The notes below the pieces were generated by a model that was not told where the DNA came from, did not search any database, and was given only the letters and a program-made list of their open reading frames with translations. Shown here one piece after another: positions 1 to 42,128 of a DNA stretch of 42,128 nt. The stretch's first letter is position 1; the number at the start of each line of letters is the position of its first letter. Both the position numbers and the translations under genes were made by a program. Source of the stretch: a virus; the UHGV virus genome UHGV-0155081. One strand, written 5' to 3'.

Positions 1-49
1 GCATACCAAATGCCACTATTCTAGTTGTTCTTAACTGGCTGATATTGAT

Positions 50-2794
50 TCAAATCGCGTTCAGGTCTTTCTTATTTAACCATGCTTTCAGAGCGGCAAC
101 ACTGCGTGTAATTTCTTCGTGTGGAAGGGGGGCAGATAATGGCTGCTGCTCCAGTTGTGCGCAAAGCTGGCTGGCGCTACGCATTCCCAGACTCGTGCAA
201 CTGCTTTTTAGCTGATGTGCGGCACGCTTTATTTTTTCGCTGTTCTGGCTGGCGCGGGCAATGTCGATTTCATCGAGAAGCGGCAGGGCATGTTGTTTAA
301 ATAATATCAGCCATTCGTGGATCTTCTCCGTCCCCATCAACTGAGCATCTTCATTGAGTTGCGATACATCCAGCGGTTGATCGTTATTGACTTGCAGTTG
401 GAGATAGTGCGCCAGTAACTGACCGAGCACTTCACGCGGCACCGGTTTAGGGATAATCCCGCGAAATAATGAACTGGTACGCTGGCGCAACGTTTCGTCG
501 ATGACATGAGCGCTAAAGCCAATCAAAACCAGCGACGGATATTGCTGTGCCAGTTGCCGGGCAAGCGTAATGCCGTCGATATCGGGCAGATCAAAATCCA
601 CCAGTGCGGCAGCAAACGGTTCGCTATTTTGCAACGTCTCTATCGCGTGCGCGGCATTGCCAACAGCAACGACCTGCGCACCACTGTTGTTCAGCATCTC
701 AACGGTAATTCGCTGGGTTAGCGGGTTATCTTCAATTAACAGCAAACGTAAACCGTCCAGATGCACCGCCTGATTGACTGTTTTTGGCACGGGTGCAGTG
801 GCAACACGTAACGGCAAGCGTAAACAAAAACAGCTTCCAACCTCCGGCGTGCTGGTGGCGCTCAGTTCGCCGCTCATCGCCTGGGCCAGACGGCTACTGA
901 TAGTCAGCCCCAGCCCGGTGCCGCCGCGTTTGCCGCTAACCTGAACAAATGGCTGGAAGATTTCAGCCAGTTTCGCGGGATCAATACCGCAGCCGCTGTC
1001 TTCCACTTCGACCAGCCACAGCTCGCCATCAGTGCGACTACGCAGGATAATGTACCCTTCGTCGGTGAAACGCAGGGCGTTGCTCAACAGGTTGGTAATG
1101 ACCTGACGAATACGCCGCGGATCGCCCATTAACGCAGTCGGTACATCGTCGGCAATTTCAGTTGCCAGGCGAATCGGGCGACCTTTCACCCGTCCGCTCA
1201 TTAATTGCAGGGTACTTTCCAGCAACGGGCGCGGTTCAAAGGGTTCATCGCTGACCGAAACATTCTTGCCGCCTGCTTCGATAGCCGAATAATCGAGAAT
1301 ATCGTTGAGGATGGTCAGCAACGATTCACCAGAGTCGGTAATTGCCCGCAAATCATCGCGCTGGGCATTAAGTGCGGGGTTATCTGCCAGCAGTTGCGCG
1401 GTGCCAAGAATACCGTACAGCGGTGTGCGGATCTCATGGCTCATCGCCGCCAGAAACGCCGATTTTGCCTGGCTGGCTTTTTCTGCTTCCGCCCGTGCCT
1501 GTCGGTGTTCTATCACCAGCTCCTGCAATTCAGCTGTACGCGCTTTGACCTGTGCCGCCAGCTGTTCGCGGTGGCGATTCAGCGCATGAACACTGCTGCG
1601 AAACGCATCCATCAGCCGCCCGATGGTATCCAGCTCCCGCACGCCAGCGGTTTCCGGAAAAGGGGAGTCGATATCACCGTCCAGTAAGCGTTGCAGCGCC
1701 TGCGTTTGTTCGGCAAGTGGACGCGTGACTGAGCGATAAACCACGCGCCAGAGGATCAGAATCAATGCACAAAGTGAAACTATCCCCAGTAATAACAGGC
1801 TGTATTGCCCGCGTGAACTGGCTTTTTCCAGATGCGCCAGTCCGTGCTGATTACGTAGCTCAATGGTGTCGACCAGCTGACTGACTTCGCTACTAAACTG
1901 CGCGAACTGGGCGATGTTATTTTGGGCGAGAGTTTGCAGGCGATTGCTGATTTCACTGTCCTGCTGATACAGCGCCAGCAAATCGTTATATTGGCTAACG
2001 GTAGTTAACGTTGTTGCGACCTGAGCACGAACTCCCGGATCTTCAATGCGTATTTGCCGACGTTGCAGAATTTTCACCGCATTATTGAGCTGCTTTTCCA
2101 GCGTTGGCGCATTTTTCTGGATCTGTTCCAACCCCAGATTCATCACCATTTGCTGCACCCGCAGGGCGCTAAGGCGCAGTTCATTCATCTGGTTAACATA
2201 CTCAAGATCGATATCAATCAGCCGATCGAGTGCACTTTCTGCGGCCTGACGCTGATGTTGTTCGATCAAATCGTAAATCCCGGCCTGGGTCGCTCCGGCG
2301 GAGGTTGCCGCATTATTCGCCTGACCTTGCGCCAGGCGTGCGATTTCATCAGCGGCGGCGACTATCTGCTGACTGAGTTGCTGTTGTTGCTGGCGCAGTT
2401 GCAAACGCTGCCCCACCAGCTCCCCTTGTTGACGTAACGAACGGGAAATCTCCTGCTCCTGTTGTTCAATAGCGGTGGTATCAAAACCTTGTTCCCGTAA
2501 CGCTTGCAGCAACGCATTAATCTTCAGGCTTTGTGCGGTGAGCATTCGCCCCTGCGCCTGCCACATCTTTTCGTTATCGGCACTGGTCAGGTTCTGCGCG
2601 GCGAAAAGTTCCCAGGCGCTGGCTTCGCTCAACTGGCGCGCCATATTCATGGTAGGAATCAATGCCTGAGTGTTGTCTTTTTCCACCTGGCTGATAAAGC
2701 GCAGGTTGTACCATCCCACCAGGGTACTGGTCAGGGTTAACAGCGCCATCAGGGCAAAGCCCATCCAGAGTCTTCGGGTCAGGGTTAAATTCAC
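50..2794 (-). CDS. torS: TorS hybrid sensor histidine kinase (TMAO respiration two-component system), complete 914 aa
   Basis: Full-length ORF in six-frame track; HisKA motif ([10 protein letters not shown]), HATPase motifs (GTGLGLTIS), receiver and HPt-like C-terminus; matches E. coli TorS as I remember it. Confidence 0.93.
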
Positions 2795-2888
2795 GGTCGG
2801 TGCACTTAAGGTGAATAAGTTGTATATTTGAAATCTCTTTTATTATCAATGAATTAATGTAAGCAGGTCATTATTAGTCAAAATAAAA
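2795..2888. other. Candidate attL / phage-host junction (between torS start and int 3' end)
   Basis: In lambda-type prophages attL lies just beyond the 3' end of int; AT-rich 94-bp spacer here; core not determinable without the attR copy. Confidence 0.4.
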
Positions 2889-3962
2889 TCATTTGTCGAT
2901 TTCAATTTTGTCCCATTCCCGTCCACGGCTGTCCCTATACCGCGCCGCCATTGAATCTGATTTATGCCCGAGAAGACGTTGAGCAAACTTATCGCCAATC
3001 TGGTTCCGGTATAGCCTCGCTGACAGGCTACGCAGTTCATGGAATGTTGGCGGGTTTCCATCAAATGAGAGTCCAGATGCATTTCTCGCCTTTGTAAAAT
3101 ACTTTGATACTGTTTTCGGGGAAAGCGGATCGTGATGCTTTGATGCGATTATAGTTTCACTGCTGCTGGCATCCCTGCATTTCTGTAGTGTATCAGCCAA
3201 TGAGATATTGAGCGCGTCAATCGTTAGCATTAGCGGAATGGCGAGTTTAGCCCCTGTTTTACTCTGTTCAATGTGAAGATGGTTGTCGTTTATGTCTGAC
3301 CATTTCATTCTGCACAAATCGCCGACTCTCTGCCCTGTAACGACGGCCAAATCCATCGCCAGCCTTAGCCAGATAGGGAGAGGTTCGGCTGCATGGTAAA
3401 TCTCGACATACTCATTAGCTGTCAGCCTTGAGCGCCTTACTTCTGACTTTGCTGTACGGGTTGCTGTTACCGGATTCGTTGCCACATGCCCCTCGGCTAT
3501 TGCTTCACGAAAAACGTCAACAAGGGTTGACCTGATTAATTTTGCGGAAGCTGCTTTACCTTCTGCTACGTAGGTGTTTAGCATTGCTGCCACTTCTTTC
3601 GTTGATATGTCAGTGAGCGGTTTGTCCGGCAATTTTCTTCGGATTGCCCTGATTTTGCTGGCGTAGTCGAGTAGAGTTTTCGGCCTGATCCCCCTTTCGG
3701 TGAGGATTCTTTCATATCGGTCAAGCCACACATGAAGAGTGATTGCGTCACCGCCTTTAATTCTGTCTATCAGTGATTTGCGTCCGCTGTCTGAGAGTAA
3801 CTCAATGTTGGCCTGTATAGCTTCAGTGATTGCTATCCTCCTGTCTCGGCCTAATCCAAACTCTTTACCCGTCCTTGGGTCCCTGTAGCAGTAATATCCA
3901 TTGTTTCTTATATAAAGGTTAGGAGGTAAATCCCGGCGCTCATGACTTCGCCTTCTTCCCAT
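2889..3962 (-). CDS. int: Tyrosine integrase, lambda Int family
   Basis: 357 aa; N-terminal arm-binding region and C-terminal catalytic region (HELRSLSARLY...LLGHKSDSMAARY) closely resemble lambda Int from memory. Confidence 0.93.
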   Translation of the reverse strand: MGRRRSHERRDLPPNLYIRNNGYYCYRDPRTGKEFGLGRDRRIAITEAIQANIELLSDSGRKSLIDRIKGGDAITLHVWLDRYERILTERGIRPKTLLDYASKIRAIRRKLPDKPLTDISTKEVAAMLNTYVAEGKAASAKLIRSTLVDVFREAIAEGHVATNPVTATRTAKSEVRRSRLTANEYVEIYHAAEPLPIWLRLAMDLAVVTGQRVGDLCRMKWSDINDNHLHIEQSKTGAKLAIPLMLTIDALNISLADTLQKCRDASSSETIIASKHHDPLSPKTVSKYFTKARNASGLSFDGNPPTFHELRSLSARLYRNQIGDKFAQRLLGHKSDSMAARYRDSRGREWDKIEIDK

Positions 3963-4158
3963 TTCTGATCCTCTTCAAAAGGCTACCTGTTACTGGTCGA
4001 TTTAAGTCAACCTTTACCGCTGATTCGTGGAACAGATACTCTCTTCCATCCTTAACCGGAGGAGGGAATATCCTGCACTCGCGTACCCATCGACGAACTG
4101 TTTCAAGGCTTCTTGGGCGCCGCTGGCGTGCGTTCCACTCCTGAAGTGTTAAGTACAT
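3940..4158 (-). CDS. xis: Excisionase Xis (lambda type)
   Basis: 72 aa, MYLTLQEWNARQRRPRSLETVRRWVRECRIFPPP..., essentially lambda Xis; overlaps int start as in lambda. Confidence 0.9.
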   Translation of the reverse strand: MYLTLQEWNARQRRPRSLETVRRWVRECRIFPPPVKDGREYLFHESAVKVDLNRPVTGSLLKRIRNGKKAKS

Positions 4159-4180
4159 CGCAAAGTCTCCGCAATTACAC

Positions 4181-4205
4181 GCAAGAAAAAACCGCCATCA
4201 GGCGG
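4181..4205 (-). terminator. Candidate rho-independent terminator upstream of xis (minus strand)
   Basis: Hairpin CCGCC-atca-GGCGG (4192..4205) followed on the minus strand by a U-run (A-run 4181..4191 on +). Confidence 0.4.
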
Positions 4206-4483
4206 CTTGGTGTTCTTTCAGTTCTTCAATTCGAATATTGGTTACGTCTGCATGCGCTATCTGCGCCCATATCATCCAGTGGTTATAGCAGTCGTTGATG
4301 TCCTCTGCTTCGATAACCCTGTCGAATGGCTCTCCATTCCATTCACCTGTGACTCGGAAGTGCATTTATCATCTCCATAAAACAAAACTCGCCGTAGCGA
4401 GTTCAGATAAAAGAAATCCCCGCGAGTTCGAGGATTGTTATTCATTGCCGATATTCACCTTTATCGCGAACACCTTTACCGGT

Positions 4484-4726
4484 TTATCTCCTTTGCATAG
4501 CACGTAATTTTTTCAGATGGTTCTCCTGTTCTGTTTCAGCCAGGATCTGGTGATATTCTCTGTGATCAATGTGTTCGAATAAATTATTGAATTTTCTGAT
4601 GCACACTCTTCCAGGATAGCCATCCATCCTCTTGAAGAATACTGAGTGATCAGTACTACGAATGATTTTTACTGGATAGCCAGCGCTATCGGTGTATATC
4701 TGACCACGTTGAATCAGAGAGAACAT
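4484..4726 (-). CDS. Hypothetical protein (ea/b-region accessory)
   Basis: 80-aa ORF in leftward operon; no recognisable family. Confidence 0.35.
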   Translation of the reverse strand: MFSLIQRGQIYTDSAGYPVKIIRSTDHSVFFKRMDGYPGRVCIRKFNNLFEHIDHREYHQILAETEQENHLKKLRAMQRR

Positions 4727-4792
4727 TCGTTTATCCCCAGATAAAAATATAGCAATACCAATTACATAAAATACTTCAGGCCAAGCATCATT

Positions 4793-5422
4793 TCACCCCT
4801 GCGGCGGTTCTGGTAGTGGCATCCAATTGATTACATCGCATTCAGGGATGCTGATATCATCACCAAGCCACCCTTGACCTTCAGACCAGCATTGCGCGTA
4901 ATACCCGTATTCTGTGTTCACTACGCACCACTGCGCGTCGTTCGGCATTCGCTCACTACAGCTTATCCAACTATCCGGAGTTACCGGAGAGTTGCCGGGT
5001 TCTTTAATGTGCAAGCGAGGCTCACCATCTTTTGGTTCAGGCCACTGGCGCTCCATGTTGATCTTCAATTTATCTTCCATAGCAGCGGTAATTTCAGCAT
5101 CGCTGATGCCAGCACGGCGCTGTGCATCCCACAACAGGAAATGCATATCAGCCCACTCGCTGAGATCGTCTGGTTCGGCTGCGGCTTCCAGAGCCTCTTT
5201 TGAGAGGTGTTTCAGTGGACCAATGGGGCCAACGCAGCCAAATGTGGAGTCAGACCATTTGGCATGCTCGTGGCGAATCAGTTCGCGTTCCAGTGATGCC
5301 AGTGCAATTCGTGCCAGTTCCTTAAGATTTTCGCTATATGGTGAAGTATTATCACGGTTGATTACGTGATTAGCTGTATCTATGAGAACTTGCTTTTGTT
5401 CTTCTCTGGTCATAGTGGTCAT
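4793..5422 (-). CDS. Hypothetical phage protein, DUF551-like C-terminus
   Basis: 209 aa; C-terminal WMPLPEPP motif typical of DUF551 prophage proteins. Confidence 0.5.
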   Translation of the reverse strand: MTTMTREEQKQVLIDTANHVINRDNTSPYSENLKELARIALASLERELIRHEHAKWSDSTFGCVGPIGPLKHLSKEALEAAAEPDDLSEWADMHFLLWDAQRRAGISDAEITAAMEDKLKINMERQWPEPKDGEPRLHIKEPGNSPVTPDSWISCSERMPNDAQWCVVNTEYGYYAQCWSEGQGWLGDDISIPECDVINWMPLPEPPQG

Positions 5423-5423
5423 A

Positions 5424-5723
5424 TCACATCACCCTGAAGCCGTTGCATTTACGTAAGAAATCGCAGATATAGCCCTTCATTTTTTCATGCCAATCTCGAT
5501 CATTCCCATTGCACCAACCATCAGGTGGAGTCCAGTTTTCTATCAGAGCAGCCATTTTCTTTGCTTTCGCCGGAGTAGCTGTTGCGGTATCGCAGTAATG
5601 ACGAGTGTCAACAAACTTATCCATGCCATCGATATCAAGTACGCAAAACCATGTGTGATTCGGCATTTCAACAGATGGTATTTGTTGCCCACGTCGACGT
5701 TTATCAATAAGACATACAGTCAC
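5424..5723 (-). CDS. Hypothetical protein
   Basis: 99-aa ORF tightly packed in leftward operon. Confidence 0.4.
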   Translation of the reverse strand: MTVCLIDKRRRGQQIPSVEMPNHTWFCVLDIDGMDKFVDTRHYCDTATATPAKAKKMAALIENWTPPDGWCNGNDRDWHEKMKGYICDFLRKCNGFRVM

Positions 5724-6106
5724 TGGTTGCCTCCTTTACGTAGCTCGGCGGCAAAAGCTACTGCGTGATCATGATGTTCAAGTGTGTATGCACACTCCGC
5801 AAACATCTCCACCCCCTGCGCCCGTACTTCAGCCAGGAAAGCATCGGTGGCTGGGGTTTCCGTGAAGTTGTCCTCCCAACCGTAGTGCTCCTGACGACAG
5901 AAGTTATTAAATTCCTTCTCCGACTGTTTAAGCGCCGCATTCTCCGCTGCCAGCGCCGCGCACTTGGCCTCCGCTTCAGCAAATTTACGCACCAGATATT
6001 CAGCGTTTGTTTCGTTAACCTTTAAATCTCGTGGGATGCATTTACCTTTCAGAAAACCATCCATCTCAATTAGTGACATTTGTTTCATTTCTTCCCACTC
6101 CGCCAC
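5720..6106 (-). CDS. Hypothetical protein
   Basis: 128-aa ORF; 4-nt overlap with downstream gene indicates translational coupling. Confidence 0.4.
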
Positions 6107-6245
6107 ATTGCATTCAGATATTTGTTTTGATTCACTGATGGAAAAGAATTTCTCTTAAGTAATTCCTCTCTCGATGGCATTGGCTTTACGCGTTGGCGAA
6201 TAATCATTTCTGCCTGAAGAATGCCGGGATTGTAAGCAAGTCCTC

Positions 6246-6536
6246 TCATGATTTACTCTCCACGAACTGGTCAATAGCCATGCTAAGTGACACACCTAAA
6301 GTCTCGATATGCTGCTGAATATCCTGTAGCGTCTGCGCCTGAGATAACAGGATTTCACGGTTGCATAACTCTTTAACCAGATGCTCAAACTTGCTGTAAT
6401 AACCGATACGACTTAGTGTTTCTTTCCCTGCATTCTCACCTTCTTTGATAATTCCTCTTTCGCTTAGAATCAGATCGTGTTTGGTTCCGGTAATAACGTA
6501 TTTTCCGAGGTCGATGTTTAGCTTCATTGTTTTCAT
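6246..6536 (-). CDS. Hypothetical protein (start refined to internal Met)
   Basis: Track ORF 6246..6689; a start at 6536 (MKTMKLNID...) has RBS TGAGGA overlapping the stop of the upstream gene, removing a 143-nt overlap. Confidence 0.4.
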
Positions 6537-6546
6537 TGTTAATTCC

Positions 6547-6843
6547 TCAGTCATTACTGATAGCGCCATAGCGTGAGCGGTAATTACGCAGGCGCGGGTC
6601 GATATATTCAGGGAAGTGGGTATATGTGGCTTTGCGGAATGGTCGGATTGATGTCTGGTAAATTCGCTCGCGTTCTTCTTTCTCTGCAAGCCATATACAA
6701 TGGCGAAATTCCTTTTCCTCTTTCGTTTCCTGCGGTAGCGACATTATCCGGTTGTAGTTTTTCCTGAATTTATCCAGCACCTCCGATACGGAATTGCCGG
6801 AACAGCGGCGCGCGTCGTCCGCACCATACAGAGGCGCTGGCAT
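6547..6843 (-). CDS. Hypothetical protein
   Basis: 98-aa ORF, stop embedded in RBS of next gene. Confidence 0.35.
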   Translation of the reverse strand: MPAPLYGADDARRCSGNSVSEVLDKFRKNYNRIMSLPQETKEEKEFRHCIWLAEKEERERIYQTSIRPFRKATYTHFPEYIDPRLRNYRSRYGAISND

Positions 6844-6901
6844 GATTTTCTCCTGATTAAATTGCGTGAATAGCGTGACGAGGGAAGGGGAGAGTTACTG
6901 G

Positions 6902-7336
6902 CTACTCGTCTGGGTAGATAGGTTTGTTATGTTTGTGCCACTCGACATGACATGACTTGCAGAGCCACATCACATCGGTTGGTTTGCTGTAGTCACAGTG
7001 GTGCGCCTGTGGTTTGCATTCTGATCCGCAGCACTCACATTGTGGTGGTCGGATTAGCTTACCGTCGCGCAAAAAATTACCCACGATGATGTGGGCTTTT
7101 CTTTTCCATGGGTTGCTCTGAATGAACCGCTTTTTGGCTGCGTTACACCGTTCTCTGCCGCGTTCCGATGATTGATATTCTCTCCTTGCTGATACTCGAT
7201 GTGGCAATCCCGCGCGCTCTTTGTCGTATTCAGCCAGGCAAGCCCGGCAAGCGGCAGTTAATCCATCTCTGGATGCTCTTCTGATTTGAAAGTCCCTTTC
7301 TTCCTTCTGTTGATGGCATCTTGAGCAGATTTTCAT
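6902..7336 (-). CDS. Cys-rich Zn-binding protein, HNH-nuclease-like
   Basis: 144 aa with CxxC/CxxC clusters and H..WH-type motif (CKSCHVEWHKHN); family assignment from motif only. Confidence 0.4.
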   Translation of the reverse strand: MKICSRCHQQKEERDFQIRRASRDGLTAACRACLAEYDKERAGLPHRVSARREYQSSERGRERCNAAKKRFIQSNPWKRKAHIIVGNFLRDGKLIRPPQCECCGSECKPQAHHCDYSKPTDVMWLCKSCHVEWHKHNKPIYPDE

Positions 7337-7345
7337 ATTCAGCTC

Positions 7346-7819
7346 CTAGAACGGAATATCCGAATCGTCGAAGTTCATAGGTGGTTCGCTGTGATTGCCC
7401 TGCTGCTGAGATTGCTGTCTTTGTTGCTGACCGTTATTTCGCTGAGGTGAAGACTGTTCATTGCCTCCTTGCTTGCCACCAAGCATTTGCATGGTTCCAC
7501 CAACGCCTACGATAACTTCGGTAGTGAACCGATCCTGTCCGCTTTGATCCTGCCATTTTCTTGTCCGCAATTTGCCTTCAAGATAAACCTCAGAGCCTTT
7601 TCGCAGATATTCGCTGGCAATTTCTGCCAGTTTCCCGCTCATTACCACACGGTGCCACTCCGTCTGCTCCTTTTGCTCTCCAGTTTGCTTATCGCGCCAT
7701 TGTTCTGACGTAGCAACTGTAATGTTTGCAAATGCCGTTCCTGATGATGAATATCTGATTTCTGGATCATGCCCAAGGCGACCAATAATGATCACCTTAT
7801 TTACGCCTCTGCTTGCCAT
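7346..7819 (-). CDS. ssb: Single-stranded DNA-binding protein
   Basis: 157 aa; OB-fold N-terminus like E. coli SSB, Gly/Gln-rich linker and acidic tail DDSDIPF. Confidence 0.88.
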
Positions 7820-8527
7820 TTATGCCGCCTGTTTTAGCTCGTTAACTCTGATGTTCATTACCTGAACGCATTTAGCCTGCGCATCCTCATTGCCAGCCAT
7901 TAATTGCCAGTCACGCTGATAACGCTCGATGAGTTTTTTCTTGTCAGTTTCTGTTGACGCATAATCGCTGAAGTCTTTCAGGATTTGTTCGCAGTCAACC
8001 GATGGAGATTTCTGGTTGGTATTTTCTGGTGATGGTTTGTTATCTGATGCTGGGATTGCCCATCCCGGCAGCGATGGAGGGAGCCAGTAAAATCCTGTTC
8101 CATCCTTGAGTTTTGCCCTGTGCCATCCCTGCTTTTTATCGAGAGATGTTTGTGCAAAACCTTCCTCAAGGTTATACAGATACCGACCGATTCCCCACTG
8201 AACGGCAGCGCGCTTCATTGCACCGGAACGACCACCTTTGACGGCTTCTACCTGCGTGTTTTCAGCGGCATCCCATTTGGTTACCCATTCGGAATCAATC
8301 TTGATTGATATGCCGCATTCAACTCCGCCGTTGTTGGGAATATCGCGGTATTCATTGCGCCATCCTGCTTTGCCGCAAACATCGTCCAGGCGCTTCATGA
8401 TTGCCCGGTTCGTGACATAAGCCAGCACCATAGCCCACACCTTGCCATCGCGTGTTTTACCGCTTTGCTGTATTCGCCATTCGATATCTTCAGGGCTGAA
8501 TGGCTCATCGAATTTGTTCAAATCCAT
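7820..8527 (-). CDS. erf: Erf-family single-strand annealing recombinase
   Basis: 235 aa; position next to ssb in PL operon and similarity to P22 Erf family. Confidence 0.7.
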   Translation of the reverse strand: MDLNKFDEPFSPEDIEWRIQQSGKTRDGKVWAMVLAYVTNRAIMKRLDDVCGKAGWRNEYRDIPNNGGVECGISIKIDSEWVTKWDAAENTQVEAVKGGRSGAMKRAAVQWGIGRYLYNLEEGFAQTSLDKKQGWHRAKLKDGTGFYWLPPSLPGWAIPASDNKPSPENTNQKSPSVDCEQILKDFSDYASTETDKKKLIERYQRDWQLMAGNEDAQAKCVQVMNIRVNELKQAA

Positions 8528-8614
8528 AATTCACCTCAGAATGGACATGGCCCAAGGAAATAACGCTGATTTAATACTTCAGTCTTTGCCGCATTCAAAA
8601 ATACGCGAACACCT

Positions 8615-8785
8615 TCACGATCTCCCTTCTGGCGATACATTAACGCCTGCTGCGTGTACATGCGCCTCTGTAACTTGCTCTCCTTCACTGTGGTTGCAAG
8701 TGACATGAATATCTCCTTCGTTACCGATTAAATCTTTCATCTGACGAATGAATTCTTCGTCTGACCAGTTATCTGTAAAACTCAT
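8615..8785 (-). CDS. Hypothetical small protein
   Basis: Start at internal Met (MSFTDNWSDEEF...) overlaps the stop of the upstream gene in ATGA fashion. Confidence 0.3.
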   Translation of the reverse strand: MSFTDNWSDEEFIRQMKDLIGNEGDIHVTCNHSEGEQVTEAHVHAAGVNVSPEGRS

Positions 8786-9003
8786 GGACGGCCTTGTTGT
8801 TTCAAAATATCCCAAAGCTTTTCGAGCAAACTTTTCATTCTTGGTTGTTTAAAGTCTGCTCCGGTTAAAATGTTTTTTCGTGAATGCTGTACCGATAAAA
8901 TCGGGTTGAAAGGGCGAACCGATGCCGCCCCTGCAATAGCGAACTGTTGCATAGGATGCTCCTTCTGTTTGATTGCATAACGAAAATGCCTCTCGTGAAG
9001 CAT
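8782..9003 (-). CDS. Hypothetical small protein
   Basis: 73-aa ORF in PL operon. Confidence 0.3.
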   Translation of the reverse strand: MLHERHFRYAIKQKEHPMQQFAIAGAASVRPFNPILSVQHSRKNILTGADFKQPRMKSLLEKLWDILKQQGRP

Positions 9004-9034
9004 TATTGGTATGCGGTAAAGCCGCGCTTGGCGG

Positions 9035-9283
9035 CTACTCTATTTCTTCTTCGAATGATTTTATTAGTCGGTCAATAACATCATCCGTTTCAATATCATT
9101 TCCGTCTGATTGCTTTAATACATCTATTGATTCTGCAGCGGTAAATTCCATCGCTGTGAGAAACTCGACAATTGCACACTCAACGACATATCGTTCTTCA
9201 TCTGTACGACATGAGATAAAAGAGCATTTAATTGCTGTTATTACTTTTTGTTTAAGCTCTGCAGGGTAATCAGTTTTTATCAT
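9035..9283 (-). CDS. Hypothetical acidic protein
   Basis: 82-aa ORF. Confidence 0.35.
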   Translation of the reverse strand: MIKTDYPAELKQKVITAIKCSFISCRTDEERYVVECAIVEFLTAMEFTAAESIDVLKQSDGNDIETDDVIDRLIKSFEEEIE

Positions 9284-9295
9284 CGTTTACTCCGT

Positions 9296-9325
9296 CAAAA
9301 AAAACTGCCCTCACATTGGAGGGCA
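9296..9325 (-). terminator. Rho-independent terminator in PL operon (tL-like)
   Basis: Hairpin TGCCCTC-acattg-GAGGGCA (9306..9325); minus strand reads hairpin then 8-nt U-run. Confidence 0.5.
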
Positions 9326-9460
9326 AAGAAGATTTCCAATAATCAGAACAAGTCGGCTCCTGTTTAGTTACGAGCGACATTGCTCCGTGTATTCACTCGT
9401 TGGAATGAATACACAGTGCAGTGTTTATTCTGTTGTTTATGCCAAAAATAAAGGCCACCA

Positions 9461-9712
9461 TCAGGCAGCCTTGTTGTAAATGTTGCAGGTATCAAGTAAG
9501 TAATTAGATGGAGCGCCATAAATTATGAATTCATCGTTTGTCGGGTCCATCTCCATCTCTTGGCCTATTGCCATTCTTGCGTCAGTGTCATCAGCTGCGA
9601 AGCATAAAACAGCCCACGCACCCATTGTTTTAAAAAGAACTGCAATTGGCTGTGGTTTTACTGAATTTGCGTTAGCGCGAAAATCATAAATCGCACTTTC
9701 ATGAAATTCCAT
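9461..9712 (-). CDS. Hypothetical protein
   Basis: 83-aa ORF immediately downstream of N. Confidence 0.35.
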   Translation of the reverse strand: MEFHESAIYDFRANANSVKPQPIAVLFKTMGAWAVLCFAADDTDARMAIGQEMEMDPTNDEFIIYGAPSNYLLDTCNIYNKAA

Positions 9713-9720
9713 ATATCACC

Positions 9721-10026
9721 TCAATCGTAATAAGCTGGAATTGATTTTCCGCGTTGCTTCTGGCGGCCTGAGCAGGTCACACCCATTTCACTGCGTGGCT
9801 TGCGGTAGTAAATACGGTTCTGTTTACGCTCGACTTCTTCTGCCTTCTTGCAGCGAAGGCTTCCGAGTGATGCTGCTTTATCTGCTCTGACGCAACCAGA
9901 GAGCTTTAGCGCAATTTTTCGCGCCAGCCGCTGTTCTTGCATTGCCTGCTCACGTTGAGCCTGTCTGCGTGCTCTGCGGCGATTTCTGGCGTTATCGTCA
10001 GCCAGATATGTTATGACGACTGTCAT
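9721..10026 (-). CDS. N: Antitermination protein N
   Basis: 101 aa; N-terminal arginine-rich motif (DNARNRRRARRQAQ) and C-terminal YYRKP...GVTCSGRQKQRGKSIP resemble lambda N; nutL immediately upstream. Confidence 0.75.
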   Translation of the reverse strand: MTVVITYLADDNARNRRRARRQAQREQAMQEQRLARKIALKLSGCVRADKAASLGSLRCKKAEEVERKQNRIYYRKPRSEMGVTCSGRQKQRGKSIPAYYD

Positions 10027-10133
10027 GTTGACCTCCGATGATTGACTTTGGCGGTGACGCGCCGGGTGCTTATCTTCCGGTTGCCGTCGTGCAGCTGCAC
10101 TTCACGTCACCCCAAAGCCAACTACTCTTTGGT

Positions 10134-10176
10134 TCCCGCATTTCGGCGGGACAATCCCATCAATGTTAAAGAGCCT
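10134..10176 (-). promoter_or_regulatory. nutL: boxA (GCTCTTTAACA, 10165..10175) and boxB hairpin (TCCCGCCGAAATGCGGGA, 10134..10151)
   Basis: boxA matches rrn/lambdoid boxA consensus; boxB is identical in sequence to the nutR boxB on the other strand. Confidence 0.7.
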
Positions 10177-10222
10177 GCCAATCTGTTCCGTTTGGCTTCC
10201 AGCGTCCTGCTGCTGGCTAAAG

Positions 10223-10307
10223 AATACTGTAGGTATTTTATTGTGTAAATACCCAAGGTATTTATTTTTGATGAAATAATGATAAACAAATGAATACAAA
10301 GGATATT
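10223..10307. promoter_or_regulatory. OL operator cluster / pL region
   Basis: Three 15-bp palindromes of form AATAC-N5-GTATT at 10223..10237, 10248..10262, 10293..10307 (third imperfect), same motif as in OR. Confidence 0.5.
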
Positions 10308-10393
10308 TATTTTTTCGGTGTCTGCTTGCTCAGTGCTTTTTATGCGGGATATGTGAAGTGGATCCCGATAGCTATTGCTGCCGGGATTATAGG

Positions 10394-10783
10394 TTAGTCA
10401 GCGAAGGTTAAGACGAGAATTACCTTAATGATGTCTGCTACAACAGACACGGCCATAGATAAACCAAAGACGATCCAAGCCATAGAGATGTCTTCACTAC
10501 CATCGTATAGAGTTCCGTAATCACTGGTGTAAGGCGCAAATGTCGCGCCTTGATACAATAGGTATAAGCTTGATCCATAGAGGATAAATGCAGACATCCC
10601 TTGTATTGCTATGATCACTAGAATCATGAAACGAGCTGATCTATGCGCCCAAGCCTGGCTTATTTTTTCTGATAGAGATTTCGCAATAAAAGCATGCGCT
10701 AAGCCGTAAATTGTCGAGATTGCCAACATCCCAAAAAAGCTTGCTATAGCGGTTCCAACCATAATCGCCCCTTGCGTGATCAA
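10394..10783 (-). CDS. Small polytopic membrane protein co-transcribed downstream of cI (rexB-position gene)
   Basis: 129 aa with about four hydrophobic helices; 4-nt overlap with cI stop. Confidence 0.5.
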   Translation of the reverse strand: MITQGAIMVGTAIASFFGMLAISTIYGLAHAFIAKSLSEKISQAWAHRSARFMILVIIAIQGMSAFILYGSSLYLLYQGATFAPYTSDYGTLYDGSEDISMAWIVFGLSMAVSVVADIIKVILVLTFAD

Positions 10784-11496
10784 ACCAGCCTTAGTTTTGT
10801 CTCAATTGCAACGCCTATAATCTTGCAGTTTCCATTGATTGGTACGAGAGGCCATGCAGGATTAAGTCCCTTGAGGTATTTATTTCCGCCGTCGATTATC
10901 AGCTTCTTGAATGTTGCTTCGTTAGAGTCAGAAAGTTTTGCTATGACCAAACTGCCGTTGACCGCCTCCCTTCCGGTATCGAAAAGAACGAATGTTCCCT
11001 CTGGAATGCTTAACCCAACCGGTGCCGTCATTGAATCACCTTCCACTTTAAGCCAGAACGCATTACCTTGAATATGCGCATCAGACTCAAGCCAAACATC
11101 TATGTCTTTAATGGTGTATGGTTCGCATGCTTCACACCACGAGCCAGCCTGGATACTGCTTAACACCGGATACCTCTTTCCTGCTCTGTATTCCCCTGCA
11201 TACCTTACGTTGGCATCGCTCTTAAGGCTTTCTGCCTGTTCTGCAACCTTGGCAGCAATTGACTGGCTAAAATCAGCAATTGAGACTTGCAACAATCGTG
11301 CAAAACCAGATGCAACCTCAACGTTTAGCGCGTTTCTGCCATTAAGATAATGCCCTACCGCTCCTTGGGTGATACCCAGTTCATCAGCGATTGAGTATTG
11401 GGTTATTCCCAATTCTTTCTTTTTTGACTCATACAAAGCCTTAAGCCGCTTAGCGTCTTCGAGCTGTTCTGTCGTCAGTGATTTTTTATTTTCCAT
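10780..11496 (-). CDS. cI: CI-type prophage repressor (HTH + LexA/S24 peptidase-like C-terminal domain)
   Basis: 238 aa; HTH (ITQYSIADELGITQGAVGHYLNG), C-terminal GDSM...K autocleavage motifs; divergent from cro. Confidence 0.9.
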   Translation of the reverse strand: MENKKSLTTEQLEDAKRLKALYESKKKELGITQYSIADELGITQGAVGHYLNGRNALNVEVASGFARLLQVSIADFSQSIAAKVAEQAESLKSDANVRYAGEYRAGKRYPVLSSIQAGSWCEACEPYTIKDIDVWLESDAHIQGNAFWLKVEGDSMTAPVGLSIPEGTFVLFDTGREAVNGSLVIAKLSDSNEATFKKLIIDGGNKYLKGLNPAWPLVPINGNCKIIGVAIETKLRLV

Positions 11497-11531
11497 GGCT
11501 TAATTCTAATAGCTAAGGTACTTAAACTAAA

Positions 11532-11571
11532 AATACCCTGAGTATTGATTGCTTTGAATACCTGTAGTATT
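11532..11571. promoter_or_regulatory. OR operator sites / pR-pRM region
   Basis: Palindromes AATAC-CCTGA-GTATT (11532..11546) and AATAC-CTGTA-GTATT (11557..11571) between cI and cro. Confidence 0.5.
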
Positions 11572-11596
11572 CTTTATTCATGGTTAATAACGGAGA

Positions 11597-11797
11597 GTGC
11601 ATATGATTCGAATGACACTTGCCGATTACGCCAAAATCCATGGACAGGCTAAAGCAGCCAGTGACTTTGGTGTAATCCAGTGCGCTATCAGCAAGGCCAT
11701 TCTGGCAGGCCGTAACATCATGGTTACGGTAAAGCCTGATGGCAGTGTGATTGGAGAGGAAGTTCGTCCTTTCCCAAGCAACAAGAAAAACAAATAG
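11597..11797 (+). CDS. cro: Cro repressor
   Basis: 66 aa; resembles lambda Cro ([13 protein letters not shown]...[11 protein letters not shown]...PFPSNKK). Confidence 0.85.
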
Positions 11798-11803
11798 TAA
11801 CAC

Positions 11804-11847
11804 CGCTCTTTAACAGTCATGGTCATCATTCCCGCCGAAATGCGGGA
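11804..11847 (+). promoter_or_regulatory. nutR: boxA (CGCTCTTTAACA, 11804..11815) and boxB hairpin (11830..11847)
   Basis: Consensus boxA 14 nt upstream of boxB hairpin TCCCGC-CGAAAT-GCGGGA; between cro and cII. Confidence 0.75.
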
Positions 11848-11905
11848 ATACAACGCGCATACGTTGATGCGCATAACTTCTTATTTGTTAAGGAAATACT
11901 TACAT

Positions 11906-12184
11906 ATGGAACTTACAAGTACTCGCAAGAAAGCGAATGCAATTACAAGCAACATCCTGAATCGAATTGCTGTACGTGGTCAGCGAAAGGTTGCTGACGC
12001 GTTAGGAATTAATGAATCGCAAATTTCGCGATGGAAAGACAGCTTCATCCCAAAAATGGGAATGCTTCTGGCTGTTCTTGAATGGGGTGTTGAAGACGAG
12101 GAGTTGGCGGAACTGGCTAAGAAAGTAGCCAGAATGCTGACAAAAGAAAAAGCCCCGAAGAACGGCGAATTCTTCGAGGCCTGA
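11906..12184 (+). CDS. cII: CII transcriptional activator
   Basis: Track ORF starts at 11819 but reads through nutR; start at 11906 (MELTSTRKK...) has RBS AAGGAAA; HTH region resembles lambda CII (SQISRWK...MLLAVLEWGV). Confidence 0.8.
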   Translation: MELTSTRKKANAITSNILNRIAVRGQRKVADALGINESQISRWKDSFIPKMGMLLAVLEWGVEDEELAELAKKVARMLTKEKAPKNGEFFEA

Positions 12185-12218
12185 TGTAGAAAGACTGGAT
12201 CAATCCACAGGAGTCATT

Positions 12219-12380
12219 ATGACAAAACGTCGTAAGAAATACCAGGAAAAAGAAGAGATTCGACACCCTGATTCACCTGAGGGATTAGTGGTAGCCGCAG
12301 CAAATAACAGGGCGTTCGCAGAGCGCCTTGTTGGTGTTTACAGACTAGCCAAAGCAGGAGTGAAACATGGGCGTCGTTAA
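12219..12380 (+). CDS. Small basic ORF between cII and replication genes (53 aa)
   Basis: ATG with RBS AGGAG; below track length cut-off; stop overlaps O-like start. Confidence 0.3.
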   Translation: MTKRRKKYQEKEEIRHPDSPEGLVVAAANNRAFAERLVGVYRLAKAGVKHGRR

Positions 12381-13197
12381 GTTAGCTGATTACAGGCCTC
12401 AACTGGAGGTCGTGGAGCATCGCGTGGCAGAACTCGAAGATGGCTACACTCGGACTGCAAACACACTGTTAGAAGCCGCCATGCTTTCTGGACTTACTCT
12501 ACATCAGTTACTGATTGTTATGGCTGTATGGCGCAAGACATACGGTTACAACAAAAAAATAGATTGGATCGGAAACGAACAGTTCGCTGAACTCACTGGC
12601 ATGGCACCAACCAAATGCTCTACCGCCAAAAACGAGCTTATCAGAATGGGAGTTCTCATTCAGGTGGGGCGTCAAGTTGGTATGAATACAAACATTTCCG
12701 AGTGGAAAACGAAAGTTAACGGATTCGGTAAAACATTTACCAATTCGGTAAAACAAACCTTCACCAAATCGGTAAAAAGCAATTTACCGAATCAGTCAAA
12801 CACAAAAGACAATATACAAAAGACAATAAATACAAATACCCCCTTACCCCCTAACGGGGGCGGCGATGGGCAGGTTAAACCTGAACGTCGCAAGACAGAA
12901 CGAATCGACTACGAATCCTTCCTGAACGCCTACAACACCGAAGTTGGTGACAGACTGCCGCACGCTGTTGCGGTCAACGAGAAACGCAAACGCCGCCTGA
13001 AGAAAATCATCCCGCAACTGAAAACACCAAACGTGGACGGTTTCAGAGCGTATGTCAGGGCGTTTGTGCATCAGGCCAAGCCGTTTTACTTCGGAGACAA
13101 CGACACGGGCTGGACGGCAGATTTTGATTACCTGCTGAGGGAAGATTCGTTAACGGGAGTACGGGAAGGAAAGTTTGCAGACAGGGGGATTGCATGA
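12367..13197 (+). CDS. Replication initiator (lambda O / P22 gp18 family)
   Basis: 276 aa; position after cII; iteron repeats inside the gene as in lambda O. Confidence 0.75.
12724..12792 (+). repeat. Origin iterons inside initiator gene
   Basis: TTCGGTAAAACA at 12724..12735 and 12744..12755, ATCGGTAAAAAG at 12768..12779, inverted partial copy 12784..12792; AT-rich tract follows. Confidence 0.6.
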
Positions 13198-14570
13198 GAC
13201 AGGATATCGAAGCGAGCGTTATCGGTGGCCTGCTGATTGGTGGATTAACGCCAACCGCCAGCGACGTTCTGGCAACGTTGGAGCCGGAAGCGTTTTCAAT
13301 TCCGCTCTACCGGAAAGCCTTCGAGGTTATCCGCAAGCAGGCGCGAAACAGAAATTTAATCGACGCGCTGATGGTTGCCGAGGCGTGCGGAGAGGAGCAT
13401 TTCACGTCAATCCTGATGACCAGCAAAAACTGCCCGAGTGCCGCAAATCTGAAGGGATATGCCGGAATGGTCGCGGATAACTATCACCGCCGTCTGGTGC
13501 TGGAAATCATGGATGAAATGCGTGAACCAATTCAGAGCGGAACCATCGATACATCGAGTCAGGCGATGGACGAGCTCGTAAAGCGTCTTTCAGCCATCAG
13601 AAAGCCCCGTGACGAGGTTAAACCTGTACGGTTAGGGGAAATCATTACTGACTACACTGACACGCTTGACAGGCGTCTGAGGAACGGAGAAGAGTCAGAT
13701 ACCCTGAAGACCGGAATCGAAGAACTTGATGCCATCACCGGAGGGATGAACGCGGAAGACCTGGTGATAATCGCTGCTCGTCCTGGTATGGGGAAAACCG
13801 AACTGGCGCTGAAGATTGCCGAAGGCGTTGCTAGCCGCGTTATTCCTGGTTCTGACGTCCGGCGCGGGGTATTGATTTTCTCAATGGAAATGAGCGCATT
13901 GCAGATTGCAGAGCGAAGCATTGCCAACGCCGGGAGGATGTCGGTTAGCGTACTGCGAAATCCTGCATCGATGGATGACGAGGGCTGGGCACGTGTTGCT
14001 AACGGCATGAGTCAGCTTGCAGATTTGGATGTATGGGTAGTCGATGCCTCGCGGTTATCGGTCGAAGAAATACGCTCAATCGCAGAACGGCACAAACAGG
14101 AAAATCCAAACCTCTCACTCATCATGGCGGATTATCTTGGCCTGATTGAGAAGCCGAAAGCAGACCGCAACGACCTCGCAATTGCTCACATCTCCGGAAG
14201 CCTGAAGGCGATGGCGAAAGACCTGAAAACACCGGTTATCTCCCTGAGTCAGCTTTCGCGCGATGTTGAGAAGCGACCAAACAAACGCCCGACAAACGCA
14301 GATTTGCGTGATTCAGGAAGCATTGAACAGGACGCAGACTCAATCATCATGCTCTATCGGGAAGCGGTATATGACGAGAACAGTAGCGCCGCACCATTTG
14401 CTGAAATCATCGTGACGAAAAACCGTTTTGGCTCACTTGGTACGGTTTACCAGCGATTCTGCAACGGACACTTTGTTGCATGTGACCAGGATGAAGCCAG
14501 ACAGATTTGCACAGCATCAAATGCACCTGCTTCGCGTGGCAGACGATATGCCCAAGGGGCTGACGTATGA
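13194..14570 (+). CDS. DnaB-family replicative helicase (P22 gp12-like)
   Basis: 458 aa; Walker A GMGKT, DnaB C-terminal motifs; start overlaps initiator stop (ATGA). Confidence 0.85.
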
Positions 14571-14597
14571 CCATCTACATCACTGAGTTAATAACAG

Positions 14598-14624
14598 GCC
14601 TGCTGGTAATCGCAGGCTTTTTTA
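14598..14624 (+). terminator. Rho-independent terminator after helicase gene (tR2-like)
   Basis: Hairpin GCCTGC-tggtaatc-GCAGGC followed by TTTTTTA. Confidence 0.5.
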
Positions 14625-14642
14625 TTTGGGGGAGAGGGAAGT

Positions 14643-14969
14643 GTGGCTGACTGGCAAATTCCAATCATCATTCTTGCCGGAGCTTCGCTGGTTGCTGGCT
14701 TTATCCTGCTGAAGAAGCATAAAGACCGTGATCAAAAAGTCGAAGTTCTCTATGGGTATCCAGCGAACTGCACAACATGGCTGACCATTTACCACTACCG
14801 AAAATCAGGCCGCTGGGTATTCGAATGGGATGATCTGTTCGCTGAAAAGCGACCAAAGTCATGGGGAGATATCAGCGAATGCATGATGTTTGAAGAAAGA
14901 AAATCCGGCGCAACTCGAGAAGAGTTTAACGAAGCGTGGAGGCGATTAAGTGAGAGAGGGTATCAATGA
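14643..14969 (+). CDS. Hypothetical protein with N-terminal TM helix
   Basis: 108 aa, GTG start with RBS GGAGAGGGA. Confidence 0.4.
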   Translation: MADWQIPIIILAGASLVAGFILLKKHKDRDQKVEVLYGYPANCTTWLTIYHYRKSGRWVFEWDDLFAEKRPKSWGDISECMMFEERKSGATREEFNEAWRRLSERGYQ

Positions 14970-15202
14970 GCAGAATTAAATCTGGTTATCCAGGGAATGG
15001 GGAATACCCGAAGCCATATTTACCTGTAACAGTGACCACTCAATCTAAGCATCCACATCATTTCAAGCAAAGTGGTACAGCTTATTGGAGTGGCAAGCGG
15101 TGGATAGGTATTGATGGGTTCAAAATTGGGTATGCAAAGGTAATTAAATGGGAATTTAACATCGCACACTGGAGTTCATCCCATGAGGAAACTAACGTTT
15201 GA
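14966..15202 (+). CDS. Hypothetical protein
   Basis: 78-aa ORF, 4-nt overlap with upstream gene. Confidence 0.3.
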   Translation: MSRIKSGYPGNGEYPKPYLPVTVTTQSKHPHHFKQSGTAYWSGKRWIGIDGFKIGYAKVIKWEFNIAHWSSSHEETNV

Positions 15203-15623
15203 ACTAAGAAGCCCCATCCATCAGCAGAACGCCATTCAAGCCATCCAGCAAATCCTTCCAGACCCAACCAAACCAATCGTCGTAACCATTCAGGAGCGCA
15301 ACCGCAGCTTAGACCAAAACAGGAAGCTATGGGCCTGCTTAGGTGACGTCTCTCGTCAGGTTGAATGGCATGGTCGCTGGCTGGATGCAGAAAGCTGGAA
15401 GTGTGTGTTTACCGCAGCATTAAAGCAGCAGGATGTTGTTCCTAACCTTGCCGGGAATGGCTTTGTGGTAATAGGCCAGTCAACCAGCAGGATGCGTGTA
15501 GGCGAATTTGCGGAGCTATTAGAGCTTATACAGGCATTCGGTACAGAGCGTGGCGTTAAGTGGTCAGACGAAGCGAGACTGGCTCTGGAGTGGAAAGCGA
15601 GATGGGGAGACAGGGCTGCATGA
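15183..15623 (+). CDS. ninB: NinB (Orf family recombination mediator)
   Basis: 146 aa; matches lambda NinB length and sequence as I recall it. Confidence 0.85.
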   Translation: MRKLTFELRSPIHQQNAIQAIQQILPDPTKPIVVTIQERNRSLDQNRKLWACLGDVSRQVEWHGRWLDAESWKCVFTAALKQQDVVPNLAGNGFVVIGQSTSRMRVGEFAELLELIQAFGTERGVKWSDEARLALEWKARWGDRAA

Positions 15624-16492
15624 TAAATGTCGTTAGTTTCTCCGGTGGCAGGACGTCAGCATATTTGCTCTGGCTAATGGAGCAAAAGCGACGGGCAGGT
15701 GAAGACGTGCATTACGTTTTCATGGATACAGGTTGTGAACATCCAATGACATATCGGTTTGTGAGGGAAGTTGTGAAGTTCTGGGATATACCACTCACCG
15801 TATTGCAGGTTGATATCAACCCAGAGCTTGGGCAGCCAAATGGTTATACGGTATGGGAACCAAAGGATATTCAGACGCGAATGCCTGTTCTGAAGCCATT
15901 TATCGATATGGTAAAGAAATATGGCACTCCATACGTCGGCGGCGCGTTCTGCACTGACAGATTAAAACTCGTTCCCTTCACCAAATACTGTGATGACCAT
16001 TTCGGGCGAGGAAATTACACCACGTGGATTGGCATCAGAGCTGATGAACCGAAGCGGCTAAAGCCAAAGTCTGGAATCAGATATCTTGCTGAACTGTCAG
16101 ACTTTGAGAAGGAAGATATCCTCGCATGGTGGAAGCAACAACCATTCGATTTGCAAATACCGGAGCATCTCGGTAACTGCATATTCTGCATTAAAAAATC
16201 AACGCAAAAAATCGGACTTGCCTGCAAAGATGAGGAGGGATTGCAGCGTGTTTTTAATGAGGTCATCACGGGATCCCATGTGCGTGACGGACATCGGGAA
16301 ACGCCAAAGGAGATTATGTACCGAGGAAGAATGTCGCTGGACGGTATCGCGAAAATGTATTCAGAAAATGATTATCAAGCCCTGTATCAGGACATGGTAC
16401 GAGCTAAAAGATTCGATACCGGCTCTTGTTCTGAGTCATGCGAAATATTTGGAGGGCAGCTTGATTTCGACTTCGGGAGGGAAGCTGCATGA
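15620..16492 (+). CDS. ninC: NinC (PAPS-reductase-like fold)
   Basis: Start at [17 protein letters not shown] (P-loop-like SGGxxS motif), overlapping ninB stop; closely matches lambda NinC. Confidence 0.85.
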
Positions 16493-16662
16493 TGCGATGT
16501 TATCGGTGCGGTGAATGCAAAGAAGATAACCGCTTCCGACCAAATCAACCTTACTGGAATCGATGGTGTATTCGGTGTGAAAGAACACCAACAGGGGTGT
16601 TACCACTACCTCAGGAAAAGGAGGACGTATGGCGAGACAGCGACGAAGCGTTACTCAAATAG
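16489..16662 (+). CDS. ninD: NinD (small Zn-ribbon protein)
   Basis: 57 aa [31 protein letters not shown]..., found by manual translation; lambda NinD-like. Confidence 0.65.
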
Positions 16663-16805
16663 CGTTAGACAACCTGATTTTTACTCCTACCAAACGCACC
16701 AAATCCCGCAAGAAACCAATCCCCACAGAAAGCCAGGTAAAGACATTCGATTATGTCTACGGGCTGTTACAGGCCAAATGGAACCGCATGAGGAAAACAA
16801 GGTGA
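16629..16805 (+). CDS. ninE: NinE
   Basis: 58 aa [32 protein letters not shown]...; lambda NinE-like. Confidence 0.65.
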
Positions 16806-16975
16806 TTGACCCAAATCGAAGTTACGAACAAGAAAGTGTCGAGCGAGCTTTAACGTGTGCTAACTGCGGTCAGAAGCTGCATGTGCTGGAAGTTCACGTG
16901 TGCTCCGATTGCTGCGCAGAACTGATGAGCGATCCGAATAGCTCAATGTACGAGGAAGAAGACGATGGTGATTAG
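16778..16975 (+). CDS. ninF: NinF
   Basis: C-terminal part of track ORF 16511..16975; [33 protein letters not shown]...EEEDDG matches lambda NinF; start may be the GTG at 16802. Confidence 0.65.
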   Translation: MEPHEENKVIDPNRSYEQESVERALTCANCGQKLHVLEVHVCSDCCAELMSDPNSSMYEEEDDGD

Positions 16976-17357
16976 CCGATACGGACAAATAACGTTTAAA
17001 CATTTTCAAGACAATCCAACATGGGCTGCTGCGGCTGGATATGACTTTAATTATTTTGATTGTCTGTCAGTCGCATGTATTGCAACTACCAATGTTGCTA
17101 ACAACATAATCGATGAATTCTTGGATTTTCCAGACTATCAGGTCAGAGAGTTGCCTGCATTTTTTGTGAAAGTATCTGTTGCTACAGCTCTGTTATTTAT
17201 TTTGTTATTCGCATATCCATTGCTTGCCGTATTTGTTTATGTGAGATGCAAACACTCACAAAAGGAATACAGCGGAGAGCATACCGATATTACCAGCCAA
17301 AATATGCGAGTGTGGTTGAGGAGATGCCAAGAGAAATGGGGGAGACGTCATGGCTAA
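16965..17357 (+). CDS. Hypothetical membrane protein inserted in nin region
   Basis: 130 aa with hydrophobic helix (ALLFILLFAYPLLAVFVYV); not part of lambda nin set. Confidence 0.4.
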   Translation: MVISRYGQITFKHFQDNPTWAAAAGYDFNYFDCLSVACIATTNVANNIIDEFLDFPDYQVRELPAFFVKVSVATALLFILLFAYPLLAVFVYVRCKHSQKEYSGEHTDITSQNMRVWLRRCQEKWGRRHG

Positions 17358-17640
17358 CCTACGCAAAGAAGCGCGCGGCAGAGAATGCCTGGTACGTATT
17401 TACGGCGTATGCAATGGTAATCCTGAAACTACAGTTCTGGCACATTACCGGATGGCTGGAATTTGCGGAACGGGAATGAAACCTGACGACCTGATCGGCG
17501 CATGGGCTTGTAGCGCGTGTCACGATGAAATCGACCGACGCACCCATAATCTCGACAACAAAGACGCCAGACTTTACCACCTCGAAGGCGTGATCAGGAC
17601 GCAGGCGATACTGCTGAAGGAGGGGAAGATTAAGTCATGA
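17350..17640 (+). CDS. DUF1364-family (YbcO-like) Cys/His-rich protein
   Basis: 96 aa with CxxxxxxC...CSACH motif, same size and position as DLP12 YbcO. Confidence 0.55.
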   Translation: MANLRKEARGRECLVRIYGVCNGNPETTVLAHYRMAGICGTGMKPDDLIGAWACSACHDEIDRRTHNLDNKDARLYHLEGVIRTQAILLKEGKIKS

Positions 17641-17999
17641 ACGAATATCAGTTTGTGCTTCCTTACCCGCCGTCGGTGAATACCTACTGGCGAAGACGGG
17701 GAAGCCAATACTACATCAGCGATAAAGGCCAGAAATACCGAAAAGACGTTCAGCAAATCATCCGCCAACTCAAGTTAGATATTTTCACCAAAGCACGACT
17801 CCGCATCAAAGTCATCGCAGACGTTCCAGACTCCCGCCGCCGCGACCTCGACAACATCCTGAAGGGTCTACTCGACTCTCTTATCCACGCCGGATTTGCG
17901 GAAGACGACGAGCAATTCGACGACATTCGTGTAATTCGTGGTGTGAAAGTACCAGGCGGAAGGCTTGGAATAAAAATCACCGAACTGGAGAACGCATGA
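17637..17999 (+). CDS. rusA: RusA Holliday-junction resolvase
   Basis: 120 aa; conserved DxRRRDLDN motif. Confidence 0.8.
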   Translation: MNEYQFVLPYPPSVNTYWRRRGSQYYISDKGQKYRKDVQQIIRQLKLDIFTKARLRIKVIADVPDSRRRDLDNILKGLLDSLIHAGFAEDDEQFDDIRVIRGVKVPGGRLGIKITELENA

Positions 18000-18190
18000 A
18001 CGCCACAATTCAAACGATACCAGAGATTCTTATCCAGACACGAGGCAATCAGACCGAAGTGGCGAGGATGCTTTCCTGCGCAAGAGGAACAGTGCTCAAG
18101 TACAACCGAGACAGCAAAGGCGAGCGTCACGTAATAGTTAACGGCGTCCTGATGGTCAAACAGGGCAAGAGAGGAAGACGATGCGCATAA
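17996..18190 (+). CDS. ninH: NinH-like protein
   Basis: 64 aa; GNQTEVARMLSCARGTVLKY matches lambda NinH HTH region. Confidence 0.7.
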   Translation: MNATIQTIPEILIQTRGNQTEVARMLSCARGTVLKYNRDSKGERHVIVNGVLMVKQGKRGRRCA

Positions 18191-18699
18191 GAGAACTAAA
18201 CCTCACCAAAGAACAGCACGAGTGGCTGAATGGCTGGCTTGAACTGTGGGGCGCATGGGTTTATTCAGGTCGTCTGGAAAAGCGCATGAGCAGCGTAATA
18301 GCGAAGTTCATGGAGAGCGTAGAGCCGGGAAGAGTTATGACAAGGCCAATGTGTAATGATGATGATGGAATGTTGATTTCTCAGGTCGTCGATTCCGTCA
18401 TGTACATTGACAAGAAAGCCTTTGGCATCCTCCTCAGCTACTACGCTCATGGTTCATCTAAGCGAGCAATTGCATCCTACTATCACGCGACTGCAAAGCC
18501 ACGCAAGATGTGTGGGCGCGGTGGCGACGGATGGAGAAAACCTTCACTGGCAACCTGTAGAAACGAAATTGACGACATCCTGAAAGCGTCATTATTTGTT
18601 TTGTACCAACCAATGCAAAATGCTTTCAAAATGCGTAAACGTGTTGAGAAAGTTAAGCATGTTGCTGTTAAAAGTCTTGACATGCAATTAGCCATTTAG
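18181..18699 (+). CDS. Q: Putative late-gene antiterminator Q
   Basis: 172-aa ORF in Q position (after ninH, before tRNAs and lysis genes); assigned mainly by synteny. Confidence 0.5.
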   Translation: MRIRELNLTKEQHEWLNGWLELWGAWVYSGRLEKRMSSVIAKFMESVEPGRVMTRPMCNDDDGMLISQVVDSVMYIDKKAFGILLSYYAHGSSKRAIASYYHATAKPRKMCGRGGDGWRKPSLATCRNEIDDILKASLFVLYQPMQNAFKMRKRVEKVKHVAVKSLDMQLAI

Positions 18700-18757
18700 C
18701 CACAATTAGCAGGTAAGCTGCCGTTAGTGACTCTTAAGTTGCAACGGTGGCTTTTTT
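18676..18757 (+). promoter_or_regulatory. Candidate late promoter pR' region with downstream terminator-like hairpin and T-run
   Basis: TTGACA at 18676..18681 at the 3' end of Q; inverted repeat AGCCAC...GTGGCT followed by TTTTTT (18752..18757); -10 element not clear. Confidence 0.3.
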
Positions 18758-18761
18758 ATTG

Positions 18762-18836
18762 GGGTCAGTCGTATAAAGGTCATTACGGAAGGCTGTTAAC
18801 CTTCTTATCGTGGTTCGAGTCCACGCTGTCCCGCCA
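18762..18836 (+). tRNA. tRNA-Asn (anticodon GTT), CCA encoded
   Basis: Hand fold: acceptor 6/7 bp, anticodon stem GAAGG/CCTTC with loop CTGTTAA (same as E. coli tRNA-Asn), T-arm CGTGG-TTCGAGT-CCACG. Confidence 0.6.
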
Positions 18837-18841
18837 AACAT

Positions 18842-18917
18842 GCTGGTTTAGCTCCAATGGTAGAGCAGTCGCCTTGTAAGCGTATGGGTAGCGGTTCAAG
18901 TCCGTTAACCAGCACCA
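18842..18917 (+). tRNA. tRNA-Thr-like (anticodon TGT), possibly degenerate
   Basis: Perfect acceptor stem GCTGGTT/AACCAGC, canonical D-arm and T-arm, CCA encoded, but anticodon stem has only 3 Watson-Crick pairs. Confidence 0.5.
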
Positions 18918-19034
18918 TAACTGAGCCGTAGCCACTGGCTATCCTGAACTCATCAGTGATAGTTACGCTGCGGCCTTCTTTCCCCCCTTCCCAATATAAG
19001 AACTACGCAATCCGTTACTTGCGGAGGCGTTGCT

Positions 19035-19250
19035 ATGAAATCAATGGACAAAATCTCAACTGGCATTGCCTACGGAACATCCGCTGGTAGTGCGGGATAC
19101 TGGTTTTTGCAGTGGTTGGATCAGGTCAGTCCATCACAGTGGGCTGCGATTGGAGTGCTTGGAAGCCTTGTGTTGGGCTTTCTCACCTATCTGACAAATC
19201 TGTACTTCAAAATCAGAGAAGACAGAAGAAAGGCTGCGAGAGGTGAATAA
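19035..19250 (+). CDS. S: Class II holin / pinholin (phage 21 S-like), dual-start
   Basis: 71 aa with MKSM dual-start motif and two TM helices; matches S21 from memory. Confidence 0.88.
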
Positions 19251-30226: not shown

Positions 30227-30681
30227 TGATTACATTCAAACCAACGCGAAACATCGACCTGATAGAAGCCGTAGGAAATCACCCTGACATTATCGCCGGG
30301 AGCAACAACGGTGATGGATACGACTACAAACCTGATTACCGTTACTTTGAGGTGAACGTGCACGGGCAGTTCGGCGGAATTGTTTACTATCAGGAGATTC
30401 AGCCGCTAACCTTTGATTGCCACGCCATGTACCTGCCAGAGATTCGCGGCTTCAGCAAGGAAATCGGGCTGGCGTTCTGGCGATACATTCTGACTAACAC
30501 CACCGTTCAGTGCGTCACATCGTTCGCTGCACGCAAATTCCGCCACGGTCAGATGTACTGCGCAATGATTGGCCTTAATCGTGTAGGAACCATCAAGAAA
30601 TACTTCAAAGGCGTGGATGACGTGACGTTTTACAGCGCTACACGCGAAGAACTAATCGACTTCCTGAATCACGGGAGATAG
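30226..30681 (+). CDS. P22 gp14-like assembly/ejection-associated protein
   Basis: 151 aa, synteny. Confidence 0.5.
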   Translation: MITFKPTRNIDLIEAVGNHPDIIAGSNNGDGYDYKPDYRYFEVNVHGQFGGIVYYQEIQPLTFDCHAMYLPEIRGFSKEIGLAFWRYILTNTTVQCVTSFAARKFRHGQMYCAMIGLNRVGTIKKYFKGVDDVTFYSATREELIDFLNHGR

Positions 30682-30683
30682 CC

Positions 30684-31376
30684 ATGTTATATGCATTTAA
30701 GCTGGGCAGAAAACTGCGCGGCGAGGAACCTTATTGCCCTGAAAAAGGCGGGAAAGGTGGAGCCGATAAAAGCGCAAAGTATGCAGCAGAAGCCCAGAAG
30801 TATTCCGCAGACCTGCAAAATCAGCAGTTCAACACCATCATGAACAACCTGAAACCGTTTACTCCTCTGGCTGAGAAGTATGTCGGCAGCCTCGAGAACT
30901 TATCGTCTCTGGAGGGGCAAGGTCAGGCGCTTAACCAGTATTACAACTCTCAGCAGTACAAAGACCTTGCTGGTCAGGCGCGCTATCAGAGTCTGGCGGC
31001 AGCGGAAGCAACAGGTGGATTAGGTTCCACCGCAACCAGTAATCAGTTAGCAACAATCGCACCAACGCTTGGTCAGCAGTGGCTGTCTGGTCAGATGAAC
31101 AACTACCAGAATCTGGCAAATATTGGTCTTGGCGCTCTTCAGGGGCAGGCAAACGCCGGGCAAACATATGCCAACAACATGAGCCAGATTTCACAGCAAA
31201 GCGCGGCACTGGCGGCGGCAAACGCTAATAGACCTTCCGGCCTTCAATCTGCAATAGGCGGGGCTGCCTCTGGAGCAATTGCTGGAGCACAGCTTGGCAG
31301 CATTGTTCCCGGTATTGGTACTGGTATTGGTGCCGCTGTTGGCGGCGGTCTTGGTCTGCTTGGTTCACTGTTTTAA
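30684..31376 (+). CDS. Ejection protein (P22 gp7-like)
   Basis: 230 aa; N-terminus MLYAFKLGRKLRGEEP matches gp7; Gly-rich C-terminus. Confidence 0.7.
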   Translation: MLYAFKLGRKLRGEEPYCPEKGGKGGADKSAKYAAEAQKYSADLQNQQFNTIMNNLKPFTPLAEKYVGSLENLSSLEGQGQALNQYYNSQQYKDLAGQARYQSLAAAEATGGLGSTATSNQLATIAPTLGQQWLSGQMNNYQNLANIGLGALQGQANAGQTYANNMSQISQQSAALAAANANRPSGLQSAIGGAASGAIAGAQLGSIVPGIGTGIGAAVGGGLGLLGSLF

Positions 31377-31386
31377 GGGGTAATCA

Positions 31387-32736
31387 ATGGCTACGTGGCA
31401 ACAGGGTATTAATTCTGGTGGTTTTCTGGCTGGCATCGGTACGCAAAACGAGAATGCACCAAAGGCAAGCGACATTAACGCAACGCTTGGTCTGATCCGC
31501 GAAAACAATGAGTTGGCTCGCTCAGGTGCAAATAACGTTGGTCTGACCGCGTTACGTGGTCTGGCTGGAGTTGCTGATATTTACAATCAGGAACAGCAAC
31601 AGAAAGCGATTAGTGCGTTCAATAAGGTTCACGCTGATGCATGGGCTTCTGGTGATCCATCGGGACTATTTAAGTTTGCCCAGGAAAATCCAGCGTTTGT
31701 TGCACAGGCACAACAGGCGTTTTCCGGTCTTAATGATCAGCAACGCAACGATATGGGCGATTTAGCCATGAGGGCTAACGTCGCTCTTTCTCAGGGACCG
31801 GAAGCCTACAGTAAATTCATTACTGACAACAAGGACAGGTTAAATCGCGTGGGTGCGAATGCTGACTGGATGATTCAGACAGGTATCCAGAATCCAGAGC
31901 AGTTATCACACATGCTGACTACTATGACGCTAGGGGCTGTTGGTCCGGATAAAATGCTGGATTATCAGGATAAGATGGTTGGTCGCCAACTTGAGAAAGG
32001 GCGATTGGATGAAAGCATCCGTCAGGCTGATATGGAGAATGCGAGAGGATGGGCAAATATCCAGAACGCTCAACTAGACAGGGCTCAGCGGGCACAAATG
32101 CATAATGATAACGTAGCCCTGAAGTTGCAGGAATTAGGGATGAAACAACAGGAAAGCGGAAAGATTGACCCAAAACTTGTTCGAGATCTGAATAGTGATA
32201 TTAATGGGTTCTCAAAGAATTATTCTGCAATGCGCAGTGCTTCTGACAACCTACAAGCCCTTGGGAAGCGCAACACTCCAGCAGCGCAGTTGGGAATGAT
32301 TTTCAACTATATGAAATCGCTGGATCCGCAATCTGTGGTACGCGAAGGTGAGCAAGTGCAGGTAAAACGCACTGATGGAATATTCGGCACACTTGGTAAC
32401 TATGTTAGCCAATTATCTAACGGCAAGATGCTGAATAATGAGCAAGTCCAAGACTTAATCAACACCTCAAAACTGATGGCAAATACTGAAGGCGAAAAGT
32501 TTAATCAGCAAATGGATGATTATCTTTCAACTTATGGAGATTCTCTCCCCAGCGGACTAACTAAGCAATTGCAATCCAGAAAAGCCAAGCTGTATGAAGA
32601 TATTCAGCAGCCTGCGCAACAACAGACACAACAAGCAACATCTGGCGGTCAAACATTTCGAGAGGGTATGACCGCGAAAAATCCTAAAACTGGTCAGAAA
32701 ATTATTTACAGGAACGGACAATGGCAACCAATGTAG
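31387..32736 (+). CDS. Ejection protein (P22 gp20-like)
   Basis: 449 aa, synteny. Confidence 0.6.
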
Positions 32737-34844
32737 GTTTACCAGAGGGGTTTGTTCTGGATGAACAGCCTGATAACTCACAACTTCCTGATGGCTTTGT
32801 GCTTGATTCCCAACCAGAACAGCAGCAATCTCGTTTGGTTTCACCAGAGGAAAATTCCAGACAGGAAAATGTTGTTAATAATGCTAACGGTTTCGACCGT
32901 TTTATGTATGGCGTTCTCAGTGGATTGATGGATGTTGGTAAAGGTGTTGGCCTGTTTCAGGATATGACACCAGAAGAGCAAGCCGCAATTCAGTCTCTAC
33001 AGCAGAAGTTAGCGGCAAAACCATCAACCGCACAAGATGTTGGTGAGTTTGTTGGACAAGCAGCGCCATTTGTTAGTGGTGGTGGGATTATTTCTCAGGT
33101 TCCGAAAGGGGCGGCAAGGCTGGCTGCCGCCGCAGGGCTTGGTGCTGGAGAAGGGGCTATTGTAGCCAATGGAACAAATAGCGATGTTGCTTCCGGCACT
33201 GCTATTGGCGCTGTGGCTGGCCCTGTAGCCGAGATTGTTGGTCCAGCGCTTGGGAAGATTGCAGGAAAAATTAAAAATAGTGCCGGGGATATTTATCGCT
33301 CATCCGTAGGGATGGGGAGTAAATCATCTAAAGCAACGTTAAAGAAAGCTGCTGGCGCAATGGATAATAAATTTATTGGCGGGCAACGAGCTATTCAAGG
33401 TTTCGCCGATGAAGTTAATCCTGATTTTAACGCGATAAATGCCATCCGTGAGCTAGAACTGGAAAATTATGCCACTCCAGGAATGATCTCTAATAATCCT
33501 GCTGTCAGGGCTCTTGATAATGCAGTGGCAAGTCTCCCTGGAACAGAGATTAGTGAGGCGCATAAGCGCTTTATTACTGAATTAGGAAGAAAAGCTGATG
33601 AAATGATAATTTCATTTGGGGGAAACCTTGATAAGCAACTGGTTTCTGACAGGCTTGCAGATAATTTTGATAAAACCATTTCATCATTACAAAATCAGTC
33701 AGATAACATCTACAACAAAATTGCGGAAAAGGTTCCAGTAAGAGACCGTATTGAGGCAACCAATACATTGAATTTTTTAGAGGATTTTGCTGATGACATA
33801 GGTGGAATTGATGAATTATCTCCAATAATGAAGCGGACATTGAACCGACTTGATCCAAACACCTTGCCAACGTATGGGCGTTTAGATCTCGCTAGAAAGC
33901 AGGTTGGGCAAGCTATTGGCAAAGGCTCTGGCCCATTCAAGGATGAAGAAACAGGTGTTCTTAAAAAGTTATATGCAGCTATAACAGATGACCAACAGGC
34001 TGTCGCAGAAAAATATGGCGCAGGGGAGTTATGGACGCTTGGTAAGGAGTTGGTAAAAAAACGAAAATCCATTGAAGATGATGCCGTAACCGTTTTGGGT
34101 AGAAAACTTCAGCAATCAGCAATTCCAAAAGTTGAAAGTGCCGTTGTTAATATGGCAAAAGGAAACGGTGGTGACTTTAGGCAATTAATGAAGTCAATTC
34201 CAAAGGATATGCGGCAGGAAGTTGCGCTCACCTCAATGAATAAAGCATTTACCAGCTATGCTAAATCACCAGGTCAGCAATTAGGGGTTGATGGATTTGT
34301 AAAATGGTATAACGGAATGTCACGCAATGGGGCCAATATGAAGGCTCTCCGTGATGCTATTGGCACAGATGCATCAAAGCGCCTTGATACGATTTATCAA
34401 GCAGCCAAGGCTATGAATAGACTCAATACTGGTAAGCAGTATGCTAGCAGCCTTGTGGATCAGCAAGTTAATAACTTTCTGAAGGAAAAGGGTAGTCTAG
34501 CAAAAATTTATGGAATAGCCTCAAAAGCTGCTGCGGCGGAAGGTGTTACAAGCTTATCTGGTCTTCCTGGTGTAGGTGCAACAGGGGTGATAACGTCCGC
34601 ATTGATGTCAGGGAAAACAAGCAGGATAAAGGCTGCTGATGCTCTACTGTCTTCTCCTGAGTTTAAATCAATGCTATTTCGCCTGCAAAACGCACCAGTA
34701 GACAGAGCAGAAGTGAGACGCGCAATAGAAAGGAAACTGATGCAATCTGGGGCATTTAAGAGATGGGAGAAAACCCTATCAACAGATGAAGCAAAAACCA
34801 TTGCCCGCACGGGGATTATTACATGGCTCGCTAGTGACAGTTAG
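32721..34844 (+). CDS. Ejection protein (P22 gp16-like)
   Basis: 707 aa, Gly/Ala-rich segments, synteny. Confidence 0.6.
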
Positions 34845-35068
34845 TCAACTTTGGTTATTTTGCCTTCTTTTTCTTGATGAACTTTGCATCCATCATCTTT
34901 TGATAGCCAAACTAAAAACTTTAAAACCTTAAACACAAGTACGGATACTGTAATGAAAGCACCAATTGCAATTATTGCTAGTGAAATTATTTGCATTGGT
35001 GCTTTTAATGCAGGGAAAATAGTGTAAATGATCGCGAAAACAGTAATTATGAGGAACCATCGCTTCAC
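34841..35068 (-). CDS. Small membrane protein (two predicted TM helices)
   Basis: 75 aa, AT-rich, divergent from the 35222 gene. Confidence 0.4.
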   Translation of the reverse strand: MKRWFLIITVFAIIYTIFPALKAPMQIISLAIIAIGAFITVSVLVFKVLKFLVWLSKDDGCKVHQEKEGKITKVD

Positions 35069-35150
35069 ACCAACCTCCTTAGTTTTGAGCAGGATACCAT
35101 GATGTCAGTGCAAGGGGGAGAAAGTCTCCTCATTATCTGATTCGCAATTT

Positions 35151-35196
35151 ACGTGCATATTTAAATATTGCACGTTATAACGTGCATGTGTATGAT
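35151..35196 (+). promoter_or_regulatory. Sigma70-like promoter overlapped by ACGTGCA operator repeats
   Basis: -35 TTGCAC (35168..35173), 17-bp spacer, -10 TATGAT (35191..35196); inverted repeat ACGTGCA (35151..35157) / TGCACGT (35169..35175) and third copy at 35180..35186. Confidence 0.5.
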
Positions 35197-35221
35197 TGAC
35201 TTATCAATCACAACACGAGAT

Positions 35222-36235
35222 ATGCTCATGAAAAATGATGATGTTAGTGGGAAGGCCAAAGGCGGTAAGGCACGCGCGGCAAAAATGACAGCAGAGCAAA
35301 GAAAAGAATCCTCAAGAAAGGCTGTTGCCGCAAAAAAAGAAAAAGCTTTATTGCCCGTATCTGCGAATGAGGGAAAGTTAAAGATCGGTGATGCGGAATT
35401 AGATGTCGCGGTTCTCGAAAATGGACGGCGTATCATATCACAAGCTTCTGTTTTTAAAGCATTTGGCCGACCACAAAGAGGGGGTAGAGCACCTCAAGAA
35501 GAGGGGGTGATCAATATGCCCGCTTTTATGGATGCTGCAAACCTTAAAAAATATATAAATCAAGATGTTATGGATGTGATCAATAAGGTCAAATACAAGA
35601 CGATTACTGGCTCCGTCCAGGAAGGTTATGACGCATCCATAATACCTCTTGTTTGCGATGTTTATTTAAAGGCAAGAGAGGCAGGCGCTATCACCAGGCC
35701 AAACCAGTTAGAGACAGCCAAGAAAGCTGAAATTCTGGTGCGCTCATTAGCTAAAGTCGGAATAATAGCGCTTGTTGATGAAGCGACGGGGTACCAGCGA
35801 GATAGAGAAAAAGATGCGCTCGCCAAAATACTCGAGGCCTTTGTCGCAAAGGAAATTCAACCTTATATTACAACATTTCCGGCTGATTATTATGAAGAGC
35901 TTTTCAGGTTAAGGGGCTTAGAATACCCGCCGGAAAATCCCCGCTTCCGGCCTCAGTATTTTGGCGTTTTGACAAATGATATCGTCTACAAGAGATTGGC
36001 ACCAAACATCCTTGAGGAGCTTAAAAAGCAGAACGTAAAGGCCTCAAAAGGTACAAAGTTGTTTCAGGGGCTGACGCCAAATATTGGATATCAAAAATTA
36101 AGAGAGCATCTGTCATCAACCGTTACGATTATGAAGCTATCTAACGACTATTCAGATTTTATTGCAAAAATGAATCGCCTGCATCCAAGGTTTGAGGATG
36201 TGAAAACAGACGAACTGGATGATTCAGACAAGTAA
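35222..36235 (+). CDS. Uncharacterised protein with lysine-rich N-terminus (sieA-position gene)
   Basis: Track ORF 35168..36235; 35222 (MLMKNDD...) is the first ATG downstream of the predicted promoter; about 337 aa. Confidence 0.5.
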   Translation: MLMKNDDVSGKAKGGKARAAKMTAEQRKESSRKAVAAKKEKALLPVSANEGKLKIGDAELDVAVLENGRRIISQASVFKAFGRPQRGGRAPQEEGVINMPAFMDAANLKKYINQDVMDVINKVKYKTITGSVQEGYDASIIPLVCDVYLKAREAGAITRPNQLETAKKAEILVRSLAKVGIIALVDEATGYQRDREKDALAKILEAFVAKEIQPYITTFPADYYEELFRLRGLEYPPENPRFRPQYFGVLTNDIVYKRLAPNILEELKKQNVKASKGTKLFQGLTPNIGYQKLREHLSSTVTIMKLSNDYSDFIAKMNRLHPRFEDVKTDELDDSDK

Positions 36236-36240
36236 CAGTA

Positions 36241-36264
36241 ACCCACCGTCAGGTGGGTTTTTTA
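36241..36264 (+). terminator. Rho-independent terminator
   Basis: ACCCACC-gtca-GGTGGGT followed by TTTTTTA. Confidence 0.65.
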
Positions 36265-36503
36265 TCTTCTCCGTACATGCTGCTGAGAGTCTTAAGAAGA
36301 GCCTCCCTAAATTTTTCAGATTCTTGTTGAGCAAAACCTTCTATCGATCTTGGTGATTTTTCTTCATCAATAGCGGCTTGCAAGATCATAACTATTTCTG
36401 AATTTAATGAACGACCGTTTCTCGATGCCCTTATGGTCAAGTCGCGCTTGAGGCTATCTGGCATTCTTACGCTATATGGGGCTATGTCTCTAACCTTCGT
36501 CAT
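36249..36503 (-). CDS. mnt: Mnt-like ribbon-helix-helix repressor
   Basis: 84 aa; N-terminal RMPDSLKRDLTIRASRNGRSLNSEIV is the Arc/Mnt RHH motif; divergent from arc-ant. Confidence 0.75.
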   Translation of the reverse strand: MTKVRDIAPYSVRMPDSLKRDLTIRASRNGRSLNSEIVMILQAAIDEEKSPRSIEGFAQQESEKFREALLKTLSSMYGEDKKPT

Positions 36504-36509
36504 ACTTAC

Positions 36510-36611
36510 ACCGTGATAATCACATTGATATCACAGTGTATTCAAAAAAATTTTGACTTGATATATTCACAGTGATATGTTTGTGATTCACAATAACTCA
36601 CATGTGACAAT
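36510..36611. promoter_or_regulatory. Divergent Pmnt/Pant control region with palindromic operators
   Basis: Pant -35 TTGACT (36553..36558), -10 TATGTT (36576..36581); palindromes GTGATAATCAC, TCACATGTGA and CACAGTGATAT half-site repeats. Confidence 0.5.
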
Positions 36612-36764
36612 ATGGAAAAAGAAGTTAGCAGAATTTTGGTGAGAATGCCTCAGTCGCTAAAAGATGCGATTACAGGAAAGGCCAAAGAAGAATGCCGGTC
36701 GTTTAACTCGGAAGTGATTAAGCGCCTGATGGACAGCCTGAAGAGAGAGGGGATAACTGTATGA
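36612..36764 (+). CDS. arc: Arc-like ribbon-helix-helix repressor (50 aa)
   Basis: Manual translation MEKEVSRILVRMPQSLKDAITGKAKEECRSFNSEVIKRLMDSLKREGITV; RHH motif as in P22 Arc. Confidence 0.75.
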   Translation: MEKEVSRILVRMPQSLKDAITGKAKEECRSFNSEVIKRLMDSLKREGITV

Positions 36765-36964
36765 GTAAAGAATGTTGTTTCTGCGGCATTAGCGAATCAG
36801 ACGCTGATCAAACATACATTTACTCTAAAGAAACAGGTCGGATGCTGTGTAGTGACTGCGTGTTGGACATCATAAGATACAAGCATCTTGGATGTTCTGC
36901 CAGCATTAGCAATATAGGTGAAGTATATGAAGGGAAAGATATAACTGATAGAGCAGAAAGTTGA
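36761..36964 (+). CDS. Small Cys-rich (zinc-ribbon-like) protein between arc and ant
   Basis: 67 aa with CCFC...CSDC; start overlaps arc stop (ATGA). Confidence 0.4.
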   Translation: MSKECCFCGISESDADQTYIYSKETGRMLCSDCVLDIIRYKHLGCSASISNIGEVYEGKDITDRAES

Positions 36965-37026
36965 AGCCCCAACTGCTGTAACAGTCAGGGCTTCGTTTGT
37001 CAGTAAATCCGTGGAGAAAAACCAAC

Positions 37027-37929
37027 ATGAATAGTATAGCAATTTTAGAAGCAGTGAACACCTCTTACGTACCATTCAACGGTCAGCAAATTATCACCGC
37101 CATGGCTGCCGGAGTTGCATATGTTGCGATGAAGCCAATCGTTGAAAACCTTGGAATGAGCTGGTCAACGCAGCAAACAAAACTCATGAAGCAGATTAGC
37201 AAATTCAACTGTGTTCATATGAACATGGTTGCCGCTGATGGTAAGCTTCGTAAGCTACTCTGCCTTCCTTTGAAGAAGTTAAATGGATGGCTGTTCAGCA
37301 TCAACCCTGAGAAAGTTCGTGCTGACATCCGCGATAAACTGATTCAGTACCAGGAAGAATGCTTTACTGTGCTGCATGACTACTGGACGAAGGGAAAGGC
37401 AGAAAATGCACGTAAGAAAACATCTGTTGATGACAGGACTCCGCTTCGTGATGCTGTAAATATGCTAGTCAGCAAAAAACATCTAATGTACCCAGAAGCT
37501 TATGCAATGATTCATCAGCGTTTCAATGTGGACAGTATTGAAGAGCTTGATGAATCTCAGATACCGCAAGCAGTAGAGTACATCCACAGGGTAGTGCTTG
37601 AAGGCGAGTTCATTGGAAAACAAGAGAAGAAAACCAACGAGCTTTCTGCAAAAGAAGCAAACAGCCTTGTATGGCTATGGGATTATGCCAACCGCTCACA
37701 GGCATTATTCCGCGAATTGTATCCGGCATTAAAACAAATTCAATCGAACTATTCCGGCAGATGCTACGACTACGGTCATGAGTTCTCGTATGTTATCGGA
37801 ATGGCGAGAGACGTTTTAATCAATCACACACGAAATGTTGATATCAATGAGCCAGACGGACCAACGAATCTTTCCGCATGGATGAGACTTAAGAATAAAG
37901 AATTACCTCCTTCAGTACATAGCTACTGA
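37027..37929 (+). CDS. ant: Antirepressor Ant
   Basis: Start at [26 protein letters not shown]..., matching P22 Ant N-terminus; track ORF begins 30 nt upstream. Confidence 0.9.
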
Positions 37930-37947
37930 CAGATAACCAACGCAACG

Positions 37948-37971
37948 ACCCAGCTTCGGCTGGGTTTTTTT
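37948..37971 (+). terminator. Rho-independent terminator after ant
   Basis: ACCCAGC-ttcg-GCTGGGT followed by TTTTTTT. Confidence 0.75.
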
Positions 37972-38029
37972 ATGCCCAAAATTCACCGTAGCCATGCTGC
38001 GGCGATTCCTTGTATCTGGAGCAAATTAA

Positions 38030-40675
38030 ATGACAGACATTACAGCCAATGTTGTAGTGAGCATGCCTTCGCAACTCTTCACTATGGCCCGCTCTTTTAA
38101 AGCCGTAGCCAATGGCAAAATTTATATCGGTAAAATTGACACTGACCCGGTAAATCCTGAAAACCAGATTCAGGTTTATGTAGAGAACGAAGATGGTTCT
38201 CACGTTCCTGTTGCACAGCCAATCGTCATCAATGCCGCAGGGTATCCAGTATATAACGGACAGATTGCCAAATTCGTTACCGTGCAAGGCCATTCTATGG
38301 CTGTTTATGATGCGTATGGTGCACAGCAGTTCTATTTTCCTAATGTGCTGAAGTATGACCCGGATCAGTTTAAACAAAAAGTATTATCAAATGATATGCT
38401 AAATATGTCTCCTCTTTATTTTGGAGCTAAGGGGGATGGGATTAGCGATGATACTGAAGCATTTGTCGCGTTGGAAATGGATATAAAAAATAGGGTTATT
38501 GATTTAAGTGGAAGAGCATTTTTTGTTACTAAAAGTTTTATTGGAAATAGCTATATAAATGGTTCTTTTATTCGTGATGGCAGTAAACGAATTGCGATTG
38601 GTGATCTTAAATTAAGAGATAAAAGAGAGCCATTGATATTTTCCGGAATGCCAAAAGTATATAACACCAGACACACGTTGCGCAGAACTGAAGGTGCGGG
38701 TGGTTTATATGCGGTCATTCAGGGGTGTTGTTATGATGAAATTAACGACAAGATTTTTACTTTATCATCTACCACAGCATACGGTTATTGCATTAATGCC
38801 TTTGACGTGACGAATTCTGGTGAACTAGGAAGATACGACAGAACCCGTTCTACTGAACTTGGGCATCAGGGGCTTGGATTGCATCATAATCCTGATGGTA
38901 CTGTCGTGCTGTGGACATCGAAGCCTTATGGAACCGATGCCGCCAATCAATGTATTTCGATGGAAAATATATTGAGTTACACAGGGACAACCAACGGAGT
39001 ATCTGAAGGTTTTATCACCTGGAAGTTGTTCCCCTATGATGGAATGAGCGCAAGCTCTACTCCAACTGTATCAAGTTGTGAAAACTATCTACTTGCCAAG
39101 AAAATTTCATCGGATGGAATTACCTGCACGGTTCGTGTTTTCGACATAGTCAGCATGTGGAATAACAGAGCTCATAAAACTGATTATAGTGATGATTATT
39201 TAGTTGAGTTTAGCTATCAAAAACCATCACAAGAAGCATTTACCCAATCAATTGCTTGCGATGGGGCATACATTTACATACTTGAGTCACATACGTATGT
39301 TGGCATGACTAATTATATTTACGTATTTGACTTAACAGGCAGGTTTATTGAGCGAGTAGATATTTCAACTGTTGGTGATGATGAAGCAAAATCTGACAGT
39401 ACAGGAACTCCTGTTTATAAAGAGCCTGAGTCCCTAACAGTAATTAGAACGGAGAGTGGGTATGTTTTAACGCTGGGGATATGCACATATAAAGGAGTTG
39501 CTGAGAACGGGAAAAATGTATATCTGTTTGATATAGGCAGGTCTGGTTCGGTAGTGCAAAGCAAAGCAAGCCGTTCTGTATCCAGTAATACTGGTCTTCA
39601 TAGTTCTGGCTCCCCGGAGTTCAAATATGGAGTAAGGGAGTACAATGATACTTTTCACTGGACAGTTTGGCCAACAAGAAAGGGTATTCAAACTAACCGG
39701 GATAACCCTATATTGTTTCTTGATGGCGGAATTACTGGTGGAATGCAGTTAGCTTCAAACGGCACGGAAGGGATGAGCAACTCATGGGTTTCCCGGCATC
39801 AGTCAGACACCGCAGAAGGACCAAGAGCAATAATGTATAAGTCTCGCTCTGGTGTTGTATCAACTGATAATTTTGGAGCTCTGCAGACAGGGGATGTATT
39901 GGGTACTCATGTATGGGCCGGTGATACAGGTAGTAAGGCTGTGCAATGCGCACACATTAAATGCGTCACAAGAGGTAATCCTTCCGGAGACAATATCCCG
40001 GTTGCTTTCTACTTTGGAACCATGGGAGAGAGTGACGGCTTGCGTGACAGATGGGTATTAACAGAATTAGGTCATTTTCGACCATCAGGTTCAAATCTTT
40101 ATGATATTGGTACACAGTCGAATACTGTCAGAAACCTGTATATAAATAATAGCCCCATTGTAACCAGCGACAGAAATTATAAGCAGGATGAAGCTTCATT
40201 ATCTGATGCAGAACTACGGGTTGGAATGGCTATTTACCCGCTGATAAAAAAATTCAGAATGAAGGATGCTGTAAAAGAAAAAGGCTTGTCAGCGCGTGAG
40301 CATATCGGTGTAATTGCGCAAGATATACAATCCATCTTTGAATCTGAGGGGCTTGATGCATTTTCTTATGGGGTTCTTTGCTATGAAGAGTGGGATGATG
40401 AGTATGAGAAAGTCTATGCAACAAGAAATGTGACCAGAAAAATTTTAATTGATGAAGAGTCTGGTCAGTATGATGAAATCACAGAGGAAGAAGAGTATGA
40501 AACTGGTGAAGTAAGGTTAATTATGGAATCAGGAAGAAAATTATCAGTGCGCTATGACGAGTTAATGTTTCTGGCAATGAGCGCACTATATCATCACCAT
40601 GAGCAGGATATTGCCAATATCACATCAAAGATTAATAATCTGGAAAAATTATTAAAGTTAACACTAAATGGTTGA
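38030..40675 (+). CDS. Tailspike: P22-type head-binding domain, beta-helix-like centre, C-terminal chaperone-like domain
   Basis: 881 aa; first ~110 aa match P22 gp9 head-binding domain; [15 protein letters not shown] beta-helix cap motif; C-terminal GVIAQD region resembles S74 intramolecular chaperone domains. Confidence 0.85.
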
Positions 40676-40696
40676 TATGTGGTACTTTTAATGTAT

Positions 40697-40715
40697 GCCC
40701 AGCTACATGCTGGGC
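40697..40715. terminator. Hairpin between convergent tailspike and glycosyltransferase genes
   Basis: GCCCAGC-tacat-GCTGGGC; weak U-tracts on both sides. Confidence 0.35.
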
Positions 40716-40721
40716 AATGTT

Positions 40722-41817
40722 TTAAATTTCAGCTATAAAACCTTCATAATTATTTTGTAAAAAAGGTTTGATGAACTTACGCTGAGGGGTATAAATCATA
40801 TCCTGATTTACTAAATCTGAGCGGATATTGAAAGTGGTTGAGAGCATGTTAAAGAACATCCTTTTCTTTTGCTCGTTGCCACCTGCTTTACCACATACCT
40901 TTTCCATCATTTCAAGGCATATCACCAGCCACGCATTGTAAAGCTTGGCCTTTTCTTCGTTAGTTTTTCCGCAAAAGTAAATCGTGTTAATAACCGAGTT
41001 AAGAATGAAGTGTCTATCTTCAAGAGGAAATTTTTGCCTTGATAAATGACCATTACCATGGAATGTTAAATGATAATAATCTTTGTCAGCAAGAATAGAT
41101 ATATTGTTTGCTACAGATAGAGATTGAACCATAAATATTTTATCTTCAGCTACGGTGATAGCTGGGTTGAAGAGAATGTTATGCTCTTTAAGCATATTTC
41201 TTCGGAAGAATTTGAAAATAGTTAACGACCGCAAGAGGTGATGCTTGGTTATATCTGCCTTATCTACAATTTTCACCTTGTATGGACGGATAGGCACCTC
41301 GCGATTACCATCTGATGCAATTTTGAAGTAAACAATATCACTATTATTTTTATCAGCAATATGAACCCCTCTCTCAAGAAGAGTTTCGTCAATATAGTCA
41401 TCGGAATCCATGAAGAAAATATAACGCCCTTTTGCTGCTTTTATCCCCTCATTTCGCGGGGTTGAAGCGTTACCTGAACCAATTTCTCGGCGAATAATTC
41501 TGTAGTTAATATCCGGTGCTATATTATATTCTATAGCAGCAATGCTTTTGTCACTTGAACAATCATCGACAAAAATAACCTCAAAGCGATCCTTATTAAT
41601 TGTTTGGTTATTAAGTGAGTTAATGCATTTAAGAATAAGTTTTTCACGATTATGAACAGGGATAACAACTGACACATCTAATGGGCAAAAATGGTTAATC
41701 TCATTAACTACAGTCGTTATTTTAGTAAAAGCCGCCAACAAAGCTGTTGTTAAATCAGTAGAAGATAAAAGGCTTTCTTTTTTAGTATTAGCTTTTATGT
41801 TAAAATAGAACCAATTA

Positions 41818-41837
<20 letters not shown>
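40722..41837 (-). CDS. Family-2 glycosyltransferase body (likely surface-polysaccharide modification), frame-separated from its leader
   Basis: 371-aa ORF; GT-A motifs (VVIPVHNRE...FVDDCSSD...FFMDSDDY); begins only at a GTG 9 nt after the repeat tract; about 30% GC. Confidence 0.8.
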
Positions 41838-42078
<241 letters not shown>

Positions 42079-42128
42079 TGTACAACCTCTATTGTTAGCA
42101 ATGTTTATTGGTATTCAAAAATAAGGCG

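Follow-up and report, generated by a model that had tools for sequence, protein, structure and literature searches.

hkaS, the gene behind cI in the immunity operon of an HK620-type prophage, encodes a predicted three-helix inner-membrane protein and is a tentative candidate for superinfection exclusion

A small gene located directly behind the cI repressor gene of virus genome UHGV-0155081 is almost certainly hkaS, the second of the two genes in the cI immunity operon of HK620-type lambdoid prophages, which is provided with its own Shine-Dalgarno (SD) sequence and ATG start codon and encodes a protein of 122 amino acids. By analogy with other occupants of this slot and with SieA of P22, a tentative assignment can be made, according to which HkaS, expressed from the prophage, would by itself bring about superinfection exclusion at the inner membrane. 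In the following, the term window denotes the whole stretch of DNA that was analysed, at its full length of 42,128 nucleotides.

Organization of the Immunity Region

The window represents a complete P22-like prophage integrated next to torS, a sensor-kinase gene of the host (50-2794, minus strand). Its modules include an integrase, the Erf recombinase, O/DnaB replication genes, ejection proteins, and an antirepressor region. The features relevant to the present analysis are as follows.

2889-3962, minus strand: integrase of the P22-like prophage
9721..10026, left of hkaS: N-type antiterminator (PHROG 271)
10214..10285, minus strand: OL1-OL3 and PL, left end of the slot (coordinates carried over from the HK620 annotation, offset +2381)
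10362..10387, minus strand: stable RNA stem-loop, 7 nt past the stop codon of hkaS, candidate for the 3' end or the terminator of the immunity transcript
10394..10762, minus strand: hkaS coding sequence, ATG start, 122 amino acids plus stop, predicted inner-membrane protein with three transmembrane (TM) helices, N-out/C-in
10763..10779, minus strand: cI-hkaS spacer of 17 nt, containing the SD sequence AAGGGG at 10768-10773
10781-10783, minus strand: upstream TTG of the longest frame, overlapping the cI stop, upstream of the spacer
10780..11496, minus strand: cI repressor, HTH_3 and Peptidase_S24 (Pfam), first gene of the immunity operon
11507..11580, plus strand: OR3-OR1, PR, and PRM region between cI and cro (coordinates carried over from the HK620 annotation)
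38030-40675: tailspike, carrying an endosialidase-chaperone (Peptidase_S74) domain
40722-41837, minus strand: family-2 glycosyltransferase at the far end of the window

The surroundings of hkaS are those of a classic lambdoid immunity region. The repressor, a protein of 238 amino acids (Pfam E-values of 8e-10 for HTH_3 and 1e-23 for Peptidase_S24), is 99.2% identical to cI of HK620. To the right of cI, cro (PF09048) is found, followed by cII (PF05269); to the left of hkaS, a promoter scan revealed a PL-like promoter (TTTACA-17-TATTCT, 10249->10221), and the OL operators are kept in all lineages compared. According to the gene order of the window, hkaS is the sole gene in the slot between cI and OL/PL, as had been stated in a preliminary description of this DNA. 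The position directly downstream of an S24-type cI and upstream of OL/PL was recovered in the window, in HK620, in Salmonella, Hafnia, and Buttiauxella, and in 146 E. coli genomes. The GC content is 42.3% in hkaS, 45.2% in cI, and 46% in the prophage, from which a recent foreign origin is not clearly indicated. An Rfam scan of positions 9600-12400 gave no match.

Several other elements of the window were recorded alongside. A ral-like anti-restriction gene is located at 9035-9283, and an immI-like region comprises the antirepressor (36997-37929) and a P63C-domain protein (35168-36235). The glycosyltransferase gene at the far end is likely a surface-polysaccharide conversion gene. An ORF of 68 amino acids on the plus strand (10042-10248), antisense to the nutL/PL leader, is listed by PGAP as a hypothetical protein in one E. 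coli genome (L016 504-749) and is probably spurious.

Start Codon and cI-hkaS Junction

In the preliminary description, the gene had been taken as a frame of 129 amino acids at 10394..10783 (minus strand), overlapping the cI stop codon by 4 nt. This frame is indeed present in the ORF list; it begins at TTG, the last two bases of which form, together with the next A, the TGA stop of cI. The TTG is, however, only the most upstream possible start of the frame. Eight codons into it, an ATG is found at 10762, with the sequence AAGGGG located 5 nt ahead, and translation from there yields 122 amino acids, which is the version annotated in HK620 and by PGAP. Likewise, PHROG 6534, which is 122 positions long, aligns to residues 8-129 of the longer frame. 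The junction was readable in 79 IMG/VR alleles. Of these, 63 have a spacer of 17 nt between the cI stop and the ATG, 11 one of 18 nt, and five one of 19 nt, and because of the spacers of 18 or 19 nt the TTG is out of frame in 16 of them. The spacer of the Hafnia homologue also has 18 nt, and in the Salmonella homologue an in-frame TAA directly precedes the ATG. SD sequence and ATG, on the other hand, are kept in Salmonella, Hafnia, Buttiauxella, and locus L007, and the spacer amounts to 17-20 nt across all lineages examined. The variable spacer length, the Salmonella TAA, and the agreement of PHROG, HK620, and PGAP therefore lead to a protein of 122 amino acids, whose gene follows cI after a spacer of 17 nt and possesses its own ribosome-binding site. 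Thus, the frame as such stands, its length has to be corrected, and the 4-nt overlap is abandoned, the TTG not being conserved as a start.

The variation in spacer length is located in the G-run of the SD sequence, which reads AAGGGG, AAGGGGG, or AAGGGGGG (IMG/VR loci L023-L102); this polymorphism could tune the translation of hkaS. In three rare alleles (P0006, P0007, and P0009), the N-terminal third is frameshifted before the reading frame is regained, and the gene is called from the TTG. These may be pseudogenes or sequencing errors.

Transcription of hkaS

Between cI and hkaS, the promoter and terminator scan found no promoter-like or terminator-like site, and the 17-nt spacer leaves no room for either. 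The case for cotranscription made in the preliminary description holds equally well without the 4-nt overlap and is upheld by the anatomy of the locus, that is, the short spacer free of such signals and a stem-loop located before OL3. Judged by this arrangement, hkaS is very likely transcribed together with cI, from PRM in the lysogen and from PRE during the establishment of lysogeny, and the common transcript would probably end at the stem-loop just before OL3.

This stem-loop (10362-10387) has a folding energy of -13.7 kcal/mol and a z-score of -4.2. Stem-loops are found at the same position in four lineages, namely, those of the window, Hafnia, Salmonella, and L007 (the loci with a stem-loop directly after hkaS besides the window being L013, L002, and L007), and the stem sequences in Salmonella and L007 are unrelated. 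That unrelated stems occur at the same place argues for selection on the structure. None of the four is followed by a U-tract, which makes termination at this site uncertain; instead of working as a strong intrinsic terminator, the structure may serve in 3'-end stabilisation or processing. The terminator tIMM of the HK620 annotation corresponds to 10282-10312 of the window, slightly downstream of the stem-loop and overlapping OL3, so that the two positions do not coincide. Wherever the terminator lies, no further gene stands between hkaS and the operators.

Identity and Distribution of the HkaS Family

The match of the window protein to PHROG 6534 is full-length (E=5.3e-78, profile positions 1-122 of 122). 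At the amino acid level, it is 95.8% identical to HkaS of HK620 (AAK28867), 95.8-98% identical to the HkaS proteins of HK620, HK630, HK140, mEpX2, and Stx2c phages, and 96-98% identical to the protein clusters P0001-P0003. The DNA segment 10300-11900 shares 98.3-99.0% identity with 16 phage records, which include HK620, HK630, HK140, mEpX2, HF4s, phi296/phi367, 611R6, and two Stx2c phages; for the whole immunity region, the identity between the window and HK620 is 98.8%. In the HK620 record (AF335538), the gene is named hkaS, its product is given as "unknown", and it is located between cI and tIMM/OL3. The name and the annotation reportedly go back to the HK620 paper of Clark et al. from 2001 (as cited in PMC2629481). 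Hence, hkaS is a named gene that has been annotated since 2001 and not a new ORF; no functional study of, or experiment on, hkaS or PHROG 6534 was found in the searchable literature.

The HkaS family is tiny and confined to the Enterobacterales. Twelve clusters were obtained in a word-indexed search of 5.8e9 proteins. When 1.84e9 representatives were searched exhaustively with an HMMER profile, a single full-length cluster at 50% identity and one fragment of 44 amino acids were returned, from which it follows that no remote relatives of HkaS are reachable. Only one hkaS locus, that of Buttiauxella, was encountered among 185,579 species-representative genomes, the hosts of the gene being prophages of E. 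coli, Salmonella, Hafnia, and Buttiauxella. In E. coli, hkaS is present in 146 of the 5,426 complete genomes (about 2.7%), always on the chromosome and adjoined by a LexA-family cI in all 146 cases.

At every locus examined, cro diverges from cI, and cI is followed by hkaS, OL/PL, and N in this order. Since the neighbouring modules for replication, recombination, and N differ from locus to locus, hkaS evidently travels with the immunity cassette, the only constantly linked element being the C-terminal domain of cI. In Buttiauxella (L022 1833-2869), the DNA-binding N-terminal domain of cI and cro have been swapped for unrelated ones, and hkaS is kept behind a cI C-terminal domain of about 88% identity. 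In the Enterobacter phage BHUENT3 (L010 1441-2886), the same C-terminal domain is followed by two unrelated ORFs, encoding a Cys-rich protein of 127 amino acids and a protein of 109 amino acids with a C-terminal TM helix. The slot behind cI is therefore exchangeable. In both of these recombinants, it is also seen that the S24 domain of cI acts as a separate recombination module.

The strict linkage of hkaS to one cI S24 domain, maintained in Buttiauxella even with the DNA-binding domain and cro replaced, lends itself to a reading in which HkaS would modulate the lysis-lysogeny switch or prophage stability, either through a membrane-associated host factor (FtsH/HflKC) or through repressor cleavage. 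Lambda CIII and RexB are known to modulate host proteases, and the PRE transcript would, according to the gene order, include hkaS. The linkage may, however, merely reflect the 17-nt spacer, within which there is no room for recombination, and in BHUENT3 the identical cI C-terminal domain is paired with unrelated slot genes. Such a role is considered unlikely; the part of the protein that would have to carry it out is taken up again below.

Selection on hkaS

In the IMG/VR data set, hkaS is intact in 80 of 80 alleles. Segregating sites among 81 alleles comprise 21 nonsynonymous and 19 synonymous positions in hkaS, as compared with 5 and 33, respectively, in cI (Fisher p = 2.8e-4), and the mean pairwise dN/dS within E. 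coli is 0.18 for hkaS and 0.02 for cI. The amino acid replacements among the HkaS alleles are all conservative (I/V/L/M and A/S/T/G). Between the window and Hafnia, dS amounts to 0.69 for hkaS and 0.71 for cI, which implies that the two genes diverged together, with omega values of 0.14 and 0.03, respectively. Salmonella and L007 exhibit 86-88% identity in cI and only 51-60% in HkaS. From these sequence comparisons, hkaS is under purifying selection that is looser than that on the repressor. Positive selection was considered and rejected, omega being 0.14-0.18 and the changes being conservative; the value of 1.5 obtained for the pair of window and HK620 is based on just six substitutions. The window allele carries the replacements T76A (one of 81 alleles) and I56M (two of 81).

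These data also bear on the notion that hkaS is a non-functional passenger ORF or an annotation artefact, which would fit the missing function and domain assignment as well as the few frameshifted alleles. Against it stand the intactness of all 80 alleles despite 40 segregating sites, an omega of 0.14-0.18, and the conservation of ORF, SD sequence, and charge topology down to 50% identity across four genera, so that this notion is hardly credible.

Predicted Structure and Topology of HkaS

HkaS is predicted to be an inner-membrane protein with three TM helices and N-out/C-in orientation, for which hydropathy, structural modeling, and charge bias are in agreement; the polytopic membrane protein postulated in the preliminary description is thereby borne out at the level of topology prediction. 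The Kyte-Doolittle plot contains three long hydrophobic segments. The AlphaFold2 model, calculated from an alignment of eight sequences (pLDDT 89.9, pTM 0.76), comprises the three long helices 2-29, 41-73, and 89-121; in addition, residues 31-38 form a short helix, and the second loop contains a small hairpin. In all homologues, the charges of loop 1 are +4 to +6 and at most -1, and those of loop 2 sum to a net negative value (-1 to -4). According to the positive-inside rule, basic loops face the cytoplasm, and this places the N-terminus outside and the C-terminus inside. The class I holins share the layout of three TM helices with N-out/C-in orientation; an assignment of HkaS to this class was rejected because the protein is devoid of a charged C-terminal tail and a holin would be lethal if encoded in a lysogenic operon.

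Invariant residues are found in loop 1 and at the start of TM2 (K33, I34, W38, H40, A43, R44, F45), within TM2 (Q54), at the periplasmic end of TM2 (S65, YLLY, T74, F75, Y78), and in the cytoplasmic half of TM3 together with the C-terminus (S106, D110, K113, ILVLT, A121). Thus, the basic cytoplasmic loop is marked by the conserved motif KISQAWAHRxARF, the acidic periplasmic loop is conserved in part (YLLYQGATFxPY), and the end of TM3 (DIxKxILVLTFAD) is nearly invariant. TM1 and the periplasmic hairpin are the most variable parts. The best-conserved surface, made up of loop 1 and the C-terminal end of TM3, is predicted to face the cytoplasm; in total, the protein has only about 17 loop residues plus a short tail on this side.

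Proposed Function

Scans of HkaS against Pfam and NCBIfam produced only sub-threshold noise (Cation_ATPase_C, E=0.011; TssN, E=0.021), no family of PADLOC-DB v2 was matched at E<=10, the PDB sequences, searched by profile, gave no match, and fold searches retrieved only generic helical bundles. In the tblastn analysis of the whole window, RexA, RexB, SieB of lambda and P22, SieA, gp17, Sf6 gp38 (Hex), and HK620 hkaP were not detected, so that the prophage is without recognisable exclusion genes of P22 and lambda.

In the scenario tentatively favored here, HkaS would be synthesized from the repressor transcript and inserted into the inner membrane as a three-helix bundle, with the N-terminus in the periplasm and the C-terminus in the cytoplasm. 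There, its more probable mode of action would be an interference with genome entry by incoming phages, in the manner of P22 SieA or T4 Imm, the latter being known to interfere with this step. With the same reserve, HkaS might be the founder of a so far uncharacterised single-gene family of inner-membrane exclusion proteins, restricted to lambdoid prophages of Enterobacterales and unrelated to RexB, SieA, SieB, Imm, and Hex, whose conserved cytoplasmic face would mediate the effect. Exclusion at the membrane is ranked first because the slot occupants rexAB, hex, and bstA interfere with phages, because SieA, the only well-studied case among the stand-alone inner-membrane proteins with three TM helices from prophages of P22-like phages, blocks DNA delivery, and because HkaS possesses no sensing domain. 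Several findings count against it. For a protein that blocks injection, the periplasmic hairpin would be the part expected in use, and it is the most variable one. Omega values below 1, conservative substitutions, and the missing sign of positive selection do not speak for a role in an arms race, and the failure to find a match in PADLOC, Pfam, or NCBIfam, or an informative fold match, is a further point on this side. The main caveat arises from the cytoplasmic location of the conserved face, by which abortive infection and a modulator of the Hex or CIII type are kept alive as rivals.

As an abortive-infection effector, HkaS would be a latent membrane-permeabilising or depolarising protein similar to RexB, triggered by infection either directly or via a host or unlinked phage factor, and it would kill or arrest the lysogen. 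The slot is shared with rexB, and a polar stripe on TM3 (S102, S106, D110, K113), together with the invariant Q54 of TM2, could line an oligomeric pore. HkaS has, however, no homology to RexB or SieB, its predicted TM helices number three and not four, and a sensor partner is neither present in the window nor conserved in the relatives. A sensor-triggered mechanism of the Rex type is less likely since there is neither a partner gene nor a cytoplasmic domain big enough to sense infection, and the effector role as a whole has to be rated as rather improbable.

The best-conserved surface being cytoplasmic is also what the switch modulator introduced above would lead one to expect, and Hex, another occupant of the same slot, has such an activity (PMC3564112). 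Here, the limited cytoplasmic exposure of the protein and the lack of homology to Hex are the counterarguments.

Finally, HkaS could be a lysogenic-conversion or host-fitness factor unrelated to phages, acting, for instance, on transport, colonisation, or the tolerance of envelope stress. Many prophage morons that lysogens express have effects of this kind, and the 146 E. coli genomes with an intact hkaS come from many different hosts. The protein has, on the other hand, no similarity to any transporter or stress protein, and the characterised slot occupants reviewed (rexAB, hex, bstA) are all directed against phages through exclusion or abortive infection; only a low probability is therefore assigned to this option. 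Exclusion at the inner membrane thus remains the reading that is preferred, with the reservations given.

Significance

The cI-N region of lambdoid phages is a recognised hotspot for prophage genes that protect the host (rexAB, hex, bstA). HkaS is an orphan occupant of this slot, compact with its 122 amino acids, strictly conserved in position, and subject to purifying selection, and its frequency among the complete E. coli genomes is high enough to matter ecologically. If it is a stand-alone membrane excluder, a new protein family would be added to prophage-encoded defence, and a very small, tractable model would become available of how a three-helix membrane protein stops phage infection. 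Should its role lie in the tuning of prophage induction, HkaS would constitute a second case of Hex-type logic realized by an unrelated protein. An accessory membrane protein in a repressor operon is, as such, a familiar kind of element; this familiarity, together with an annotation of the gene that dates from 2001, would make the gain incremental either way.

Comparison with Known Systems

The HK620 gene hkaS is the same gene at the same place between cI and OL, in the same 122-amino acid ATG form. In lambda, the corresponding slot holds rexA-rexB, as had been pointed out in the preliminary description and as the compared gene orders confirm. RexB resembles HkaS in its location downstream of cI, with transcription from PRM that is very likely for hkaS as well, and in being a small polytopic inner-membrane protein (predicted in the case of HkaS). 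It differs in size and layout, with 144 amino acids as compared with 122 and usually four TM helices described as compared with three predicted ones, and in its need for RexA, a partner that is absent from the window. That no rexA accompanies hkaS had also been recognized early; the slot contains no second gene, and tblastn with lambda RexA (PF15969) against the whole window gave a best E-value of 1.6. The comparison with RexB and SieB family profiles, which the preliminary description had proposed as a check, gave no relationship to either family: for RexB (PF15968), there was no Pfam match at E<=1 and the hhalign probability was 0.6%, and for SieB (PF14163), there was no Pfam match and the hhalign probability was 1.6%. 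As a control, the Pfam models of RexB and SieB detected lambda RexB at 8.5e-92 and the lambda SieB prototype at 1e-29, respectively. SieB of lambda and P22 has in common with HkaS that it is a prophage-expressed membrane protein, there involved in exclusion, but its gene is part of the PL operon region and lies on the opposite strand, whereas hkaS is located behind cI.

The Hex protein of phage 434 and its homologue gp38 of Sf6 are encoded by a single accessory gene in the slot of hkaS. Hex is carried on the PRM mRNA, excludes the heterologous phage P22, stabilises the lysogen, lowers spontaneous induction in 434, and is toxic in its full-length form when overexpressed (PMC3564112). The sequences of Hex and gp38 are unrelated to HkaS; with Sf6 gp38, tblastn found nothing at the hkaS locus, the best E-value in the window (0.056) lying elsewhere. 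In addition, Hex and gp38 are not polytopic, having only an N-terminal signal-like hydrophobic segment, and the hex gene truly overlaps the repressor gene, which hkaS does not. The product of Sf6 gene 38 (L011 2108-2512) starts with MIRIAALLSILLTTSANSEC, which resembles a cleavable signal peptide. Such a signal-like start sits oddly with the model of Hex acting on cytoplasmic repressor cleavage (PMC3564112).

BstA of the Salmonella prophage BTP1 is likewise the product of a single gene downstream of cI, and bstA has been described as a prophage defence gene sharing the transcription of the repressor, in a cI-N region regarded as a mosaic hotspot (PMC8585504). HkaS itself had no match among the models of PADLOC-DB. 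For the genes behind the epsilon34 repressor, too, expression from the prophage is expected, "like rexA and rexB" (PMC2629481).

In P22, the slot of hkaS is empty, and the exclusion protein SieA of this phage is encoded elsewhere, in the immI region beside the ejection genes and under its own promoter. With 162-164 amino acids, SieA is larger than HkaS, and the hhalign probability for a relationship, obtained with the P22 sequence, one of three SieA sequence types, is 0.3%. Both proteins are, however, stand-alone and prophage-encoded and have three predicted TM helices, the location of HkaS being predicted as well. SieA is located in the inner membrane and blocks DNA delivery (PMC10883804). 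Among the systems compared, it is the closest analogue for the possible action of HkaS.

What the first reader, a model, noticed from the sequence alone, without database searches (positions are those of the whole stretch)
34841..36264. Operator-guarded gene of unknown function in the sieA position of the immI-like region
Between the gp16-like ejection gene and mnt, where P22 carries sieA, sits an unassigned protein of about 337 aa with a lysine-rich N-terminus, divergent from a 75-aa two-TM protein. Its promoter (TTGCAC-17-TATGAT) is overlapped by three copies of ACGTGCA, two forming an inverted repeat with 11-bp spacing, implying tight repression in the lysogen or autoregulation. The region is AT-rich and ends in a strong terminator. 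This is the best candidate in the window for an uncharacterised exclusion or anti-phage function.
Basis: partly seen in the sequence, partly recalled or inferred. Interest (0 to 1): 0.62.

Follow-up and report, generated by a model that had tools for sequence, protein, structure and literature searches.

The report
Self-regulated P63C prophage gene cassette
The gene is a mobile, self-contained prophage cassette, also found in Shiga-toxin phages, whose protein very probably binds a conserved palindrome in its own promoter; it sits where prophages keep exclusion genes, but its function is still unknown.

Summary
A 337-aa ORF lies between gp16 and mnt. Its TTGCAC-17-TATGAT promoter-like site overlaps three exact ACGTGCA copies, two of which form a perfect 18-bp palindrome, and a terminator follows the gene.

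The protein is not unassigned. It is a P63C-domain protein (Pfam PF10546, PHROG 2384). Window 35079-36263 is 99.4% identical to gene L0095 in the nin region of Shiga-toxin phage 933W, so it is a discrete mobile cassette.

New here: boxes of consensus ATGCA(A/C)GCAT lie upstream of P63C genes across many bacterial phyla. One residue of the N-terminal basic helix tracks the box type. It is Ile with TGCAAG boxes and Ser or Ala with TGCACG boxes, in about eight separate groups. This points to the protein repressing its own promoter.

Alleles sit just 3' of cI, in the sieA slot, beside integrases, or reversed among tail genes. These are all positions where prophages keep lysogen-expressed accessory genes.

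An exclusion or defence role is plausible but rests on position only. No known defence family, solved structure or publication matches. The gene is already catalogued; its regulation is newly inferred; its function is open.

The parts
34841..35068 (-). 75-aa ORF with two predicted transmembrane segments (GTG start, strong AAGGAGG Shine-Dalgarno). It is a neighbour, not part of the cassette.
   Evidence: ORF. It matches phrog_7294 (8e-49, unknown function). Hydropathy segments are about aa 4-22 and 27-46. It occurs without the P63C cassette in phages E212 and EC.P3, and is replaced by a 134-aa gene in phage 611R6.
35079..36263 (+). Mobile cassette ('moron') holding the leader, operator boxes, promoter, P63C gene and terminator.
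   Evidence: 99.4-99.5% identical to the nin region of Stx phages 933W, BP-4795 and Stx2 phage I. There are 7 nucleotide differences and 1 amino-acid difference from 933W. Edges were defined by alignment. The same allele is in 49 of 5426 complete E. coli genomes, all at 99.4% identity or more.
35151..35157 (+). Upstream box (ACGTGCA; extended form TACGTGCATA). It overlaps the -35 of a candidate leftward promoter.
   Evidence: It is conserved in the 87% allele L024. The candidate minus-strand promoter is TATGCA (35159)-16-GATAAT (35137), 8 of 12.
35169..35186 (.). Main operator: the perfect 18-bp palindrome TGCACG-TTATAA-CGTGCA (two inverted boxes). It covers the -35 hexamer and the spacer.
   Evidence: the repeat finder pair I2. 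It is unique in the window. The same geometry lies upstream of homologues and nowhere else in 770 kb.
35168..35196 (+). Sigma-70-like promoter TTGCAC-17-TATGAT (8 of 12 consensus positions).
   Evidence: Sequence and relaxed scan. It was not listed by the stricter scan.
35193..35210 (.). Inverted repeat TGATTGA-N4-TCAATCA over the -10 hexamer and the likely transcription start, followed by the conserved leader CACAACACGAG (35208-35218).
   Evidence: the repeat finder pair I4. The leader motif is shared by enteric alleles, ST104 and 611R6. The RNA fold of the leader is not significant (z = -0.45).
35222..36235 (+). P63C-domain protein gene (337 aa; the start could instead be 35228; RefSeq copies start at 35186, inside the promoter).
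   Evidence: Pfam PF10546 at 9.2e-24, aa 203-293. phrog_2384 at 1.8e-146 over the full length. More than 6700 homologue clusters. AlphaFold2 model with mean pLDDT 80.
35261..35347 (+). N-terminal basic helical tail (aa 14-42, GGKARAAKMTAEQRKESSRKAVAAKKEKA), the proposed DNA-reading helix. The codon for Ser30 is 35309-35311.
   Evidence: Helices at aa 11-21 and 24-42 in the model. The residue-30 column carries 0.85 bit of mutual information with box type. The two streptococcal homologues that lack the tail also lack boxes.
35354..35686 (+). Middle alpha/beta domain (aa 45-155), which looks like a Bro-N/KilA-N type DNA-binding domain.
35828..36100 (+). P63C core domain (aa 203-293), part of an all-helical C-terminal region (aa 160-320) that is highly conserved across phyla.
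   Evidence: hhalign to Mx8 p63: probability 99%, 36% identity. No solved structural relative was found.
36240..36267 (+). Rho-independent terminator (AACCCACC-GTCA-GGTGGGTT followed by TTTTTT). The stem overlaps the last codons and stop codon of the convergent mnt gene.
   Evidence: The mnt ORF ends at 36249. The terminator is shared by the 611R6 allele and the 933W copy.
36249..36503 (-). mnt-like Arc/ribbon-helix-helix repressor gene, convergent with the cassette (a neighbour).
   Evidence: Pfam Arc at 1.1e-8. The immI context is confirmed by arc, ant and sar RNA.

Best explanation
Window 35079-36263 is a self-contained, horizontally mobile prophage cassette (a 'moron'). It has its own promoter, operator, one gene and a terminator. 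The gene encodes a three-part protein: a basic N-terminal helix, a Bro-N-like alpha/beta domain, and a highly conserved all-helical P63C domain.

Proposed mechanism:
1. The protein binds as an oligomer to boxes of the family type ATGCA(A/C)GCAT. Here the variant is (A/T)TGCACGT.
2. Two boxes form the palindrome at 35169-35186 over the -35 hexamer and spacer. A third box lies 18 bp upstream.
3. The N-terminal helix reads the centre of each box, with residue 30 as the specificity residue.
4. Binding shuts off the gene's own sigma-70 promoter. The gene is therefore held at a low, self-limited level in the lysogen, independent of the phage's C2, Mnt and Arc repressors.

What is shown and what is inferred:
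- Shown by sequence: the cassette nature, the conservation of the operator, and the protein-box covariation.
- Inferred: that the protein binds the boxes and represses the promoter.
- Inferred more weakly (my estimate about 0.3-0.35): what the C-terminal domain does. Tight self-repression, positions in lysogeny and immunity modules, and conservation across phyla make the most likely role a lysogen-expressed activity on nucleic acid that protects against other phages (exclusion or abortive infection).
For: Cassette:
- Identity of 99.4-99.5% from 35079 to 36263 with the 933W nin region, including the operator and terminator, in a phage with different immunity.
- 49 of 5426 E. coli genomes carry this allele, all at 99.4% identity or more.
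- A 27%-identical P63C allele sits in the same gp16/mnt slot in phage 611R6, between the same junction sequences.

Operator:
- TGCA[AC]G-N6-C[GT]TGCA occurs 36 times in 770 kb, only upstream of P63C genes.
- An unbiased 6-mer scan ranks CTTGCA first, with 48 observed against 3.3 expected.
- In 79 genomes of many phyla, 49 have two or more half-sites within 172 nt upstream, against a background of 0.96 per kb.
- The 154 instances show flanking-base bias that was not part of the search pattern (C 69%, A 82%, T 59%). This gives the consensus ATGCAAGCAT.

The protein reads the box:
- The residue-30 column has 0.85 bit of mutual information with box type; the next-best column has 0.39.
- With TGCAAG boxes, residue 30 is Ile in 41 of 48 loci and never Ser or Ala. 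With TGCACG boxes it is Ser or Ala in 18 of 18 loci and never Ile.
- The Ser/Ala loci fall into about 8 separate groups.
- Within the same E. coli phage slot, the window allele has Ser30 with TGCACG boxes and the 611R6 allele has Ile with TGCAAG boxes.
- The two tail-less streptococcal homologues have no boxes.

DNA-binding architecture:
- Mx8 p63 is Bro-N plus P63C.
- Weak but thematically consistent fold matches to DNA-binding domains.

Lysogeny context:
- Directly 3' of a CI-type repressor in ST104, L024, L025 and L028.
- Repressor, then P63C, then integrase in Javan515 and satellite Javan441.
- Co-oriented with the integrase and immunity repressor in Gordonia phage Barco.
- A reversed cassette among tail genes, sometimes beside Imm_superinfect and an Arc/Arc/Ant module, in P. 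aeruginosa prophages.
- Reversed in the nin region of SEN34, and next to the integrase in Lodos and DC1.
Against: - No experiment supports binding, repression, expression in lysogens or any phenotype, and no paper on P63C function was found.
- The promoter is only an 8 of 12 match and was missed by the standard scan.
- The covariation counts are not phylogenetically corrected. The 'about 8 independent groups' come from an identity-clustered tree, not a proper phylogeny.
- The link between tail and boxes rests on two tail-less lineages only.
- In many relatives two boxes lie in the transcribed leader and could act as an RNA hairpin rather than as DNA sites.
- For the defence part, there is no significant PADLOC or NCBIfam match, no recognisable catalytic fold, and no second copy of the operator in the window that would suggest a target. 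The evidence is positional only.
Confidence: 0.6

Rival explanations
1. The protein is a phage developmental regulator of the Bro-N/Ant/Roi class. It would be an antirepressor or transcription factor acting on prophage induction, cross-talk with other prophages, or host genes. It would not be a defence gene. It still autoregulates through the boxes.
For: - The architecture parallels Mx8 p63 (Bro-N plus P63C, which RefSeq labels 'anti-repressor Ant').
- Fold matches trend toward Bro, KilA and antirepressor proteins.
- It lies beside the mnt-arc-ant module here and in P. aeruginosa prophages, and next to roi in 933W.
Against: - There is no HMM match to the Ant, P22_AR or Bro-N domains.
- Co-transcription with the repressor and integrase in streptococcal prophages and placement just 3' of cI are odd for an antirepressor.
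- No second operator copy was found in the window.
Confidence: 0.2
2. The cassette is a selfish mobile gene, comparable to a free-standing homing-endonuclease gene. The protein would recognise specific DNA and promote spread of its own cassette into cassette-less phage genomes. The boxes would serve self-regulation or self-protection.
For: - The cassette has sharp edges and is 99.4% or more identical in unrelated phage backgrounds and positions.
- Different alleles share the same junction sequences at one slot.
- The C-terminal region holds many invariant polar residues (D186, E187, Q192, R195, E205, E211, E295, H321).
- From my own knowledge (Iyer et al. 2002, not held in the library): Bro-N/KilA-N domains are fused to nuclease-related domains in other phage proteins.
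Against: - No nuclease motif or fold was recognised.
- The C-terminal region is all-helical.
- Its stable presence in lysogeny modules across many phyla is more typical of a gene that is useful to the lysogen.
Confidence: 0.08
3. The repeats are operators for a different regulator: the prophage's C2, Mnt or Arc repressors, or a host transcription factor. The gene would then be silenced in the lysogen, which was the first reader's 'tight repression' option.
For: - The boxes overlap the -35 hexamer and spacer.
- mnt is the adjacent gene.
Against: - The identical operator accompanies the gene in 933W, which has no mnt or arc next to it and has different immunity.
- Two alleles in the same host species and the same phage slot carry different boxes that match their own residue 30.
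- The boxes are conserved from Proteobacteria to Actinobacteria and Chloroflexi, which rules out any lineage-specific host factor.
- The mnt-arc intergenic region (36504-36611) contains no such box.
Confidence: 0.05
4. The boxes act mainly at the RNA level. Inverted boxes in the leader would fold to hide the ribosome-binding site and start codon, or the arginine/lysine-rich N-terminal helix would bind its own mRNA.
For: - In ST104, 611R6 and many distant relatives, one box follows the -10 hexamer and an inverted box covers the start codon, so the transcript could form a stem of about 9 bp.
- A degenerate box (ATGCTCATG) covers the start codons here (pair I1).
Against: - In the window all three exact boxes lie upstream of the -10 hexamer and would not be transcribed.
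- The leader fold is no better than shuffled sequence (z = -0.45).
- Upstream box pairs around the -35 hexamer are general in the family.
Confidence: 0.07

Closest known systems
Gene L0095 / ST933Wp35 of Shiga-toxin phage 933W (also in BP-4795, Stx2 converting phage I and others)
   Same: It is the same cassette: 1185 bp with 7 differences and a protein with one amino-acid difference (D118G). The operator, promoter and terminator are all included.
   Different: Its location differs. In 933W it lies in the nin region between a DNA methyltransferase gene and roi. Here it lies between the 75-aa gene next to gp16 and mnt. The 933W copy carries a relic of the mnt 3' end and of the P22-type left junction, which suggests it came from a P22-like phage. 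It is annotated only as hypothetical or P63C-domain protein.
Myxococcus phage Mx8 p63, the protein that gave Pfam P63C (PF10546) its name
   Same: It shares the C-terminal P63C domain (hhalign probability 99%, 36% identity over 91 residues). It also has a DNA-binding type domain in front of the P63C domain.
   Different: Mx8 p63 has a canonical Bro-N domain and lacks the basic N-terminal helix and the aa 160-200 segment (VDEATGYQ). The window protein has no Bro-N HMM match. Neither protein has a demonstrated function.
P22 SieA (superinfection exclusion protein encoded between genes 16 and 9/mnt)
   Same: It occupies the same genomic slot and is a prophage-expressed accessory gene (PMC10883804).
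   Different: [quoted passage not shown] The P63C protein is soluble and has no such motif. No such motif occurs anywhere in the window.
Lambda rexAB-type genes carried just downstream of the cI repressor gene
   Same: P63C alleles at 87%, 74%, 61% and 33% identity sit immediately 3' of a CI-type repressor gene on the same strand.
   Different: There is no homology. The P63C cassette is insulated by a terminator and has its own promoter and operators, so it is not read from the cI promoter. No exclusion phenotype is known for it.
Bro-N/KilA-N/Ant-type phage regulators (P22 Ant, HK022/933W Roi)
   Same: They share a two-part build, with an N-terminal DNA-binding-like domain and a helical C-terminal domain. 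They are also neighbours of this gene in both phage types.
   Different: There are no HMM matches to these families. Control is by self-repression, not by Mnt, Arc or sar.
Basic-helix readout of abutting half-sites, as in bZIP proteins (analogy only, from my own knowledge)
   Same: A basic alpha-helix and a 10-bp quasi-palindrome built from two 5-bp half-sites (ATGCW/WGCAT). One helix residue sets the central-base preference.
   Different: There is no leucine zipper and no sequence relationship. The mode of oligomerisation is unknown. This was not tested structurally.

Membership tests
Pfam P63C (PF10546) | HMM match above the curated gathering score | tested here: met
   84.3 bits against a cut-off of 26.1, E = 9.2e-24, aa 203-293 covering profile positions 1-93 of 93.
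PHROG 2384 (phage protein family of unknown function) | Full-length profile match | tested here: met
   E = 1.8e-146, aa 5-336 against profile positions 2-337 of 338.
Bro-N domain proteins (PF02498) | HMM match to Bro-N in the N-terminal half | tested here: not met
   No Pfam family at E up to 10 for aa 1-192. Mx8 p63 does match Bro-N, at 5.9e-19.
Bro-N domain proteins (PF02498) | Bro-N/KilA-N-like fold of the N-terminal domain | tested here: inconclusive
Moron (autonomous accessory transcription unit in a prophage) | Present or absent between conserved genes in related phages, and found in unrelated positions | tested here: met
   It is absent or replaced in E212, EC.P3 and 611R6. It is present in the nin region of 933W.
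Moron (autonomous accessory transcription unit in a prophage) | Own promoter and own terminator | tested here: inconclusive
   The terminator is clear. The promoter is only a consensus match of 8 of 12. Activity cannot be shown with these tools.
Moron (autonomous accessory transcription unit in a prophage) | Base composition different from the surrounding genome | tested here: inconclusive
   42.4% GC against 46.4% for the window, but the neighbouring late genes are similar at 0.37-0.46.
SieA superinfection-exclusion proteins | Inner-membrane protein with several transmembrane helices and the motif FxRYPxEAxxFNK (PMC10883804) | tested here: not met
   The P63C protein has no hydrophobic segments in the model. 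The motif is absent from all six reading frames of the window. The 75-aa ORF has two transmembrane segments but no motif, and is smaller than P22 SieA, whose conserved motif alone spans residues 145-157 (PMC10883804).
Known anti-phage defence systems (PADLOC-DB v2) | Significant HMM match to a defence-system component | tested here: not met
   The best matches are a Type I specificity subunit (E = 0.006, 40 residues) and PDC-M46A (E = 0.014, not colinear).
Negatively autoregulated DNA-binding proteins | Cognate operator overlapping the protein's own promoter and co-inherited with the gene | tested here: met
   The palindrome covers the -35 hexamer and spacer. It is co-inherited in every context and conserved across phyla.
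Negatively autoregulated DNA-binding proteins | Operator sequence covaries with the protein's recognition residues | tested here: met
   Residue 30: Ile in 41 of 48 TGCAAG loci, Ser or Ala in 18 of 18 TGCACG loci, with no crossovers between these residue classes. Mutual information is 0.85 bit against 0.39 for the next column.
Negatively autoregulated DNA-binding proteins | Physical binding, and repression of the promoter by the protein | not testable with these tools
   This needs gel-shift or footprinting assays and reporter assays.

The most novel reading that the evidence does not exclude
P63C proteins are a previously unrecognised class of prophage-encoded protective effectors that spans bacterial phyla. 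A bZIP-like basic helix would both throttle the gene at ATGCWWGCAT boxes and guide the conserved helical P63C domain, which has no solved structural relative, to act on incoming phage nucleic acid. This would make the cassette in Stx phages and P22-like prophages a new single-gene defence or exclusion system, with a new DNA-reading module whose specificity can be reprogrammed at one residue.
Probability: 0.22. Interest if true: 0.78.

Novelty: new member of a known kind. Interest (0 to 1): 0.55.

Why it matters
- **Size and reach of the family.** The family has more than 6700 clusters at 90% identity. It keeps 40-50% identity from Enterobacteria to Actinobacteria, Chloroflexi, Planctomycetes and Chlamydiae. 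It rides in the Stx2 phage of E. coli O157:H7 EDL933. I found no function for it in the literature searched.
- **A concrete starting point.** This analysis supplies a defined operator, a predicted recognition helix, and a single-residue specificity switch (Ser30 to Ile, TGCACG to TGCAAG). That switch can be tested in a day with gel shifts and reporter fusions.
- **If the lysogeny-module placement reflects a protective role,** this would be a new single-gene prophage defence or exclusion family.
- **If it does not,** it is still a new type of autoregulated phage DNA-binding protein and a candidate compact, orthogonal repressor/operator set.

Tried and rejected
- **Family and structure searches that gave nothing useful.**
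  - Pfam on aa 1-192 at E up to 10 found no family.
  - NCBIfam gave only sub-threshold noise.
  - PADLOC gave nothing significant.
  - A PDB sequence profile search gave one chance match.
  - Foldseek against the PDB gave nothing at E of 0.001 or less.
  - The afdb50 library was not available.
- **Literature.** 'P63C', 'P63C domain', P63C with phage, 933W with L0095, and Lahn1/Nil3/BP-4795 gave no functional information. The Iyer et al. 2002 paper is not held in the library.
- **Statistics that did not discriminate.**
  - The count of the bare 7-mer in the window is at chance level.
  - The test for the best repeated 7-mer in 150 nt is too permissive, because two copies are common by chance.
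  - I replaced both with the 6-mer enrichment, palindrome and flanking-base tests.
- **A corrected error.** One search suggested 553 of 5426 E. coli genomes carry the cassette, but that query included the flanks. The cassette-only query gives 49 genomes.
- **RNA ideas.** The leader RNA fold is not significant. Rfam finds nothing inside the cassette; it finds only sar RNA in the neighbouring arc-ant region.
- **Other operator targets.** A search for further operator copies in the window with up to 2 mismatches gave chance level only.
- **Rejected hypotheses.**
  - Control by Mnt, Arc, C2 or a host factor: rejected (see the rival explanations).
  - The 75-aa ORF as part of the cassette: rejected, because the two occur independently.
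  - A SieA homologue in the window: rejected, because the motif is absent.

Full report
**1. What is at the coordinates**

The window is a P22-like prophage or phage of E. coli.
- The gp16-like ejection gene ends at 34844.
- A 75-aa ORF with two hydrophobic segments runs leftward at 34841-35068.
- The target ORF runs rightward from 35222 (or 35228) to 36235.
- A convergent mnt-like Arc/RHH gene follows at 36249-36503. After it come arc, a 67-aa ORF, ant and the tailspike.
- Rfam finds P22-type sar RNA at 36959-37026 on the minus strand. This confirms an immI region.

Two copies extend to a perfect 18-bp palindrome, TGCACGTTATAACGTGCA, at 35169-35186. The terminator at 36240-36259 is clear. Three corrections apply:
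- The promoter is a moderate match, 8 of 12.
- The AT-richness is modest: 42.4% GC against 46.4% for the window.
- The protein is not unassigned.

**2. Identity of the gene**

The protein matches Pfam P63C (9e-24) and PHROG 2384 (1.8e-146). Both are families of unknown function.

Window 35079-36263 covers the leader, boxes, promoter, gene and terminator. It is 99.4-99.5% identical to a segment in the nin region of Stx phages 933W (gene L0095), BP-4795 and relatives. There are 7 nucleotide differences in 1185 bp and one amino-acid difference from 933W. The same allele is in 49 of 5426 complete E. coli genomes, always at 99.4% identity or more. An earlier figure of 553 genomes included the flanks and is withdrawn.

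Alignment of the edges gives three results:
- Identity with 933W starts at TTAGTTTTGAGCAG, just upstream of the ribosome-binding site of the 75-aa gene.
- Identity ends in the terminator, whose stem holds the last codons of mnt.
- A different P22-like phage, 611R6, has the same two junction sequences around a P63C allele that is only 27% identical.

So the gp16/mnt slot is a native site where P63C alleles are exchanged. The Stx-phage copy still carries relics of both P22-type junctions, so it most likely came from such a phage. The 75-aa gene is an independent module. It occurs without the cassette in E212 and EC.P3, and is replaced by a 134-aa gene in 611R6.

**3. The operator is a family-wide element**

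I fetched 80 viral and 80 genomic loci that encode relatives at 39-87% identity.
- An unbiased 6-mer comparison of the 130 nt upstream against the rest of the loci ranks CTTGCA/TGCAAG first, with 48 observed against 3.3 expected. CGTGCA is also enriched, 7-fold.
- The palindrome TGCA[AC]G-N6-C[GT]TGCA occurs 36 times in 770 kb. It occurs once per locus, always 50-75 nt before the P63C start and nowhere else. An N7 spacing gives 11 more, and other spacings give essentially none.
- The 79 usable genomic loci include Proteobacteria, Actinobacteria, Chloroflexi, Planctomycetes, Acidobacteria, Chlamydiae and Nitrospira. In 49 of them there are two or more half-sites within 172 nt upstream, against a background of 0.96 per kb.
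- The 154 instances show strong bias at flanking positions that were not part of the search pattern. This gives the 10-bp quasi-palindrome ATGCA(A/C)GCAT.

The usual layout is:
- a convergent pair of boxes around the -35 hexamer;
- one box just after the -10 hexamer;
- an inverted box over the start codon.

The window carries a derived layout, with three TGCACGT-type boxes all upstream of the -10 hexamer and only a degenerate box (ATGCTCATG) over the start codons.

**4. Who binds it**

The P63C gene is the only gene that always accompanies the boxes. The identical operator sits in phages with unrelated immunity systems.

The strongest evidence is covariation. In a 111-sequence alignment, one column stands out. 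It corresponds to window residue Ser30, in the N-terminal basic helix (...AEQRKE-S-SRKAVAAKK...). It carries 0.85 bit of mutual information with box type, which is essentially the maximum possible. The next-best column has 0.39.

| Box type upstream | Loci | Ile at residue 30 | Ser or Ala at residue 30 |
|---|---|---|---|
| Two or more TGCAAG, no TGCACG | 48 | 41 | 0 |
| Two or more TGCACG, at most one TGCAAG | 18 | 0 | 18 |

(The other 7 TGCAAG loci have Leu, Asn, Gln, Arg or Val.)

The Ser/Ala loci fall into about eight separate groups of an identity-clustered tree, interleaved with Ile loci. Three further points fit:
- Within one host species and one phage slot, the window allele has Ser with TGCACG boxes and the 611R6 allele has Ile with TGCAAG boxes.
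- Loci with Val at this position use AGCAAGCA boxes.
- The two streptococcal homologues that lack the basic tail lack boxes and appear to be co-transcribed with the repressor.

I infer that the basic helix (aa 24-42 in the AlphaFold2 model) reads the centre of the box and that the protein represses its own promoter. This is inferred, not shown. The grouping is not a formal phylogenetic test.

**5. Architecture and fold**

The AlphaFold2 model has a mean pLDDT of 80 and three parts:
- two N-terminal helices;
- an alpha/beta domain at aa 45-155;
- an all-helical region at aa 160-320.

The C-terminal region has no relative among solved structures. It is very conserved, with invariant D186, E187, Q192, R195, E205, E211, E295 and H321.

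**6. Genomic context elsewhere**

P63C cassettes are found in the following positions:
- directly 3' of a CI-type repressor gene (HTH_3 plus Peptidase_S24) on the same strand, behind a terminator, in Salmonella phage ST104 and in loci L024, L025 and L028;
- between the repressor and the integrase in S. pyogenes prophage Javan515 and in a streptococcal satellite;
- co-oriented with the integrase and immunity repressor in Gordonia phage Barco;
- next to the integrase in phages Lodos and DC1;
- reversed in the nin region of SEN34;
- reversed among tail genes of P. aeruginosa prophages, sometimes beside an Arc/Arc/Ant module and an Imm_superinfect gene.

These are the positions where prophages carry lysogen-expressed accessory genes. 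In P22-like prophages that have sieA, it lies between genes 16 and 9, and only 22 of 66 such phages have it (PMC10883804). The SieA motif FxRYPxEAxxFNK is absent from the window.

**7. Interpretation**

Best supported, at confidence about 0.6: this is a mobile, insulated cassette whose product represses its own promoter through the boxes.

What the conserved C-terminal domain does is open. Three things make a protective, lysogen-expressed activity on nucleic acid my leading guess, at about 0.3-0.35:
- elaborate self-limitation, with three to four boxes in most relatives;
- placement in lysogeny modules;
- conservation across phyla.

No known defence family matches and no experiment exists. Four rivals remain:
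- a Bro/Ant-type developmental regulator (about 0.2);
- a selfish, homing-type element (about 0.08);
- leader control at the RNA level (about 0.07);
- control by another repressor (about 0.05), which the evidence argues against.

**8. Novelty and score**

The gene itself is already in the databases. It has been annotated as hypothetical or P63C in 933W since that phage was sequenced. It is a member of a known though uncharacterised family, carried as an ordinary kind of prophage cassette.

What appears to be new is the family-wide operator, the inferred autoregulation, and the single-residue specificity code in a basic N-terminal helix. I found none of these in the searchable literature. Interest is moderate at 0.55. 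This is a widespread family of unknown function, present in Stx phages, that now has a precise and cheap experimental handle. It has no demonstrated phenotype.

Noticed in passing
window 36959-37026 (-): P22-type sar antisense RNA (Rfam RF00262, 90 bits against a gathering score of 43) overlaps the end of the 67-aa ORF and the start of ant. This shows the immI module is complete.
   Followed up: partly
window 36761-36964 (+): A 67-aa cysteine-rich ORF lies between arc and ant (CCFC...CSDC, like a zinc ribbon). It matches phrog_7150 (3e-50, unknown function). P22 has no gene here to my knowledge.
   Followed up: no
window 35066-35104; L002 2500-2540; L001 about 3001-3026: The junction sequence CACACCAACCTCCTTAGTTTTGAGCAGGATACCA is conserved. 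It supplies the ribosome-binding site and GTG start of two different leftward genes, the 75-aa gene here and the 134-aa gene in 611R6. It also marks the left edge of the cassette in 933W, so it is a likely recombination boundary.
   Followed up: partly
window 35132-35159 (-): A candidate leftward promoter, TATGCA-16-GATAAT (8 of 12), has its -35 hexamer overlapping the upstream box. If it is real, the P63C protein would also control the divergent 75-aa membrane-protein gene.
   Followed up: no
window 35208-35218; also L024-L027, L036, L083, L002: The leader motif CACAACA(C/A)(G/A)AG lies just before the start codon. It is conserved between P63C alleles that are only 27-33% identical. In several relatives it sits in the loop of a leader hairpin. 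Its role is unknown; it may affect translation.
   Followed up: partly
window 36249-36263: The last four codons and the stop codon of mnt are encoded by the T-run and stem of the P63C terminator. The two convergent genes therefore share the hairpin, and the 933W copy of the cassette retains this mnt relic.
   Followed up: partly
L027 1-2750: A 70%-identical P63C cassette lies next to the host thrS gene. Only the last few codons of a cI-type gene (QWPEETFG) are left upstream. This could be a prophage end or a remnant in which the cassette has been kept.
   Followed up: no
L088, L090 and L091, 4200-7040: In P. aeruginosa lambda-like prophages, an Arc-family (mnt-like) gene lies directly upstream of the P63C gene and is co-oriented with it. 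A divergent arc-ant pair sits beside them. The P63C/immI association therefore recurs in a distant host. Chance co-location in an accessory hotspot is not excluded.
   Followed up: partly
L096 (SEN34), L131, L078: Homologues with Val at the specificity position carry AGCAAGCA/TGCTTGCT boxes. Homologues with Gln, Asn, His or Arg carry other boxes or none that I could recognise. More specificity classes probably exist.
   Followed up: partly

Follow-up and report, generated by a model that had tools for sequence, protein, structure and literature searches.

A small gene, ORF67, is inserted between arc and sar in the P22-type immI region of the virus genome UHGV-0155081, of which a stretch of 42,128 nucleotides (the window) was analysed. 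ORF67 is an exchangeable cassette, with the conserved 3' end of arc as its left boundary and the sar terminator as its right one. The encoded 67-aa protein is free-standing and divergent, but judging from profile comparisons it probably shares fold and ancestry with the zinc-binding domain (ZBD) of ClpX. The ClpX ZBD is a known domain type, and the family to which ORF67 belongs is already catalogued as phrog_7150, with the label 'unknown function'. Three points appear to be new: the identification of ORF67 as a gene whose product is related to the ClpX ZBD, the existence between arc and sar of a slot with conserved flanks and at least eight alternative occupants, and the over-representation of ClpX-N-domain-like proteins in that slot.

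The region displays all the hallmarks of P22-type immI, namely divergent mnt and arc genes encoding ribbon-helix-helix proteins, a sar RNA lying over the ant ribosome-binding site, and an ant gene of P22 type. The mnt gene (36249-36503, minus strand), which is divergent from arc, encodes an 84-aa ribbon-helix-helix repressor matching Pfam Arc (E 1.1e-8) and FitA-like_RHH (E 2.5e-8); its counterparts in related loci match also Pfam Repressor_Mnt. The 108-nt Pmnt/Pant control region (36504-36611) hosts the operator-like inverted repeats I1-I3 and a sigma-70-like candidate for Pant (TTGACT-17-TATGTT, 36553-36581), picked by consensus match alone. The arc gene (36612-36764, plus strand) encodes a 50-aa Arc repressor (Pfam Arc E 2.4e-12), and the same ORF is called "Arc family DNA-binding protein" by PGAP in the related loci L003-L005. 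The sar antisense RNA (36959-37026, minus strand) matches Rfam RF00262 over its full length (90 bits against a gathering score of 43, E 3e-19), and is predicted to fold into two stem-loops (-29.5 kcal/mol, z -5.3), the 5' part overlying the ant ribosome-binding site. ORF67 is followed by sar also in loci L002, L003, L010 and L028. The ant gene (37027-37929, plus strand) encodes a 300-aa P22-type antirepressor (Pfam P22_AR_N E 2.9e-45, P22_AR_C E 2.3e-29) with a P22-type start (MNSIAILEA...) at 37027, and its DNA is 98% identical to epsilon34 and 86% identical to P22. A terminator-like hairpin (37947-37966, plus strand) is located 3' of ant and 5' of the tailspike gene (38030-40675 in the ORF list). 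Elsewhere, the same prophage encodes a Phage_rep_O initiator (12367-13197) and a DnaB-type helicase.

The immI region of P22 is made of the same four parts (mnt, arc, sar, ant) in the same order. In P22, epsilon34 and most relatives, however, arc is directly followed by sar and ant, and no cassette is found. Homology to P22 and epsilon34 DNA resumes only at 36957, at the extreme end of ORF67, which is therefore extra material with respect to P22 between arc and sar. The initial annotation had reported an additional ORF between arc and ant, and was correct in this. High variability of immI, or 'ant moron', among P22-like phages has been documented, with no description of the cassette slot (PMC2629481).

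ORF67 (36761-36964, plus strand) encodes a protein of 7.4 kDa and pI 4.6. Its ATG overlaps the arc TGA in an ATGA tetranucleotide (36761-36764), which bears out the translational coupling to arc proposed in the initial annotation, and a GAGG Shine-Dalgarno is found 9-14 nt upstream, within the final arc codons. The left junction of the slot (36732-36764, plus strand) has the structure GACAGCCTGAAGAGAGAGGGG-N8-ATGA, and encodes the Arc C-terminus (..DSLKREGITV) along with the GAGG tract and the stop/start overlap. At the opposite side, the 3' end of ORF67 falls in the 3' end of sar, leaving a gap of 62 nt to ant. As sar maps at 36959-37026, the ORF67 stop codon coincides with the base of the sar terminator hairpin, which starts there. 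Neither promoter-like nor terminator-like sites were detected inside ORF67 by sequence scan.

In the immI region of P1 too, a small ORF, icd, precedes an antirepressor gene under antisense-RNA control; icd overlaps ant1, and its translation is required for ant expression. In contrast, ORF67 ends before ant, the sar-controlled ribosome-binding site of which is separate, and has no sequence similarity to icd.

The ORF67 protein (MSKECCFCGISESDADQTYIYSKETGRMLCSDCVLDIIRYKH...) has cysteines at positions 5, 6, 8, 30, 33 and 45. Four of these (C5, C8, C30, C33) are of ligand type and are arranged as CCFCG-x21-LCSDCV. The Cys-rich character and the CCFC...CSDC spacing noticed earlier correspond to this CxxC-x21-CxxC pattern. 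The Cys4 domain spans residues 1-41; the remainder of the protein (42-67) is an acidic tail with pLDDT <50 in the AF2 model.

ORF67 is very probably a real protein-coding gene. It matches the phrog_7150 profile over the full length (residues 1-67 on profile positions 1-67 of 67, E 3.4e-50). The chance that 67 codons stay open at this composition is about 0.0045, and two CxxC motifs are found in only 2 of the 59 ATG-started ORFs of 60-100 aa in the window, the second being a NinF homolog. The intact frame is retained in many independent genomic contexts, featuring three arc alleles and at least five Ant N-terminal types. Homologs of 63-68 aa, 25-38% identical over the full length, occupy the same slot between arc and sar/ant in Salmonella and E. 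coli prophages. Two of these, a Salmonella protein of 68 aa (P0014, P0019) and one of 63 aa (P0020-22), are 26-38% identical to ORF67, and share with it the 4-nt stop/start overlap and the stop position; the BLASTP comparison of ORF67 to the 63-aa homolog gave E 4e-11. Residues C5, C6, F7, C8, G9, S22, K23, T25, C30, C33 and I37 are invariant in the family, and the ligand-type cysteines are constant in six members 26-38% identical to ORF67. The lack of conservation in related prophages, which would have spoken against the gene, was thus not observed.

A highly improbable alternative is that the 204-nt segment is non-coding boundary DNA, either a recombination linker or an arc-sar spacer, and that the frame is incidental or a decaying remnant. 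The segment is 97.5-100% conserved at the DNA level and synonymous variation is nearly nil, standard annotation does not recognize the frame, and a frameshifted copy is fixed in O157/O145 prophages, all of which would fit such a view. Distant homologs, however, retain length, start overlap, stop and Cys pattern at about 25-38% identity, and a function exerted at the DNA level is no explanation for this. In addition, it is in the flanks (the 3' end of arc and sar) that conserved, recombination-prone sequence is found, rather than within the cassette. The distant homologs settle, at the level of sequence comparison, the coding question. No support for coding came from dN/dS, as ORF67 copies differ by 0-2 nt and are uninformative; the one informative pair of Salmonella homologs gave a dN/dS of about 1.2 from 17 changes at very few sites. 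When 1.84 billion representatives were searched exhaustively by phmmer, most matches were to fish Ig-repeat proteins and are spurious; a single true distant homolog, P0014, was recovered. The Salmonella homolog had no tblastn match in the phage collection.

ORF67 is a conserved gene missing from standard annotation, as seen in CUS-3 and in the RefSeq E. coli records inspected. The CUS-3 copy is 100% identical to ORF67, and the region is annotated just as a misc_feature, the boundary sequence bsq2. CUS-3 carries both arc and ORF67, neither of which is annotated. In a published comparison of P22-like phages CUS-3 is said to lack arc (PMC2629481), and this statement needs correcting. PGAP did not call ORF67 in any of the RefSeq E. 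coli genomes inspected. The ORF67 sequence was found in 373 of 5,426 complete genomes. The intact type, at 99% identity or more, accounts for 70 matching records; identities of 95-99% are seen in 304 of the 374 E. coli records with a match. All the rows sampled from this band, from O157:H7, O145 and related strains, correspond to a 97.1% variant, which in IMG/VR loci has a 1-nt insertion breaking the frame. In 9 of 12 loci the frameshifted copy adjoins a broken arc; in these cryptic prophages the module has therefore decayed as a whole, which does not speak against the gene.

The ORF67 cassette and its flanks vary to very different extents. In a set of 44 loci, identity is 97.5-100% for ORF67 DNA, but ranges from 52 to 100% for arc, from 40 to 100% for mnt, and from 33 to 100% for the ant 5' end. 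Junction sequences are common to different cassettes. Recombination in the flanks has brought the cassette together with different arc, mnt and ant alleles. The notion that ORF67 is bound to one Ant type was rejected, as the intact gene is found next to the unrelated Ant N-terminal types and the arc alleles counted above.

For an unbiased view of the slot, IMG/VR contigs were retrieved through the exact P22-type ant ribosome-binding site and sorted by the sequence preceding it. Among the 92 usable contigs, the slot is empty in 54, arc being followed by sar, and filled in 38. The insertion of ORF67 is not unique, as this is one of at least eight alternative small-gene cassettes hosted at a fixed position, five of which encode CxxC...CxxC proteins. 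The latter occupy 21 of the 38 filled slots and belong to 4-5 distinct lineages; one of them passes the Pfam zf-C4_ClpX threshold. The ORF67 cassette is found in 9 contigs. Three cassettes lack the Cys motif: N57 (57 aa, GTG start, phrog_17642; 11 contigs), TM89 (an 89-aa membrane protein, phrog_27312; 3 contigs) and N73 (73 aa, phrog_11805; 3 contigs), the last being present also in phage vB_EcoP-611R6. The eighth cassette, ORF68, was contributed by Salmonella. A well-studied region such as immI thus holds a defined cassette slot, and provides a natural system to follow mosaic exchange.

The variety of occupants raises the question of whether the slot is a cargo (moron) site for counter-defence or inter-phage competition genes fired together with Ant, the ORF67 target being a defence protein of the host or of a resident prophage rather than ClpXP. 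The alternation of unrelated or distant small ORFs, including the membrane protein TM89 and two further families without the Cys motif, is in line with this, as is the mosaic distribution of near-identical DNA in varied backgrounds, expected of recently spreading accessory genes. The dN/dS of about 1 between Salmonella variants is likewise compatible with an arms-race protein. We regard this reading as rather unlikely. The CxxC...CxxC proteins make up the majority of the occupants of filled slots, and this suggests a common ClpX-ZBD-related activity rather than arbitrary cargo. Moreover, PADLOC defence models matched neither ORF67 nor any other slot occupant (E<=0.1), and ORF67 matched none of the functionally annotated PHROGs.

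The relationship to ClpX emerged only at the level of profiles. Searched against 177,635 PDB sequences, the family profile had ClpX as the sole match, located at the ZBD (E 0.012). Alignment of the family to ClpX ZBDs by hhalign gave a probability of 80% (P 1.4e-5). phrog_5259 is matched by ORF67 and by the E. coli ClpX ZBD alike, and the Salmonella homolog P0019 is named in UniRef 'ClpX-type ZB domain-containing protein'. The ORF67 family and the ClpX ZBD have in common the signature CxFCGxS ... h-h-C-x-x-C-V followed by a helix, and the Cys4 spacing of ORF67 falls within that of PF06689/PROSITE ClpX-type ZB (CxxC - ~18-22 - CxxC). ORF67 alone scores below the PF06689 gathering threshold (27 bits) and below every Pfam and NCBIfam threshold. 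Searched alone against Pfam, it gave nothing at E<=1 except a chance-level match to UPF0167. The profile evidence for homology to the ClpX ZBD specifically, as opposed to zinc fingers in general, may be rated as moderate and is not conclusive. RNF4 RING domains, found by searching PDB by phmmer with ORF67 alone (per-domain E about 2), were discarded as Cys-pattern noise because they disappear when the family profile is used.

The closest known domain is the ClpX N-terminal ZBD (PF06689 zf-C4_ClpX; E. coli ClpX residues 1-60; PDB 1OVX, 2DS5-2DS8). The low-confidence AF2 model of ORF67 features a hairpin (19-21/28-30) and a helix (31-39) that starts at the second CxxC (C30-C33); the predicted secondary structure fits the ZBD topology. 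Differences are also evident. Unlike the ClpX ZBD, ORF67 is free-standing, not linked to an AAA+ module, and has a 26-residue acidic tail of its own; the hairpin is 3 residues longer, and the register of the helix after the second CxxC differs. ORF67 is not ClpX itself, as it has 67 residues, stops at 36964, and is devoid of the AAA+ ATPase module and the IGF loops. The protein had been described as zinc-ribbon-like at the outset. The two CxxC knuckles support this description only in part: no zinc-ribbon Pfam family is matched by ORF67, and the best match is the ClpX-type ZBD, with a helix predicted, at low confidence, from the second CxxC as in treble-clef fingers, rather than a classical zinc ribbon, in which both CxxC knuckles belong to beta-hairpins of a three-stranded sheet.

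Proteins resembling the ClpX ZBD are encoded by other phages as well, at sites other than immI, as in the P2-like phage P88, where they sit in the early/replication region. The ClpX-ZBD-like families phrog_5259, 6797, 12435 and 20296 are all labelled 'unknown function', except for phrog_12435 ('protease'). The literature search found no experiment or functional study on any phage ClpX-ZBD-like protein, and nothing functional on ClpXP in connection with antirepressors or on the CUS-3 boundary sequences.

ORF67 could be a true zinc finger using a ClpX-like scaffold only, which binds Ant, the CI/C2 repressor, Arc, Mnt or nucleic acids, and tunes the antirepressor or immunity without involving ClpXP. 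Small fingers of the treble-clef type serve generically to bind proteins, and structure searches with the low-confidence ORF67 model return RING and ZZ domains. The gene would be co-transcribed and translationally coupled in the arc-ant operon, and a stretch of the tail weakly conserved across subfamilies, E-x-[ILV]-[ES]-[NS]-[ILV], could be a docking motif. Still, this explanation is unlikely. Profile similarity is specific to the ClpX ZBD, the sole PDB match. The promiscuous pairing of intact ORF67 with Ant types and Arc alleles, and the absence of any cassette from about 59% of the P22-type ant operons, make a dedicated partnership with Ant or Arc unlikely.

The reading tentatively preferred here is that ORF67 is a ClpXP-modulating decoy made along with Ant, a possibility of rather low probability when taken by itself. 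Given the coupling to arc, the position before the sar-controlled ant ribosome-binding site and the absence of internal promoters or terminators, ORF67 expression should follow Pant. From the anatomy of the region, Pant would transcribe an arc-orf67-ant message, and the ribosomes finishing arc would translate ORF67 via the ATGA overlap. In P22, Pant is active in a burst upon infection, or when Mnt is missing, and is then shut off by Arc. ORF67 would be made only alongside Ant, i.e., early in infection or in the absence of Mnt.

By itself the ClpX N-domain forms dimers; it serves as a docking site for FtsZ, MuA and adaptors, and is dispensable for the direct recognition of ssrA tags (PMC5415555). 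The ZBD is needed for the degradation of lambda O, and its hydrophobic patch around F16/I46 is where lambda O, SspB and RssB bind (PMC7804408). The Phe of the CxFCG motif is invariant across the ORF67 family. A free ZBD-like ORF67 may mimic the ClpX N-domain and serve as a decoy for its ligands, titrating adaptors (SspB, RssB) and substrates that depend on the N-domain, lambda O and MuA among them. Alternatively, ORF67 may pair with the N-domain of ClpX itself. Both routes would lead to a transient shift in ClpXP degradation targets during the Ant burst. A possible outcome is the stabilisation of the O-type replication initiator of the phage itself, in the same pro-lytic direction as Ant; another is that the ClpXP-dependent antitoxin turnover on which a host or resident-prophage defence (abortive infection) relies would be blocked.

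Other phage proteins modulating host proteases are lambda CIII (FtsH), T4 PinA and T7 gp4.5 (Lon), and SPO1 gp53 (ClpCP). Neither these nor lambda RexB have any sequence relationship to ORF67, and none of them is known to copy the substrate-docking domain of the protease itself. A precedent for the activity proposed for ORF67 is lambda RexB, a small phage protein that alters the targets of host proteases (ClpXP/ClpAP), and is reported to block ClpX-dependent proteolysis of lambda O, Phd and MazE (PMC11077077).

Over half of the cassettes being ClpX-N-domain-like, it may be asked whether superinfecting P22-like phages steer ClpXP substrate choice while deploying the antirepressor, an idea that can be tested. 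On a broader scale, it is conceivable, though doubtful at present, that P22-like and some lambdoid phages have repeatedly recruited free copies of the ClpX docking domain into the antirepressor operon as protease decoys. If this were true, ORF67 would represent a new class of phage protease modulators built from the recognition module of the protease, and would establish the first link between immI and ClpXP; it might also serve as a tool to block selectively adaptor-dependent ClpXP degradation. The finding of N57, N73 and TM89, three unrelated ORFs, in the same slot indicates that the position does not demand a ClpX-related function.

A gene encoding a ClpP-like protein is found beside mnt in many related loci, and is not present in this window. 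A functional tie of this gene to the ZBD-like cassettes was considered and rejected, as it occurs at least as often with the unrelated N57 cassette. The ClpP-like gene appears to follow one mnt/arc allele.

The window starts with the host torS sensor kinase gene (50-2794, minus strand), which is followed by a lambda-type integrase (2889-3962, minus strand), and therefore contains an entire P22-like prophage integrated beside torS. The immC region features a CI-type S24 repressor, CII, an O-type initiator and a DnaB-type helicase. The DNA-transfer genes are separated from mnt by a gene for a P63C-domain protein (35168-36235, plus strand), which ends at a bidirectional terminator-like hairpin (36240-36259) that it shares with the mnt 3' end. 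The gene content at this place varies strongly, and examples from related loci are HicAB, a YafO-like toxin and a ClpP-like gene.

Genes of the ClpP family, encoding 178 aa, were found in loci L046 (1967-2503, minus strand) and L004 (1719-2255, minus strand), and in about 35 further related immI loci; the window has none. The encoded protein matches Pfam CLP_protease (E 1e-11) and is 27% identical to E. coli ClpP, and Ser and His are aligned. In many related immI regions the gene lies downstream of mnt and is translationally coupled to it, and would be expected to be expressed in lysogens from Pmnt. The adjoining of a ClpP-like gene and of a gene resembling the N-terminal zinc-binding domain (ZBD) of ClpX is a striking coincidence. 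Among the related immI loci the ClpP-family gene is as frequent with unrelated cassettes as with ZBD-like cassettes, and its presence appears to track one mnt/arc allele.

The slot between arc and sar in which ORF67, the 67-aa ZBD-like ORF of the window, is located also takes three small unrelated ORFs. These are a 73-aa ORF (phrog_11805; L001, 2023-2244), a 57-aa ORF with a GTG start (phrog_17642; L122 and L062) and an 89-aa ORF encoding a predicted membrane protein (phrog_27312; L128 and L150). All three feature the 4-nt overlap that ORF67 has.

In phage CUS-3 (CP000711) two unannotated genes are hidden on the plus strand within the misc_feature 'bsq2 boundary sequence': arc (46 aa, 2364-2504 of the compared locus) and ORF67 (2501-2704). 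CUS-3 apparently lacks arc according to a published comparison (PMC2629481); contrary to that statement, the 46-aa arc gene is present. In lambdoid prophages of the Stx type the entire module, made of mnt, arc, a frameshifted ORF67, sar and ant, is housed in the tail gene cluster, flanked by the gene for minor tail protein L on one side and by a C40 peptidase (K-like) gene on the other. This organization is found in E. coli O145 RM9872 (2250-3908 of the compared locus) and likewise in O157:H7 genomes. In several of these module copies arc is also truncated.

An antisense ORF of 92 aa (36797-37075, minus strand) runs across sar and the greater part of ORF67 in the window. No support for it as a gene was found, so that it should not be taken for one, and it depends on the ORF67 cassette sequence. 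Besides ORF67, the sole small ORF of the window with two CxxC motifs is a 65-aa ORF (...CANCGQKLHVLEVHVCSDCC..., 16778-16975, plus strand), which presumably resembles the lambdoid NinF protein.

In the P2-like coliphage P88 (KP063541), a 110-aa protein annotated as 'carboxylate-amine ligase' (2824-3156 of the compared locus) has a ClpX-ZBD-like C-terminal part. Its gene belongs to the early region, where it comes after the replication gene. Free ZBD-like proteins are thus also found among other groups of temperate phages and in other contexts.
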